Below are positions 1 through 64,000 of a stretch of 64,000 nt of DNA, piece by piece; position 1 is the first letter of the stretch; every line of letters starts with the position of its first letter. Below the pieces are notes generated by a model. The model did no database searches and had not been told where the DNA came from. It worked only from the letters and a program-made list of their open reading frames with translations. Location of the stretch: contig DJJU01000001.1 in NCBI GenBank assembly GCA_002434305.1, positions 53,051-117,050 of the forward strand, given 5' to 3'. Both the position numbers and the translations under genes were made by a program. Origin of the DNA: Alicycliphilus sp. UBA6560. Lineage in GTDB: Bacteria; Pseudomonadota; Gammaproteobacteria; Burkholderiales; Burkholderiaceae_C.

Positions 1-144
1 CTGCAGGTGCAGAGTGAAGCTCACCTCGCCGGCCAGGCGCTGGCGCACCAGCTCCAGCGTCTTGTGGGCGATGGCGCACCACGGGCAAGTGATGTCGGAG
101 ACGAAGTCCAGGTGCAGGGGTTTGCGGCTCAGGGTCATGCTCAT
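1..144 (-). CDS. DsbA-family thiol-disulfide oxidoreductase (FrnE/HCCA-isomerase-like), 5' part only; gene runs off the window start
   Basis: Reverse-strand translation from ATG at 144 gives MSMTLSRKPLHLDFVSDITCPWCAIAHKTLELVRQRLAGEV..., with a CPWC redox motif. Starts 10 nt downstream of the ligase stop on the same strand. Confidence 0.6.
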   Translation of the reverse strand, partial: MSMTLSRKPLHLDFVSDITCPWCAIAHKTLELVRQRLAGEVSFTLHLQ

Positions 145-154
145 CACAGCGATC

Positions 155-1696
155 CTAGACCTGGAGAGCGGCAGCGGGATCGCTTGCCCACTGCCGCAGC
201 CCGGTCTTGAGCACCTTGCCGTAGCTGTTCTTGGGCAGCGCCGGCACGAAGCGGTAGGCCTTGGGCCGCTTGAAGCGGGCGATGTGCGCCAGGCACAGCG
301 CGTCCAGCTCGTCGCCGGTCACGGGTGCGGCGCCCGGCGCGGCGACGACGAAGGCCAGCACCACCTCGCCCCACTCGGCGTCGGGCTGGCCGATGACGGC
401 CACCTCCTGCACGCCGGGGTGCAGCAGCAGCACCTCCTCCACCTCGCGCGGGTAGATGTTGGAGCCGCCGGAGATGATCACGTCCTTGGCGCGGTCGCGC
501 AGGGTGAGAAAGCCGTCCTCGTCCAGGCTGCCGACGTCGCCCGTGTGCAGCCAGCCGCCGCGCAGCGTGTCGCTGCTGGCCTGCTCGTTGGCCCAGTAGC
601 CGGCCATGACGGTCTCGCCGCGCACGGCCACCTCGCCCAGCTCGCCGGCGGGCACGGGCGCGCCATCGGCATCGACCACCCGCACTTCGACGCAGGAATG
701 CGCCACACCGACCGAGGCGATGCGCTCGGCCCAGCGCGGGTGCTGCGCATCGGCGATGTGCTGGCGCGACAGCGCGGTGATGGTCATGGGGCACTCGCCC
801 TGGCCGTAGATCTGCACGAACTTCTGGCCCATGGCGGCCAGCGCCCGGCGCAGGTCTTCCACGTACATGGGGCCGCCGCCGTAGACGATGGTCTTGAAGC
901 CGTCGGTGCTGGCACCCGTGGCCTCCACGTGCGCCACCAGGCGCTGCACCATGGTGGGCGCGGCAAACAGCGACAGCCGGCCGACGTCGGCGGCCAGCTG
1001 CACCAGCTCGGCCGGATCGAACCCGCCGGACTCAGGCAGCACGTGGCGTGCGCCGCGCAGCATATGGGCATAGTTGTACAGGCCGGCGCCGTGCGACAGC
1101 GGCGCGGCGTAGACCATGGCGTCGGCCGCGTCCACCTCGTCCACGTCGGTGAAATAGGCCATGGTCATGGCCAGCAGGTTGCGGTGCGTCTGCATGACGC
1201 CCTTGGGCCGGCCGGTGGTGCCGGAGGTGTAGAACAGCGAGGCCACGTCCTGCGGGGCGCGCTCCTGCAGCGCCAGCGGCGCCCCGGCGGCGGCGCGCTC
1301 CCATTCGGCGCTGCCCATCTGCAGCACGGCGGCAGGATCGGCTCCCGCCGCCAGCACCGCGCCGTGCAGCACCTGCGAGGCACAGACCACGCGCGCGCCG
1401 CTGTGCTGCAGCACGTAGGCCAGCTCGCGCTCGTGCAGCTTGTAGTTGACGGGCACGCTGATGGCGCCGGCCCAGTGGATGGCGTGCAGCGCCTCCAGGT
1501 ACTGCGGGCAGTTGGCCGAAAACAGCACCACCCGGTCGCCCGGCGCCACGCAGCAGTGCTGGCGCAGGTGCCCTGCCAGCGCCGCCACGCGGGCGCCCAG
1601 GGTGCGGTAGTCGTGCAGCACGCGCGCACCCGCCAGCACGGCAGGGCGCGCGCCGTGCACCTGGGCGCTGCGAGCAAGCAATCGGGAGATATTCAT
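155..1696 (-). CDS. AMP-dependent acyl-CoA synthetase/ligase
   Basis: AMP-binding signature FYTSGTTGRPKGVMQTH, plus TGDVGSLDEDGFLTLRDRAKDVIISGGSNIYPREVE. ORF 155..1825 trimmed to ATG 1696 (MNISRLLARSAQVHGARPAV), the usual N-terminus for this family. Confidence 0.85.
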   Translation of the reverse strand: MNISRLLARSAQVHGARPAVLAGARVLHDYRTLGARVAALAGHLRQHCCVAPGDRVVLFSANCPQYLEALHAIHWAGAISVPVNYKLHERELAYVLQHSGARVVCASQVLHGAVLAAGADPAAVLQMGSAEWERAAAGAPLALQERAPQDVASLFYTSGTTGRPKGVMQTHRNLLAMTMAYFTDVDEVDAADAMVYAAPLSHGAGLYNYAHMLRGARHVLPESGGFDPAELVQLAADVGRLSLFAAPTMVQRLVAHVEATGASTDGFKTIVYGGGPMYVEDLRRALAAMGQKFVQIYGQGECPMTITALSRQHIADAQHPRWAERIASVGVAHSCVEVRVVDADGAPVPAGELGEVAVRGETVMAGYWANEQASSDTLRGGWLHTGDVGSLDEDGFLTLRDRAKDVIISGGSNIYPREVEEVLLLHPGVQEVAVIGQPDAEWGEVVLAFVVAAPGAAPVTGDELDALCLAHIARFKRPKAYRFVPALPKNSYGKVLKTGLRQWASDPAAALQV

Positions 1697-1787
1697 GGCG
1701 TGATGAAGAGGAAAGAAAAACGGTCGCCCCACTATAGGCAGCCTGCCCGGGATTTGCAGTCGCACACCCTGTACCGCTATGCAAAAC

Positions 1788-1815
1788 ATAGCTGCTTGCG
1801 CTTTTCCAGTAACGC
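1788..1815. repeat. Copy of the intergenic ATAGCTGC-YRGCGCTT repeat family
   Basis: atagctgcttgcgcttttccagtaacgc closely matches the copy at 30578-30634 (agctgccagcgcttttccagcaaggg). Confidence 0.6.
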
Positions 1816-1942
1816 CTGGAGGCACTTTTCATGCATAGAGCCTGGCACCCATCGGCGGCGTCCTACGCCCAGGACATTCCTGGCTTGCCCACAATGCGGG
1901 CTTGCCTTTCTGCTGTCAGTCCATCTTTTGAGGAACTCCGCC

Positions 1943-2314
1943 TTGCGCATCCTGTACGTCGAAGACAACCCCGAACTGCGCGACACCATTGCCATGCTCA
2001 TGGAAGCGCCAGGGCGCAGCATCGTCAGCTGCGCCAGCGCCGAGGAGGCGCTGGCCCACGACGGCGATCAGGGGCCCTTCGACCTGGTGATGACGGACGT
2101 CAGCCTGCCCGGCATGAGCGGGCCCGAGCTGTGCCGCGCCCTGCTGGCGCGCCACGGGCAGCAGCGCATCGTGCTGTGCTCGGGCTACCACCTGGAGGAA
2201 GAGCTGGCCGGCTGCGGCGCCCAGGTGCAGCTGCTGCACAAACCCTTCGATATCGGGGCGCTGGAGGAGCTGCTGGACGACGCCCAGGCCCAGCTGCAAA
2301 GCTCCGCCAGCTGA
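1943..2314 (+). CDS. Single-domain CheY-like response regulator
   Basis: LRILYVEDNPELRDTI...FDLVMTDVSLPGMSGPEL...LLHKPF are receiver-domain motifs. Only the last 124 codons of ORF 14..2314 are credible. TTG 1943 is preceded by GAGGAA 7 nt upstream. Stop is 2 nt from the convergent REC-kinase stop. Confidence 0.7.
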   Translation: MRILYVEDNPELRDTIAMLMEAPGRSIVSCASAEEALAHDGDQGPFDLVMTDVSLPGMSGPELCRALLARHGQQRIVLCSGYHLEEELAGCGAQVQLLHKPFDIGALEELLDDAQAQLQSSAS

Positions 2315-2316
2315 TT

Positions 2317-3483
2317 TCAGCCCCGCTGCGCACTCGTGCGCGGCAGCCAGACCGTGAAGCAGGTGCGCCCATCCCGCGAGGTGGCCTCGATGCTGCCGCA
2401 GTGCGCCTGCACGATCTGGTGCACGATGAACAGCCCCAGGCCCAGGCCGTTGTGCCCTCCGCCCGTGCCGCTGGTGCGCCCGCGAAAGGGCTCGAACAGG
2501 CGCGGCAGCAGCTCTTGCGGTATCTCGCCGCCGTTGGTGACGCAGACCGTCACGCCATCGGGGGCGCTGCCGTCCAGCCGCAGCTGCACCGGCACCTGCG
2601 GCGTGCCATGGTGCATGGCGTTGCCCAGCAGGTTGGCCAGCATCTGGCCCAGGCGTTCGCCGTCCCAAGAGCCATGGAGGTCGCCCTGACACTGCAGCTG
2701 CAGTTCGCGCTGTGGGTGGCTGGCCCGCACTTCCTGCAGCACGCGCTCGGCCTGCTCGGCCAGATCGGTGGGCGCGGCCAGCATGACCAGCCCCCCGTTC
2801 TGGCGCGCGCGCGTCACGTCCAGCAGGTCCTCGATCATCGCCAGCATGCGCCGGCCTGCCTGCTCGGCCTTGATCGCCAACGCCTGCACCTTCTGCGGCT
2901 CCAGCGGCCGCTGCAGCACGGCCGTGCTGGCCAGGATGGCCGACAACGGCGTGCGCAGGTCGTGCCCCAGCACCGCCATGAACATCTCGTTGATGTACAG
3001 CGCCTCGGTGCGCTGCTGCAACTCGCAGGCCAGGGCGTGCTTTTGCCGGTGCAGGTCGAAGAACACGCGCGCCTTGTTGATCAGCATGTGCGGATCGATG
3101 GGCTTGTACAGAAAGTCCACCGCGCCGCTTTCATAGCCCACGAACTGGCGCCGCTGGTCGTGCGCGCCGGCGGTCATGAAGATCAGCGGAATGTGGCGCG
3201 TGCGCTCGGCCCCGCGGATCAGCTCGGCCAGCTCGAAGCCGTTCATCTCGGGCATCTGCACGTCCAGCAGTGCCAGGGCCACATCGTTTTCGCGCAGCAG
3301 CAGCTCCAGCGCTTCGGCGCCGGAGGCCGCCTTGAGGATGTCCACGTCCTCGCCCTGCAACAACGCCTCCAGGGCCACCAGGTTTTCCGGCACGTCGTCC
3401 ACCAGCAGGCAGCGCACCCGCGCACCCTGCTGGGGGCAGGAAATGCTGGCGCAGGTGGCTTTGGCAGCATTGGCGAAGATCAC
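2317..3483 (-). CDS. Response-regulator/histidine-kinase fusion (REC-HisKA-HATPase)
   Basis: Receiver motifs CLLVDDVPENL...LLDVQMPEMNGFEL...LYKPI, H-box LGHDLRTPLSAI, ATPase GLGLGLFIVHQIV. GTG 3483 forms a GTGA overlap with the cheB stop and is preceded by AGGGAGAG. The longer ORF to 3915 overlaps cheB. Confidence 0.85.
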   Translation of the reverse strand: MIFANAAKATCASISCPQQGARVRCLLVDDVPENLVALEALLQGEDVDILKAASGAEALELLLRENDVALALLDVQMPEMNGFELAELIRGAERTRHIPLIFMTAGAHDQRRQFVGYESGAVDFLYKPIDPHMLINKARVFFDLHRQKHALACELQQRTEALYINEMFMAVLGHDLRTPLSAILASTAVLQRPLEPQKVQALAIKAEQAGRRMLAMIEDLLDVTRARQNGGLVMLAAPTDLAEQAERVLQEVRASHPQRELQLQCQGDLHGSWDGERLGQMLANLLGNAMHHGTPQVPVQLRLDGSAPDGVTVCVTNGGEIPQELLPRLFEPFRGRTSGTGGGHNGLGLGLFIVHQIVQAHCGSIEATSRDGRTCFTVWLPRTSAQRG

Positions 3484-4070
3484 GAAACTCTCCCTTGGTG
3501 CAATTGGTTCAGCAGGGGCGCCATGTCCGCGGGCGCCAGCACGTAGTCCGGCTGGAGCAGTGCCAAAGCCGCCTCTGGCATGGCCGCGGCGCTGGCGCTG
3601 GCGGGCGACTGCACGCAGGTGGTGCCGCCCATGCGCTGCACCACGGCCAGGCCGCGTGCACCGTCGGCATTGGCGCCCGACAGCAGCAGTGCCGTGAGCG
3701 CCGGGCCGTACACGTCGGCGGCGGACTCGAACAGCACGTCGATGGAAGGCCGCGAAAAGTGCAGCGGCGGATCGATGGACAGGGCCAGCGACGGCCCCGC
3801 ATCCACCAGCAGATGGTAGTCGGGTGGCGCAAAGAAAATCTGCCCTGCCTTCAGGGGCTCCTTGTCCTGCGCCTCGCGAACGGCCAGCGCGCACCGGTGG
3901 CGGAAGATGTCGCACAGCAGGCTGGGCTGTTCGCGCGGCAGGTGCAGCGCCACCACCACCACGGCGTCGAGCTGGCCGGCCAGCGCCGGCAGCACCTGGC
4001 TCAGCACCTCAAGGCTGCCGGCCGAGCCGCCGATGACCACTGCTCGCGGCACGGACGCAGCGCCGGTCAT
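3480..4070 (-). CDS. cheB: CheB-type protein-glutamate methylesterase, catalytic domain only (no receiver domain)
   Basis: PRAVVIGGSAGSLEVL...FFAPPDYHLLV...SRPSIDVLFESAA...LLSGANADGARG match the CheB methylesterase fold. ATG 4070 overlaps the cheR stop (ATGA). Confidence 0.85.
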   Translation of the reverse strand: MTGAASVPRAVVIGGSAGSLEVLSQVLPALAGQLDAVVVVALHLPREQPSLLCDIFRHRCALAVREAQDKEPLKAGQIFFAPPDYHLLVDAGPSLALSIDPPLHFSRPSIDVLFESAADVYGPALTALLLSGANADGARGLAVVQRMGGTTCVQSPASASAAAMPEAALALLQPDYVLAPADMAPLLNQLHQGRVS

Positions 4071-4900
4071 GCGTCGCCTCGCTTTTGGTAGATGCGCTGG
4101 CCGGGCACGAACTCGTCGAACTGCGCCGCGTGGGAGGAAAAGCGCAGTGATTCCTTGGAGCCCAGGCCCAGAAAGCCCCGGCGGCACAGCGCCTCGTGGA
4201 ACAGCGCCAGGGCGCGGTCCTGCAACTGCCGGTCAAAGTAGATCAGCACGTTGCGGCAGGAAATCAGCTGCACCTCGGCAAACACGCTGTCCGTGGCCAG
4301 GCTGTGGTCGGAAAACACGATGTGCCGGCGCAAGCTCTTGTCGAACACCACGCGGCCGTAGGCGGCGCTGTAGTGCTCCGACAGCGAGGTGTGGCCTCCC
4401 GAGCGCGCATGGTTTTCGGTGAAGCCGGGCACGCGGTCGATGTCGTACACACCGGCCTCGGCCTTTTGCAGGGCGCTGGCGTTGATGTCGGTGGCGTAGA
4501 TCAGGGAGCGCTCCAGCAGCCCTTCCTCGCGCAGCAGGATGGCCATGGAATAGACCTCCTCGCCCGCGCTGCAGCCGGCCACCCAGATCTTGAGCGAGGG
4601 GTAGGTGCGCAGTATCGGCACCACCTTCTCGCGCAGCGCGCGGAAATACTCCGGGTCGCGGAACATCTCGCTGACCTGCACCGTGAGGTATTGCAGCAGC
4701 GCCGGGAACACGGTCGGCTCATGCAGCACCAGGTGCTGCAGCTGCGACAGGGTGCGGCAGTTGAAGTGCACCAGCGCGGTCTGCAGCCGGCGCTTGAGCG
4801 AGGCCTGGGCATAGCCCCGGAAGTCATAGTGGTAGCGGCGATAGATGGCCTCGATCAGCAGATGCTGCTCGATCTCGGCGGTCTTGCGGGTGTGCGGCAC
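4067..4900 (-). CDS. cheR: CheR-type protein-glutamate O-methyltransferase
   Basis: YDFRGYAQASLKRR...MFRDPEYF...LKIWVAGCSAGEEVYSMAILL...ATDINASAL...ISCRNVLIYF are classic CheR SAM-binding motifs. GTG start, 15 nt after the hybrid kinase stop. Confidence 0.9.
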   Translation of the reverse strand: MPHTRKTAEIEQHLLIEAIYRRYHYDFRGYAQASLKRRLQTALVHFNCRTLSQLQHLVLHEPTVFPALLQYLTVQVSEMFRDPEYFRALREKVVPILRTYPSLKIWVAGCSAGEEVYSMAILLREEGLLERSLIYATDINASALQKAEAGVYDIDRVPGFTENHARSGGHTSLSEHYSAAYGRVVFDKSLRRHIVFSDHSLATDSVFAEVQLISCRNVLIYFDRQLQDRALALFHEALCRRGFLGLGSKESLRFSSHAAQFDEFVPGQRIYQKRGDA

Positions 4901-4915
4901 GGTATCAGGGCGGCG

Positions 4916-8368
<3,453 letters not shown>

Positions 8369-8566
8369 TTGTGACTTCTGGTAAATGGCGCCGCGCGATG
8401 ATAGGGAGCGCCGTGGCCTTGCCCTGTAGGGCAACGCCGCATGGCGGCGCAGAGATGCGCTGCTTGCCGTCGGGCCAGATCTGTTGTAGTAGCGGGCTAA
8501 CACCCGCTTGCGCGCAGCCGGTCCAACAATGCCTGAGCCTAACCCGAAAGCAACAGGAGACATGAC

Positions 8567-9148
8567 ATGGCAGGCAAGAAGATATTGATGATCTGTGGCG
8601 ACTACTGCGAGGACTACGAGACCATGGTGCCCTTCCAGGCACTGCAGGCCGTGGGGCACGCGGTGCATGCCGTATGTCCCGACAAGAGCGCCGGCGACCA
8701 CATCAAGACAGCCATTCACGATTTCGAGGGCGCTCAGACCTACAGCGAGAAGCCGGGCCACAACTTCGTGCTGAACGCCAGCTTTGCCGAGGTCCGGCCG
8801 GAGGACTATGACGCTCTGGTCGTGCCCGGCGGCCGGGGACCCGAGTACCTGCGCGGCTACCCGGCGGTGCTCTCGGCGGTGCGCCACTTCTTCGAGGCCA
8901 ACAAGCCGGTGGCCGCCGTGTGCCATGGCGCGCAGTTGCTGGCCGGCGCCGGTGTGCTTAAGGGCAGGACATGTTCCGCCTACCCCGCCTGCCGCGCGGA
9001 GGTGGAGCTGGCCGGCGGCACCTATGCCGACATCGCTGTGGACAAGGCCTATACCGAGGGCAATCTGGTATCCGCACCGGCTTGGCCGGCGCACCCGGAC
9101 TGGATCGCCCAGTTCCTGGTTCTGCTGGGAACGCGCGTCACGCACTGA
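8567..9148 (+). CDS. DJ-1/PfpI family protein (intracellular protease/amidase-like)
   Basis: [14 protein letters not shown]...[15 protein letters not shown]...[10 protein letters not shown] has the nucleophile-elbow Cys-His. AGGAGA lies 8 nt upstream of the ATG. Confidence 0.85.
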
Positions 9149-9219
9149 GCCGCGCCAGCGGCACAATGCAGCGCAGCCGCCACGGCTGGCGCGCAGCGAC
9201 GATGACGAGGAGATGAGCG

Positions 9220-9591
9220 ATGTGCCAGGTATTCACCAGCGCCGATCCCGCCCTGTACGAAAGCCGTGCGCGCTCCGTACGGCTGCACGGTGTGGCGACA
9301 AGCATCAGGCTGGAAAACCTATTCTGGCAGGTGCTGGAGGAAATCTCCGCGCGCGATGGCATGACAGTGCCGCAGTTGTGCGCCCGGCTGCACGACGAAC
9401 TGACGCAGCAGTGTGGGCAGGTGGAGAATTTTGCTTCCTTCCTGCGCGTGTGCTGTGGCCGCTATCTGGCGCTGCAGCTATCGGGCGGCATTCCGCGCGA
9501 TACGCGCGTTTCGATCCGAAGCCTCGATGCGGCGCAGGTGCTAGCCAGCCAGTTGGATGCGCCGCCACAGCGCCGCTTGCGCGCTGTGTGA
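9220..9591 (+). CDS. Ribbon-helix-helix (RHH_4-type) domain protein
   Basis: RSVRLHGVATSIRLENLFWQVLEEISARDGMTVPQLCARL...NFASFLRVCC matches the pattern of the RHH_4 family. Confidence 0.7.
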   Translation: MCQVFTSADPALYESRARSVRLHGVATSIRLENLFWQVLEEISARDGMTVPQLCARLHDELTQQCGQVENFASFLRVCCGRYLALQLSGGIPRDTRVSIRSLDAAQVLASQLDAPPQRRLRAV

Positions 9592-9604
9592 AGTCGGTCG
9601 CTCA

Positions 9605-9757
9605 TCAATGATGGGCCGGCGGATCCTGCACGGGAGGCTCGACGGGCTGCGCCGGCGGGTCTTCGATTGGCACCTCCGAAGGCCAGTGCACAGGCGCAGG
9701 TGGCGGAGCCTGCGGCACGCTGGGCTGGGGCGTGGGAATGGACGAGCAATATGCCAT
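9605..9757 (-). CDS. Possible 50-aa proline-rich small protein
   Basis: MAYCSSIPTPQPSVPQAPPPAPVHWPSEVPIEDPPAQPVEPPVQDPPAHH. The ATG sits 2 nt from the upstream ORF stop (TGACATG). GC-rich third positions. No homology recognised. Confidence 0.25.
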   Translation of the reverse strand: MAYCSSIPTPQPSVPQAPPPAPVHWPSEVPIEDPPAQPVEPPVQDPPAHH

Positions 9758-9758
9758 G

Positions 9759-10031
9759 TCAGGGAATAGGCTTGTGCGCCGGCGCATCGGAGCCGGTATC
9801 GCGCCCGGGAACCTGCTCCGCTTCTGGTGAGCGATTGGCATAGGTAGACAGGTCGCCGCCGGAGGCGAAGCGCCGTGCGTTGTCGCCATTGCCGGGATTC
9901 TCGCTTTCCGGCCCCTTGTGCTCGCGCGCGTCCACGCGCATCCCGTACATGGTGAAGTGCCCCTGGTCGCGGGCACGGTCCCGCTGCTCGGAGTCCAGCA
10001 GCTTATCCAGGCGTGAAGAGGGATTGGTCAT
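9759..10031 (-). CDS. Small hydrophilic, probably disordered protein, function unknown
   Basis: MTNPSSRLDKLLDSEQRDRARDQGHF...GPESENPGNGDNARRFASGGDL. GAGAGG-like SD upstream of ATG 10031. GC3-rich codons. Confidence 0.45.
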   Translation of the reverse strand: MTNPSSRLDKLLDSEQRDRARDQGHFTMYGMRVDAREHKGPESENPGNGDNARRFASGGDLSTYANRSPEAEQVPGRDTGSDAPAHKPIP

Positions 10032-10168
10032 GCATCTGCCTCTCTGAAAGAAGAGTATGGCTGCTGTCATTGCGGCCTATCGTGGTGTCATGGTGCATGT
10101 CTGCGGGCGCCACCGGCCTTCCTGCATGCTGCTTCCATTTGTCGGACAAGGGCCTTAGCTTGTCGTGC

Positions 10169-10795
10169 TCAGCCCCGCCCTTCCCGCAGGGCCAGGCTTT
10201 CTGCCTCGCCTCGGGTCCACACGTCGAGCACAAAATCCGCATCCCGCACATGCGTGACGCGCGGCAAGGACAGGCCGGCGTGCAAGCGCTCGTGCACCTG
10301 GCTTCCCGTCTGGGCGCAGCCTTCAATGGCATGCGTCCAATGGCAGGCCACGACCGTGGCCTGCGGCGCCAGCCCCTGAAGCAGGCGTGTCATGAGCTGA
10401 TCCAGATCCTCGTACGTCAGGTAGTACAGCAACTCGCTCAGCACCACCAGATCGAAAACCTCCTGCGGCCACTGGTCGGGCACGCAGGCCTGCCTGAACC
10501 AGGCTTGGCAATTGTTGCTCTCCAGCCGCAGGCGGGCGGTCTCCAGCGCCCGGGCCGAGCAGTCCCAGGCCTGCAGCCGATCGCAGCGCAGGGCCAGTTG
10601 TGCGCTCAGCAGCCCATGGCCGCAGCCCGGCTCGAAGGCATGGGCGTAGCGGCGTCCGGGCAGGCTGGCCAACAGCAGCGCGCGTTTGCGTTCCTCATAC
10701 CAGCTGCCATCCATGGCCCAGGGGTCGGTCGACGCGGCATACAGGCCGTCGAAGCGCTGGGCCGTCCATGTGTGCGGCGGATCAAGAGGAGCCAT
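10169..10795 (-). CDS. SAM-dependent methyltransferase, NodS-like
   Basis: DPWAMDGSWYEERKRALLLASLPGRRYAHAFEPGCGHGLLSAQLALRCDRLQAWDCS...DLVVLSELLYYL shows motif I (E/DxGxGxG) and the NodS-type N-terminus. The start overlaps the PIG-L gene end by 14 nt. Confidence 0.8.
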   Translation of the reverse strand: MAPLDPPHTWTAQRFDGLYAASTDPWAMDGSWYEERKRALLLASLPGRRYAHAFEPGCGHGLLSAQLALRCDRLQAWDCSARALETARLRLESNNCQAWFRQACVPDQWPQEVFDLVVLSELLYYLTYEDLDQLMTRLLQGLAPQATVVACHWTHAIEGCAQTGSQVHERLHAGLSLPRVTHVRDADFVLDVWTRGEAESLALREGRG

Positions 10796-11543
10796 GACAG
10801 AAGAAGTATTCGCGCGGCCAATGCGCGCGCTCGACGATGGCCGCATCCAGCACGGCGCCCAGCCGCGCCGAGCGTGGCTGCAGCTGCGAGCGGTGTGCCT
10901 GCAGCGCCGCGATCTTGCGCTGCAGCGCGGCGGGGGGAGCGTCCAGGGCGTACAGGTCCTGCCACGGAATCTGCGGTGCGCCTGGTCGGGCCCAGTGCCA
11001 CATCCACACCGGCGCCTGTAGCAAAGGAATGCGCAGGCGGCGCGCCACATCCAACGCCACGCGGCCACAGCATTCATGGTCAGGGTGGCCGTCCAGGCGC
11101 CAGGTCGTCACCAGTGCATCCGACGGCTCTACCAGCTCCAGCAGGGCTGCGTGCAGCCGCCCGCCAGCTTCGGCCACGCCGCCGTCGGGCAGGTGCAGAT
11201 GGGTGACAGGCACATGCCCCAGGCCCAAGGCCGCCAGTCCTTCATCGCGCTCGCTGCAGCGGATGGCCTGCACTTGCGGCATGGGCCAGCATGCCTCGGC
11301 GTGGCTGGCCTCCCCGTCGGTGGCGGCCACGATGTGCACTGCGCCGCCGGACTCGGCGTGCTGCTGCATCAGCAGCGCGCAGGCCAGCACCTCATCGTCT
11401 GGGTGCGGGGTCAGCACCACCAGGCGCCGTTCGGGTGCCACGAGCGGCCGCACGCTTGTGGGCACACAGTGCATCAGCCAGCCATGCCACTGCGCGGCCG
11501 GCACCTGGGCCGCCGTAATACGGCGCGATGCGGCGTTGTTCAC
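10782..11543 (-). CDS. PIG-L/LmbE family de-N-acetylase
   Basis: LVVLTPHPDDEVLACALL...HIVAATDGE...GHPDHE are the family metal-binding motifs. GTG 11543 gives a GTGA overlap with the ACAD-like stop. ATG 11474 is an alternative start. Confidence 0.8.
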   Translation of the reverse strand: MNNAASRRITAAQVPAAQWHGWLMHCVPTSVRPLVAPERRLVVLTPHPDDEVLACALLMQQHAESGGAVHIVAATDGEASHAEACWPMPQVQAIRCSERDEGLAALGLGHVPVTHLHLPDGGVAEAGGRLHAALLELVEPSDALVTTWRLDGHPDHECCGRVALDVARRLRIPLLQAPVWMWHWARPGAPQIPWQDLYALDAPPAALQRKIAALQAHRSQLQPRSARLGAVLDAAIVERAHWPREYFFCHGSS

Positions 11544-12589
11544 AGTGTCCAAGCGGGTACTCCTGGGCTGTGCCGCTGCGCCAACTGCCCGCCGATGGCG
11601 GCGTCGTCGCGAGCGGCATGGCTCTGTCGGATGAACACGGACAAATCGGCGGCGCGGCGGGCAAAGGCTGCGTCGCGGCATAGCGACGTCGCGCCCAATG
11701 CACGCGTGGTTTCGTCCAGCACCTGCCGCGCTGCGGCCTCCACGCATTGGCGCGCGCGCAATGCCATCCACTGGGCATCGGCCTGTGGATGGGCGTCGAT
11801 CCACGCCGCCGTCTCGCGCAGCAGCGCGGCGGCGGCAGCGAGCTGCACATCCACCCGCCCCAACGCAGCCAGGCGATGGACGTCGGGCGGCCGCCCGCTG
11901 GCAGGATCGCAGGCGCGGTGCAGCGCCTGCGCCAGCGCCGCGGCACCACCCAGCCAGCAAGCGGCCACGCCCGCGCCGCCCTGCCAGAAGCCTGGCCGGG
12001 CCAGATAGGCACCTGCAGCGCCCACCTGCTGCGCCGGCACCTCGTCGAAATGCACATCCGCGCTGGCGCTGGCGGCCATGCCGACCGCCTGCCAGGCAGC
12101 GGTGGAGATCGACACTCCGGGCTGGCGCAAGGCCACTGCCACCAGCTGGGGTTGCTCTGCATCCGGGGCCCAGGCCGTCAGCACGGCGTGGCTCACGTCC
12201 TGCGCGCCCGAGCACCAGGCCTTGGTGCCGCTGATGCGGGCACTGTCACCATCGACATGCAGCCGCACCCTGGCACCGGGCGCCTCGGCGGCCCAGACAG
12301 CCCAGGTGCTCGGGGTATCGGCCTCTGCATGGCCCGCCGCGCCCAGCTCGTGCAGGATGGCCAGTGCATCGGTGTGGCCCTCATACAGTTTCGCCAGCGA
12401 GAGGTCACATGCCCCCACGGCGGCAAGGGCGCGCCAGCGTTCCAAGGTGCAGCCGCGGCCGGGCAATGGCAGGGCGTCCAGTCTGGCCTCCACCAGCTGT
12501 CGCAGCTCCTGCGACGGGTATGCGAGTGGCACGGCCAGCTGGCCCAGCTGGCACGTCAGCCGCTCGATCAACGATGCGTGCGAGTTCAT
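11540..12589 (-). CDS. Acyl-CoA dehydrogenase-family protein (short, 349 aa)
   Basis: LERWRALAAVGACDLSLAKLYEGHTDALAIL...ISGTKAWCSGA...GFWQGGAGVAACWLGG resemble the middle and C-terminal domains of ACAD-type flavoproteins. ATGA overlap with the GT2 stop. Confidence 0.7.
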   Translation of the reverse strand: MNSHASLIERLTCQLGQLAVPLAYPSQELRQLVEARLDALPLPGRGCTLERWRALAAVGACDLSLAKLYEGHTDALAILHELGAAGHAEADTPSTWAVWAAEAPGARVRLHVDGDSARISGTKAWCSGAQDVSHAVLTAWAPDAEQPQLVAVALRQPGVSISTAAWQAVGMAASASADVHFDEVPAQQVGAAGAYLARPGFWQGGAGVAACWLGGAAALAQALHRACDPASGRPPDVHRLAALGRVDVQLAAAAALLRETAAWIDAHPQADAQWMALRARQCVEAAARQVLDETTRALGATSLCRDAAFARRAADLSVFIRQSHAARDDAAIGGQLAQRHSPGVPAWTL

Positions 12590-13257
12590 GCCGCCACCCC
12601 TAACGCTTCTGCGTGCAGCCGATCCAGATAGGCGCCAAAGCCCTGCGGCGCCCGGTAGTCGGCGCGCGCGCTGGTGCGCACCCGCGGGCGGTTGGACCAG
12701 GCAATGCGCGCGCCGCTGACCGCCAGCGCCTCTACCAAAGCCACGTCCTCATGCGAACGCAGCGGCGCGAACCCCCCTGCGGCCTGGTAGGACTGCGCGC
12801 ACACGCCCAGGTTGGCGCCGTGGATGTGACGGTGTCCCGGTTCGTCCCGGTAGGCTGCCTCGTACTGGCGGCGCACGGCCGTTCCGTAGCCGCTCCAGTC
12901 CGCCACCTGCACTGTGCCGCAGACGCACTGCGCCGCCTCGGCCAACTGCGCGGCGATCCAGTCCGGAGCCACTTCGCTGTCGGCGTCGGTGAAACTGAGC
13001 CAGCGAGCGCCTTGCTCCAGCGCCAGGGCCGCCCCCGCGGCCCGCGCCTTGCCGACGTTGCGCGCCTGCAGCCGCACGGCCTGTGCCCCATGCCGTGCGG
13101 CGACGCGGGCCGAGCCATCGGTGCAGGCGTCCAGCACCACGATCACGCGCACCGACTCGCCCGCCAGCTCGGCACACTCGGCGGCACGCGCCACCGAGCG
13201 CAGACAGGCCGGCAGGTGCCGCTCCTCATCGTGCGCAGGAATGATGACCGCAATCAA
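12586..13257 (-). CDS. Family-2 glycosyltransferase
   Basis: IAVIIPAHDEERHLPACLRS...VIVVLDACTDGS...LSFTDADSEV (DxD-like). TTG 13257 is preceded by GGAGAG at 6 nt. GTG 13281 is an alternative. The longer ORF to 13536 overlaps corA. Confidence 0.8.
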   Translation of the reverse strand: MIAVIIPAHDEERHLPACLRSVARAAECAELAGESVRVIVVLDACTDGSARVAARHGAQAVRLQARNVGKARAAGAALALEQGARWLSFTDADSEVAPDWIAAQLAEAAQCVCGTVQVADWSGYGTAVRRQYEAAYRDEPGHRHIHGANLGVCAQSYQAAGGFAPLRSHEDVALVEALAVSGARIAWSNRPRVRTSARADYRAPQGFGAYLDRLHAEALGVAA

Positions 13258-13465
13258 GATGCCCTCTCCGTGCGGCGGCACGCGGGCCAAGGGGTGGGGA
13301 GCATGGGCAAGTTTTCCACGACAGTGTTTTGGACGCGCACAGCGGCGCGGCTGCCTGATCGTAGAAATTCCGCTCGACAGGGGGTGTAGGACAAGCGGGA
13401 GCGGACCCATCCGCCGCCAGCCCGGCCGTGGGTGCGGCACCTGCCCTTCGGGCAGGCTCACGCCG

Positions 13466-14617
13466 TCAAAGCCAGCGCTTGCGCCGGAAGTACACCAGCA
13501 TGCCCAGCACCACGGCCGCCATGACGCCCAGCACATACAGATACCCGTAGCGCCAGTGCAGCTCGGGCATGTTGAAACGGCTGCCGGTGTCGAAATTCAT
13601 GCCGTACAGCCCGGTGATGAAGGTCAGCGGCAGGAAGATGGTGGCGACGATGGTCAGCCCCTTCATGATGTTGTTCATGCGCCGGCTGACGGCCGACAGG
13701 TACACATCCAGCAGGCTGGAGGCCATCTCGCGATAGGTCTCGACAAAATCGATCATGACCACGCTGTGGTCGTGGCAGTCGCGCAGGTACACGCGCGTGC
13801 TCTCGTGGATGAACGGGGCATCCCCCCGCATGAGGCTGGCGATGGCCTCACGCTGCGGCCACCAGGCGCGGCGCATGACCACCAGCTCGCGCTTGGCGTA
13901 GTGCAGCTTGTTGCGCGCGTCGCGGTCGTCGTCGAGCAGTATCTCGTCCTCCAGCGCCTCCAGCTCGTCACCCAGTTCGTCCAGCAGGGGAAAGCCCGAG
14001 TCCACGATGGTGTCCAGCAGCGCGTACAGCAGGTAGTCGGCGCCCAGGCGGCGGATCTTGCCGTTGGCCCGGATGCGCTGGCGCACCGGCTCGAAGATGT
14101 CCTGGCTGCCGTCGTTGATGCTGACCACGAAGTTGCGGCCGAGGAACAGGCTGACCTGGTCCACCCGGCAGGCTCCGCATTCGCCATCGCCGCCCTTGTC
14201 GCGCCGCACCAGGTTCAGGATGACGAACTGGTGCGCGTCGTAGGCCTCGGCCTTGGCGCGCTGGCCGCGGTGCAATACGTCCTCCAGCGCCAGCGGGTGC
14301 AGGCCCATGGACTCCTTCAGGCTTTGCAGCTGCTGCGGACTGGGCAGGCCCTGCAGGTGCAGCCAAAAGACATGCCTGGTCTCTGCCAGGGCCATCCCGG
14401 CAGCTTCGATGGTGGGCCCCTGCTGCTCGACCACGTCGCCCTCGCGGGCGTAGTGCATCAGCAGCAGCCGTGCAGGCGGCAGTGGCGCATCGTCCTGCGG
14501 ACTAGCGACGGCTTCGAGTGAGCCCGGCGGCGCACCGGGGCGGTTGTTGCGGCGGCGAAAGCCGTAGCGACGCAAGGTGCGGAGACGGGCAGTGACAGGG
14601 CGTTTCACAAGGGGCAT
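13466..14617 (-). CDS. corA: CorA-family magnesium/cobalt transporter
   Basis: C-terminal LPLTFITGLYGMNF (GMN motif) followed by a final TM helix. Start taken at MPLVKRPV (ATG 14617). Confidence 0.85.
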   Translation of the reverse strand: MPLVKRPVTARLRTLRRYGFRRRNNRPGAPPGSLEAVASPQDDAPLPPARLLLMHYAREGDVVEQQGPTIEAAGMALAETRHVFWLHLQGLPSPQQLQSLKESMGLHPLALEDVLHRGQRAKAEAYDAHQFVILNLVRRDKGGDGECGACRVDQVSLFLGRNFVVSINDGSQDIFEPVRQRIRANGKIRRLGADYLLYALLDTIVDSGFPLLDELGDELEALEDEILLDDDRDARNKLHYAKRELVVMRRAWWPQREAIASLMRGDAPFIHESTRVYLRDCHDHSVVMIDFVETYREMASSLLDVYLSAVSRRMNNIMKGLTIVATIFLPLTFITGLYGMNFDTGSRFNMPELHWRYGYLYVLGVMAAVVLGMLVYFRRKRWL

Positions 14618-14845
14618 CCTACGAGGGCCGAGTAGGACGACTCCCTTTTCACGCCTGCCGTGTGATGTGACTCCAGGCATGGCGATCCGAGCAGCCCCGT
14701 GACAGAACAGGCACTCCCTCAGCCAGCCACCTGCCCGCGGTTCTTCGCGGCAATTGTCGACGGCGGCGCAACTGGGGGCCGCGCGGCCGCCGGAGGGCTG
14801 GCCATGGAGACCTCGAAAGACCAGTTGCCGTGCCAGGAACGCCCT

Positions 14846-17800
14846 TCAATGGCGTGCGCGTTGACGCATGAACTGCCACGCCAGCACGGCCATGCACAAC
14901 GCCAGCGCCAGCCGTCCCCACGCTGACAGCGTGGGAATGGGCGCCGCACCGCTGGGCGGAGCTGCTGCCACAGCAGGGCCACCAGGGTCCAGGATCACAG
15001 CGTTGGGCTGCAGGTCATCGTCGCCCTGCTGACCATCCACCACGGTGAGCGTGATGGTGTTGCCCGAGACTACGGCGTCCGGGTAGGCGTACCAGTGCGG
15101 TGTTGGATTGACCAGCGTAGGTCCGAACTTCCAGTACTGCGTACCCGGCGGCAGGGCCGTGGGATAGGTGAGCGTCACCGAAAATGAAGAGCCCGGCACG
15201 CCGCTGATGGCTACGAGGTCGAACAGACCCAGAGGAAAGGACACCCCGGCTGGCGGCGCCACGGACGGCGACTTCGGATGCCCAGTCAGAGGGATAAAGC
15301 CTGCATTCTGGTACTTGCCCATGCCCGGCTCAGCAAACACCCAGGCCGGTGTGGAAATGGTTGCCGACGCCGGACCGGAGGAAGTTGTTCCTGTCAGGCT
15401 GGAGCCGGCCGTCGGCGGGGGCGCAACCGTGAAGGCCTGCACCACATTGACCGCGGGGTTGTGGCTCGCATCTCCAGCCTGCGAAGCAATCACGTGACAG
15501 GTGCCGATGCCCAACAGACGCACGGTAGTGCCCTCTACTGCGCACACTAGCGGGGTGTCCGTGCCAAAGGCCACCGGCAGGCCCGAACTGGCGCTGGCTG
15601 CCACGACGAAGTCGGCATCACCCAGCACCCTGTTGGCCAGGACGCCAAAAGTGATGGACTGCAACGCCTTGCCCACGGACACGGTCACCGTGCCCGACAC
15701 TGGCTCGTAGGTCGCATCCCCCGCCTTGGTGGCCGTGACCTCGCACAGGCCCACCGCTGTTCCAGTCAAGGTAACCCCCGACACCGAGCACACGCTGGCG
15801 CCAGAGGTGACGGCGTAGCTCACCGCACCGTTGCCCGCGCCGCCCGCGGTGGACAGAGTGGATGTTCCGTTCAGAGCCAACGAGGGCGACGACGACGCCA
15901 CGACCAGCGCAGGCTGGTCCGCCTTCGTGACCAGCACTGCTACGCTAGACGTGGCAGCGCCATAGTTGATGTCTGCGGCCTTGGTCGCGGTCACGGTGCA
16001 TCCGCCCACCCCGATACCGGTCAGCACGTTCCCAGTGACTTGGCACTGGCTGACCCCGGCGGTGACAGCGAAGGTCACCGCGCCCGTGCCGGATCCTCCA
16101 CGTGTCCCCAGGGTTGCCGTTCCCAGGTAGGCGATGGTGTTGGGCGAAGCCGTGGCGACCAGTGGTTCCTGCGAGGCCTGCTCCACTTGAATGTCCACCG
16201 TGGCCGATGCCGGGTCATGCCGAGTGTCACCCGCCTTGGTCGCAGTCACCGTGCAGGTGCCGGGCGTTACGCCTGTGACCACGTTGCCCGACAGCGAGCA
16301 CGAGGCAGCGCCGGCCGTGATGGCCAGCGTGACAGCGCCAGACCCGGCCCCCCCCGAAGTTGCCAGCGTTGCTGTGCCGTGGACGGCGATGGTGGAAGAC
16401 GAGGAGGCGCTGACGGCCCAGCCAACCTGCGGGGCCCGACCCACGGTGATGACGACCTGCCCCGACACCTCGTTGTAGAGCGCATCAGCAGCACGCGTGG
16501 CCGTGACCGTGCACGAGCCTACATCCACCCCGGTCAGCACATTGCCTGTAACAGTGCAGACGTCCATCCCTGCGGTGACCGCAAAAGTCACTGCGCCCGC
16601 GTTCGAGCCGCCAGTCGCCCCTAGTGTGGTGGTGCCGTTGAATGCGATGCTGGCGGGCGAGGCAGTCGCCGTCAGCGGAGCCTGGTTGGCCTTGCTGACG
16701 TTGATATCCACTGTGGCTGTGGCCTGCAGGTAGTTGGCATCGGTGGCCTTGGTGGCTGTGATAGTACATGGCCCCACCCCCACGCCCGTGACCGTCGTGC
16801 CGGAGACGGAGCAGTTGGGCGCTCCTGCTGTTACCGCGTAACTCACCGCTCCGGTGCCCGTTCCACCAGTCGTGGACAGCGCCGCCGTACCGCTGTAGTG
16901 GATATTGGCCGGACTGGCCGCAACGGCCAGCGTGGCTTGCGCGCCCTTGGCGTTGGTCAACACGAGGGGAACCTGTACGCCACCGGCAGTGGCTGTCACG
17001 TTGTAGGTGCCCGCCAGCATGTTGGCAGCCGCATTCAGCGTGGCGATCCCGGCTGTGTTGGTGGTTGCCGAGCCACCCGCGTCCAGCGCCGCCGAAGCCC
17101 CCGATACCGGAGCGCTGAAAGTAACCACCACGTTGGACAGAGCGCGATCGTCCACGTCGAACACCTGCACCTGCAGCGGGGCGGCAAACGCCTGGCCGAT
17201 CGGCGTGGACTGCGGGGCCCCAGCAAGTACATTGATGCGATGGGGCGGGCCGAAGGGATCGATGCGCAGCACCAGGCCATTGGCAGCAGACACGCCCGCC
17301 GCGGCACTGGAGGTAGGGTTCGCCAAGCCTTCCCAACCCGAGGTGGTCACCCCGCCCACCGAGAGGATCGTGTCGGTTTCCACCAGGGTGGCGGACAAGG
17401 CATGCATGGCATCGGCCCCGCTGGTGCCGAGAAAACCGGAATACACGAAACGGTTGGGCGCAGCCCACGCAATCTTGCTCAGGAAGCCATCTTGCTGACC
17501 GGGCTGGACAGTGGCGATGCCGCTTTGTGCCACCACGGGAAAGCCCGTCCCGGCGCTGGTCGCACCCGTGGCGTACAACGCATCGCCATCGTCTGCCAAG
17601 GCCGCCACGTAGTCGTAGCTTGAGCCGCCCAAGTAGGTGGCAAAGGGCGCCGTGGGATGCAGTCGGACGACGAAGCCATCCATGCCGCCATGCCCTGCGC
17701 TTTGCGGGCCGCCCGCGATGAACTGCGTGCCAGCATCGTTCGCGGGAAACTGGGGCGCGTTGGTCTCGCCGGCAACGACCAGCCCGCCACCCAAGTCGGC

Positions 17801-19468
17801 CACCAATGCCAGCGCGCGGTCGATGCCGACGTTGCCGTTGGCCGGAAGAGAGCCCGTGAGGATCTGCATCTGCGCGTTGGTGCCATCAGCTCCAACGAAG
17901 GCCACGAAGGCATCCACCGCGTCCTGCGACCGGGATGCCAGCACGGTGCGCGGCCCGATAAGCGTCGGTAGCCCATCGGTAGAGTCGGTAGCCCCAGCCA
18001 CGGCCAGGCGGCCGTCCGCCAGCAACGCCAGCGCATTGCCCATCTCATCGCCGCCGTTGCCGCCCAGGAAACCTGCATAGTCCAGGCCGCTGCCATTGGC
18101 GGCCACGCGCGCCACGAACGTGTCCATGCCGCCGGTACCAAGCTGGTCGCCCCCGTGGCTCAGACGGGGCCCTCCGAAGGCCGGGAACGCCGGTGCTGCC
18201 GTGGTACACCCTGCTGCAGCCGTAGTAGTGCAAATGGAAAAACCCGTCACGTAGGCGCGTCCTGCCGCATCGACGACGATGGCATTGGCTTGGTCGTCCT
18301 CGGCGCCGCCGATGAAGCCTGCATACGAGACCGAGCTGCCATCGCTGCCCAGGCGCATCACGAAGGCATCCCGGTCCTGCTGCATTTTGGTACGCCGCAA
18401 ACGGTTGTCCGGATCGGTACCTGCTGTGGGGAAATCGGTGGAATGGGTGGCGCCCGCAAGGTAGATCCGGCCGCTGCCATCCAGTGCCAAGCCGTGGCAG
18501 GCATCGTTAGCACTGCCGCCCACATAGGCCACAAACTGGGCCACGCCCTTCGGGTCGAACTTCACCACGAAGGCGTCGTCGCCCCCGCGGCTGCCTGCAC
18601 CGCCAGTGATCGGCAGATTCAGCGACTGGGTCGCGCCACAGGCGAAGGTATTGCCGTCCTGGTCACGTGCTACGGTAAACACTTGGTCGTCCGCATTGCC
18701 ACCCACCAAGCCCGAGTAGCCCGTCCAGGCCGGGTCGATGACCAGGGGTTTACGGCTGTCGTGCGGCGCCAGCGCGAAACGCACGCGCCAGCTGCGCTCG
18801 CCTGCCTGCTCTACCACGTAGCGAGCGGCCACCGTGACGCGCTGCGCGCCTTCGGGCTGATACACCACGGGCGCCGCATCGACCAGCACCTCGTCGCCCA
18901 CGCGCCACTGCAGCGAGCCATCGGGCTGCAGGCTCAGGGCGTCGGCACCGTCCACGCGCCACGCCACCTGCTCGGGGTCGGCGCCGGGTGCCAGCTCAAA
19001 CTGGTACTTGAAACCGCCGGCATTGCCGCCGAAATAGGCGTCGATGCCCGGCCACACACCGCGGTAGGCCACCGCGCCATAGCTCTTCAGCCCGGTCTGC
19101 CATTGCGACCGGTCTCCCACCAACCAGTGGTAGACCGTCGGTGATGCCTGCATACCCTGCGGAGCCACCCCTGCCGTGCCTTCGAAGCGGTAGCGCAGTC
19201 CGCCGTCCCCGGCCGCCTGCAACCCCCCATTCGCAGCCTTAGCCCACGTGGCTGGCATGCGCCGCGACTGCAGCAGCACGCCCGTGTCGTCGAAGGCGAG
19301 CTGCCGACCTGCTGCTGCCGCGCGAAATCGTGCCAGTCCATCGCTGGCGGGCATGGCCATGAAGCGGTTCTCGCGTCCCGCTAATTCGCGCTGCACGACG
19401 GGCTTAGTCTGCGACCAAGAGGGCAAGGCGCCCGCAACGAGCGCCAGGGCCAGAACGGTACAACGCAT
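14846..19468 (-). CDS. 1540-aa secreted surface protein: signal peptide, SBBP-like beta-propeller repeats, about 6 Ig-like repeats, choice-of-anchor-like module, IPTL-CTERM sorting signal
   Basis: Signal peptide MRCTVLALALVAGALPSWSQ. Recurrent blade motifs DDAFVVKFDPKG, DAFVMRLGSDGS, DTFVARVAANGSGLDYAGFLGG, DGFVVRLHP. The C-terminus APIPTLSAWGRLALALCMAVLAWQFMRQRARH has IPTL, a hydrophobic helix and a basic tail. ORF trimmed to ATG 19468. Confidence 0.85.
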   Translation of the reverse strand: MRCTVLALALVAGALPSWSQTKPVVQRELAGRENRFMAMPASDGLARFRAAAAGRQLAFDDTGVLLQSRRMPATWAKAANGGLQAAGDGGLRYRFEGTAGVAPQGMQASPTVYHWLVGDRSQWQTGLKSYGAVAYRGVWPGIDAYFGGNAGGFKYQFELAPGADPEQVAWRVDGADALSLQPDGSLQWRVGDEVLVDAAPVVYQPEGAQRVTVAARYVVEQAGERSWRVRFALAPHDSRKPLVIDPAWTGYSGLVGGNADDQVFTVARDQDGNTFACGATQSLNLPITGGAGSRGGDDAFVVKFDPKGVAQFVAYVGGSANDACHGLALDGSGRIYLAGATHSTDFPTAGTDPDNRLRRTKMQQDRDAFVMRLGSDGSSVSYAGFIGGAEDDQANAIVVDAAGRAYVTGFSICTTTAAAGCTTAAPAFPAFGGPRLSHGGDQLGTGGMDTFVARVAANGSGLDYAGFLGGNGGDEMGNALALLADGRLAVAGATDSTDGLPTLIGPRTVLASRSQDAVDAFVAFVGADGTNAQMQILTGSLPANGNVGIDRALALVADLGGGLVVAGETNAPQFPANDAGTQFIAGGPQSAGHGGMDGFVVRLHPTAPFATYLGGSSYDYVAALADDGDALYATGATSAGTGFPVVAQSGIATVQPGQQDGFLSKIAWAAPNRFVYSGFLGTSGADAMHALSATLVETDTILSVGGVTTSGWEGLANPTSSAAAGVSAANGLVLRIDPFGPPHRINVLAGAPQSTPIGQAFAAPLQVQVFDVDDRALSNVVVTFSAPVSGASAALDAGGSATTNTAGIATLNAAANMLAGTYNVTATAGGVQVPLVLTNAKGAQATLAVAASPANIHYSGTAALSTTGGTGTGAVSYAVTAGAPNCSVSGTTVTGVGVGPCTITATKATDANYLQATATVDINVSKANQAPLTATASPASIAFNGTTTLGATGGSNAGAVTFAVTAGMDVCTVTGNVLTGVDVGSCTVTATRAADALYNEVSGQVVITVGRAPQVGWAVSASSSSTIAVHGTATLATSGGAGSGAVTLAITAGAASCSLSGNVVTGVTPGTCTVTATKAGDTRHDPASATVDIQVEQASQEPLVATASPNTIAYLGTATLGTRGGSGTGAVTFAVTAGVSQCQVTGNVLTGIGVGGCTVTATKAADINYGAATSSVAVLVTKADQPALVVASSSPSLALNGTSTLSTAGGAGNGAVSYAVTSGASVCSVSGVTLTGTAVGLCEVTATKAGDATYEPVSGTVTVSVGKALQSITFGVLANRVLGDADFVVAASASSGLPVAFGTDTPLVCAVEGTTVRLLGIGTCHVIASQAGDASHNPAVNVVQAFTVAPPPTAGSSLTGTTSSGPASATISTPAWVFAEPGMGKYQNAGFIPLTGHPKSPSVAPPAGVSFPLGLFDLVAISGVPGSSFSVTLTYPTALPPGTQYWKFGPTLVNPTPHWYAYPDAVVSGNTITLTVVDGQQGDDDLQPNAVILDPGGPAVAAAPPSGAAPIPTLSAWGRLALALCMAVLAWQFMRQRARH
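15425..16940 (-). repeat. In-frame tandem array of about 240-nt units encoding Ig-like domains inside the giant gene
   Basis: Repeating pattern ...ASP..I...GT..L.T.GG.G.GAV.(F/Y)AVT.G...C.V.G..(V/L)TG..VG.CTVTATKA.D..Y... occurs at least 5 times, followed by a more divergent sixth unit. Confidence 0.65.
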
Positions 19469-19544
19469 GATGAGTGTCCAGGCAGGGCAGATGATCAGGG
19501 GTAGCGGGCCCAACCGGGGCAGGCAAGCATTTGCACGCGCGCCA

Positions 19545-20063
19545 TCAGGACCGGGGGGGAAATACGCCCTGCAACGCAATGATGAAATTTGCGGTCAGGT
19601 AGGGTGGCATGTTGTTGTGCGGCTGACCGGCACCGGCCACGCTGACCGCCTGCACAGACATGGGCTCGCTGGGGGCCATACTGGCGTAGGCCCGCGCAGG
19701 CGAGGCACCCAGGGCAGCGCCCGCGGGGTCGGATACGGCCGGGCCGGCTGCATCGCCGCCGTACAGCATGTGGGTATGCATGGGTATTTCGCTGGGTAGC
19801 AGGCTCACAGATTCCGCTCCGCCCGCTTCCCCGATGTCATAACTGAGCAAGCCTGGACCCTGCCCCCACATCATGGGCACGCGGCCTTGCAGGTCAGGCA
19901 GAGCAAAATTGCTCTTCCCATTACCGCCGTATGTCGTGCCCAGCAGTGAAAACAGCGCAGTGTTCTGCGATAGGGGCAGGAGTTGCCCATCGCACATTGC
20001 CCACCCCTTGGGTGCGAAGTTGAAGGGAACAATACGGATTTCCGCAACGAAGGGATCGGCCAT
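19545..20063 (-). CDS. Phage-tail-collar domain protein (COG4675/MdpB-like), paralog 3
   Basis: MADPFVAEIRIVPFNFAPKGWAMCDGQLLPLSQNTALFSLLGTTYGGNGKSNFALPDLQGRVP...GAGQPHNNMPPYLTANFIIALQGVFP. Confidence 0.85.
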   Translation of the reverse strand: MADPFVAEIRIVPFNFAPKGWAMCDGQLLPLSQNTALFSLLGTTYGGNGKSNFALPDLQGRVPMMWGQGPGLLSYDIGEAGGAESVSLLPSEIPMHTHMLYGGDAAGPAVSDPAGAALGASPARAYASMAPSEPMSVQAVSVAGAGQPHNNMPPYLTANFIIALQGVFPPRS

Positions 20064-20090
20064 GGTGCGCAGGTCTCTGGGTTTAGTCGA

Positions 20091-20585
20091 TCAGTTCTGC
20101 GAGGGGAAGATACCCTGCAGCGCAATCACGAAATTCAACGTGATGAAGGGGGGCAGGTTCAAGTGGGACTGACTCCCCCCCACGGATGTGATCGCATCGG
20201 TGCGGGTGGCTGCCGTGGCTGCCGCAGCGTAGTTGCCCCGCGAGGCGGCAAAGGCATTCCCCGTCGGGCCCGTGGCATGCCCCACTGCCGAGGTGGCACT
20301 CGGCACATGGGTGTGTGCCGGCATTTCGTTGATCGACAGCGTGTGCTCTTCAGCGCCCCCTCGGGTTCCCCGCGGATACCCGGGCGCCACGTGGATGGGC
20401 ATGCGCCCGCGAAAATCCGGCAGGGCGAAATTGACCCGCCCATCGCCACCGAACGTGGTTCCAAGCAGGGAAAAGAGCCCCTGGTTCTGGTTGATGGGCA
20501 ACAGTTGGCCGTTGCACAGCGCCCAGCCCTTGGGAGCAAAGCTGAAGGAAGCGATGCGGATTTCTCCGAGAAACGGTTCTGCCAT
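20091..20585 (-). CDS. Phage-tail-collar domain protein (COG4675/MdpB-like), paralog 2
   Basis: MAEPFLGEIRIASFSFAPKGWALCNGQLLPINQNQGLFSLLGTTFGGDGRVNFALPDFRGRMP...GGSQSHLNLPPFITLNFVIALQGIFP. Confidence 0.85.
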   Translation of the reverse strand: MAEPFLGEIRIASFSFAPKGWALCNGQLLPINQNQGLFSLLGTTFGGDGRVNFALPDFRGRMPIHVAPGYPRGTRGGAEEHTLSINEMPAHTHVPSATSAVGHATGPTGNAFAASRGNYAAAATAATRTDAITSVGGSQSHLNLPPFITLNFVIALQGIFPSQN

Positions 20586-20589
20586 GACG

Positions 20590-21096
20590 TCAGGTCGGCG
20601 ACGGATAGATGCCGAAGAGCGAGATGATGAAACTCACGCACAGGAACGGAGGCCGGTTCTCGTGCGGTTGGCTGCCTCCGGCCGACAACAGCGTGCCGGG
20701 GTGCATAGGTTGCGCCGCAGGCGCGGCATTCACGAAGTTCTTGTAGTCGCGGTGCCGCGCAGGCAATGCGCCTACGGGCGAGGCCACATACCCCGTGCCC
20801 GCAGCCACCATCAGAGTGTGGTTGTGGCGGGGGATTTGACTGACGGTGAGCGTCACCGCCTCGACCCCGCCCATCTCGGCCAAATAGTGGCCGTTGCCTT
20901 GGTGGATGGGAATGCGCCCGCGCAGGTCCGGCAACCCGAACGTGTTCTGTCCGTCCCCGCCATAGGTGGTGCCGATCAGCTGGAACAACGTCTCGTTCCC
21001 GGCAATCGGCAGTATCTGGCCCTCACAGAAGGCCCAGCCTACTGGGGCGAAATTCCCGGCGAACATGCGAATTTCGCCAATGTAGGGTTGTGCCAT
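20590..21096 (-). CDS. Phage-tail-collar domain protein (COG4675/MdpB-like), paralog 1
   Basis: MAQPYIGEIRMFAGNFAPVGWAFCEGQILPIAGNETLFQLIGTTYGGDGQNTFGLPDLRGRIP...GGSQPHENRPPFLCVSFIISLFGIYP. Only 4 nt separate it from paralog 2. Confidence 0.85.
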   Translation of the reverse strand: MAQPYIGEIRMFAGNFAPVGWAFCEGQILPIAGNETLFQLIGTTYGGDGQNTFGLPDLRGRIPIHQGNGHYLAEMGGVEAVTLTVSQIPRHNHTLMVAAGTGYVASPVGALPARHRDYKNFVNAAPAAQPMHPGTLLSAGGSQPHENRPPFLCVSFIISLFGIYPSPT

Positions 21097-21310
21097 GTAG
21101 CGCTGCAGGCCGTACCGACCTGTTGGACAGGGAACGAAAAGGATGGAAAGGTGTCAGCCCGCAGATCGTGCCAGTGACTACCTCGTAAAGCGCGCCAATA
21201 TAAAAGGGGTCACTCCTTGATGCAAGACAAACATAGCGTTGCAGTTAAAACTAAGGCAATATCTGCGCCGCTTGCAATCCTTCAGACCTCATTTCTGCCG
21301 CCCCTTCTTC

Positions 21311-21718
21311 ATGAATCGTGAACGCCGCACCTTCCTCAAGGCCGCAGGCATGGCCTCGACTGCTGCGGCCTCGGCAGCAATGGGCCATGCTGCTGCCGCC
21401 ATCCCCGCATCGCAGCAGCAGTTAGGCACCATGACCCTGCTTCGCAGTCATTTCGCGCGACTTGCGGGGGAAGGGTTCACCTTCCTGCACCCTAGTGGTG
21501 TCCGCGGTAGCGCCACCTTGCTGCATGCCCACCCACTGGAAGGCGCGGAGGATGGCGAGCGCAGCTTTCGACTGGTCTTTGCTCCAAATGACTCCTCCTT
21601 GAGCCAGGACACGTGGGAGGTTTCCCACCCTGCCCTGGGCACGCATGCAATCTTCGTGAGCCCTAATGACGCACAAGGCCAGAAGATCGAAGCCATCTTC
21701 AACCGCCATCAACCCTAG
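21311..21718 (+). CDS. Small Tat-signal protein of unknown function (paralog of 22234..22680)
   Basis: MNRERRTFLKAAGMASTAAASAAMGHAAAA is a twin-arginine signal. The C-terminal core SFRLVFAPNDSSLSQDTWEVSHPALGTHAIFVSP aligns with QFRISFQGPADAFLTQGTYRMQHPQLGDYAIFMTP of the neighbouring ORF. Confidence 0.65.
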   Translation: MNRERRTFLKAAGMASTAAASAAMGHAAAAIPASQQQLGTMTLLRSHFARLAGEGFTFLHPSGVRGSATLLHAHPLEGAEDGERSFRLVFAPNDSSLSQDTWEVSHPALGTHAIFVSPNDAQGQKIEAIFNRHQP

Positions 21719-22262
21719 CTACAGGCAGTGCGCGTTTCGCCGTGGGCGCTGGCGGGCGACGCATGCATACATACACTCCTTCCAGTTCGCCGGTGATGAA
21801 ACCCTCGCGCTGGTACAGCCCGTAAGCCGGGTTGCTGACTTCGACATACAGCAGCGTCTCGCGTCCCTGCCGGTCCGCGCACTCAAGGACCATGCGCACC
21901 AGCGCCGCCCCCCAGCCGCGGCGGCGCCAGGGTGGTAGCAGAGCGATGTCCATCAGGCGCAACTGTCCTGTTGGCGCCGCCAGGTACAGACGACCTACCG
22001 CTGTGCCGAGGTGCTCCACCACCATGAACGAAGCAGTGGGGTAATGCTTACGGTAATGGTGGTCCTGAAGCGCGAACTGCGAATCCGAAAACGCCTGCTT
22101 CTGTGCCTCGGTCCACGGCGTCAGTGCCAATTCAGGGTCCCGCACCGTACGGTACAGCGCACGCAGGAACGGCAGGTCCGTGATAGTGGCCGGCCTCAGG
22201 TGCAGCGCGGGCGGCAACAGCGATAAGTTCAGGTCACCCCACATGCGAGAAACATGCTTCAT
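21699..22262 (-). CDS. GNAT-family N-acetyltransferase
   Basis: LRLMDIALLPPWRRRGWGAALVRMVLECA...YGLYQREGF contains the acetyl-CoA binding R-x-x-G-x-G/A motif. The 3' end overlaps the convergent gene by 20 nt. The start may be ATG 22244. Confidence 0.75.
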   Translation of the reverse strand: MKHVSRMWGDLNLSLLPPALHLRPATITDLPFLRALYRTVRDPELALTPWTEAQKQAFSDSQFALQDHHYRKHYPTASFMVVEHLGTAVGRLYLAAPTGQLRLMDIALLPPWRRRGWGAALVRMVLECADRQGRETLLYVEVSNPAYGLYQREGFITGELEGVYVCMRRPPAPTAKRALPVARVDGG

Positions 22263-22680
22263 AGACGAAGCCTTCAGGCCGGCGCGCCACAGGCGTCATG
22301 AAGATGGCGTAGTCACCCAGTTGCGGATGTTGCATTCGGTAGGTGCCCTGGGTCAGAAACGCGTCGGCTGGCCCCTGAAAACTGATGCGGAACTGGTGGG
22401 CGCCAGGCGCTGCTGGAGACTCGGCCACTTCGCAGACCGTTAGTGGGACCGTAATAGGGCCAGCGGGCGTAGCCAGGTGTGCCAGCACCTGCTGACGCGC
22501 AAAACACTGCGCGTCGGGCCAGGTAAGCGTGCGGGAGAACAATGCGGAGTCGAGCACGGCGGGAGGTCGGGAGTCAGAAAGCAACGCTGCATGCAAGCAC
22601 CGTGCATGCGCGGCTGCAACGCTGAACGAGTATAGCGATGGGGTTCCTGCCAGCGCTCGGGCCGCATGTCCTCCAGCCAT
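22234..22680 (-). CDS. Small protein of unknown function, paralog of 21311..21718, with no evident signal peptide
   Basis: Shares a core with the Tat paralog (see 21311..21718). ATG 22680 lies 35 nt after the glmS stop. In-frame GTG 22557 would give a 107-aa product covering just the conserved core. Confidence 0.5.
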   Translation of the reverse strand: MAGGHAARALAGTPSLYSFSVAAAHARCLHAALLSDSRPPAVLDSALFSRTLTWPDAQCFARQQVLAHLATPAGPITVPLTVCEVAESPAAPGAHQFRISFQGPADAFLTQGTYRMQHPQLGDYAIFMTPVARRPEGFVYEACFSHVG

Positions 22681-22714
22681 TCGACAGCGGCGGGCGGCTC
22701 TTCTTCACCCCCGC

Positions 22715-24616
<1,902 letters not shown>

Positions 24617-24763
24617 AAGCCAATGCTCCGTAATTGAAGAAGAAATGCGATGGGCGGATGCTATGAAGCCCTGTGTGAAATTTGTGATTTCTTTTCATCT
24701 ATTTTTGATATCACATTTCAAAACCATGAAGACATGAAATATTGATTCATTTAACATCTATTC

Positions 24764-25279
24764 ATGCAACCAGAAATGACGCTCGACGGCATCGACATGC
24801 AATTGCTTGACCAGCTGCAGCGCGACGCGTCACTGAGCAACCAGTACTTGGCCCGGCAGGTGGGCGTGTCGCCCGCCACCTGTCTGCGCCGCGTGCGCCG
24901 GCTGCACGAGTGCGGGCTGATCGAGCGCCAGGTGGCCCTGGTGCAGCCCGAGCGGCTGGCGGCGGCGCTGGGCCACGGCCTCACGGTGATCGCCGAGGTC
25001 TCGCTGGACCGCCAGGGCGCCGAGCACCTGGATGCCTTCCAGGCCCGCGCCGTGCAGGAGGACGCGGTGCAGCAGTGCTGGCGCGTCTCACCGGGGCCGG
25101 ACTTCGTCCTCGTCGCCCAGGTGGTGGACATGCCGGCCTGGCTGGCGCTGTCGCAGCGGCTGTTCACGCAGGACGCCAACGTGCGCAACGTGCGTGCCTT
25201 CTTCGCCACCCAGCGCGCCAAATTTGAGACAAAACTGCCTCTAACGCCCTCCAGTCAAGCGCCAGAAGCTATCAAATAA
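24764..25279 (+). CDS. Lrp/AsnC-family transcriptional regulator
   Basis: LDGIDMQLLDQLQRDASLSNQYLARQVGVSPATCLRRVRRLHECGLI is an HTH_AsnC motif, followed by a RAM-like domain. Divergent from glmS. The last roughly 10 codons run into a repeat-family copy. Confidence 0.8.
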   Translation: MQPEMTLDGIDMQLLDQLQRDASLSNQYLARQVGVSPATCLRRVRRLHECGLIERQVALVQPERLAAALGHGLTVIAEVSLDRQGAEHLDAFQARAVQEDAVQQCWRVSPGPDFVLVAQVVDMPAWLALSQRLFTQDANVRNVRAFFATQRAKFETKLPLTPSSQAPEAIK

Positions 25280-25284
25280 ATAGC
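25254..25284. repeat. Copy of the intergenic repeat family (reverse orientation), overlapping the lrp-family 3' end
   Basis: The reverse complement gctatttatttgatagcttctggcgcttgac matches TTGATAGCTGCYRGCGCTTG. Confidence 0.5.
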
Positions 25285-25374
25285 AACAACATTCTCCCCC
25301 CTTGACCTACAGGCACCGCGCCACCAGCTCGCTTACAGTGACCCAGGCACGGCAGTGCCAGCCATGGAGGACGC

Positions 25375-26367
<993 letters not shown>

Positions 26368-26371
26368 AGCC

Positions 26372-26707
26372 ATGTCCCCATCCAACACGACCGCCGGCGC
26401 CCTGGCCGAGCTGCTGGACGAGCGCGGCCCTTTGAGCCTGGAAGAGCTGGCCCGCGCCTGCTGCATGGCGCCCGGCTGGGTCAGCGAGCGCGCCACGGCC
26501 GGCCTGCTGCAGGGCGATCAAGCCGGCGGCCGCTGGCATTTCTCCAGCACCACCGTGGTGCGCGCGCGCCGCTTGGCGCGGCTGGAATCGACCTTCGATG
26601 CCGATCCGCAACTGGCCGGCCTGACGGCCGACCTGATCGAAGAGGTGAGCGCGCTGCGCCAGCGCCTGCGCCAGCTGGAGGCGCAGCTGGGCCTGGGAGG
26701 CCTTTAG
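26372..26707 (+). CDS. cbpM: Chaperone-modulatory protein CbpM (MerR-like)
   Basis: 111-aa ORF 4 nt after cbpA, the conserved cbpAM arrangement. LSLEELARACCMAPGWVSE is a helix-turn-helix-like segment. Confidence 0.65.
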   Translation: MSPSNTTAGALAELLDERGPLSLEELARACCMAPGWVSERATAGLLQGDQAGGRWHFSSTTVVRARRLARLESTFDADPQLAGLTADLIEEVSALRQRLRQLEAQLGLGGL

Positions 26708-27471
26708 CCAGGACTGGTGTACGCCGCCGGCCAGTCCAGCTGCACGGTGCAGCCCTCGCCGGGCTGGGCAGTGGCGCTGAGGCGTGCGCCATGGCGCTCG
26801 GCGATGGTCTGGCACATTGCCAGGCCTGCGCCCACACCCTCGAATTCCGACTCGCGGTGCAGCCGCTCGAACACGCCGAATACCTGCCCAGCGCGTTCGG
26901 GCTCGAAGCCGGCGCCGTTGTCCTGCACGCTGATGCGCACGCTGGCGCCCTGCTGCTGAGCCCGCACGGCAATGCGGGCCGGCTCGCGCCCCCGGGTGAA
27001 CTTGAGCGCGTTGGCCAGCAGTTCGCGCAGCAGCTGGCGCAGCAGCGCCGGGTCGGCCTGCACGGCGGGCAGCTCGGCGCCCACCTGCCACTGCACGCCG
27101 CGCCCGGCCTCGGCGCCAGCCAGCAGGGTGCGCGCCTCGTGCAGCGCAGCGGCCAGGTCCACGCGCACAGGCTGCAGCGGGGCGCGGCCGGCGTCGGCTA
27201 TGGCGCGCAGGCCGTCCAGCATCAGCGCCATGCGGCGGGCGGACTGCTCCATGGTGGCCAGGCAGTCCAGCGCTTCGGCCACGGGTTCGCCGGCGCCGGG
27301 CAGCTCGCCCAGCAGTTCTTGAACGAGAGCGCCGTAGGACGTGACGTGGCGCAGCGGCGCGCGCAAATCGTGCACCACGCGCTGCATGAAGGCGTCCTGC
27401 GCGGCGGCCATGTCGGCCAGCTGCCGGCGGGCGAGCGCCAGCTCCTGCTGCAGAGCCTGAACGTCGGCCAT
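26704..27471 (-). CDS. Soluble histidine kinase with no recognisable sensor domain (coiled coil - HisKA - HATPase)
   Basis: H-box VVHDLRAPLRHV, N-box LLANALKFT, G-boxes QDNGAGF and VGAGLAMCQTI. Starts 6 nt after the glmU stop. Its stop codon overlaps the cbpM stop (TTAG). Confidence 0.8.
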   Translation of the reverse strand: MADVQALQQELALARRQLADMAAAQDAFMQRVVHDLRAPLRHVTSYGALVQELLGELPGAGEPVAEALDCLATMEQSARRMALMLDGLRAIADAGRAPLQPVRVDLAAALHEARTLLAGAEAGRGVQWQVGAELPAVQADPALLRQLLRELLANALKFTRGREPARIAVRAQQQGASVRISVQDNGAGFEPERAGQVFGVFERLHRESEFEGVGAGLAMCQTIAERHGARLSATAQPGEGCTVQLDWPAAYTSPG

Positions 27472-27477
27472 GCCGGC

Positions 27478-28911
27478 TCAGCCCTTGGGCTGCTTCGCGG
27501 GGCGCTGCCAGCCGGCCAGGCTGACCTGCTTGCCGCGTGCCACGGTCAGCACACCGGGCGGCGTGCTCTTGGTGACGGTGGAGCCGCCGCCCACGGTGCC
27601 GCCGGCGCCCAGGGTGAGGGGCGCCACCAGCACGCAGTTGCTGCCCACGTGCACGTCGGCCTCGATCACGGTGCGGTGCTTGTGGGCGCCGTCGTAGTTG
27701 GCGGTGATGCTGCCGGCGCCGTAGTTGACGCGCTCGCCCACGGTGGCGTCGCCCAGGTAGGCCAGGTGGTTGGCCTTGGCGCCGTCGGCCAGCGTCGAGT
27801 TCTTGACCTCGACGAAATTGCCGATATGCACCTCGCGCCCCAGCTGCGCGCCCGGGCGCAGCCGCGCGAACGGGCCGACCAGCGCGCCCTCGCCCACCTC
27901 CACACCCACGGCCTCGCCGTCGATGTGGGTGTAGGGGTGGATGACGGCGCCGGCGCCGATGCGGGCGTTGGCGATGTGGCAGCAGGCACCGATGCGCGCG
28001 CCCTCGCCGATGTGCACGCGGCCGCTGAAGATGCAGCCCACGTCGATCTCCACGTCCTGGCCGCAATCCAGCTGGCCGGGCGCGCCGCTGCGCACGTCCT
28101 GGCGCAGGTCGAAGCGCGCCGGATCGGCCAGGCGCACGCCCTGCTCCATCAGCCGCGCGGCCTGGCGCAGCTGGTGGGCGCGCTCCAGCTCGGCCAGCTG
28201 GGCAGGACTGTTCACGCCGGCCACCTGCAGGGCATCGCCAATGCAGTGGGCGGCCACGGGCACGCCGTCCGCCACGGCCATGGCGACGATGTCGGTCAGG
28301 TAGTACTCGCCCTGGGCGTTGTCGTTGGCCAGGCGCTCCAGCCAGCCGCCCAGACGCCGCGCGGGCACGGCCATGATGCCGCTGTAGATCTCGCCGATGG
28401 CGCGTTCCTCATCGCTGGCGTCCTTGTGCTCGACGATGCGCTGCACGGCGCCGCCCTCGCCGCGCACGATGCGGCCATAGCCGGTGGGGTCGGGCAGCTG
28501 CACCGTCAGCAGTGCCATGCGGTCGGCACCGGCCGCGGCCACCAGGGCGGCCAGGGTGTCCGCCTGCGTCAGCGGCACATCGCCCGACAGCACCAGCACC
28601 AGGCCATCGCCCGCCAGCAGCGGCACGGCCTGCTGCACGGCGTGGCCGGTGCCCAGCTGCGGCTCCTGGCGCACGGTTTGCAGGTCAAAACCGGCGCCAG
28701 CGCCCGCCCCGCTTGCGCAGGCAGCTTCCACCTCGATAGCAGCGTGGCCCGTCACCACCACCACGCGGCGGGCCTGCAGGCGCGCCGCCTGGTCCAGCAC
28801 GTGGTGCAGCAGGGGCCGGCCGGCCAGGCGCTGCAGCACCTTCGGCGTGCGGCTTTTCATGCGCGTGCCGCGGCCGGCGGCCATGATGATGATGTCGAGT
28901 GGCGCTGTCAT
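27478..28911 (-). CDS. glmU: Bifunctional GlcNAc-1-P uridyltransferase / GlcN-1-P acetyltransferase
   Basis: LDIIIMAAGRGTRMKSRTPKVLQ (nucleotidyltransferase) and C-terminal left-handed beta-helix hexapeptide repeats ...NYDGAHKHRTVIEADVHVGSN. ORF trimmed to ATG 28911. Confidence 0.95.
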   Translation of the reverse strand: MTAPLDIIIMAAGRGTRMKSRTPKVLQRLAGRPLLHHVLDQAARLQARRVVVVTGHAAIEVEAACASGAGAGAGFDLQTVRQEPQLGTGHAVQQAVPLLAGDGLVLVLSGDVPLTQADTLAALVAAAGADRMALLTVQLPDPTGYGRIVRGEGGAVQRIVEHKDASDEERAIGEIYSGIMAVPARRLGGWLERLANDNAQGEYYLTDIVAMAVADGVPVAAHCIGDALQVAGVNSPAQLAELERAHQLRQAARLMEQGVRLADPARFDLRQDVRSGAPGQLDCGQDVEIDVGCIFSGRVHIGEGARIGACCHIANARIGAGAVIHPYTHIDGEAVGVEVGEGALVGPFARLRPGAQLGREVHIGNFVEVKNSTLADGAKANHLAYLGDATVGERVNYGAGSITANYDGAHKHRTVIEADVHVGSNCVLVAPLTLGAGGTVGGGSTVTKSTPPGVLTVARGKQVSLAGWQRPAKQPKG

Positions 28912-28994
28912 GGAAAGGGAGGTCGGGGTTGCAGGCAAGGCCGCGCGGCGCGCGAAACGGGGATTATCGGGCGCCTGCGGGTTATCCAAAAACC

Positions 28995-29036
28995 ATAGCT
29001 GCCAGCGCTTGCCTGGCAAGGGTTTCAGCCTGTTTT
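28995..29036. repeat. Copy of the intergenic repeat family
   Basis: atagctgccagcgcttgcctggcaagggtttcagcctgtttt. Confidence 0.65.
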
Positions 29037-29052
29037 AACCCCAAACCGCCCT

Positions 29053-29433
29053 TCAGGCGCCGCAGGCCTGCGGCTGGACGGCGCAGTCCGCGGGGCGCGC
29101 GGCCGGGGCATAGGTGCCGGCGCGGCGCCACTGGTAGTGCAGCGCCTCGCCGCCCAGCGGCTCCAGCACGGCCCGTTGGCCGGGCTGCACCTGCAGGCAC
29201 TGGCCGGGGTACAGCAGCGTGTCGCCCGACTCCTCCAGCCAGCCGCCGGGGCCGGTGCCCAGCGTGACCCAGGCGCGCCCGCGCAGCACGCGCAGCTGCA
29301 TGGCCGCCGCGGCACGCAGGCTGCGCGCCTGGCGCAGCTCCAGCGTCTGCACCTCGGCGCCCGCGGCCAGGCGCACGGGCTGCAGCGAGGATTGTTGCGA
29401 TTCGGGAACAGATACGGAAGATACGGCGGTCAT
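29053..29433 (-). CDS. DUF2917-like small protein (typical divergent partner of LysR regulators)
   Basis: LRVLRGRAWVTLGTGPGGWLEESGDTLLYPGQCLQVQPGQRAVLEP matches the pattern I associate with DUF2917. Divergent from a LysR gene. Confidence 0.6.
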   Translation of the reverse strand: MTAVSSVSVPESQQSSLQPVRLAAGAEVQTLELRQARSLRAAAAMQLRVLRGRAWVTLGTGPGGWLEESGDTLLYPGQCLQVQPGQRAVLEPLGGEALHYQWRRAGTYAPAARPADCAVQPQACGA

Positions 29434-29568
29434 GACACTCTCCAAAAAGACCTTTGGTGTGCCTGCAGTGTGAAACTGCGTGCCCGGAGCGTCCAATGAA
29501 TTGCGAAGCCCGGATAGATTCCCAGATCGCATCAATTGCCGCACCAACCACCCTGTTCAGGAACCGCC

Positions 29569-30555
29569 ATGAGCACGCCGCCCACACCCGCCGCCGCCTT
29601 GCCCATACCTCACCTGCGCACGCGGCCCGTGGCCGTGGGGCACTGGCGCGCCTTTCTGGCCGTGGCGCGGCACCTGAACTTTCGCGCCGCGGCCGAGGAG
29701 CTGGCGCTGACGCAGTCCGCCGTCAGCCGGCAGATCCAGGCGCTGGAGGACGAGGTGGGCGTGCCGCTGTTCCTGCGCCACACGCGGGCGGTGGAGCTGA
29801 CCAGTGCCGGCGGCCAGCTGCAGCGCGCCGTGGGCCCGGCGCTGGAGCGGCTGGACGCGGCCGTGCGCCAGGTGCGGCTGGCGGCGGGGCGGCGCAGCGT
29901 GGCCATCACCACCTGGGCCAGCTTTGCGTCGATGTGGCTGATCCCGCACATGGAGGAGTTCCAGCGCGACAACCCGGACATCGACATCCGCATCGATGCC
30001 AGCGACGCCATCCAGGACCTGGAGACGGCCGACGTGGACCTGGCCCTGCGTTCCAGCATTCCCGGGCATGCCGGGCCGGGTGCGCAGCGCCTGTTCGGCG
30101 AGCAGCTGGCGGTGGTGGGCAGCCCCTGGCTGCTGGGCAGCATGCCGCCCATCGCCACGCCGCAGGACGTGGCGCGCTTCACGCTGATCGAGGCCGGGGA
30201 CGCGCACCGCATGCCCTACTTCGAGTGGATCACCTGGCGCCGCTGGTTCAGCCTGCATGGGCTGGAGCGGCTGCAGCCCAAGCGCTGGCTGTACTTCAAC
30301 TACGCCCAGCAGATCGTGCAGGCCGCGCTGGCCGGCCAGGGCCTGGCGCTGGCGCGCATGCCGCTGATCGCCGAGATCCTGGCGCGCGGCGACCTGGTGG
30401 AGGTGCTGCCCGGCCACCGGCTGGACTCCCCCCTGGTGTACTGGCTGGTGCCGGGCCCGCGCGGCGCCCAGCGGCCGGAAGTGCAGGCGTTCTGCGCCTG
30501 GCTGCTGCTGCAGGCCGAGGCGACGCGGCGGGCGATGGGCGAGCAGGCGGGCTGA
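29569..30555 (+). CDS. LysR-family transcriptional regulator (GcvA-like)
   Basis: WRAFLAVARHLNFRAAAEELALTQSAVSRQIQALEDEVGVPLFLR is a LysR HTH motif. Start taken at ATG 29569. Confidence 0.85.
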   Translation: MSTPPTPAAALPIPHLRTRPVAVGHWRAFLAVARHLNFRAAAEELALTQSAVSRQIQALEDEVGVPLFLRHTRAVELTSAGGQLQRAVGPALERLDAAVRQVRLAAGRRSVAITTWASFASMWLIPHMEEFQRDNPDIDIRIDASDAIQDLETADVDLALRSSIPGHAGPGAQRLFGEQLAVVGSPWLLGSMPPIATPQDVARFTLIEAGDAHRMPYFEWITWRRWFSLHGLERLQPKRWLYFNYAQQIVQAALAGQGLALARMPLIAEILARGDLVEVLPGHRLDSPLVYWLVPGPRGAQRPEVQAFCAWLLLQAEATRRAMGEQAG

Positions 30556-30577
30556 GGCGCCGCCACGCTGCCAATAT

Positions 30578-30634
30578 GAGAGCTGCCAGCGCTTTTCCAG
30601 CAAGGGTTTGAGGCCGATTTGACCGATATTTTGG
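30578..30634. repeat. Copy of the intergenic repeat family, between convergent genes
   Basis: gagagctgccagcgcttttccagcaagggtttgaggccgatttgaccgatattttgg. Confidence 0.65.
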
Positions 30635-30638
30635 CTGG

Positions 30639-31871
30639 TCAGTCCAGCAGCACGCGGGCAAACTTGCGCTTGCCCACCTGCACCACGTAGCTACCGGCAT
30701 CCAGCTTCAGGCCCCGGTCGCTGACGGCCGAGCCGTCCACACGCACCCCGGCGCCGTCGATCAGGCGGCTGGCTTCGCTGGTGGACGGCGCCAGGCCCGC
30801 CTGCTTCAGAACAGCCCCGATGCCCAGCGGCGCGCCGGACAGGCGCACTTCGGGGATTTCGTCGGGAATGCCGCCCTTGCTGCGGTTGTGGAAGTCCTCC
30901 TCGGCCGCATCGGCCGCGGCCGCGCTGTGAAAGCGCGTGGTGATCTCCTTGGCCAGCATGACCTTGGCGTCCTTGGGATTGCGCCCCCCCGCCACCTCGG
31001 CCTTGAGCGCCGCGATCTCAGCCAGGCTCTTGAACGACAGCAGCGTGTACCAGTCCCACATCAGCGTGTCGGAAATCGACAGCACCTTGGCGAACATGCT
31101 GTTGGCGTCCTCGGTGATGCCGATGTAGTTGTTCTTGGACTTGGACATCTTGTCCACGCCGTCCAGGCCGACCAGGAGCGGCATGGTGAGCACGCACTGC
31201 GGCTCCTGGCCCCATTCCTGCTGCAGGTGGCGGCCCATGAGCAGGTTGAACTTCTGGTCGGTGCCGCCCAGCTCCAGGTCGCTCTTCAGGGCCACCGAGT
31301 CGTAACCCTGCAGGAGCGGATAGAGGAATTCGTGCAGGCTGATGGAGCTGCCGTCCGTGAAGCGCTGGTGGAAGTCGTTGCGCTCCATCATGCGGGCCAC
31401 GGTGTACTTGGCCGCCAGCTCGATCATGCCGCGTGCGCCCAGCTTGTCGCACCACTCGCTGTTGTAGCGGATCTCGGTGCGCGAAGGATCCAGCACCTTG
31501 GCCGCCTGGGTGTAGTAGGTCTCGGCATTGGCCTTGATCTGCTCGGCCGTGAGCGGCGGGCGCGTGCTGTTGCGCCCGGACGGGTCGCCGATCAACGTGG
31601 TGAAGTCACCGATCAGGAAGATCACCTGGTGGCCCAGATCCTGCAGCTGGCGCATCTTGTTGAGCACCACCGTGTGGCCCAGGTGGATGTCGGGCGCCGT
31701 GGGGTCCAGCCCCAGCTTGATGCGCAGCGGCTGGCCGGTGGCCTGCGAACGCGCCAGCTTCTGCGCCCACTCCTCCTGCGGCAGCAGTTCGTCGACGCCG
31801 CGCAGCGAAACCTCAAGCGACCGCTCGACGTCGCCGGTCAATGGAAATCTTGTAACAGCAGCTTGATTCAT
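30639..31871 (-). CDS. tyrS: Tyrosine--tRNA ligase
   Basis: HIGH motif [14 protein letters not shown] motif [10 protein letters not shown]-terminal S4-like domain. ORF trimmed to ATG 31871. Confidence 0.95.
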
Positions 31872-32073
31872 AAGGGTTTTTAGGGGTGTCTGCAGGACGA
31901 CGCCGACTATACTTGCGGTCATTTTGCAGCGGGGGATTCTAGTGGCCTGTCCACTTTCCCGGCCTTTTGCGCCCACAGCCGCACCTTGATACCTGCATTG
32001 CTTCCCGTCTCTTCGCAGCCCTTGCCTGTGTCACCCAAGAGGCCCGGAGGCATCACAGCCTGGGGTAAGACTC

Positions 32074-33444
32074 TTGTTGAAAAACAACCTGACCGCCGCC
32101 TGCGTGGCACTCCTTGATTCCGTCGCACGCACGGTCCGTCAGCATCCGAAACGCATCACCGCCGCCCTGGGCGCCGTGCTGCTCACCGGCGGCGGCGGCG
32201 CCTTTGCCGTGGCCTCCCTGGCACCTGACCCGGCCCAGCTGCCCGTCAGCACCGTGCTGGAAGAGGTCGATTCCCTGGCTGAGGGCGACACGCTGGCCAG
32301 CCTGCTGGACAGCATGCCCAGCTATTCGCTGTACCGCTCCGACGTCACGCGCAGCACCGACACGGCCGAGAGCCTGCTGGAGCGCATGGGCGTGGCCGAC
32401 CCGGCTGCCTCCGCTTTCTTGCGCAAGAACGACCTGGTACGTCAGAACCTGCTGGGCCGCACCGGCCGCTCGCTGACCGCCGAAACCACGGACGACCACC
32501 GCCTGCAGCGCCTGACGGCGCGCTGGGCACCGGACGACACCCCCAACTTCAAGCGCCTGGTGGTCGAGCGCGGCGCCGACGGCTCCTTCAGCTCGCGCAT
32601 CGAAAGCGCCCCCCTCACGGTGGGCAGCCGCCTGGCGGGCGGGGTCATCCGCAGTTCGCTGTTCGCCGCCACCGACGCCGCCAACATCCCCGACGGCGTG
32701 GCCGTGCAGCTGGCCGACATCTTCTCCAGCAGCATCGACTTTCGCCGCTCGCTGCGCAAGGAAGACCGCTTTTCCGTGGTCTACGAAACGCTGGAGGCCG
32801 ATGGCGAGCCGCTGCGCAGCGGCCGCGTGCTGAGCGCCGAGTTCCACAACAACGGCAAGACCCACGACGCGCTGTGGTTCCAGGAGTCGGCCCAGTCCAA
32901 GGGCGCCTACTACACCCTGGAAGGCGAGAGCATGCGCCGTGCCTACCTGACCTCCCCGGTGGCCTTCACGCGCATCTCCAGCGGCTTCTCCATGCGGATG
33001 CACCCCGTCCAGAAGACCTGGCGCGCGCATCTGGGCACCGACATGGCCGCCGCCACCGGCACGCCCGTGCGCACTGTGGGCGACGGCGTGGTCGAATTCG
33101 CCGGCGTGCAGAACGGCTATGGCAACGTGGTCTACGTAAACCACCGCAACCAGCACGTCACCGTGTACGCCCATCTGAGCCGCATCGACGTGCGCAAGGG
33201 CCAATCCATCGAACAGGGCGAGACCATCGGCGCCGTCGGCTCCACCGGCTGGGCCACCGGCCCCCACCTGCACTTCGAATTCCGCGTGAACGGCCAGCAC
33301 CAGGACCCGATGACCATCGCCCGCCAGAGCGAGGCCGGCCAGCCCATCTCGGGCGCCGCGCGCAAGGCCTTTGATCAACTGGCCAGCAACATGCGCGTGC
33401 AACTGGCCGCCGCTTCGCAAAACCTGCAAGCCAGCGCCGAGTGA
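32074..33444 (+). CDS. M23-family metallopeptidase (murein endopeptidase-like) with N-terminal membrane anchor
   Basis: HLGTDMAAATGTPVRTVGDGVV...GYGNVVYVNH...GAVGSTGWATGPHLHFEFRVNG (HxxxD and HxH motifs). No ATG is available, so the start is TTG 32074 or GTG 32104. Confidence 0.85.
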   Translation: MLKNNLTAACVALLDSVARTVRQHPKRITAALGAVLLTGGGGAFAVASLAPDPAQLPVSTVLEEVDSLAEGDTLASLLDSMPSYSLYRSDVTRSTDTAESLLERMGVADPAASAFLRKNDLVRQNLLGRTGRSLTAETTDDHRLQRLTARWAPDDTPNFKRLVVERGADGSFSSRIESAPLTVGSRLAGGVIRSSLFAATDAANIPDGVAVQLADIFSSSIDFRRSLRKEDRFSVVYETLEADGEPLRSGRVLSAEFHNNGKTHDALWFQESAQSKGAYYTLEGESMRRAYLTSPVAFTRISSGFSMRMHPVQKTWRAHLGTDMAAATGTPVRTVGDGVVEFAGVQNGYGNVVYVNHRNQHVTVYAHLSRIDVRKGQSIEQGETIGAVGSTGWATGPHLHFEFRVNGQHQDPMTIARQSEAGQPISGAARKAFDQLASNMRVQLAAASQNLQASAE

Positions 33445-34592
33445 GCGGCGCGCCCAGCCCGGCACTGCCTGCCGCCGGGTGGTACGTCGGCCTGATGTCG
33501 GGCACCTCGCTCGACGGCGTGGACGGCGTGCTGGCCGAGGTGTCTGCCACTGGCTGCGCCGTGGCGCAGCACGCCGCCGTCCCGCTCGATTCCGAACTCA
33601 GAGCCGAGCTGCTCTCTCTGAACGCCCGCTACGGCGCGGACGAGCTGCACCGTGCCGCACTGGCCGCCAACGCCCTGATGCACGCCTACGCCCGCGTCGT
33701 GCATGAGCTGCTGGCACGCACCGGCCTGGCCGCCAGCGACGTGCAGGCCATCGGCGCCCATGGCCAGACGGTGCGCCACCAGCCTCAGATGCATGGCGGC
33801 ACGGGATACACGCTGCAGCTGTGCAATCCCGCCCTGCTGGCCGAGCGCACCGGCATCGCCGTGGTGGCCGACTTCCGCAGCCGCGACGTGGCCGCCGGCG
33901 GCCAGGGCGCGCCGCTGGTGCCGGCCTTTCACCGCTGCGTGTTCGGCCAAACGGCCCGCGCCACCGGCGTCCTCAACCTCGGCGGCATCGCCAACCTGAG
34001 CGTGCTGCGCGCCGACGGCGCCACGCTGGGCTTTGACTGCGGCCCTGCCAACGCACTGTTGGACTACTGGTGCCAGCAACACCAGCCCGGCCGCCTGTAC
34101 GACGAGGATGGTGCCTGGGCTGCCAGCGGCACGGTGCTGCCGGACCTGCTGCAGGCGCTACTGGCCGAACCGTTCTTGTCGCTGCCACCACCGCGCAGCA
34201 CGGGGCGCGATTTGTTCAATTCGCCCTGGCTGCTGCAACGGCTGCAGGACGGTGGGGCCCTGCAGGCTCGGCCGCAGGATGTGCAGGCCACGCTGGCCGA
34301 GTTCACCGCCCACGCCTGTGCCCAGGACATGCTGAACCACGCTGCCGAGGCACGGCTGCTCATCGTCTGCGGCGGCGGCGCACTGAACGGGCACTTGATG
34401 CAGCGCCTGCAGGCGCTGCTGCCCGGCGTGCGGGTCGAATCCTCGGCCCGGCACGGCTTGCCGCCGCTGCAGGTGGAAGCCGCCGCCTTTGCCTGGCTGG
34501 CCCGGCAGTGCATGCATGGCCAACCTGGCAATCTGCCTGCCGTCACGGGCGCACGCGGGCCGAGGATCCTGGGCGCCATCTATCCGGCATGA
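33441..34592 (+). CDS. anmK: Anhydro-N-acetylmuramic acid kinase
   Basis: WYVGLMSGTSLDGVDGVL is the signature N-terminus. GTG start with a GTGA overlap on the M23 stop. Confidence 0.9.
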   Translation: MSGAPSPALPAAGWYVGLMSGTSLDGVDGVLAEVSATGCAVAQHAAVPLDSELRAELLSLNARYGADELHRAALAANALMHAYARVVHELLARTGLAASDVQAIGAHGQTVRHQPQMHGGTGYTLQLCNPALLAERTGIAVVADFRSRDVAAGGQGAPLVPAFHRCVFGQTARATGVLNLGGIANLSVLRADGATLGFDCGPANALLDYWCQQHQPGRLYDEDGAWAASGTVLPDLLQALLAEPFLSLPPPRSTGRDLFNSPWLLQRLQDGGALQARPQDVQATLAEFTAHACAQDMLNHAAEARLLIVCGGGALNGHLMQRLQALLPGVRVESSARHGLPPLQVEAAAFAWLARQCMHGQPGNLPAVTGARGPRILGAIYPA

Positions 34593-34611
34593 AGGACCGG
34601 GCCTGTCCATG

Positions 34612-34637
34612 AAAAAACCGCCCGAGGGCGGTTTTTT
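34612..34637. terminator. Bidirectional intrinsic terminator between convergent anmK and erpA
   Basis: aaaaaaccgcccgagggcggtttttt is a GC stem flanked by an A-run and a T-run. Confidence 0.8.
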
Positions 34638-34661
34638 CGTTTGGGCTGCGCGCAGCGCGCC

Positions 34662-35036
34662 TCAGTGGTCCGTCGGCGAGAAACTGGAGCCGCAGCCGCA
34701 GGTGGTCTCGGCGTTGGGGTTCTTGATGACGAACTGCGCGCCCTGCAGGTCTTCCTTGTAGTCGATCTCGGCACCCACCAAGTACTGGAAGCTCATGGCG
34801 TCGATGAGCAGCGACACGCCATTCTTGGTCATGGTCGTGTCGTCGTCGTTGGTGATCTCATCAAACGTGAAGCCGTACTGGAAACCGGAGCAGCCGCCGC
34901 CCTGCACGAACACACGCAGCTTCAGGTCCGGGTTGCCCTCCTCGGCGATCAGGTCGGCCACCTTGGCGGCGGCGCTGTCGGTGAAGAGGATGGGACTGGG
35001 CATTTCGGTGGTGGTGGTTTCGGCAACGGCGCTCAT
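34662..35036 (-). CDS. erpA: Iron-sulfur cluster insertion protein ErpA
   Basis: [21 protein letters not shown]...[10 protein letters not shown] are A-type carrier Cys motifs. ORF trimmed to ATG 35036. Confidence 0.9.
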
Positions 35037-35178
35037 GAGGGGGCTCCTTGGCAGTGGTATGCGGGATGTTAAGGCAAACCCTGTGGCGCCGCAGAGGTAG
35101 TAGCGCTTGCCGCCAGGGCGTATAAGGCTTTTGCCAGAGGTGGGGGCGTAAGCCGCGGCATGCAATGCCCGCAGGCAC

Positions 35179-35205
35179 AAAAAAACCGCCACAAGGGCGG
35201 TTTTT
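35179..35205 (-). terminator. Intrinsic terminator after rpsI
   Basis: aaaaaaaccgccacaagggcggttttt has stem CCGCC/GGCGG with a 7-nt U tract on the minus strand. Confidence 0.75.
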
Positions 35206-35226
35206 CGGGTTTCCAGGGCTGAAGAA

Positions 35227-35619
35227 TCAGCGCTTGGAGAACTGCTTGGCGCGGCGTGCAGAGTGCAGACCGACCTTCTTACGCTCGACTTCGCGGGCGT
35301 CACGGGTCACGAAGCCGGCAGCGCTGAGCTGGGGCTTGAGCGTGGCGTCGTAGTCGATCAGGGCGCGGGTGATGCCGTGGCGGGCAGCGCCGGCCTGGCC
35401 GGACTCCCCACCGCCGTGCACGTTCACCTGGATGTCGAAGGTCTCGACATGGTTGGTGAGCACCAGCGGCTGCTTGGCGATCATGATGGATGTTTCGCGG
35501 CCGAAATACTGCTGAATGTCCTTGCCATTCACAGTGATCTTGCCGGAACCCTTCTTCAGAAACACGCGGGCGACGCTGGACTTGCGACGGCCGGTGCCAT
35601 TGTTCCATTCACCAATCAT
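35227..35619 (-). CDS. rpsI: 30S ribosomal protein S9
   Basis: [25 protein letters not shown]...[10 protein letters not shown]. Confidence 0.97.
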
Positions 35620-35628
35620 CTCGGCTCC

Positions 35629-36057
35629 TTAGATATCCAGCACTTTGGGCTGCTGTGCGCTGTGCGGATGCTCGCCGCCGCCGTAGACCTTGAGCTTCTT
35701 GGCCATGGCGTAACCCAGGGGGCCCTTGGGCAGCATGCCCTTGACGGCCTTTTCCAGGGCGCGGCCGGGGTGCTTGGCCTGCAGGTCGCGGAAATTGGTG
35801 GCAGTGATGCCGCCGGGGAAGCCCGAGTGGCGGTAGTACACCTTGTCCGTGGACTTGGTACCCGTCACTTTGAGCTTGGAGGCGTTGATGACGACGATGT
35901 AATCGCCGGTGTCAACGTGAGGCGTGTAGATGGCTTTGTGCTTGCCGCGCAGACGGAGGGCCACTTCGCTGGCGACCCGACCGAGCACCTTATCGGTGGC
36001 GTCAATCACAAACCACTCGTGCACGACCTCAGCAGGCTTTGCGCTGAAGGTGGTCAT
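35629..36057 (-). CDS. rplM: 50S ribosomal protein L13
   Basis: [41 protein letters not shown]... is 142 aa. The 379-aa track ORF is an artefactual 5' extension. Confidence 0.97.
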
Positions 36058-36189
36058 GGTGAGTTTTCTCTCTAGAAAGAAGAGGGTTTGGCCGGTCCTT
36101 TTCCACGGTCGGTGCTCCTCTGATGGAAGCCTCTTAGGTGGGTGCTTAGGGCCTCGCCGCGGGACCTGAAAAACGCTGCGAAGCCCGCC

Positions 36190-36195
36190 ATTATA
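36190..36195 (-). promoter_or_regulatory. Candidate -10 box for the rplM-rpsI operon
   Basis: A perfect TATAAT on the minus strand in otherwise GC-rich intergenic DNA, about 130 nt upstream of rplM. No good -35 found. Confidence 0.3.
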
Positions 36196-36227
36196 TAACG
36201 GCGGTCCGCAACCGGTGCCCGCTGCCG

Positions 36228-38162
36228 CTACTGCGGGTACAACTGTTGCTGGCGCGCTGCTTCCTCGCGCTGGCGGCGCGCCGCCACGCACACCGGGTGG
36301 CCGGCCAATGCCGACGACTGGCATTGCTCGTGGATGCACATGGGCCGGGACAGGAAACTGGCGGAAGCGCAGGCCTCCTCCGGGCCGGGCACGCGCACGG
36401 CGGGCGCCGGGCGTGAGGCTGGCGGGCGCGGTTCGGGCGGCGCTGCGACCTGCACCGGCGGCTCGGGCGCTGGCGGTGTACGGGGCGCCTCCTCCACGCG
36501 GCGTGGCGTGCGGGCGCGGGGCACCGGGGCTACGGCTGCCGGCTGGAGCGCGGCGGCGGCCTCGCTGGCAGCGGCCTCGGCCTCGCCGGCCGTCGCCTCG
36601 GCCAGGGTTGCCTCGGTCTCCGGTGCGGGCAGGGGCTGCGGCGCAGCCGGCGGCGCCAGCTCGGTGATGATTTCGCTCTCGGGCGTATAGCGCGGGCGCT
36701 GCTGGTGCTGCTGACCCCACCACCAGGCCGCGGCCAGCAGCACCAGCAGCGAGGCACCCATGGCCCACATCAGCCGGGCACGTCCTGCAGCAGCCGCGCT
36801 GCCAGGCGCGGAGCGCACGGACTCAGCCGGGCCGGTGGGCGGCGATTCTTCTGCCGCAGACCGCTGCCTGCCCGCTTTGGATTTGCGCGGCGGCGGTGGA
36901 TCAAGCGCCAGGTTGCGCGTATCGGCGAACGCCGTCGGGTCCCAGTCGGCGGCCACGGTCTCGGCGAAAGCCATCGCGCTCTCGGGCTGAGCCTCCGCCT
37001 GCTCCAGCGCCGCGGGCGCGGTGTCGCGTGACAGCGGCGCCGAATAGGGCTGGGACAGCCCCGACAGGTCGATGACCTTGTTACTGGCCACGCCCTGCGC
37101 ATCCTTGCTCGAAGGCTCGACCCAGACGTCGCCCAGTTCGGCGCGGAAATCGAAATGCTCCAGCCCCGCCGGGGCTTCGGTCATGGCCATTTCCTGCAGG
37201 AATTCGTCGATGGTCTGCGGCCTGTCTTCGGGCTGCAGCTGCAGGCTGTGGGCCACGGAATCGATGAAGGGGCGCGAATACTCCACGCCGAACTGCTTGC
37301 GCACGGTGCGCGCCACGCGCGAGAACGGCACCATGCGGTCGCGGATGGCACGCAGCGTGGCCGGCAGCGGGGTGTCGTTGCACAGGCAGCCGTGCACCAC
37401 GGCGCCCAGCGAATACAGATCGCTCCAGGGCCCCTGCTGCAACTGCTGGCCGGCGTCGGTGTACTGCTCGATGGGAGCGTAGTTGACCTTGAGCACCGAG
37501 GTCAGCCGCTGCGAGGTGTCGCCGATGACGTGGCGCGCGGCGCCCAGGTCCAGCAGCACGGGCGGGCCCGAGTCCTGCAAAAAGATGTTGTCCGGCGAGA
37601 TGTCGCGGTGCAGGGCCTGGCCCTCGTGCAGCACGCGCAGCGCGCTGGTCACCGACCACAGCAGCTTGCGCAGCCAGGCCTCGGGCGGCGGCGTGCGCAT
37701 GTGGGCACGCGCCTGCTTGAGCGTCATGCCGCTGTACAGCGGCATGACCATGTAGGCCGTGTGATTGGCCTCCCAGAAACGGAACACCTTGACCAGCGAG
37801 GGATGGTCGAACTGCGCCAGCAGGCGGGCCTCGCCCACGAAGGACGCCAGGCCCGCCTGATAGGACTGTTCGTCCGAGGACGAGCGCACCCACAGCGACT
37901 GCCCGTCGGCGCGGCCAGCCAGGGCGGCCGGCATGTATTCCTTGATGGCCACGAAGCGCAGCAGCGAATGGTCGAACGCCTGGTAGACCATGCCGAAGCC
38001 GCCCACGCCCAGCAGCGCCAGCACCTCGAACTCGCCCAGCCGCGTGCCCGGCGGCAGGGCGTCGACATGGTGGGCGACGCTGGCGGGGGTGGCTTGGGCA
38101 GGAGGGGCGGACATGGATGCGGTGCGGGTGGCTGGGCTCGGCAGCGGTGCATTGTGCGTCAT
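36228..38162 (-). CDS. Hanks-type Ser/Thr protein kinase with TM segment, Pro/Ala-rich extracytoplasmic region and a 4-Cys C-terminal motif
   Basis: [16 protein letters not shown], catalytic loop [20 protein letters not shown] segment [20 protein letters not shown]-terminus [28 protein letters not shown]. Start is ATG 38162 or 38114. Confidence 0.85.
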
Positions 38163-38194
38163 CGCGGACGCGGCGCCCTGGTTACCATCGCCGC

Positions 38195-39079
38195 ATGTTT
38201 AGTTATCGCCACGCCTTCCACGCAGGCAACCACGCCGACGTGCTCAAGCACACGGTGCTCATCGCCACCTTGCAGCATCTGTTGCTCAAGGAGGCCGCGC
38301 TCATGGTGCTGGACACCCACGCCGGCGCCGGCCTGTACCGCCTGGACGGCGACTACGCCAGCACCAGCGGCGAGAGCGCCGACGGCATCGCCCGGCTGCT
38401 GGCCGCGCCCGGCCCGCTGGCGCCGGCGCTGCAGGCGTATGTGGACACCGTGCGCGCCTTCAACCAGGGCCCCCAGGCGCGGGTCTACCCCGGCTCGCCC
38501 TTCATCGCCCAGCGCCTGCTGCGCACGCACGACCGCCTGAAGCTGTTCGAGTTGCACCCCAGCGACGCCCGTGCGCTGGAGCGCAACGTGGAGCAGCTCG
38601 AAGCCGGCCGCCAGGTGGCGGTGCTGCGCGAGGACGGCTTCGAGGGCGCCCGCAAGCTCTTGCCCCCACCGGCCCGCAGGGCGCTTGTGCTGTGCGACCC
38701 CAGCTATGAAATCAAGAGCGACTACGGCCGCGTGCAGGACATGCTGCAGGACGCCTTGAAGCGCTTTGCCACCGGCGCCTACGCCATCTGGTACCCCATC
38801 ATTCCGCGCCCGGAGGCGCACGATCTGCCGCGCCGCCTGAAGGCCCTGGCCACCAAGGCCGGCAAGCCCTGGCTGCACGCCACGCTGACGGTGAAGGGCA
38901 GCAAGCTGGCGCCGCCGGCGGCCGGCGACAGCCGCCGCCCCGGGCTGCCGGCCAGCGGCATGTTCGTGGTCAATCCGCCCTATACCCTGCAGGCTGCCCT
39001 GCGCGAGGCGCTGCCCCAGATGGCCGAGCTGCTGGCGCAGGACCGGCACGCCGGCCACACGCTGGAAGCCGGCGGCTGA
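38195..39079 (+). CDS. rlmJ: 23S rRNA (adenine2030-N6)-methyltransferase
   Basis: MFSYRHAFHAGNHADVLKHTVL is the characteristic RlmJ N-terminus, plus DPSYE. ORF trimmed to ATG 38195. Confidence 0.85.
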   Translation: MFSYRHAFHAGNHADVLKHTVLIATLQHLLLKEAALMVLDTHAGAGLYRLDGDYASTSGESADGIARLLAAPGPLAPALQAYVDTVRAFNQGPQARVYPGSPFIAQRLLRTHDRLKLFELHPSDARALERNVEQLEAGRQVAVLREDGFEGARKLLPPPARRALVLCDPSYEIKSDYGRVQDMLQDALKRFATGAYAIWYPIIPRPEAHDLPRRLKALATKAGKPWLHATLTVKGSKLAPPAAGDSRRPGLPASGMFVVNPPYTLQAALREALPQMAELLAQDRHAGHTLEAGG

Positions 39080-39085
39080 CGCCGC

Positions 39086-39847
39086 CTAGCGCTTGCGCGG
39101 CTTGCGCCGTGCCTTGGGCTTCTGGACGGCCTTGGCGGGCTTGGCGGCCTTGGTGGGCGGCGCAAGCTGCAGGGCCTCGTCGGCCGCAGCCGCGTCCAGC
39201 CCCAGGCTGGAGCCTTCCACCTGCGTCTCCAGGTCCTCGGGACAGTTGTCGCTGCCCTCGTCCAGGCGCCACAGCTGCACCGGCTTGATGCCCAGGCCGA
39301 CCATGCCCAGCTCCTCGGCGGCGGCGCGGCTCAGGTCGATGACGCGGCCGCGCACGAAGGGCCCGCGGTCGTTGATGCGCACCATGACGGTGCGGCCGTT
39401 GACCAGGCTGCGCACGCACAGGCGCGCGCCAAAGGGCAGACTGCGGTGCGCGGCCGTCAGCTCCTCGCGGTCATAACGCTCGCCGTTGGCGGTCCGCCGC
39501 CCGTGCAGGCTGTCGGCATACCAGGACGCCTGGCCGCTGCCCAGCAGCACCGGAGGTTCAGTGGTCGCAGGCTCGGGCGGCAGGCGCAGACCGGGCGGAC
39601 CGGAAGTTTCCGCCGGGCCACGCTCGGGCTTGATGCGCAGCGCCGGCTCCGCCCTGCTGGGCGGCGCCCGCGGCGCAATGCTGGGGGTGGATGCCGGGGC
39701 TGTGGCCTCTGGCGCCGCAGCGACAGGCTCTGGCGGCGCAGCCGGCGGCGCGGCGCAGCCGGCAATCACGGCGGCAGTGGCCACGGCCCAGAGCAGTCGC
39801 AGGGAGAGTGGATGCATGGAGATGGCATTCATGCGTTGCGCAAGCAA
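39086..39847 (-). CDS. rlpA: Septal-ring lytic transglycosylase RlpA-family lipoprotein
   Basis: Lipobox AVIAGC. DPBB domain GQASWYADSLHGRRTANGERYD...VRINDRGPFVRGRVIDLS. Lys-rich tail. Confidence 0.85.
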   Translation of the reverse strand: MLAQRMNAISMHPLSLRLLWAVATAAVIAGCAAPPAAPPEPVAAAPEATAPASTPSIAPRAPPSRAEPALRIKPERGPAETSGPPGLRLPPEPATTEPPVLLGSGQASWYADSLHGRRTANGERYDREELTAAHRSLPFGARLCVRSLVNGRTVMVRINDRGPFVRGRVIDLSRAAAEELGMVGLGIKPVQLWRLDEGSDNCPEDLETQVEGSSLGLDAAAADEALQLAPPTKAAKPAKAVQKPKARRKPRKR

Positions 39848-39880
39848 GGCACTTTAGCCGCCCCGGCCCCACGCGCTGTT

Positions 39881-40726
39881 TCAGAGCTTGAGGCGCTCGC
39901 AGATGGCCAGCGTGGCCGCGCTCTGGTTCATGGTGTAGAAGTGCAGGCCCGGCGCGCCGGCGCGCAGCAGCTGCTCGCACAGCTGGGTGACCACGTCCAG
40001 GCCAAAGGCGCGGATGCTGGCCACGTCGTCGCCATAGCCCTGCAGACGCAGCCGGATCCAGCGCGGAATTTCGGCGCCGCAGGCGTCGGAAAAGCGCAGC
40101 AGCTGACTGGCTCCGGTGATCGGCATGATGCCCGGCACCACCGGCACGTCCAGCCCCAGCCGGCGCGTGTCCTGCACGAAGCGCTGGTAGGCGTCGGCGT
40201 TGAAGAAGTACTGGGTGATGGCCGAGTCGGCGCCGGCGCGCACCTTGGCGGCGAAGGCCTGCAGGTCGGCCTCGGCGCTGCGCGCCTGGGGGTGGACCTC
40301 GGGGTAGGCCGCCACCTCGATGTGGAAGTCCTTGCCCGTCTCGGCGCGGATGAAGGCCACCAGGTCGCTGGCATAGTGGAATTCGCCGCCCACACCGTAG
40401 CCGCTGGGCAGGTCGCCGCGCAGGGCGACCAGACGCTTGACGCCCATGGCCTTGAGCTGTGCCAGCTGCGCGCGCACGCTGTCCCGCGTGGCGCCGATGC
40501 ACGAGAAGTGCGAGGCCGCATCCACGCCCTCGGCCAGGATCTCGCGCACGGCGGCGAAGGTGCCCTCCTGCGTGGAGCCGCCGGCGCCGTAGGTGACGGA
40601 GCAAAACTGCGGCGCGCGCGCATACAGCTGCTGGCGCACGCCGCGCAGCTTCTCGGCGCCCTCGGGCATCTTGGGCGGGAAGAATTCGAAGCTGATGGGC
40701 AGCAGCGTTGCGGTCGTCGTGCTCAT
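39881..40726 (-). CDS. metF: Methylenetetrahydrofolate reductase
   Basis: ISFEFFPPKMPEGAEKL...FCSVTYGAGGST...ITQYFFN...LHFYTMN. ATGA overlap with the upstream gene. Confidence 0.92.
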   Translation of the reverse strand: MSTTTATLLPISFEFFPPKMPEGAEKLRGVRQQLYARAPQFCSVTYGAGGSTQEGTFAAVREILAEGVDAASHFSCIGATRDSVRAQLAQLKAMGVKRLVALRGDLPSGYGVGGEFHYASDLVAFIRAETGKDFHIEVAAYPEVHPQARSAEADLQAFAAKVRAGADSAITQYFFNADAYQRFVQDTRRLGLDVPVVPGIMPITGASQLLRFSDACGAEIPRWIRLRLQGYGDDVASIRAFGLDVVTQLCEQLLRAGAPGLHFYTMNQSAATLAICERLKL

Positions 40727-41730
40727 GCGGCGCTCCGGAGGTCGGCGTGGATGAAGAATTCGCGGTTGCCGTCGCCGCCTTCGATGGGGCTGTCCAGCCA
40801 GGCGCGCACGCGCAGGCCCAGTTGCTCGCAGGCGGCGCGCAGGCGCTCCTCGACCTGGGCGTACAGGCTGGCGTCGCGCACGATGCCGCCCTTGCCGACC
40901 TGGCCGGGCTGCAGCTCGAACTGGGGCTTGACCAGCATCAGCAGCTGACCACCCGGCTGCAGCAGCGGCACCAAGGCCGGCAGCACCAGGGTCAGCGAGA
41001 TGAAGGACACGTCGCCCGTGATGAACGGGAAGGCAGGCGTGATGTCCACCTGCTCGCGCCCGGCGCGGCGGCGGCGCACGGTGGGCAGGCTGCCGGCGGC
41101 GCGGGCCTGGGCGCGGGCGGCGCGCTCGGCCTTGAAGGCCTCGACCTCGTGCTCCTTGGCGTCGGCACTGTCGTCGTACTCGTCGTCCACCAAGCCGCCG
41201 TTGCGCATCCAGGCGTAGGGGGCCTGGGGCTGGGTGTCGTTGTCTTCGGGCTCGGCGTCGATGCGCTCGGACAGGGCTTCCTCGCAGGCCTCCTGCAGCG
41301 CCTCGGGCGTGAGGTGGCGGGCGTTCACGCCCTCCACGCCGACCACGCGGGCGTCGGCCTGCAGTCGCTCGTGCAGCTGGCCCTGGCCCACGTCCACGCC
41401 GATGACCTGCGCCGCGCCGTGCGCCAACAGGCAGTCGGTGAAACCGCCCGTGCCCTGACCCACGTCCAGGCAGCGCAGGCCGGCCACGTCGATGCCGGCG
41501 GCAGCCAGCGCGCCTTCGAGCTTCAGGCCGCCGCGCGAGAGGTACTTGGCCTCGGCCGCGTCCAGCAGCTGCACCTGGGCGCCGGGCGGGATGTCGTCGC
41601 CGTTCTTGCCCACCTTCTGCCACGGCAGCGTGGCCGCCAGGCGCCATTGCACGCCCGCGGCGATCAGCCGCTGGGCCTGCGAGCGGGTGGCCGCATGGCC
41701 GCCCTCCACCAAAAACACGTCCGCGCGCAT
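40723..41730 (-). CDS. tlyA: TlyA-family (FtsJ-like) rRNA 2'-O-methyltransferase with a long charged insertion
   Basis: S4-like MRADVFLVEGGHAATRSQAQRLI, YLSRGGLKLEGAL, LDVGQGTGGFTDCLL, GDVSFISL, LVKPQFE. About 85 aa of acidic/basic sequence lie between the NARHL and DVSFISL motifs. Confidence 0.8.
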   Translation of the reverse strand: MRADVFLVEGGHAATRSQAQRLIAAGVQWRLAATLPWQKVGKNGDDIPPGAQVQLLDAAEAKYLSRGGLKLEGALAAAGIDVAGLRCLDVGQGTGGFTDCLLAHGAAQVIGVDVGQGQLHERLQADARVVGVEGVNARHLTPEALQEACEEALSERIDAEPEDNDTQPQAPYAWMRNGGLVDDEYDDSADAKEHEVEAFKAERAARAQARAAGSLPTVRRRRAGREQVDITPAFPFITGDVSFISLTLVLPALVPLLQPGGQLLMLVKPQFELQPGQVGKGGIVRDASLYAQVEERLRAACEQLGLRVRAWLDSPIEGGDGNREFFIHADLRSAA

Positions 41731-41746
41731 CGCGCCTTCCTCTCTC

Positions 41747-41840
41747 TTTTTGATAGCTGCTGGCGCTTGCCACAAGCCGTTTTCAGATGATTTTCATATT
41801 GAAAACGGCACAAAACAAGCGCTAGCAGCTATGATTTTTG
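41747..41840. repeat. Composite, nested-palindrome copy of the intergenic repeat family, between ahcY and tlyA
   Basis: gatagctgctggcgcttgcc ... caagcgctagcagctatga are inverted arms enclosing a second hairpin, gccgttttca...tgaaaacggc. Confidence 0.7.
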
Positions 41841-41844
41841 ACGC

Positions 41845-43290
<1,446 letters not shown>

Positions 43291-43369
43291 GGGTTTTCCT
43301 TCGTGAAAGAAGCAGGATGAAAACCACGCGCCTGGGGCGAAAGATACGGCTCACCGCACAGACAAAGCG

Positions 43370-43450
43370 TGGGCGAGCGTCGTTGCGGTCAGTCGATGTT
43401 TCCGAGCCTCACGCCCCGCCGGTTGGGGGCGCTGCAACGCTCCTCGGAAA
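43370..43450 (-). promoter_or_regulatory. SAH (S-adenosylhomocysteine) riboswitch in the ahcY leader
   Basis: Minus strand reads CCGAGGAGCGUUGCAGCGCCCCCAACCGGCGGGGCGUGAGGCUCGGAAACAUCGACUGACCGCAACGACGCUCGCC. CCGAG pairs with CUCGG, there is an internal GC hairpin, and the downstream AACGACGCUC can pair with GAGCG, as in the SAH riboswitch consensus. It ends about 80 nt upstream of the ahcY ATG. Confidence 0.8.
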
Positions 43451-43601
43451 GCGGCGATTTTAATACAGCCGTCTCCCCCTTCAGCCTGCCGGCGCATGAG
43501 CCGGGCGACGACCTGCGCGACATGCACCTTCCTACAGCGGCTGCCTGCTGGCCAGCCATGTAATCAGCACCATGATCAACCCCATGAGAGAGAGCACCCC
43601 C

Positions 43602-43835
43602 ATGAAGAACATTCTTGCCATCGGTCTCGTGTCCATTGGCCTCGTCGGCCTGGTGGGCTGCGACGTGAAGAAGACCCAGGAAGGCAACGTCACGCTGCCC
43701 AAATACGAAGTGGAAAAAACCCAGTCGGGCGACGTCACGCTGCCCAAGTACGACGTGAAGACGCCCGACGTCAACGTGACCACCGAAAAGAAGGTCATTG
43801 AAGTGCCAAAGGTCGAGGTCACGCCAGCCAAGTGA
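43602..43835 (+). CDS. Small lipoprotein with an internal duplicated motif
   Basis: MKNILAIGLVSIGLVGLVGC has a lipobox. The mature part contains GNVTLPKYEVEKTQ and GDVTLPKYDVKTP repeats. Confidence 0.6.
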   Translation: MKNILAIGLVSIGLVGLVGCDVKKTQEGNVTLPKYEVEKTQSGDVTLPKYDVKTPDVNVTTEKKVIEVPKVEVTPAK

Positions 43836-43950
43836 TCGGCAGGGGCAGGACCGCCGCGCCGGCCGGTCGCTGCCCCCTGCGCGTGGCACGGGATAATCGC
43901 GGGTTTCCCATCCCTTTTGCGCCGCGCGAGCCCGTGCGGCCTCTGCCCGA

Positions 43951-45585
43951 ATGCCCGCACCGTTCCTCGCCGAAACCCGGCGGCGCCGCACTTTTGCCAT
44001 CATTTCCCACCCGGACGCGGGCAAGACCACGCTGACGGAAAAGCTGCTGCTGTTTTCCGGCGCCATCCAGATCGCTGGTGCCGTGAAAGGCCGCAAAGCC
44101 AGCCGCCATGCCACGTCCGACTGGATGGAGATTGAGAAGCAGCGCGGCATCTCGGTGGCCTCGTCGGTCATGCAGATGAGCTACCGCAAGCACGTCATCA
44201 ACCTGCTGGACACGCCGGGCCACAAGGACTTCTCGGAAGACACGTACCGCGTGCTGACGGCCGTGGACTCGGCGCTGATGGTGATCGACGCCGCTAACGG
44301 CGTGGAAACCCAAACGCGCCGGCTGATCGAGGTCTGCCGCCAGCGCGACACGCCCATCATCACCTTCGTCAACAAGATGGACCGCGAGGTGCGCGACCCG
44401 CTGGACATCCTGGACGAGGTCGAACGCGAGCTGGGCATGCCCTGCTGCCCCATGACCTGGCCGGTGGGCCAGGGCCGGCAGTTCGGCGGCATCATCGACC
44501 TGCGCACGCGCACCATGACGGTGTTCCAGCCCGGCAGCGAGAAGCGCCCGGAGGACTTTGAGGTCATCTCTTTGAGCGAGGCCGACAAGCTGCGCGCGCG
44601 CTTCGGCCAGACCTTCGACGACGCGCTGGAGAGCATGGAACTGGCCGTGGGCGCATCCGCCGCGTGGAGCCACGAGGAATTCCTGGCGGCCAAGCTCACG
44701 CCGGTGTTCTTCGGCTCGGGCGTGAACAACTTTGGCGTGAAAGAAGTGCTGGACGCGGTGGTGGACATGTCGCCCCCGCCCGGCCCGCGCACCAGCACGC
44801 TGGTCGTGAACAAACAGCCCGTCGAAAAGACCGTGCACCCCGAGGACGAGGGTTTTGCCGGCGTGGTCTTCAAAGTGCAGGCCAACATGGACGCCAACCA
44901 CCGCGACCGCATCGCCTTCGTGCGGGTGGCCTCGGGCAAGTACACGCCCGGCATGAAGATGCGCGTGCAGCGCACGGGCAAGGAGCTGCGCCCCACCAGC
45001 GTCGTCACCTTCATGAGCCAGCGCCGCGAGGCGGTGGAAGAGGCTTATGCGGGCGACATCATCGGCTTTACCACCCACGGCGGCGTGCAGCTGGGCGACA
45101 CCATCACCGACGGCGCGCAGCTGCAGTTCACCGGCCTACCCTTCTTCGCCCCCGAGATGTTCATGACCGTGGTACTGAAGAACCCGCTGCGCACCAAACA
45201 GCTGCAGCAGGGGCTGATGCAGCTGGGAGAAGAAGGCGCCATCCAGGTCTTCAAACCCGAGGCCGGCGGCAACATGCTGCTGGGGGCGGTAGGGCAGTTG
45301 CAGTTTGAGGTGGTGCAGCATCGGTTGAATACCGAGTACGACTGCGATATCCGGCTGGAAGGCTGCCAGTACACGGGCGCCCGCTGGATCACGGCGGATG
45401 CGCAGCAAGAACTGCGTGAGTTTGAAAACGCCTATCCGCTGCGGATGGCGCGGGATGCGGCGGATACGCTGGCTTATCTGTGCACTTCGCCCTATGACGT
45501 GCGGCTGGCGCAGGAGCGGTTTCCGAAGATTCATTTTCATCCGCTGCGGGAGCATGCGGGGTTGGCGTTGCAGGCGGCGGCTTAG
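43951..45585 (+). CDS. prfC: Peptide chain release factor 3
   Basis: RRTFAIISHPDAGKTTLTEKLLLFSGAIQ, DTPGHKDF, NKMD GTPase motifs. 544 aa. Confidence 0.95.
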   Translation: MPAPFLAETRRRRTFAIISHPDAGKTTLTEKLLLFSGAIQIAGAVKGRKASRHATSDWMEIEKQRGISVASSVMQMSYRKHVINLLDTPGHKDFSEDTYRVLTAVDSALMVIDAANGVETQTRRLIEVCRQRDTPIITFVNKMDREVRDPLDILDEVERELGMPCCPMTWPVGQGRQFGGIIDLRTRTMTVFQPGSEKRPEDFEVISLSEADKLRARFGQTFDDALESMELAVGASAAWSHEEFLAAKLTPVFFGSGVNNFGVKEVLDAVVDMSPPPGPRTSTLVVNKQPVEKTVHPEDEGFAGVVFKVQANMDANHRDRIAFVRVASGKYTPGMKMRVQRTGKELRPTSVVTFMSQRREAVEEAYAGDIIGFTTHGGVQLGDTITDGAQLQFTGLPFFAPEMFMTVVLKNPLRTKQLQQGLMQLGEEGAIQVFKPEAGGNMLLGAVGQLQFEVVQHRLNTEYDCDIRLEGCQYTGARWITADAQQELREFENAYPLRMARDAADTLAYLCTSPYDVRLAQERFPKIHFHPLREHAGLALQAAA

Positions 45586-45629
45586 GCCGCGTATTGTCCG
45601 ACCACGACCGGCATCCAAAATATTAGAAC

Positions 45630-48077
45630 ATGCTGCGTATCTTTTTAATATTTTTCCTGTCCATCGGATTCAACGGCATCAATTGGGCAAAAGACGCGCC
45701 TCACGTTTACGCCTTCATTGAAAATATAAATTACGAAACGGGATCAAATCATCTACATATCAATGGCCGATTTACAGCAGGAGACGACAACAAAGCCGGA
45801 ACCACATTCCAGATACAAGCCAAGGACAAGCGTGGAGAAATCGTAAATAAAAATATAAATAGCGAACGCTTCAGCATAGAGGTCAAATTTGAAGATCCAC
45901 TGCCAGGTGGACTTCTCAAAATCAAAGCAAGCGCCGTCTCTCCCGCAGGAGAAAGATTTGACCTCCACCTTGCCGACGGAACCCAGCCCCTCGCCCATAT
46001 ACCAAAGATATACACACGACACTGGGCATTGCTGGGAATTATTCTGACCGCAATCGCACTCACCTATTCAAGGCGAATTCAGCAATCTGGCCTACACCTC
46101 GCCAATTGGACACAACAGCATGTCAAAGGCATAGCTGCCGGAATACTAATTTTCAGCCTCTCGCTAGTTCTCATCGGTATTACGGGGAGTTCTTTTCGCA
46201 TCGCTTTAGAAGGGCCTGTGGCAAAAGCCATCTCCACCGCAAGCGGTAGCGACGCACGAATTTTTAAGCTGCAATCCTCTCGAGGGGATGAGTGGGGAAT
46301 TTTAACGCCCAATATCCTTGCCCAAGTCAACCACACCCCTCCATTTCCAATCATCAATACCAATCTAGGTATCGATGGGCAGAATATGGGCATACTTGGC
46401 ATGACTGGTGCACCCGTTGCACAGTGGGCCGCGATTGCTCGCCCAGCAACATGGGGCTACTTCTTTCTTCCACTTCGTCAAGCCCAATCATGGCAATGGC
46501 AGCTCCCCTTCTGGGGATGTTTGTTGGCCCTATGGTGGCTATTAAATCTCTTCAAACCTCAATCTGCCGGTCGCAATCTTGCACTAGCCACTCTTTTCTG
46601 CATTGCACCTTATGCCGCAGCCTGGTCAAATTGGCCACTCTACTTTACCCTTTTCCCAGTTCTGGCATTTTCCAGCTTTATTAAGCTTCTCGAATCCAAG
46701 AGGATTACACATGCCCTCCTTTGGGGAGCCGGAATAGGATACTCCATTGCAGCCTGGGTATTGACGCTCTATCCCCCATGGATGGTTACCATCGGAACCT
46801 TGTGCGCCCTCCTTTGCATCGGCCTATTATTAGACCGGCGTTCATCACCAGAAATTCAATTCAAGCTGGCGGCAAGCGGTTTAACCTTAGGATTGGTTAT
46901 TGCGACTGTAATTCTGGGGAGTTGGTGGCTCGACACCAGAGATGCTATTGAGCTGACACAGAAGACGGTTTATCCCGGTCAGCGCACCACGCTCACTGGA
47001 GGCACCGGCAGTATTCTCTGGACTTTCCGCGGCTTCACCAACGCCGAAGCTATAACCTTCGGGGGAGATACACCATGGACAAACCAACCGGAGATCAGCT
47101 CATACATTTGGCTTCCATTGGCCATGTTATGGTTATGCGCCTATGGATTGGCACGAGAAAAGAGAAATCGCTGCCTGCTATTAGGCTGCACCATTTTTAT
47201 CGTATATTATTTTGTTTTTACCTTCATAGGAGTTCCCGAGTGGATGGCAAGGCTCACCCTATGGGGGCGGGCGCCAACAAATCGAACTGACGTCTCTCTT
47301 GGGTTGGCATTTATCATTTTACTTTGCCTAACCAGGCGAGAGTGGTTTATTCCCCTGACGCAGGAAAGATCCATCTGGCCGCGTAAAGCAGCGGCAGCCA
47401 TCATCGCCATTGGAAGCTCTTGTTTGGCTTATGCAGTACTAGCCGAAATGCCCGTTTTCATTTTTCCGAAAAATAGCATTGTTTATATTTCTGTTTTCTT
47501 GGTTTTCAGCATTTTCTGCGCCTGGTGGCTAACACATGGGAAAACATCCGGCCCGATAGCTTTACTTCTTATACTCTCACTCGTGGCCACGTTTGGATTC
47601 AACCCAATAGCAAAAGCACCGAAGAAGGTAGAGATGACTCCCGAGGTTAAAATGTTAGCCTCAGATGAGAACGGAAATTTACACAGAATTCTTTTTGTGA
47701 GCGGCGAAGGAATGGGTCCGCACTTATTCGCAGCAGTTGGATTGCCCACTATAAATGGAGTACTTGCATATCCACAGCTTACCTTGTGGAAGAGGCTCCA
47801 ACTTCCAGAGAAGGATTGGCCGATCGTCAATAGGTATCAACATCTTGCATTCACAACCGGAAAACCCGCCAATTACGAAAGCTACTCGGTAAGCTCTCCG
47901 TGGATGGAATGGGTGGTGGTTACAATAGATCCAGAGAAATTTGATTTTAACCTCACAGGGGCGCAAAGGATTACAGCATTCGACGAACAAGCGGAGAACT
48001 TGAGAAAGAGCCCATTATTAAAAGAAATTGGAAAACACAAAGGCTTGGTCTGGTTTTCCGTAACGCCTCCAAGATGA
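45630..48077 (+). CDS. 815-aa polytopic membrane protein, putative GT-C-type (GtrC/ArnT-like) glycosyltransferase, in a low-GC islet
   Basis: N-terminal signal-anchor, a roughly 120-aa hydrophilic beta-rich segment, more than 12 predicted hydrophobic helices, and a soluble C-terminal roughly 150 aa. A/T-rich codons. Genomic context is a flippase-like gene plus a GtrB-like GT2. The family was not recognised by motif. Confidence 0.55.
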   Translation: MLRIFLIFFLSIGFNGINWAKDAPHVYAFIENINYETGSNHLHINGRFTAGDDNKAGTTFQIQAKDKRGEIVNKNINSERFSIEVKFEDPLPGGLLKIKASAVSPAGERFDLHLADGTQPLAHIPKIYTRHWALLGIILTAIALTYSRRIQQSGLHLANWTQQHVKGIAAGILIFSLSLVLIGITGSSFRIALEGPVAKAISTASGSDARIFKLQSSRGDEWGILTPNILAQVNHTPPFPIINTNLGIDGQNMGILGMTGAPVAQWAAIARPATWGYFFLPLRQAQSWQWQLPFWGCLLALWWLLNLFKPQSAGRNLALATLFCIAPYAAAWSNWPLYFTLFPVLAFSSFIKLLESKRITHALLWGAGIGYSIAAWVLTLYPPWMVTIGTLCALLCIGLLLDRRSSPEIQFKLAASGLTLGLVIATVILGSWWLDTRDAIELTQKTVYPGQRTTLTGGTGSILWTFRGFTNAEAITFGGDTPWTNQPEISSYIWLPLAMLWLCAYGLAREKRNRCLLLGCTIFIVYYFVFTFIGVPEWMARLTLWGRAPTNRTDVSLGLAFIILLCLTRREWFIPLTQERSIWPRKAAAAIIAIGSSCLAYAVLAEMPVFIFPKNSIVYISVFLVFSIFCAWWLTHGKTSGPIALLLILSLVATFGFNPIAKAPKKVEMTPEVKMLASDENGNLHRILFVSGEGMGPHLFAAVGLPTINGVLAYPQLTLWKRLQLPEKDWPIVNRYQHLAFTTGKPANYESYSVSSPWMEWVVVTIDPEKFDFNLTGAQRITAFDEQAENLRKSPLLKEIGKHKGLVWFSVTPPR

Positions 48078-48093
48078 AATATACAGATTGACC

Positions 48094-48441
48094 ATGAATT
48101 TTTCCCTCACTCTGTACACTTTGCTTTGTGTAATTGGAATTTCTATTGGCCAGCTTTTTTTCAAGAAGGCTGCCACTGCCCTACCTCCTGAATTTTCTGT
48201 GCCTTTATTGATCCAGAACGGCTGGCTCATTGCAGCTCTTATTCTCTACGGCATAACTACACTCGGCTGGGTATGGATTCTTCGCCAGGCACCTCTACAT
48301 TTGGCCTATCCATTTATGGGCCTAGCTTTTCTGATCGTTCCTGTTCTGGCCTGGTACTTCTTGAGCGAACCACTGCATTGGCGCACCCTCGCTGGCGGAG
48401 CCCTGATCATGGCCGGCGTTGCGCTGGCCTCTACAAGCTGA
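48094..48441 (+). CDS. Small 4-TM EamA/SMR-like protein (ArnE/ArnF- or GtrA-analogous flippase candidate)
   Basis: MNFSLTLYTLLCVIGISIGQLFFKKAA...LHLAYPFMGLAFLIVPVLAWYFLSEPL...GGALIMAGVAL. ATG 48094 preferred over TTG 48088. Confidence 0.6.
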   Translation: MNFSLTLYTLLCVIGISIGQLFFKKAATALPPEFSVPLLIQNGWLIAALILYGITTLGWVWILRQAPLHLAYPFMGLAFLIVPVLAWYFLSEPLHWRTLAGGALIMAGVALASTS

Positions 48442-48452
48442 GGAGTTGATTT

Positions 48453-49421
48453 GTGCGCATCGCCGTCGCCATCCCCTGCTACAAAGTGACCCAGCATGTG
48501 CTGGGCGTGATCGGTGCCATCGGCCCCGAGGTACACGCCATCTACGCCGTCGACGACGCCTGCCCCGCTGGCAGTGGCCGCTTCGTCGAAGAGCACAACC
48601 GTGACCCTCGAGTGCGCGTTCTCTACAACCCGGAAAACCGCGGTGTGGGCGGCGCCATCGTCACGGCCTACAAGGCGGCCATGGCTGACGGCATGGACAT
48701 CGTGGTCAAAGTCGATGGTGACGGCCAGATGGACCCAGCGCTGTTGCCTTTGTTTGTGCGCCCGCTGCTGCGCGGGCAGGCCGACTACACCAAGGGCAAC
48801 CGCTTCTATCGTCCCGAATCGGTGCAGGGCATGCCCCCGGTGCGGCTCTTCGGCAACGCCGTGCTGTCATTTCTGACCAAGCTCAGCTGCGGCTACTGGA
48901 ACGTGATGGACCCGACCAACGGCTACACGGCCGTGCGCACTTGCGTGCTGGCCGAGCTGCCGCTGGACAAGCTCGAGCGCCGCTATTTCTTCGAGACCGA
49001 CATGCTGTTTCGCCTGAATACGGTGCGGGCCGTGGTGCGTGATGTACCCATGGACGCGGTCTACGCGGATGAAGAATCCAACTTGAAGGTCAGCCGCGTG
49101 CTGCCCGAATTTCTGCGCAAGCACCTGTCGCGGCTCGGAAGGCGCTATGTGTACAACTACCTCGTGCGCGACTTCAACGTGGGCACGCTGTACAGCCTTT
49201 TTGCGGTTGTGCTGCTGCTGGTGGGCGCGGCCTTTGGCGGCTGGCACTGGTTCGTCAGCAGCAGCACCAACCACCCCGCCACCAGCGGCACCGTGATGCT
49301 CGCGGCCTTGCCGGTGCTCATCGGCATCCAGTGCCTGATCGCGTTCTTGCACTACGACGTGAGCAACGTCCCCACCGAGCCGGTCAGCCTGACGCTGGCT
49401 GACCTGCCCCTTCGTCCTTGA
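48453..49421 (+). CDS. GT2 polyprenyl-phosphate glycosyltransferase (GtrB/ArnC/DPM1-like) with two C-terminal TM helices
   Basis: IAVAIPCYKVTQHV...YAVDDACPAGS...VVKVDGDGQMDP...DPTNGY, plus C-terminal helices LYSLFAVVLLLVGAAFGGW and VMLAALPVLIGIQCLIAF. GTG 48453 has AGGAG 7 nt upstream. Confidence 0.8.
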   Translation: MRIAVAIPCYKVTQHVLGVIGAIGPEVHAIYAVDDACPAGSGRFVEEHNRDPRVRVLYNPENRGVGGAIVTAYKAAMADGMDIVVKVDGDGQMDPALLPLFVRPLLRGQADYTKGNRFYRPESVQGMPPVRLFGNAVLSFLTKLSCGYWNVMDPTNGYTAVRTCVLAELPLDKLERRYFFETDMLFRLNTVRAVVRDVPMDAVYADEESNLKVSRVLPEFLRKHLSRLGRRYVYNYLVRDFNVGTLYSLFAVVLLLVGAAFGGWHWFVSSSTNHPATSGTVMLAALPVLIGIQCLIAFLHYDVSNVPTEPVSLTLADLPLRP

Positions 49422-49455
49422 ATTGCGGCTGCTGACGCGGCGCCCTCCTTCTCGC

Positions 49456-50250
49456 ATGCTTTCCCTGACCCAGTGGCCTCCAGAGGCCCGCAGCCCCATT
49501 GCCGGCGTCTTCACCGACATCGACGACACCCTCACCACCGACGGCGCCATCACGCCCGACGCCCTGCAGGCCCTGGCCGATCTGAAGGCTGCCGGCCTGT
49601 CGGTCGTGGCCATCACCGGCCGGCCCGTGGGCTGGAGCGAGCCCTTCGCGCTCGCCTGGCCGGTGGACGCCATCGTGGCCGAAAACGGCGCCGTGGCGCT
49701 CAAGCGCAATGCTTCGGGTAGCCTGGACAAGCTGTACCAGCAGGACGCCTCCACGCGCGCCACCAACTTCGCGCGCATGCAGCAGGTGCTGGCGCACATC
49801 GAGGCGACCATCCCCGGCGCGCGCCGCGCCACCGACTCCGCCGGACGCGAGACCGACATCGCCATCGACCACAGCGAGTTCACGCAGCTGTCGGATGCGC
49901 AGATCGACAAGGTGGTGCTAGCCATGCGCCACGAGGGCATGCACGCCACCGTGAGCAGCATCCACGTCAACGGCTGGTATGGCGAGCACAACAAGCTGGA
50001 AGGCGCGCGCTGGATCGTGCGCCAGCTCTGGGGCCGCGAGCTGGACACCGAAATGGACCGCTGGGTCTACGTGGGCGACTCGACCAACGACGCGCTGATG
50101 TTCCACGCCTTCGACAGCAGCGTGGGTGTGGCCAACGTGGCGCGCTTCGTGCCGCACCTGACGCACCTGCCGCGCTATGTGACGCAGGGCGAGCGCGGTG
50201 CAGGGTTTGCCGAAGTGGCGCGCGCCGTTTTAAGCCAAAAAGGCCGCTAG
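49456..50250 (+). CDS. HAD-IIB family sugar-phosphate phosphatase
   Basis: IAGVFTDIDDTLTTDG (DxD nucleophile motif), AITGRP, YVGDSTNDALMF. ATG 49456 preferred over TTG 49423. Confidence 0.75.
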   Translation: MLSLTQWPPEARSPIAGVFTDIDDTLTTDGAITPDALQALADLKAAGLSVVAITGRPVGWSEPFALAWPVDAIVAENGAVALKRNASGSLDKLYQQDASTRATNFARMQQVLAHIEATIPGARRATDSAGRETDIAIDHSEFTQLSDAQIDKVVLAMRHEGMHATVSSIHVNGWYGEHNKLEGARWIVRQLWGRELDTEMDRWVYVGDSTNDALMFHAFDSSVGVANVARFVPHLTHLPRYVTQGERGAGFAEVARAVLSQKGR

Positions 50251-50290
50251 CGCTTTCTGTACAAGCGCGAGCAGCTATACAACTAATAGC
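50246..50290. repeat. Copy of the intergenic repeat family (reverse orientation), between convergent genes
   Basis: The reverse complement gctattagttgtatagctgctcgcgcttgtacagaaagcgctagc contains ATAGCTGCTCGCGCTTG...AAGCGCT. Confidence 0.6.
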
Positions 50291-50299
50291 AAACCACCG

Positions 50300-51262
50300 T
50301 CACGAGCCGCGCGCCAGGCCCAGCTTGTCGATCAGCGCCTTCTCGCGCGCGAAGGTCTCGCGGGCAAAACGTTCGTACTGGGCCGGGCCCATGTAGATGG
50401 GCAGCATGTCGTAGCGCGCCAGGGCGCTGCGGTAGCTCTCGTGGTCCATGGCCTCCTTGAAGGCCGCGTGCAGGCGCTGCACCACCGCGTCGGGCGTGCC
50501 GCGCGGTGCGCCGATGCCGAACGGCGAGTTCTGCACCACGTCCAGGCCCAGTTCGCGCAGCGTGGGCGCGTCGGGGAACTTGGCCAGGCGCTGCTCGCCC
50601 CAGGTGTTGAGCACGCGCAGCTTGCCGGCCTCCACCTGCGGCGCAAAACCGGTGGAGTCGGCCGCGGCCATCACCTGGCCCGACAGGATGGACTGCATCA
50701 GGTCGGCGCTGCCCTTGTAGGGCACGTGCAGCAGCTCGATGCCCAGCTGCTGCGCCACCAGCTCCATGGTCAGGTGCGGACTGGTCAAGGTGCCGGTGGA
50801 GCCGTAGCTGAGCTTGCCCGGGTTGGCCTTGGCCCAGGCGACGAAGTGCGTCCAGGTCTTCAGGGGCGAGTCCGCCGGCACCACCACGCCGAAGGCGTAG
50901 CCGGTGACGTTGATGACGTAGCGGATGTCTTGCACCGGATCCCAGTTGATCTTGGTGGTGTAGGGCAGGCGGAACACGCCCAGCGGGATCTGGGCGACGG
51001 TATAGCCGTCGGGCGCGGCGCTTTGCAGCGCCTGCGCGGGCAGCGTACCGCCGGCGCCCGGCTTGTTCTCCACGACCACCGGCTGGCCCAGCACCCGGCC
51101 GGCCTGGTCGGCCAGCACGCGCATGGTGATGTCGGTCGGCCCGCCCGCAGGAAAGGCGACGAGCAGCCGGATGGGCTTGGACGGGAAAGCCTGGGAATTG
51201 GCGGTGAAGGCCGGGGCGGCCAGTGCGGCCGCGCCCCACTGCATGAGTTGACGACGCTGCAT
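50300..51262 (-). CDS. Bug/TctC-family tripartite tricarboxylate transporter substrate-binding protein
   Basis: Signal peptide, then FPSKPIRLLVAFPAGGPTDITMRVLA...ENKPGAGGTL...YGSTG...HVPYKG are typical Bug-family motifs. Confidence 0.85.
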   Translation of the reverse strand: MQRRQLMQWGAAALAAPAFTANSQAFPSKPIRLLVAFPAGGPTDITMRVLADQAGRVLGQPVVVENKPGAGGTLPAQALQSAAPDGYTVAQIPLGVFRLPYTTKINWDPVQDIRYVINVTGYAFGVVVPADSPLKTWTHFVAWAKANPGKLSYGSTGTLTSPHLTMELVAQQLGIELLHVPYKGSADLMQSILSGQVMAAADSTGFAPQVEAGKLRVLNTWGEQRLAKFPDAPTLRELGLDVVQNSPFGIGAPRGTPDAVVQRLHAAFKEAMDHESYRSALARYDMLPIYMGPAQYERFARETFAREKALIDKLGLARGS

Positions 51263-51435
51263 GGATGTTGGACCTTTCTCAAAACGAAGGACGGACGGAT
51301 GCAGCGCGCATTGCAGCGCCTGACAGCCCCGCGGCGGCGCATGAAAACCCTGAGGCGCTGTCGCGCAGGCGAAACGACGGCTGCAGCTGCGGCCCGTTTT
51401 TCAAGCAAAAAGCGGCTCCAGCACGCATCCCATCT

Positions 51436-51460
51436 GCGCTGGCAGCTATTAAAAAATGAG
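51436..51460. repeat. Partial copy of the intergenic repeat family (reverse orientation)
   Basis: The reverse complement gctcattttttaatagctgccagcgc. Confidence 0.45.
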
Positions 51461-51461
51461 C

Positions 51462-51486
51462 AAAAGAAAAGGCGCCCGAAGGCGCC
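51462..51486 (-). terminator. Intrinsic terminator after the ABC ATPase gene
   Basis: The minus strand has GGCGCC-ttcg-GGCGCC followed by ttttctttt. Confidence 0.7.
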
Positions 51487-51540
51487 TGTAGGCCTGACGT
51501 GCAGATGGCACCTTGGCCATCTGCGCAGTCAGCTCGTTCA

Positions 51541-52278
51541 TCAATGCTGCAGGATCTTGTTCAGGAAATCCTTGGTACGCGGCTGGCGCGCCTCGGGATG
51601 ACCGAAGAAGTCGTCCCGGGTGCAGTCCTCGAGGATCTTGCCCCCCACATCCATGAAGATCACACGGTTGCTGACCTTCTTGGCGAAGCCCATTTCGTGC
51701 GTCACGCACATCATGGTCATGCCCTCGTGGGCCAAGCCGATCATGACGTCCAGCACCTCGCCCACCATTTCCGGGTCCAGCGCTGAAGTCGGTTCGTCGA
51801 ACAGCATGACGATGGGGTCCATCGACAGCGCCCGGGCAATCGCCACGCGCTGCTGCTGGCCGCCCGACAGCTGGCCGGGAAACTTGTCCTTGTGCGCCGT
51901 CAGGCCCACGCGCTCCAGCATTTTCAGGCCGCGTGCCTTGGCGTCCGTGGGATTGCGGCCCAGCACCTTGATCTGGGCGATCGTCAGATTCTCCGTCACC
52001 GACAGGTGCGGGAACAGCTCGAAGTGCTGAAACACCATGCCCACGCGCGAGCGCAGCTTGGGCAGGTTGGTCTTGGGGTCGTGGATGGCCGTGCCGTCCA
52101 CGTAGATCTCGCCCTTCTGGATGGGCTCCAGCGCGTTGATGGTCTTGATCAGCGTGGACTTGCCCGAGCCCGACGGACCGCAGACCACCACCACCTCGCC
52201 CTTCTGGATGTTGGTGGAGCAGTCGCTCAGCACCTGGAAGGAGCCGTACCACTTGGAGACGTTTTTCAGTTCGATCAT
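51541..52278 (-). CDS. gltL: Polar amino-acid (Glu/Asp-type) ABC transporter ATP-binding protein
   Basis: Walker [10 protein letters not shown], signature [15 protein letters not shown], Walker [12 protein letters not shown]. Confidence 0.85.
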
Positions 52279-52308
52279 TGCGATGATTCCTCTGCCAGCC
52301 GTGCCGCG

Positions 52309-52983
52309 TCAGCGGATGATGGCGATCTTCTTGTGCAGGCGCTTGACCAGCCACGACAGCGCATAGCACAGCACGAAATAGACGACGGCGGCGGCCAGAT
52401 AGGCCTCGATGGGACGGCCGTAGTTCTTGCCCGCGATCTCGAAGCCCTTGAGCATGTCGTAGGCGCCGATGGCGTAGACCAGCGAGGTGTCCTGGAACAG
52501 GATGATGGTCTGCGTCAGCAGCACCGGCAGCATGTTGCGGAAGGCCTGCGGCAGCACCACCAGCTTCATGTTCTGGCCATAGGTCATGCCCAGGGCCTGG
52601 CCGGCGAAGACCTGTCCGCGCGGAATGGACTGGATGCCCGCACGCATGATCTCGCTGAAGTACGCGGCCTCGAAGGCGACGAAGGTGATGATGGCCGAGA
52701 CCTCGGCGCCGATGGGCCGGCCGATGATCATGGGTACCAGCAGAAAGAACCACAGGATCACCATCACCAGCGGGATGGAGCGCATGCCGTTCACGTAGAT
52801 GGTGGCGGGCAGGTCCAGCCACTTCTTGCCCGAAAGGCGCATCAGGGCCAGCACGGTGCCCAGGGCCACGCCTCCCAGGGTGGCGATCACCGTCAGCGTC
52901 ACGCTGAAGTACAAGCCCTTCAGCACGAAGTTGGAAACCAGGTCCCAGGTGAAGAACGACCAGTCGATGTTGAGATTCACCAT
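52309..52983 (-). CDS. gltK: Polar amino-acid ABC transporter permease
   Basis: YVNGMRSIPLVMVILWFF...FEAAYFSEIMRAGIQSIPRGQ...A.ALGM contains the EAA loop. ORF trimmed to ATG 52983. Confidence 0.8.
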   Translation of the reverse strand: MVNLNIDWSFFTWDLVSNFVLKGLYFSVTLTVIATLGGVALGTVLALMRLSGKKWLDLPATIYVNGMRSIPLVMVILWFFLLVPMIIGRPIGAEVSAIITFVAFEAAYFSEIMRAGIQSIPRGQVFAGQALGMTYGQNMKLVVLPQAFRNMLPVLLTQTIILFQDTSLVYAIGAYDMLKGFEIAGKNYGRPIEAYLAAAVVYFVLCYALSWLVKRLHKKIAIIR

Positions 52984-52985
52984 GC

Positions 52986-53738
52986 TCAGTGCCCTCCCCC
53001 GCCGGCGGCGATCAGGCCGGGCACGCGTGAGCGCTTCTCGATGAAGGCCATGATGCGGTTGATGGCGAAGGCCGAGATGACGTACAGGGCCGTGACGGCC
53101 AGGTAGACCTCCACGCCACGCGAGGTCTCTTCCTGCGCCTGCATGGCGAACATGGTCAGCTCGGCGACCGAGACAGCAAAGGCCACGGACGAGTTCTTGA
53201 ACACGTTCATGGTCTCGCTGGTCAGCGGCGGGATGATGATGCGAAACGCCATGGGCAGCAGCACGTAGCGATAGGTCTGGAACGTGGAAAAGCCCATGGC
53301 CATGCCGGCGTAGCGCTGGCCGCGCGGCAACGCCTGGATGCCCGAGCGCACCTGCTCGGCGATGCGCGCCGAGGTGAAGAAGCCCAGGGCGAAGACCACC
53401 AGCACGAAGCCTGGCAGCGACTTCATCGCCGGGAAGATCGCGGGCACCACGTGGTACCACACGAAGATGTGCACCAGCAGCGGAATGTTGCGGAACAGCT
53501 CGACCCAGGCATTGCCCAGGCGCACGACCCAGGGCCGGCCTTCCAGCGTGCGCAACGTGCCAACGACCGCGCCCACGACCAGGGCGATGAGCAGCGATAG
53601 CAGCGACACGGACACCGTCCAGCCCCAGGCCGACAGCATCCAGTCCAGGTAGGTCACGTCGCCGCCTTTGCCGAAGCAGCTCGTACCGACCTCCATGGTG
53701 ATGGTGTCCTGGCAGAACACCTGCCATTCCCAATTCAT
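52986..53738 (-). CDS. gltJ: Polar amino-acid ABC transporter permease
   Basis: ELFRNIPLLVHIFVWY...FFTSARIAEQVRSGIQALPRGQRYAGMAMGF contains the EAA loop. Confidence 0.8.
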   Translation of the reverse strand: MNWEWQVFCQDTITMEVGTSCFGKGGDVTYLDWMLSAWGWTVSVSLLSLLIALVVGAVVGTLRTLEGRPWVVRLGNAWVELFRNIPLLVHIFVWYHVVPAIFPAMKSLPGFVLVVFALGFFTSARIAEQVRSGIQALPRGQRYAGMAMGFSTFQTYRYVLLPMAFRIIIPPLTSETMNVFKNSSVAFAVSVAELTMFAMQAQEETSRGVEVYLAVTALYVISAFAINRIMAFIEKRSRVPGLIAAGGGGH

Positions 53739-53796
53739 AGGAACACCCTTTCAGTTCTCATTCAATTGCAGTTGCCGGCGCGCGCGGGCCGGCAAC

Positions 53797-53836
53797 GAAA
53801 ACGCCCCTTCTCCGCCGCACGGGCCGAAAAGGGGCG
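53797..53836 (-). terminator. Hairpin plus U-tract between the binding-protein gene and the permease genes (possible attenuator)
   Basis: The minus strand has CGCCCCTT...AAGGGGCG followed by ttttcg. A second strong hairpin GTTGCCGGC...GCCGGCAAC lies at 53771-53795. Confidence 0.45.
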
Positions 53837-53855
53837 GTGCGCCTCAGGTCAGGCC

Positions 53856-54755
53856 TTACTTGATTTCGTAAGACTCCATGGGCTTGTCATTGGGGTTGGC
53901 CCAGGCTTCCTTGGTGGCCTCGGACAGCGGCAGGCCAACCTTCACGTTGTTGGGCGGAATGGGCTGCAGGAACCACTTGTCATACAGCTTGGCCAGCGAG
54001 CCGTCGGCAATCTGGCGCTTGATGGAGTCGTCCACGGCCTTCTTGAAGGCCGGGTCGTCCTTGCGCAGCATGCACGCGATGGGCTCGACGGAGAGCACTT
54101 CGCCCACGATCTTGAAGTCCTGCGGGTTCTTGGACTTGGAGATGTTGGCCGCCAGGATGGAGCCGTCCATGATGAAGGCGTCGGCGCGGCCCGTCTCCAG
54201 CATCAGGAAGCTGTCGGCGTGGTCCTTGCCCATGACCTCCTTGAAGTTCAGGCCTTCGGCGCGCTTGTTCTTGCGCAGCGTCTGCACGGACGTGGTGCCC
54301 GTGGTGGTGACGATGGTCTTGCCGTTCAGGTCCTTGATGCCGGTGATGCCCGACTTGGCATTCACGGCGATGCGCACTTCTTCCACGTAGGTGGTGACGG
54401 CGAAGGCCACTTCCTTCTGGCGTGCCAGGTTGTTGGTGGTGGAGCCGCATTCCAGGTCCACCGTGCCGTTGGACACCAGCGGGATGCGGTTTTGCGAGGT
54501 GACGGGCTGGTACTTGACCTCCAGCTTGGCCAGGCCCAGCTGCTTTTGGATGTCATCTGCGATGCGCTCGCTCATCTCGGTGTGGAAGCCCACGTATTTG
54601 CCGTTGCCCAGCGTGTAGCCCAGGCCGGAGGACTCGCGCACGCCCAGCGTGATGGCGCCCGAGGACTTGATCTTGGCCAGCGTGTCGCCTGCCTGCGCCA
54701 GTGCGCTGCCCGCGGCCAGCAGGGTAATGGCAGCCGCCAACAGTTGTTTTTTCAT
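53856..54755 (-). CDS. gltI: Glutamate/aspartate ABC transporter periplasmic binding protein
   Basis: Signal peptide MKKQLLAAAITLLAAGSALA. LGVRESSGL...TSQNRIPLVSNGTVDLECGSTTNN...CMLRKDDPAFKK...YDKWF closely parallels E. coli GltI motifs. Confidence 0.85.
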   Translation of the reverse strand: MKKQLLAAAITLLAAGSALAQAGDTLAKIKSSGAITLGVRESSGLGYTLGNGKYVGFHTEMSERIADDIQKQLGLAKLEVKYQPVTSQNRIPLVSNGTVDLECGSTTNNLARQKEVAFAVTTYVEEVRIAVNAKSGITGIKDLNGKTIVTTTGTTSVQTLRKNKRAEGLNFKEVMGKDHADSFLMLETGRADAFIMDGSILAANISKSKNPQDFKIVGEVLSVEPIACMLRKDDPAFKKAVDDSIKRQIADGSLAKLYDKWFLQPIPPNNVKVGLPLSEATKEAWANPNDKPMESYEIK

Positions 54756-54857
54756 GGTTATCTCCTTGTAGGGGTGTGAAACGCGGAAAGCGAAAACCGA
54801 GGACGGAAGCGGATGACGCCCCGTCAACGAAGGGCCATATTGTGCGGGCAGCCGAGC

Positions 54858-55748
54858 TCAGAAGGGGACTTGATCCGTAGGGTATTTCCAGAAGTCCCGC
54901 AGCAAATAACTGACCGGCAGATTCAGGGCACGCTGGGTGGGCGCAATGGGCTGCAGGAACCACTTGTCGTAGATCGGCTGGATCTCGCGGCTCTGAATCA
55001 GGCGGCGCATCTCCTCGTCCACCACGGCCTTGAACTCGGCATCGTCCTTGGGCAGCATGATGGCCAATGGCTCGGTGGTCACGAAGCGGCCCACCACCTT
55101 CAACTTGCCCGGCTCGGGGCGGTTGGCCATCAGGCCGAAGAGCAGCACGTCGTCCATCACGAAGGCGTCGGCCTGGCCTTTTTCCACCATCACCACCGCC
55201 GCCTCATGGTCGGGCGCCTCCAGCATCTGGATGCGCATCAGCCGCTCACGGTTGGCCTGCTCGGCCGCCTTCAGGGGCGTGGTGCCCTTGGTGGACACCA
55301 GCTTCTTGCCCTCCAGGTCCTCGATGCGCGTGACAGAGCTGTTCGCCGGCACCAGCAGGCGCGCGCCCGTGATGAAGTGCGGGATGGTGAAGGCCACGTC
55401 CTTGCGCCGCTCCGCGTTGTTGGTCGTGGAGCCGCATTCCATGTCGGCCTGACCGCTCTTGATGATCTCGATGCGGTTGGCCGGCGTCACCTGCAGCAGC
55501 TTGACGGGCATGTCCTTCACGCCCGTCTTCTTGCGCACCGCCTCGGCGATCCGCAGGCACAGGTCCAGCGCATAGCCCATGGGCTTGCCCTGGTCCACGT
55601 AGGAAAACGGCACCGACGACTCGCGGTGCGCGATGACCAGTGGCGCTCCCGTGCGCACGCGTGCCAGCACGTCGCCCGCCTGCGCCAGCGGCACGCAGCA
55701 CAGCAGCGCCAGCGCCGCCAGGGAGTGAAGAGGGGAAGAAAGTGGCAT
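54858..55748 (-). CDS. Second GltI-like amino-acid ABC substrate-binding protein (paralog)
   Basis: VIAHRESSVPFSY...ANRIEIIKSGQADMECGSTTNN...IMLPKDDAEFKA...YDKWF. Confidence 0.8.
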   Translation of the reverse strand: MPLSSPLHSLAALALLCCVPLAQAGDVLARVRTGAPLVIAHRESSVPFSYVDQGKPMGYALDLCLRIAEAVRKKTGVKDMPVKLLQVTPANRIEIIKSGQADMECGSTTNNAERRKDVAFTIPHFITGARLLVPANSSVTRIEDLEGKKLVSTKGTTPLKAAEQANRERLMRIQMLEAPDHEAAVVMVEKGQADAFVMDDVLLFGLMANRPEPGKLKVVGRFVTTEPLAIMLPKDDAEFKAVVDEEMRRLIQSREIQPIYDKWFLQPIAPTQRALNLPVSYLLRDFWKYPTDQVPF

Positions 55749-55841
55749 GGACTGCGCTCTCTCAACGGGTTGATGGAAGAAGCAGGAAAAAGAAAGGCAG
55801 AGATGGCGCGTCGGCCGCTCCTCAACAGAGGCACACCCGGG

Positions 55842-56780
55842 TCATGCCGCCGGTTGCTTCTGGGCAGTGAGATAGCTCCACAGCGCCTGCGCCAGGCTCT
55901 TGCTCGGCTCCTTGCGCGAGGGTTTCTCGCGGTAGGCACGCACGTCCATCACCATCTGCAGTTCCTGCTGCATGGCGGGCGGCGCGGCGTTGACCAGCTT
56001 GCGCGCACGCAGCTCCTTGCGCACCGCGCTGTAGGGTAGAAAGGCCACACCGTGCCCCTCCAGCGCCATGGCCTTCAGGCCCTCGGCCATGTCGGTCTCG
56101 TACACGCGGTCCAGATGAATGGGTATGGCCGCCTGCTTGAGGATCAGCTCCGTCACACGTCCCAGATAGGCGCCCGGCGCGTAACCCAGGTAGGGCAGCG
56201 GCTCGCCCGCCTGGCCTGGCAGCATGTACAGGGGCTGACCGTCGGCGCCGGCCTTGGCATAGGGGGCCAGCGGCTCCTGGCCCAGCGTCACCATCTCGTA
56301 GCGCTCGGAATCGAGCTGGAAAGGCTGCGACGGATGGTGGTAGGCGATCAGCACATCGCAGCCGCCCTCCACCAGCCGCATCACCGCGTCGTGCACGTTC
56401 AGCGCGATCAGGCGGCTCTTGAGCGGGCCGAAGTTCTCGCGCAGGCTGGACACCCAGGCCGGAAAGAAGGTGAAGGCCAGCGTGTGCGGCACGGCGAACT
56501 CGATCATGTCGCTGCTGGTGCTGGAGTGCGCGCGCATCACCGCGCGGGTGTTTTGCAGCGCCTGCAGCACCTCCAGCGCCTGGTCGTACAGGGTGAGGCC
56601 CGCGGGCGTGAGGCTGGTGGGGTAGGAGCTGCGGTCCACCAGATCGGTGCCGGCCCAGGCCTCCAGGGCCTGGATGCGGCGCGAAAACGCCGGCTGCGTC
56701 ACGTGCCGCAGCTGCGCCGAGCGGCTGAAGCTGCGCGTCTCGGCCAGACTGACGAAGTCTTCGAGCCATTTGGTTTCCAT
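55842..56780 (-). CDS. LysR-family transcriptional regulator
   Basis: METKWLEDFVSLAETRSFSRSAQLRHVTQPAFSRRIQALEAWAG. Divergent from the TRAP operon. ATG 56789 is an alternative start. Confidence 0.85.
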   Translation of the reverse strand: METKWLEDFVSLAETRSFSRSAQLRHVTQPAFSRRIQALEAWAGTDLVDRSSYPTSLTPAGLTLYDQALEVLQALQNTRAVMRAHSSTSSDMIEFAVPHTLAFTFFPAWVSSLRENFGPLKSRLIALNVHDAVMRLVEGGCDVLIAYHHPSQPFQLDSERYEMVTLGQEPLAPYAKAGADGQPLYMLPGQAGEPLPYLGYAPGAYLGRVTELILKQAAIPIHLDRVYETDMAEGLKAMALEGHGVAFLPYSAVRKELRARKLVNAAPPAMQQELQMVMDVRAYREKPSRKEPSKSLAQALWSYLTAQKQPAA

Positions 56781-56996
56781 GGCGCGCATTATCGGGCCGC
56801 CGCCCGCGTGCCCTTGCCCGCCCGTGCTGTCCGTTGGGGAACACCCTGCGCCAAGCCCTGCTGCATTTGATTGCAAAATAGGCCGAGCGCACCTATCAGC
56901 CGTGCGCACCGTCCAGGGCCCGCGGCACACGACGCCGGCGGGCTTGCCCAGCGACGCACCCAGCCCGTATGTCCGACTTCCCGCTCTTGCGCCTCC

Positions 56997-57599
56997 ATGT
57001 CTTCCCAACCCACACCCGGGCCGTCCCGCAGCGGCGCCGACGGCGCAGCCGCGCCTGCGGCCGCCACCCCTGACACCGCCCTCTCCTCCTCGCTGCGCCT
57101 GGAAGACTGGCTGACCGTCACCGCCATGGCGCTGCTGGCGCTGATCACCTTCACCAACGTGATCGTGCGCTACTTCACCGATTCCTCCTTCGCCTGGACG
57201 GAGGAGTTCTCCGTCTTCCTAATGATCATGCTGGCCCTGGTGGGCGGCTCCTCGGCCGTGGCGCGCGATCAGCACATCCGCATCGAATTCTTCTGCAGCG
57301 CCGGCACCGCCGCGCGGCGCCGGCGCCTGGCGCAGCTGGGCGCGCTGCTGGTGGCCCTGCTGTTCGCGCTGATCGCGCTCTTAAGCGTGCGCGTGGTGTG
57401 GGATGACTACCGCTTCGAGGAAACGTCGCCCGGCATCGGCGTGCCGCAGTGGTGGTACTCCATCTGGCTGCCCATCCTGTCGGCGCTGATCGCCGTGCGC
57501 GCCGTGGGCCTGCTCAGGCGCCGCACACGCCAGAGCGACGCACAGTACCTGGCCGGCGACGAGCCGCCCGCACCAGCCGCGAAGGAGCAGCAAGCATGA
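56997..57599 (+). CDS. TRAP transporter small permease (DctQ-type)
   Basis: Four hydrophobic helices, including FTNVIVRYFTDSSFAWTEEFSVFLMIMLALVG. ATGA overlap with the large permease. The N-terminal roughly 40 aa are low-complexity, so the start is uncertain. Confidence 0.7.
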   Translation: MSSQPTPGPSRSGADGAAAPAAATPDTALSSSLRLEDWLTVTAMALLALITFTNVIVRYFTDSSFAWTEEFSVFLMIMLALVGGSSAVARDQHIRIEFFCSAGTAARRRRLAQLGALLVALLFALIALLSVRVVWDDYRFEETSPGIGVPQWWYSIWLPILSALIAVRAVGLLRRRTRQSDAQYLAGDEPPAPAAKEQQA

Positions 57600-58894
57600 T
57601 CGCCACGCTGCTCTTCGTCGCCTTCCTCTCGTTGATGTTCCTGGGCGTGCCCATCGGCGCGGCGCTGGGCCTGGCGGGCGCCGCGGCCATCGCCCTGGCG
57701 AACGCCGAGACGCAGTGGTTCGGCCTGCTGGCCGTGCCGCAGAACTTCTATGCCGGCCTGGGCAAGTACCCGCTGCTGGCCATTCCCATGTTCGTGCTGG
57801 TGGGCTCCATCTTCGACCGCTCGGGCGTGGCGCTGCGGCTGGTGAACTTCGCCGTATCCATCGTCGGTCGCGGACCCGGCATGCTGCCGCTGGTGGCCAT
57901 TGCCGTGGCCATGTTCATGGGCGGCATCTCCGGCTCGGGGCCGGCCACAGCCGCCGCCGTGGGCGGGGTGATGATCGCCGCCATGGCACGCGCTGGCTAC
58001 CCGGCCGGCTACAGCGCCAGCGTGGTGGCCAGTGCCGCGGCCACCGACATCCTGATCCCGCCCTCGGTGGCCTTCATCGTCTATTCGGTGCTGGTGCCGG
58101 GCGCATCGGTGCCGGCGCTGTTTGCCGCCGGCATGTTCCCCGGCATGCTGGCCGGCCTGGCGCTGATCATCCCGGCGGTGTGGATGGCGCGGCGCCACGG
58201 CATGGGCAAGCTCGAAGCCGGCCTGCCGCGCCCACCGTTCTGGCGCAGCCTGCGTGAGGCCTCCTGGGGCCTGGCAGCGCCGGTGGTCATCCTGGGCGGC
58301 ATGCGCATGGGCTGGTTCACCCCGACCGAGGCGGCCGTGGTAGCGGTTTTCTACGGCCTGTTCGTGGGCATGGTGGTGCACCGCACCATCGGCGTGCGCG
58401 ACCTGTTTCCCATCCTGCGCGAAGCCGGCGAGCTGTCGGCCGTGATCCTGGTGGTGGTCTCGCTGGCCGGCATCTTCGCGTTCTCGCTGTCCACGCTGGG
58501 CGTGATCGACCCGATCACCCGCGCCATCGTCAGCTCCGGCCTGAGCGAGAGCGGTGTGCTGGCGCTGATCATCGTGCTGCTCTTGATCATGGGCATGTTC
58601 CTGGACGGCATCTCCATCATGCTGATCTTCGTGCCGCTGATGGCGCCCATCATGCTGCACTACCAGTGGGACGTGGTCTGGTTCGGCGTGGTGCTGGTGC
58701 TGACCATCGCCGTCGGCCAGTTCACGCCGCCCATGGCCGTGAACCTGATGGTGTCCGCAAAGATCGCCCAGGTGCGCATGGAGTCCACCACGCGCTGGGT
58801 GCTGTGGCTGGTGCTGGCCATGACGCTGGCCATGATCACCGTGGTGGTGTGGCCGCAGATCGCGCTGTGGCTGCCGGCGCGGCTGGGCTACTGA
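57596..58894 (+). CDS. TRAP transporter large permease (DctM-type)
   Basis: 432-aa polytopic protein with PLLAIPMFVLVGSIF...MFMGGISGSGPATAAAVG...IMGMFLDGISIMLIFVP, typical of DctM. Confidence 0.85.
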   Translation: MIATLLFVAFLSLMFLGVPIGAALGLAGAAAIALANAETQWFGLLAVPQNFYAGLGKYPLLAIPMFVLVGSIFDRSGVALRLVNFAVSIVGRGPGMLPLVAIAVAMFMGGISGSGPATAAAVGGVMIAAMARAGYPAGYSASVVASAAATDILIPPSVAFIVYSVLVPGASVPALFAAGMFPGMLAGLALIIPAVWMARRHGMGKLEAGLPRPPFWRSLREASWGLAAPVVILGGMRMGWFTPTEAAVVAVFYGLFVGMVVHRTIGVRDLFPILREAGELSAVILVVVSLAGIFAFSLSTLGVIDPITRAIVSSGLSESGVLALIIVLLLIMGMFLDGISIMLIFVPLMAPIMLHYQWDVVWFGVVLVLTIAVGQFTPPMAVNLMVSAKIAQVRMESTTRWVLWLVLAMTLAMITVVVWPQIALWLPARLGY

Positions 58895-58954
58895 TCGAAC
58901 GAACGCCGATCTTTTTGTTTTTTCCACTGACCTTCCAATAAAGGAGACCAACCC

Positions 58955-59989
58955 ATGAAACTGCGCACCTTCCTCACCGCCACCGCCGCCGCCAGCGCCC
59001 TGCTGACCCTGGGCCTGCCCGCCGCGCACGCGCAAAACTACAAGAGCGAGTACCGCATGTCGCTGGTGGTGGGCACGGCCTTCCCCTGGGGCAAGGGCGG
59101 CGAGATCTGGGCCAACAAGGTCAAGGAAAAGACCAACGGCCGCATCAACATCAAGCTGTATCCCGGCGTGTCGCTGATCCAGGGCGACCAGACGCGCGAG
59201 TTCTCCGCCCTGCGCCAGGGCGTGATCGACATGGCCGTCGGCTCGACGATCAACTGGTCGCCCCAGGTCAAGCAGCTCAACCTGTTCTCGCTGCCCTTCC
59301 TGATGCCCGACTACGCGGCCGTCGACGCCCTGACCCAGGGCGAGGTGGGCAAAGAGATCTTCAAGACGCTGGAAAAGGCCGGCGTCGTGCCCCTGGCCTG
59401 GGGCGAGAACGGCTACCGCGAGCTCACCAACTCCAAGCACGCCGTGAAGACCCCCGCCGACATGAAGGGCCTGAAGATCCGCGTCGTCGGCTCGCCGCTG
59501 TTCGTGGACACCTTCACCGCCCTGGGCGCCAACCCCACGCAGATGAGCTGGGCCGACGCGCAGCCGGCCTTTGCCAGCGGCGCCGTGGACGGGCAGGAAA
59601 ACCCCATGAGCATCTTCACCGCCGCCAAGCTGCAAAACGTGGGCCAGAAGTACCTGACCATGTGGGGCTACGTGGCCGACCCGCTGGTCTTCGTGGTCAA
59701 CAAGGACGTGTGGAATTCCTGGACGCCCGAGGACCGCGAGCACGTGCGCCAGGCCGCCATCGAGGCCGGCAAGGAAGAGATCGCCATCGCCCGCAAGGGC
59801 ATGATCGAGCCCGGCCAGCCGCTGCTCAAAGACATCGAAGGCATGGGCGTCACCGTCACCCGCCTGTCGCCGGCCGAGCGCGACGCCTTCGTGCAGGCCA
59901 CGCGCGCCGTCTACAACAAGTGGAAGCCCACCATCGGCACGCCGCTGGTGGACATGGCGGAAAAAGCGATCGCCAGCCGCAAGCAATAA
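58955..59989 (+). CDS. TRAP transporter substrate-binding protein (DctP-type)
   Basis: Signal peptide ...LPAAHA. VDGQENP and GYRELTN motifs. 344 aa. Confidence 0.85.
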   Translation: MKLRTFLTATAAASALLTLGLPAAHAQNYKSEYRMSLVVGTAFPWGKGGEIWANKVKEKTNGRINIKLYPGVSLIQGDQTREFSALRQGVIDMAVGSTINWSPQVKQLNLFSLPFLMPDYAAVDALTQGEVGKEIFKTLEKAGVVPLAWGENGYRELTNSKHAVKTPADMKGLKIRVVGSPLFVDTFTALGANPTQMSWADAQPAFASGAVDGQENPMSIFTAAKLQNVGQKYLTMWGYVADPLVFVVNKDVWNSWTPEDREHVRQAAIEAGKEEIAIARKGMIEPGQPLLKDIEGMGVTVTRLSPAERDAFVQATRAVYNKWKPTIGTPLVDMAEKAIASRKQ

Positions 59990-60035
59990 GCCGGGCCGTC
60001 CCGGGGCCGGCGGCGGCCGCCGCCACCGGCCATGT

Positions 60036-60100
60036 GGCTATCAAATTTGATAGCTGCCAGCGCTTGCCCAGCAAGCGTTTGCGCCTGATTTTGCTTGAAA
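60036..60100. repeat. Copy of the intergenic repeat family, with a perfect 18-nt palindrome
   Basis: gctatcaaatttgatagc (60037-60054, a perfect palindrome) followed by tgccagcgcttgcccagcaagcgtttgcgcctgattttgcttgaaa. Confidence 0.7.
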
Positions 60101-60160
60101 ACCTGCCAGCTCTCCCGCCAGCCTGCACCCGTGCCGGCCTGGCGGGATGACACTGTTCCG

Positions 60161-61171
60161 ATGTCCATGAACGAACTGCTTGATCTCTACCGCACCATGG
60201 TGCGCATCCGCGCCTTCGAGGATGCGGCCGAGGCGGCCAGCCAGGGCGGCGTGTCCTGGGGCGGCGCGGCCACCGACGGCGTGGAGGTGCGCGTCAAGGG
60301 CCCGCTGCACCTGTCCACCGGCCAGGAGGGCGTGGCCGCCGGCGTCTGCCGCCACCTGCACGCGCGCGACCTGCTGACCTCCACCCATCGCGGCCACGGC
60401 CACACCCTGGCCAAGGGCGCCGACCCCACCAAGATGATGTGCGAGCTGTTCGGCCGCGCCAGCGGCTACAACGGCGGCAAGGGCGGCTCCATGCACATCG
60501 CTGACTTTTCCGTCGGCATGCTGGGCGCCAACGGCGTGGTCACCGCCGGCCTGCCGATTGCCGTGGGCGCCGCCCACGCGCTGAAGATCCGCGGCGAGGA
60601 CGCCATCGCCGTCAGCTTCTTCGGCGACGGCGCCATCAACCGCGGCCCCTTCCTGGAGGCGCTGAACTGGGCGCAGATCTATGGTCTGCCGGTGCTCTTC
60701 GTGTGCGAGGACAACCGCATCTCGGCCACCACGCAGTCCGCGCCCATGACCGCCGGCGAGCAGGCGGCCAGCGCCCGCGCGCAGGCCCTGGGCATCCCGG
60801 CCGTGCAGGTGGACGGCAATGACGTGCAGGCCGTGAGCGAAGCCGCCCGCACCCTGGTCGGCGCCATCCGCGCCGGCGGCGGGCCGCGCCTGCTGCACGC
60901 GCAGACCTACCGCCTCAAGGGCCACGTCTCCGTGGACCCGGCCAAGTACCGCGACCCGGCCGAGCTGGCCCGGGCGCTCGAAAACGACCCCATCGACCGC
61001 GCCCGCGCGCGCCTGCAGGCCCAGGGCCTGGGCACACAGGCCGCGCAGATCGAGGCCGAGGCGCGCGAGGAAATCGCCGCCGCCGTAGCCACGGCCGCCG
61101 CCGCCCCGCTGCCGCCCGCCGAGGCGGCCTACGGCGACGTTGTCAGCATTGGAGAAGGCGCATGGACATGA
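60161..61171 (+). CDS. TPP-dependent 2-oxoacid/acetoin-type dehydrogenase E1 alpha subunit
   Basis: LSTGQEGVAAGV...HRGHGH...GKGGSMH...FFGDGAINRGPFLEALNWAQIYGLPVLFVCEDN is the TPP-binding motif. Start at ATG 60161. Confidence 0.85.
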   Translation: MSMNELLDLYRTMVRIRAFEDAAEAASQGGVSWGGAATDGVEVRVKGPLHLSTGQEGVAAGVCRHLHARDLLTSTHRGHGHTLAKGADPTKMMCELFGRASGYNGGKGGSMHIADFSVGMLGANGVVTAGLPIAVGAAHALKIRGEDAIAVSFFGDGAINRGPFLEALNWAQIYGLPVLFVCEDNRISATTQSAPMTAGEQAASARAQALGIPAVQVDGNDVQAVSEAARTLVGAIRAGGGPRLLHAQTYRLKGHVSVDPAKYRDPAELARALENDPIDRARARLQAQGLGTQAAQIEAEAREEIAAAVATAAAAPLPPAEAAYGDVVSIGEGAWT

Positions 61172-62187
61172 CGACGACAACGACAACAACGACCACCGCC
61201 ACCCTGAGCTACGCCCAGGCCGCCGCCCTGGCCCTGCAGGAGGCCATGCAGGCCCAGCCCCACATCGTCGCCCTGGGCGAGGACCTGGGCCGCGGCGGCG
61301 TCTTCGGCCAGTACCGGGCCACCGACGGGCGCTGCCTGGTGGAGCACTTCGGCCCGCAGCGCATCCTCGACACGCCGATCTCCGAGGCCACCATCATGGG
61401 CGCCGGGGTCGGCATGGCCCTGGCCGGGCTGCACCCCGTGGTGGAGATGCGCGTGGCCGACTTCGCGCTGTGCGCCATCGACGAGCTGGTCAACCAGGCG
61501 GCCAAGAACCGCTTCATGTTCGGCGGCCAGGGCCGCGTGCCGCTCGTCGCGCGCCTGCCCATCGGCATCTGGACGGCCTCGGCCGCGCAGCACTCGCAGT
61601 CTTTCGAAGCCTGGTTCGCCCATGTCCCGGGCCTGGTGGTGGTGGCGCCCGCCACGCCGCAGGACAACTACAGCCTGCTCAAGGCGTCGCTCGCCAGCGG
61701 CGACCCGGTGGTCTACATGGAGCACAAGGAGCTGTGGGGCCTGCAGGGCGAGGTGGACACCCAGGCCACGGCCGAGCTGGGCCGATGCCGCGTGGCCTTT
61801 GAAGACGGCGGCGGGCAGGACCTGACCATCGTCTCCTGGTCGCGCCAGGTGCATGCCTGCGTGGACGCGGCGCGCACGCTGGCCGCGCAGGGCGTGCGCG
61901 CCCGCGTGCTGGACCTGCGCACCATCTGGCCCTGGGACCGCGAGGCCGTGCTGGCCAGCGCCGCCGCCAGCGGTCGCCTGCTGGTGGTGCACGAAGCCGT
62001 GCAGGCCGCCGGCTTCGGCGCCGAGGTGGCCGCCACCGTGGCCGAGCACACCGGCGCCCGCGTGGCCCGCCTGGGCGCGCCGCGCATCCCCGTGGGCTAC
62101 GCGCCCACGCTGGAGGCCGAATCGCGCATCGGCGCCGCGCGCGTGGTGCAAGTGGCGCAGCAGCTGATGGCCGCAAAAGCGCGCTAG
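61162..62187 (+). CDS. 2-oxoacid dehydrogenase E1 beta subunit
   Basis: VALGEDLGRGGVFG...DTPISEATIMGAGVGMALAG...VVVAPATPQD. N-terminal MDMTTTTTTTTTAT run. Overlaps the alpha gene by 10 nt. Confidence 0.85.
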   Translation: MDMTTTTTTTTTATLSYAQAAALALQEAMQAQPHIVALGEDLGRGGVFGQYRATDGRCLVEHFGPQRILDTPISEATIMGAGVGMALAGLHPVVEMRVADFALCAIDELVNQAAKNRFMFGGQGRVPLVARLPIGIWTASAAQHSQSFEAWFAHVPGLVVVAPATPQDNYSLLKASLASGDPVVYMEHKELWGLQGEVDTQATAELGRCRVAFEDGGGQDLTIVSWSRQVHACVDAARTLAAQGVRARVLDLRTIWPWDREAVLASAAASGRLLVVHEAVQAAGFGAEVAATVAEHTGARVARLGAPRIPVGYAPTLEAESRIGAARVVQVAQQLMAAKAR

Positions 62188-62262
62188 CAAACCAGTCTGC
62201 TAGCAAAACAGGAGCTGCTGGCGCTTGCTGCACAAGCGCTGGCGGCTCTTTTTGCTTGTATT
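62181..62262. repeat. Copy of the intergenic repeat family, between convergent genes
   Basis: gcgctagcaaaccagtctgctagcaaaacaggagctgctggcgcttgctgcacaagcgctggcggctctttttgcttg. Confidence 0.6.
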
Positions 62263-62273
62263 TCCTGCGGGCG

Positions 62274-63608
62274 CTAGGCGCCGCCCGCCAGCTCCTGCGC
62301 CCGCTCCTGCAGCAGGGCGCGCTCGCGGCCGTTGCCGGCCAGCGCGGCGGCGCGCAGCAGTTCGGCCCGCGCCTCGTGCACCCGGCCCAGGCGCAGCAAG
62401 AAGTCCGCCCGCACGGCCGGCAGCCAGTGGTAGCGCGCCAGCGCGGGCTCGGCCCGCAGCGGCTCCAGCACTGCCAGCCCGGCGGCCGGGCCGTCGGCCA
62501 TGCCCACGGCCACGGCGCGGTTCAGCTCCACCACCGGCGACGGCTGGCGCGCCGCCAGTGCGCCATACAGCCCGGCGATGCGCCGCCAGTCGGTGGCCGC
62601 GGCGCTGGGCGCGCGGGCGTGGCAGGCGGCGATCGCCGCCTGCAGCGTGTACGGCCCTCGCGCCGGAGCCAGCGCTTCGGCCTGCGCCAGCGCCGCCAGG
62701 CCGCGGCGCAGCAGCAGGCGGTCCCAGCGGCGGCGGTCCTGGTCGGCCAGCAGCACCGGCCGGCCCCGGGCGTCGGTGCGCGCCGGCATGCGCGCGGCCT
62801 GCAGCTCCAGCAGCGCGGCCAGGCCGTGCACTTCGGCCTGGTCGGCGGGCGCCAGGGGCCGGCCGGCGCGGGCGCGACGCAGCACCAGGGCCGCCAGCCT
62901 GCGCGCCAGGCGCAGCGCCTCGTCCACCAGCGCCGGGCGCATCCAGTCGTCGCCCTCGCTGGCGGCATAGCCCTCGTTGAAGATCAGGTAGACCACCTCC
63001 AGCACCGCCGCCAGCCGCGCCGGCAGCTCCTCGCCGCCGGGCACCTCGAAGGGCACGCCGGCTTCGGCCAGCGTGCGCTGGGCGCGCACCAGGCGCTGCG
63101 CCATGGCGCCCTCGCTGACCAGGTAGGCGCGGGCCACGGCCGCCGTGGACAGCCCGGCCACCAGCTTCAGCGTGAGCGCGCTGCGCGCCGACGCCGGCAG
63201 CAGCGGGTGGCAGGCGGTGAAGACCAGGCCCAGCACCTCGTCGTCCACCGCGTCGCCCCGGGCCTGGGCGCGGCGCTCGTCCAGGCCTGCGGCGGCGTCG
63301 GGGGCGTACAGGGCCTGCTGCGCCTGCAGTTCGCCGGCGATCAGGTCGGCCGCGGCGCTGCGCACCTGCTGGCGCCGCAGGTGGTCCAGCGCGCGGCGGC
63401 GCACGGCGGCCATCAGCCAGGCGCCGGGGCTGTTCGGGATGCCGTTCACGGGCCAGTGCTCCAGGGCGGAGACGAGCACGTCCTGCGCCAGTTCCTCGGC
63501 CACGCCCAGGTCGCGCACCACGCGCGCGGCGTGGGCCACGACCTTGGCGGCCTCGATGCGCCAGACGGCGGCGACGGCCTGGCGGGCGGCGTCGTCGGCG
63601 CCGGGCAC
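62274..63608 (-). CDS. ECF-type sigma factor with a long C-terminal TPR-like extension (ECF42-like)
   Basis: Region 2 AEELAQDVLVSALEHWP, region 4 LSTAAVARAYLVSEGAMAQRLVRAQRTL. The extension has GPYTLQAAIAACHA...SPVVELNRAVAV...YHWLPAVRADFLLRLGR. GTG start 1 nt after the upstream stop. Confidence 0.8.
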   Translation of the reverse strand: MPGADDAARQAVAAVWRIEAAKVVAHAARVVRDLGVAEELAQDVLVSALEHWPVNGIPNSPGAWLMAAVRRRALDHLRRQQVRSAAADLIAGELQAQQALYAPDAAAGLDERRAQARGDAVDDEVLGLVFTACHPLLPASARSALTLKLVAGLSTAAVARAYLVSEGAMAQRLVRAQRTLAEAGVPFEVPGGEELPARLAAVLEVVYLIFNEGYAASEGDDWMRPALVDEALRLARRLAALVLRRARAGRPLAPADQAEVHGLAALLELQAARMPARTDARGRPVLLADQDRRRWDRLLLRRGLAALAQAEALAPARGPYTLQAAIAACHARAPSAAATDWRRIAGLYGALAARQPSPVVELNRAVAVGMADGPAAGLAVLEPLRAEPALARYHWLPAVRADFLLRLGRVHEARAELLRAAALAGNGRERALLQERAQELAGGA

Positions 63609-63609
63609 G

Positions 63610-64000
63610 TCAGGCGGCGGCGGGAGGCGTGGCGGGCGCGGCGGCCATGTCCATGTACATCAGTTCCCAGCCGTGGCCGTCCATGTCGTCGAAGGCGCGG
63701 TAGTACATGAAGCCGTGGTCCTGCGCCGGCCGCGGCTCGGTGGCGCCAGCAGCCAGCGCCCTGGCCATCAGCGCGTCCACCTCGCCCCGGCTGTCGCACG
63801 ACAGGCACAGCAGCACCTGGGCGCTCTCGCGCGCATCGGCGATGCGCTTGGCGGTGAAGGTCTGGAAGAACGGCCGCACCAGCAGCATGGCGTAGATGTC
63901 CTCGCTGATGACCATGCAGGCGCCCTGCTCGTTGGTGAACTGCGGGTTGAAGGAAAAGCCCAGCGCCTCGAAGAAGGCGCGCGAGCGCTGCATGTCGGCG
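63610..64000 (-). CDS. VOC (glyoxalase/bleomycin-resistance) family protein, 5' end beyond the window
   Basis: ...DMQRSRAFFEALGFSFNPQFTNEQGACMVISEDIYAMLL...FMYYRAFDDMDGHGWELMYMD. The reading frame stays open to the window edge. Confidence 0.7.
   Translation of the reverse strand, partial: ADMQRSRAFFEALGFSFNPQFTNEQGACMVISEDIYAMLLVRPFFQTFTAKRIADARESAQVLLCLSCDSRGEVDALMARALAAGATEPRPAQDHGFMYYRAFDDMDGHGWELMYMDMAAAPATPPAAA

Follow-up and report, generated by a model that had tools for sequence, protein, structure and literature searches.

Three consecutive genes for phage-tail-collar proteins lie in a 64-kb stretch of an Alicycliphilus genome (the window, meaning the whole stretch of DNA analysed), and they raise the question of what such a triad does for a bacterium when no phage is seen around it. 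The question concerns a very large family, as collar-only "phage tail proteins" (COG4675) accounted for more than 45,000 representative clusters in an exhaustive search. The function of COG4675 has been obscure since the description of rhiABC, and its members are routinely mis-annotated as prophage genes, with RefSeq labels such as "phage tail protein" or "tail fiber protein". Our analysis indicates that a large subset of COG4675 is a fixed cassette of three collar classes, a GNAT acetyltransferase and a DUF6916 protein, usually accompanied by a giant surface protein, and this turns a vague family into a concrete and testable hypothesis, namely that the three proteins form a heterotrimeric knob for recognition, either bound to giant adhesins or acting together with them.

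Three collar modules in a chromosomal block

The features of the locus are listed in Table 1. The ORF coordinates agree with the preliminary description of this DNA, in which three co-oriented ORFs of 164-172 aa were reported 4 and 27 nt apart, and the triad was placed 76 nt upstream of a co-oriented gene for a 1540-aa giant protein. The two short gaps cover 20586-20589 (ColA stop to ColB start) and 20064-20090 (ColB stop to ColC start). The 76 nt run from ColC to the giant-gene ATG at 19468, and a terminator-like hairpin was not found in this gap. The collar signatures quoted there are present, including the C-terminal GG.Q.H.N.PP[FY]L...G[IV][FY]P, and the suggested check with the Pfam Collar model (PF07484) returned matches at about 1e-27 for all three proteins, the gathering score of 24 bits being the cut-off. 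These matches start at residue 7 or 8, and the start codon of each collar ORF is the first after an upstream stop, so that an N-terminal extension or signal peptide is impossible, in line with the earlier remark that none of the three has a signal peptide. The GNAT and the two small paralogous proteins noted near the triad were likewise recovered, and both small proteins belong to DUF6916 (PF21880).

Table 1. Genes of the collar locus, with positions in the window
Feature	Coordinates	Strand	Size and supporting match
Giant secreted surface protein	14846..19468	-	1540 aa; profile matches, Delftia/Acidovorax orthologs
ColC, class C collar/fibre-tip subunit	19545..20063	-	172 aa; Pfam Collar E=2.4e-27, 95.1 bits
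ColB, class B collar/fibre-tip subunit	20091..20585	-	164 aa; Pfam Collar E=7.2e-27, 93.6 bits
ColA, class A collar/fibre-tip subunit	20590..21096	-	168 aa; Pfam Collar E=1.2e-28, 99.3 bits
Tat-signal DUF6916 protein	21311..21718	+	135 aa, starts MNRERRTFLKAAG; PF21880 E=1.6e-13; mechanical ORF start 21239
GNAT acetyltransferase, cassette-specific	21699..22262	-	187 aa; Acetyltransf_1 E=1.8e-9
Signal-less (cytoplasmic) DUF6916 protein	22234..22680	-	ORF 148 aa; PF21880 E=2e-21

ColA, ColB and ColC are each a complete collar-plus-head module of about 165 aa. Pairwise identity among them is 44-45%, ColA orthologs share 60-70% identity across phyla, and all three proteins carry an invariant H-x-H motif (RHNH, AHTH, MHTH), which in ColA occupies residues 91-93 and is followed by a hypervariable head (residues 94-139). 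Alignment with solved fibre tips, namely the short tail fibre gp12 of T4 and related structures (1OCY, 5IV5, 8KEC, 9NXK, 9QGO), extends over the collar domain, the HxH motif and the C-terminal strand; motif and strand were matched in 8KEC, 9NXK and 9QGO. The HxH motif in T4 gp12 and gp37 coordinates a metal ion. Moreover, internal modules of PHROG tail-fibre families match the collar protein over its whole length. The AlphaFold2 monomer of ColA reached a pLDDT of 45 and was left out of the fold search.

The giant protein next to the triad combines an N-terminal signal peptide, DUF7948, an SBBP beta-propeller, Ig-like repeats, choice_anch_U and an IPTL-CTERM sorting tail, and it has an ortholog in the same position in Delftia (1440 bits) and in Acidovorax. 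On the other side, divergent from ColA, lies the Tat-signal DUF6916 gene, whose product (MNRERRTFLKAAGMASTAAASAAMG) shows a twin-arginine motif (S/T-R-R-x-F-L-K) followed by a hydrophobic region. Across 20 homologs the second arginine is invariant and the first almost so. This protein is 100% identical to one from Pulveribacter sp., and in its AlphaFold2 model six strands form a beta domain (pLDDT above 90) and the signal region is disordered. Foldseek comparison of the fold with the PDB and BFVD gave nothing significant, the best E-values of 0.04-0.07 being to small beta-barrels (PilZ, SPP1 gp16), and profile-profile comparison of DUF6916 with the collar family found no relation. In the second DUF6916 ORF the domain occupies residues 68-144 of 148, so that translation probably begins at a later codon; a short signal-less form is also present in most related loci. 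For the GNAT, the top solved structures in a profile search were 6WQB/6WQC (4e-14), Ard1, RimI and Naa50, with only the generic GNAT core covered, and the score against the TIGR01575 rimI equivalog model was 29.6 bits, below the cut-off of 86.4. Its likeness to N-terminal acetyltransferases may be generic. A scan for promoters and terminators over 14500-23000 gave nothing beyond chance.

The genomic setting is that of a bacterial chromosome. Housekeeping genes flank the cassette, the genes seen in the window including glmS, glmU, rpsI, ahcY, prfC, corA, transporters and sensor kinases. No phage structural, lysis or integrase genes were seen in the 64 kb by reading the GC3-filtered ORF map. The same is true more widely, since no conserved phage gene family was found around related triads in 80 genome loci, and families of sheath, tube, baseplate or capsid proteins were not conserved within 10 kb in these loci, nor found in the window. 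Only 7 of 2.9 million viral contigs carried a relative, none of the seven in a structural module, and identity to the nearest phage relatives does not exceed about 37%. The preliminary claim that no prophage surrounds the triad was thus borne out, and the embedding of triads in prophage or tailocin clusters of relatives, a test set beforehand, was not seen in the 80 loci or among the viral contigs.

The third-position GC content of the cassette (0.64-0.80) is lower than that of its flanks (0.87-0.92), and in Acidovorax the same block has other flanks. From its composition and context, the 7.8-kb block (14846-22680) looks horizontally acquired. The cassette lies just past glmS; a search of terminal repeats for Tn7-like ends gave chance-level repeats only. 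A known anti-phage defence system was also considered and rejected, as six component proteins had no match in PADLOC and the neighbours are not defence-island genes.

A cassette conserved across bacterial phyla

With a GNAT and DUF6916, the triad (classes A, B and C) makes up a conserved cassette, of which it is the core. This cassette was found in Proteobacteria, Chloroflexi, Acidobacteria, Bacteroidota, Actinobacteria, Firmicutes and Verrucomicrobia, and across 80 loci the only conserved neighbour families were GNAT (about 76 of 80), DUF6916 (61-65 of 80) and giant ORFs. At least 47 of 75 loci had a giant neighbour, defined as a protein of at least 1000 aa within 1.5 kb, and about a dozen loci had none adjacent. 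The preliminary description had proposed to test whether collar triads co-occur with IPTL-CTERM/SBBP giants and with the small paralogs. The association with the small proteins and with giants held, together with that of the GNAT, but the giants are not restricted to the IPTL-CTERM/SBBP type and are not adjacent in every locus. Their anchors vary, comprising IPTL-CTERM, T9SS, SLH and LPXTG-like signals or a C-terminal domain in which two cysteines are invariant. The partner of the triad is any giant surface protein with the anchor typical of its lineage.

No domain common to all giants, which could have served as a docking site, was found. The conserved C-terminal domain of many giants was not found in the window, had no matches in Pfam, NCBIfam or the PDB, and showed no relation to the collar family by profile-profile comparison.

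Three collar classes and the architecture of the proposed knob

Collar proteins of one class share a mean identity of 0.71, against 0.48-0.52 for proteins of different classes. In all, 23 alignment columns are conserved in a class-specific manner, and such residues gather in the N- and C-terminal strands. A, B and C are three ancient orthology classes. The classes are kept strictly 1:1:1 across phyla, and loci not cut by a contig edge contain 3, 6 or 9 collar genes. Besides, natural single-chain A-B-C and B-A-C fusions occur, with linkers devoid of internal methionine. The fused chains contain 2 (36 chains), 3 (109), 6 (3), 9 (1) and 11 or 12 (1) collar domains, and none has 4, 5, 7, 8 or 10; the occurrence of chains with at least three modules in multiples of three is expected of a trimeric fold built from three modules per chain. 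Variation is concentrated in the hypervariable head of about 45 residues, with an entropy of 2.2 bits per column, compared with 0.35-0.5 in the conserved scaffold.

A precedent for such an architecture has recently been published. The tail of the virophage DSLV2 (proteins QIG59353-55; Chu et al., 2025, J Virol; PMC12724248) binds to bacterial cells and has been demonstrated to be a 1:1:1 heterotrimer by co-purification, native PAGE and electron microscopy. Heterotrimeric collar triads are for this reason no longer wholly undescribed. Like the present locus, DSLV2 has three consecutive co-oriented PF07484 genes, each for a protein of about 19 kDa or 170-180 aa (168, 164 and 172 aa here), and each subunit combines a collar scaffold with a variable, flexible head patch. 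Compared by published description, the virophage triad adjoins capsid genes and is part of the virion, whereas the triad described here is chromosomal, occurs in at least seven bacterial phyla and has as neighbours the GNAT, DUF6916, the giant, glmS and corA, without capsid genes. The three orthology classes, the counts in threes, the A-B-C fusions and the virophage heterotrimer together lend strong, though indirect, support to the idea of a heterotrimer, and the three collar genes probably build a three-part binding knob.

The competing arrangement, in which A, B and C would form three separate homotrimeric knobs with differing specificities, seems unlikely to us. It draws on the solved relatives (8KEC, 9NXK, 9QGO and T4 gp12), which are built of 3 or 18 chains with one and the same sequence and look homo-oligomeric, on the retention of the full scaffold and the HxH motif in every paralog, and on the three unlike hypervariable heads, which could mean three specificities. 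Independent homotrimers are, however, hard to reconcile with the strict 1:1:1 ratio across phyla, with A-B-C/B-A-C fusions and long chains in multiples of three, and with class-specific residues gathered in the N- and C-terminal strands, and both experiment and prediction for the virophage triad favour a heterotrimer (PMC12724248). The solved tips also differ from the triad in their setting, as T4 gp12 and its relatives are single-sequence, trimeric receptor-binding tips at the ends of long shafts in virions, while the collar proteins of the cassette are shaftless, consist of three diverged paralogs and occur outside any phage.

The reading that we favour, and regard as somewhat probable, is that the triad represents a bacterial, non-viral version of a fibre tip, forming a 1:1:1 heterotrimeric ligand-binding knob that acts outside the cytoplasm with the adjacent giant. 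We infer that the three paralogs would assemble into one knob, that their variable heads would create an asymmetric binding site for a ligand that is probably a glycan, and that the knob would lie at the surface as the recognition module of the adhesin-like giant next to it.

Possible surface location and export, and competing roles

Several observations point to the outside of the cell. The three modules have been repeatedly fused in nature, both to each other and into giant adhesins: in some cases collar triplets are part of cadherin/Ig giants, and some fused collar chains have Sec signal peptides. The Tat motif of DUF6916 recurs in five phyla, and the Tat-signal form occurs in at least 16 of 65 loci, about a quarter. 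The exoproteome of Ruegeria pomeroyi contains a PF07484 protein, which may or may not belong to a triad and could stem from cell lysis (PMC4949626), and COG4675 proteins are present in soil metaproteomes (PMC5579227). In Acaryochloris marina, three collars, an acetyltransferase and hypothetical proteins, recognized by annotation and not by class A/B/C sequence, are co-induced 8- to 16-fold, together with tail-sheath and baseplate genes elsewhere in the genome (PMC11633204).

Three other roles for the triad have to be weighed against a surface knob. Some phage-like particles, e.g. RcGTA, use fibre genes located away from the main cluster. In Acaryochloris marina the collar genes are co-induced with remote tail-sheath and baseplate genes (PMC11633204), which brings to mind fibres that would serve in trans a tailocin, a contractile injection system or a gene-transfer agent whose genes lie at another place in the genome. 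We nonetheless judge this role very unlikely, because no sheath, tube, baseplate or capsid families are conserved within 10 kb in the 80 loci or present in the window, the neighbours that are conserved are a GNAT, DUF6916 and adhesin-like giants, the collar triplets are fused into cadherin/Ig giants and not into baseplate proteins, and the subunits begin at the collar, lacking an N-terminal shaft or baseplate-attachment region. An intracellular function, such as that of an anti-phage decoy or sensor imitating fibre tips, the GNAT being its effector, would suit unfused subunits without signal peptide, a signal-less DUF6916 and a GNAT that are cytoplasmic by sequence, and the phage derivation of collar proteins. 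It appears highly improbable given the linkage of the cassette to secreted giants, the Tat-signal DUF6916 and Sec-signal fused homologs that point outside the cell, the collar protein in an exoproteome (PMC4949626), components without a PADLOC match, and neighbours that are not defence-island genes. As for a decayed prophage or tailocin remnant without a function of its own, the RefSeq names and the atypical GC3 of the cassette are what would suggest it, and this explanation is effectively refuted by about 71% identity per class across phyla with intact ORFs, conserved non-phage partners, the regulation of the genes in A. marina, the COG4675 proteins of soil metaproteomes, and the absence of phage genes nearby in the 80 loci and the 64-kb window.

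For the heterotrimeric surface knob, the conserved partners suggest a more speculative route of maturation and export. The collar N-termini (MA[QED]P[FY]) are highly conserved, and we infer that the GNAT may acetylate them. In the cytoplasm the knob may be bound by the signal-less DUF6916 beta-barrel, and the assembled trimer, itself without a signal, may cross the membrane as a Tat hitchhiker on the Tat-signal DUF6916; in fused single-chain versions, Sec signals would take the place of the Tat route. Export of hitchhikers by the Tat system is known, e.g. for the small and large subunits of hydrogenases, and the likeness, by analogy only, lies in a signal-less pre-assembled cargo, with a possible cofactor, and a partner with a twin-arginine signal. 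As the Tat-type DUF6916 occurs in about a quarter of the loci and the unfused subunits have no signal peptide, the proposed route cannot be universal. The most complete version of the proposal, a new multi-phylum surface-recognition device in which a heterotrimer assembled in the cytoplasm offers three heads as one asymmetric site, is matured by the GNAT, is exported by DUF6916 through Tat hitchhiking and is docked onto or works with giant adhesins, is offered tentatively and is rather unlikely.

If this most complete version is true, a function would finally be assigned to the COG4675/RhiB/MrpB family. The recognition-knob hypothesis, if correct, would add another major case to the reuse of phage receptor-binding parts by bacteria, offer a hypervariable binding scaffold of modular build, and make genome annotation and the prediction of prophages more accurate. 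Many members of the ColA cluster have the JGI name "microcystin-dependent protein", which is the name of COG4675, and Microcystis MrpB and Rhizobium RhiB belong to this family of cellular, non-phage collar-domain proteins without an assigned function. The placing of RhiB in COG4675 is published (PMC6969944). RhiB differs in being encoded by a single gene of the quorum-sensing-regulated rhiABC operon, for which a triad, GNAT and DUF6916 context is not reported; RhiB on Rhizobium plasmids is too divergent to be found in a ColA search at E<=1e-5. Among the neighbours of the triad in the window, genes resembling rhiA, rhiC or LuxR/LuxI regulators did not stand out. A collar domain has also been described in a PilV-collar fusion shufflon protein, where it is located on a pilus tip protein and varied by DNA inversion (Milman et al., 2023; PMC9881135). 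There, too, a bacterium has put a phage collar to new use on a surface appendage, where it serves as a module of variable specificity; it is one fused domain in that system, compared with the three-gene cassette described here.

The collar triad and its conserved cassette

The ORF listing and the Pfam Collar matches confirmed the three co-oriented collar ORFs of the preliminary description (ColA, ColB and ColC), which are separated by gaps of 4 nt (ColA/ColB) and 27 nt (ColB/ColC). In the HMM search for this family all three proteins matched at E-values of 1e-27 to 1e-28, the match starting at residue 7 or 8, and their pairwise identity was 44-45%. Since each ORF starts at the first start codon past a stop, a hidden upstream signal peptide is impossible, in agreement with the earlier claim that these proteins carry none. 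The neighbors were also as first described, namely the IPTL-CTERM giant, whose ATG lies 76 nt from ColC, a GNAT and two small paralogs, here assigned to DUF6916. One protein of the window has a 100% identical counterpart in Pulveribacter sp. ColA and the DUF6916 gene with a twin-arginine (Tat) signal diverge from an intergenic region (21097-21310) that is higher in AT and holds a weak sigma-70-like element (TTGCAT, 17 nt, TATATT). This element, on the minus strand some 100 nt upstream of ColA, was not reported by the consensus scan.

Features of the collar cassette in the window
Feature	Position	Strand	Length	Domains
ColA	20590-21096	minus	168 aa	Pfam Collar (PF07484)
ColB	20091-20585	minus	164 aa	Pfam Collar (PF07484)
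ColC	19545-20063	minus	172 aa	Pfam Collar (PF07484)
Giant	14846-19468		1540 aa	DUF7948, SBBP, choice_anch_U, IPTL-CTERM
GNAT	21699-22262			
DUF6916 paralog	22234-22680	minus		Pfam DUF6916
DUF6916 paralog	21239/21311-21718	plus		Pfam DUF6916

A scan of species-representative genomes yielded at least 562 confirmed relatives, and the best 80 loci, with ColA identities of 59-70%, were found in Proteobacteria, Chloroflexi, Acidobacteria, Bacteroidota, Actinobacteria, Firmicutes and Verrucomicrobia. Comparison of every ORF with the window proteins revealed one member of each orthology class (A, B and C) in essentially all of these 80 loci, accompanied by a GNAT in about 76 and by DUF6916 in 61-65, while assumption-free clustering of the ORFs within 7 kb recovered giant ORFs (median 1881 aa) as the sole further recurrent family. 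Independent gene calls with precomputed Pfam labels confirmed the layout: in Chloroflexota three Collar genes, GNAT and DUF6916 are followed by a cadherin/Big giant, and in Acidovorax the order DUF6916, GNAT, (DUF6916), three Collar genes and a DUF7948/SBBP giant is that of the window. The same cassette is annotated in RefSeq for Comamonas, Paenibacillus and Ruegeria megaplasmids. The collar triad is thus the core of a conserved cassette with fixed accessory genes. The literature search retrieved no paper mentioning DUF6916 and none describing this bacterial cassette. Already known are the collar domain and its COG family, joined in 2025 by a heterotrimeric triad of viral origin. Three consecutive triads, amounting to nine collar genes, occur both in L084 (an IMG/VR contig of 5.4 kb) and in a Gemmatimonadales locus (L042), which suggests that the unit has been amplified locally as a whole.

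Three subunit classes and a unit of three

In a comparison of 73 loci, members of one class shared a mean identity of 0.71 (minimum 0.55-0.58), as against 0.48-0.52 for members of different classes. Invariance throughout the three classes was seen in 53 columns and class-specific conservation in 23, the latter concentrated in the N- and C-terminal strands. Loci uncut by a contig edge carried three collar genes in 69 cases, six in one and nine in one, and at the single locus with four genes ColB had been split by a frameshift. The gene order was B-A-C in 64 loci and A-B-C in four; the latter is also the order of the window and of an Acidovorax locus outside the 80-locus set (L093). When 1.84 billion representatives were searched exhaustively with HMMER, natural fusions accounted for all the top 150 of the 45,609 matches, and they are true fusions rather than read-through, because the junctions lack an initiator Met and contain Gly/Ser linkers of 6-10 residues. 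In these top 150, chains carried two (36 chains), three (109), six (3), nine (1) or eleven (1; twelve by phmmer) collar domains, and none had 4, 5, 7, 8 or 10, although such chains would rank equally or higher. Some fused chains are clearly A-B-C or B-A-C, while those with two modules are mostly pairs of neighboring genes. These data demonstrate three conserved classes and a unit of three. Two single chains, P0142 (4832 aa, 11-12 collar domains) and P0146 (795 aa, nine domains), look like several pseudo-trimers strung together within one polypeptide.

Each collar subunit is a fibre-tip module, with an HxH motif and a C-terminal strand that can be aligned to solved fibre tips. The scaffold is highly conserved (variability of 0.35-0.5 bits per column), whereas the segment of 42-46 residues from the HxH motif to the GGSQPH motif is hypervariable in all three classes (2.2 bits per column), a combination that is the pattern of a receptor-binding tip. 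In a virophage, three likewise consecutive PF07484 proteins purify together as a heterotrimer (1:1:1, about 55 kDa), which forms 16-nm fibres and binds Synechococcus cells (PMC12724248), and its flexible head patch is matched by the hypervariable segment of the bacterial subunits. The viral heterotrimer has been purified and the bacterial one is proposed; taken together, the classes, the counts of three, the fusions and the viral precedent make a heterotrimeric A+B+C knob the best reading of the bacterial triad.

Giant surface proteins and accessory genes

At least 47 of 75 loci had a complete ORF of 1000 aa or more no farther than 1.5 kb from the cassette. This figure is a minimum, since a number of the misses stem from truncated contigs or from artefacts of the boundary rule. 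In 40 loci the giant is immediately upstream on the same strand, with a Sec signal and cadherin/Big repeats, and most of these proteins have in common a C-terminal domain, about 110-130 aa long and unannotated (e.g., L038:9082-9471; many giants from L002 to L080). This domain shows beta-helix-like TGNT...NG[IV]H turns, contains two invariant cysteines and ends in '...C.P'; Pfam, NCBIfam and PDB gave no match for it. Two giants bearing this domain are interleaved with the triads of L042. Elsewhere the giants carry T9SS tails (Bacteroidota), SLH domains (Paenibacillus), an LPXTG-like tail (Leifsonia), YDG and FG-GAP repeats (Comamonas) or IPTL-CTERM (the window and Delftia), and despite this diversity of architecture all look extracellular. 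In other organisms, natural fusions link the collar triad physically to giant adhesins, as in P0168 (six Collar, ten Cadherin_4 and Big_9 domains), P0162 (three Collar with Big_12, Big_13 and Calx-beta) and P0152 (six Collar with Ig and cadherin domains).

DUF6916 occurs as a form of about 100 aa without a signal and as a longer one (about 150 aa) that carries a canonical twin-arginine signal; among 20 homologs, the second arginine of this signal is invariant and the first nearly so. The latter form was found in at least 16 of 65 loci from five phyla, as well as in the window, and its mature domain is confidently predicted as a six-stranded beta structure with no significant match in the structure search. 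Several fused collar chains bear Sec signal peptides. Export signals are thus present in some members. The nearest solved relatives of the GNAT are N-alpha-acetyltransferases, and its score falls below the RimI cut-off. We propose that A, B and C would assemble into a single knob whose binding face is asymmetric and variable, and which would work at the cell surface together with the giant protein. More speculatively, the GNAT may acetylate the conserved MA[QED]P[FY] N-termini of the subunits, and the Tat-signal DUF6916 protein might ferry the pre-assembled trimer through the membrane, with Sec in place of Tat for single-chain fusions. A PF07484 protein of Ruegeria pomeroyi, identified at family level, was detected in an exoproteome (PMC4949626), and COG4675 proteins have been detected in soil metaproteomes (PMC5579227).

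Phage relatives, expression and mobility

The claim that no prophage surrounds the triad was upheld by the 64-kb ORF map, which, read by eye rather than by a family scan of every ORF, displayed no phage structural gene and included glmS, glmU, rpsI, ahcY, prfC, corA, transporters and kinases. The best relatives in annotated phages are only 35-38% identical and correspond to internal segments of larger tail proteins, and among 2.9 million viral contigs a relative was present in only 7, one with the cassette beyond an integrase at the contig edge and another, 5 kb long, with nothing but tandem triads. The prophage reading was rejected on these grounds, namely the housekeeping-type genes, the low identity and the scarcity in viral contigs. 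The PADLOC search of the cassette components gave no match. In two Acaryochloris marina strains, three adjacent genes annotated as collars, an acetyltransferase and neighboring hypotheticals, identified as the cassette by annotation only, were among the strongest induced under low far-red light (PMC11633204). Tail-sheath and baseplate genes of a contractile injection system were induced along with the annotated collar triad, the A. marina loci concerned being AM1_0269-0274 and AM1_6403-6406. This co-induction could reflect coincidence or a functional link, and an unlikely rival reading, in which the triad would supply fibres in trans to such a system, builds on it.

Within the window, GC3 was 0.64-0.80 in the cassette vs. 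0.87-0.92 in the flanking genes, and the same block lies between different, mobile-element flanks in Acidovorax; therefore, the cassette seems to move as a unit. The block (14846-22715) begins 35 nt past the glmS stop codon, immediately downstream of this gene at the classic attTn7 integration hotspot, and neither transposase genes nor terminal repeats turned up around it. In Acidovorax sp. 1608163 (L093:1-6976) the cassette adjoins genes for a transposase and a serine recombinase as well as two ParB/RepB genes, and apparently marks the border of an integrated mobile element. The window's only low-GC stretch contains, between prfC and a glycosyltransferase, an ORF of 815 aa (45630-48077, plus strand; GC3 of 0.48 vs. 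about 0.9 in its neighbors) with a hydrophobic N-terminus and matches to DUF7657 (E=2e-88) and DUF7654; it is probably a separate horizontally acquired gene.
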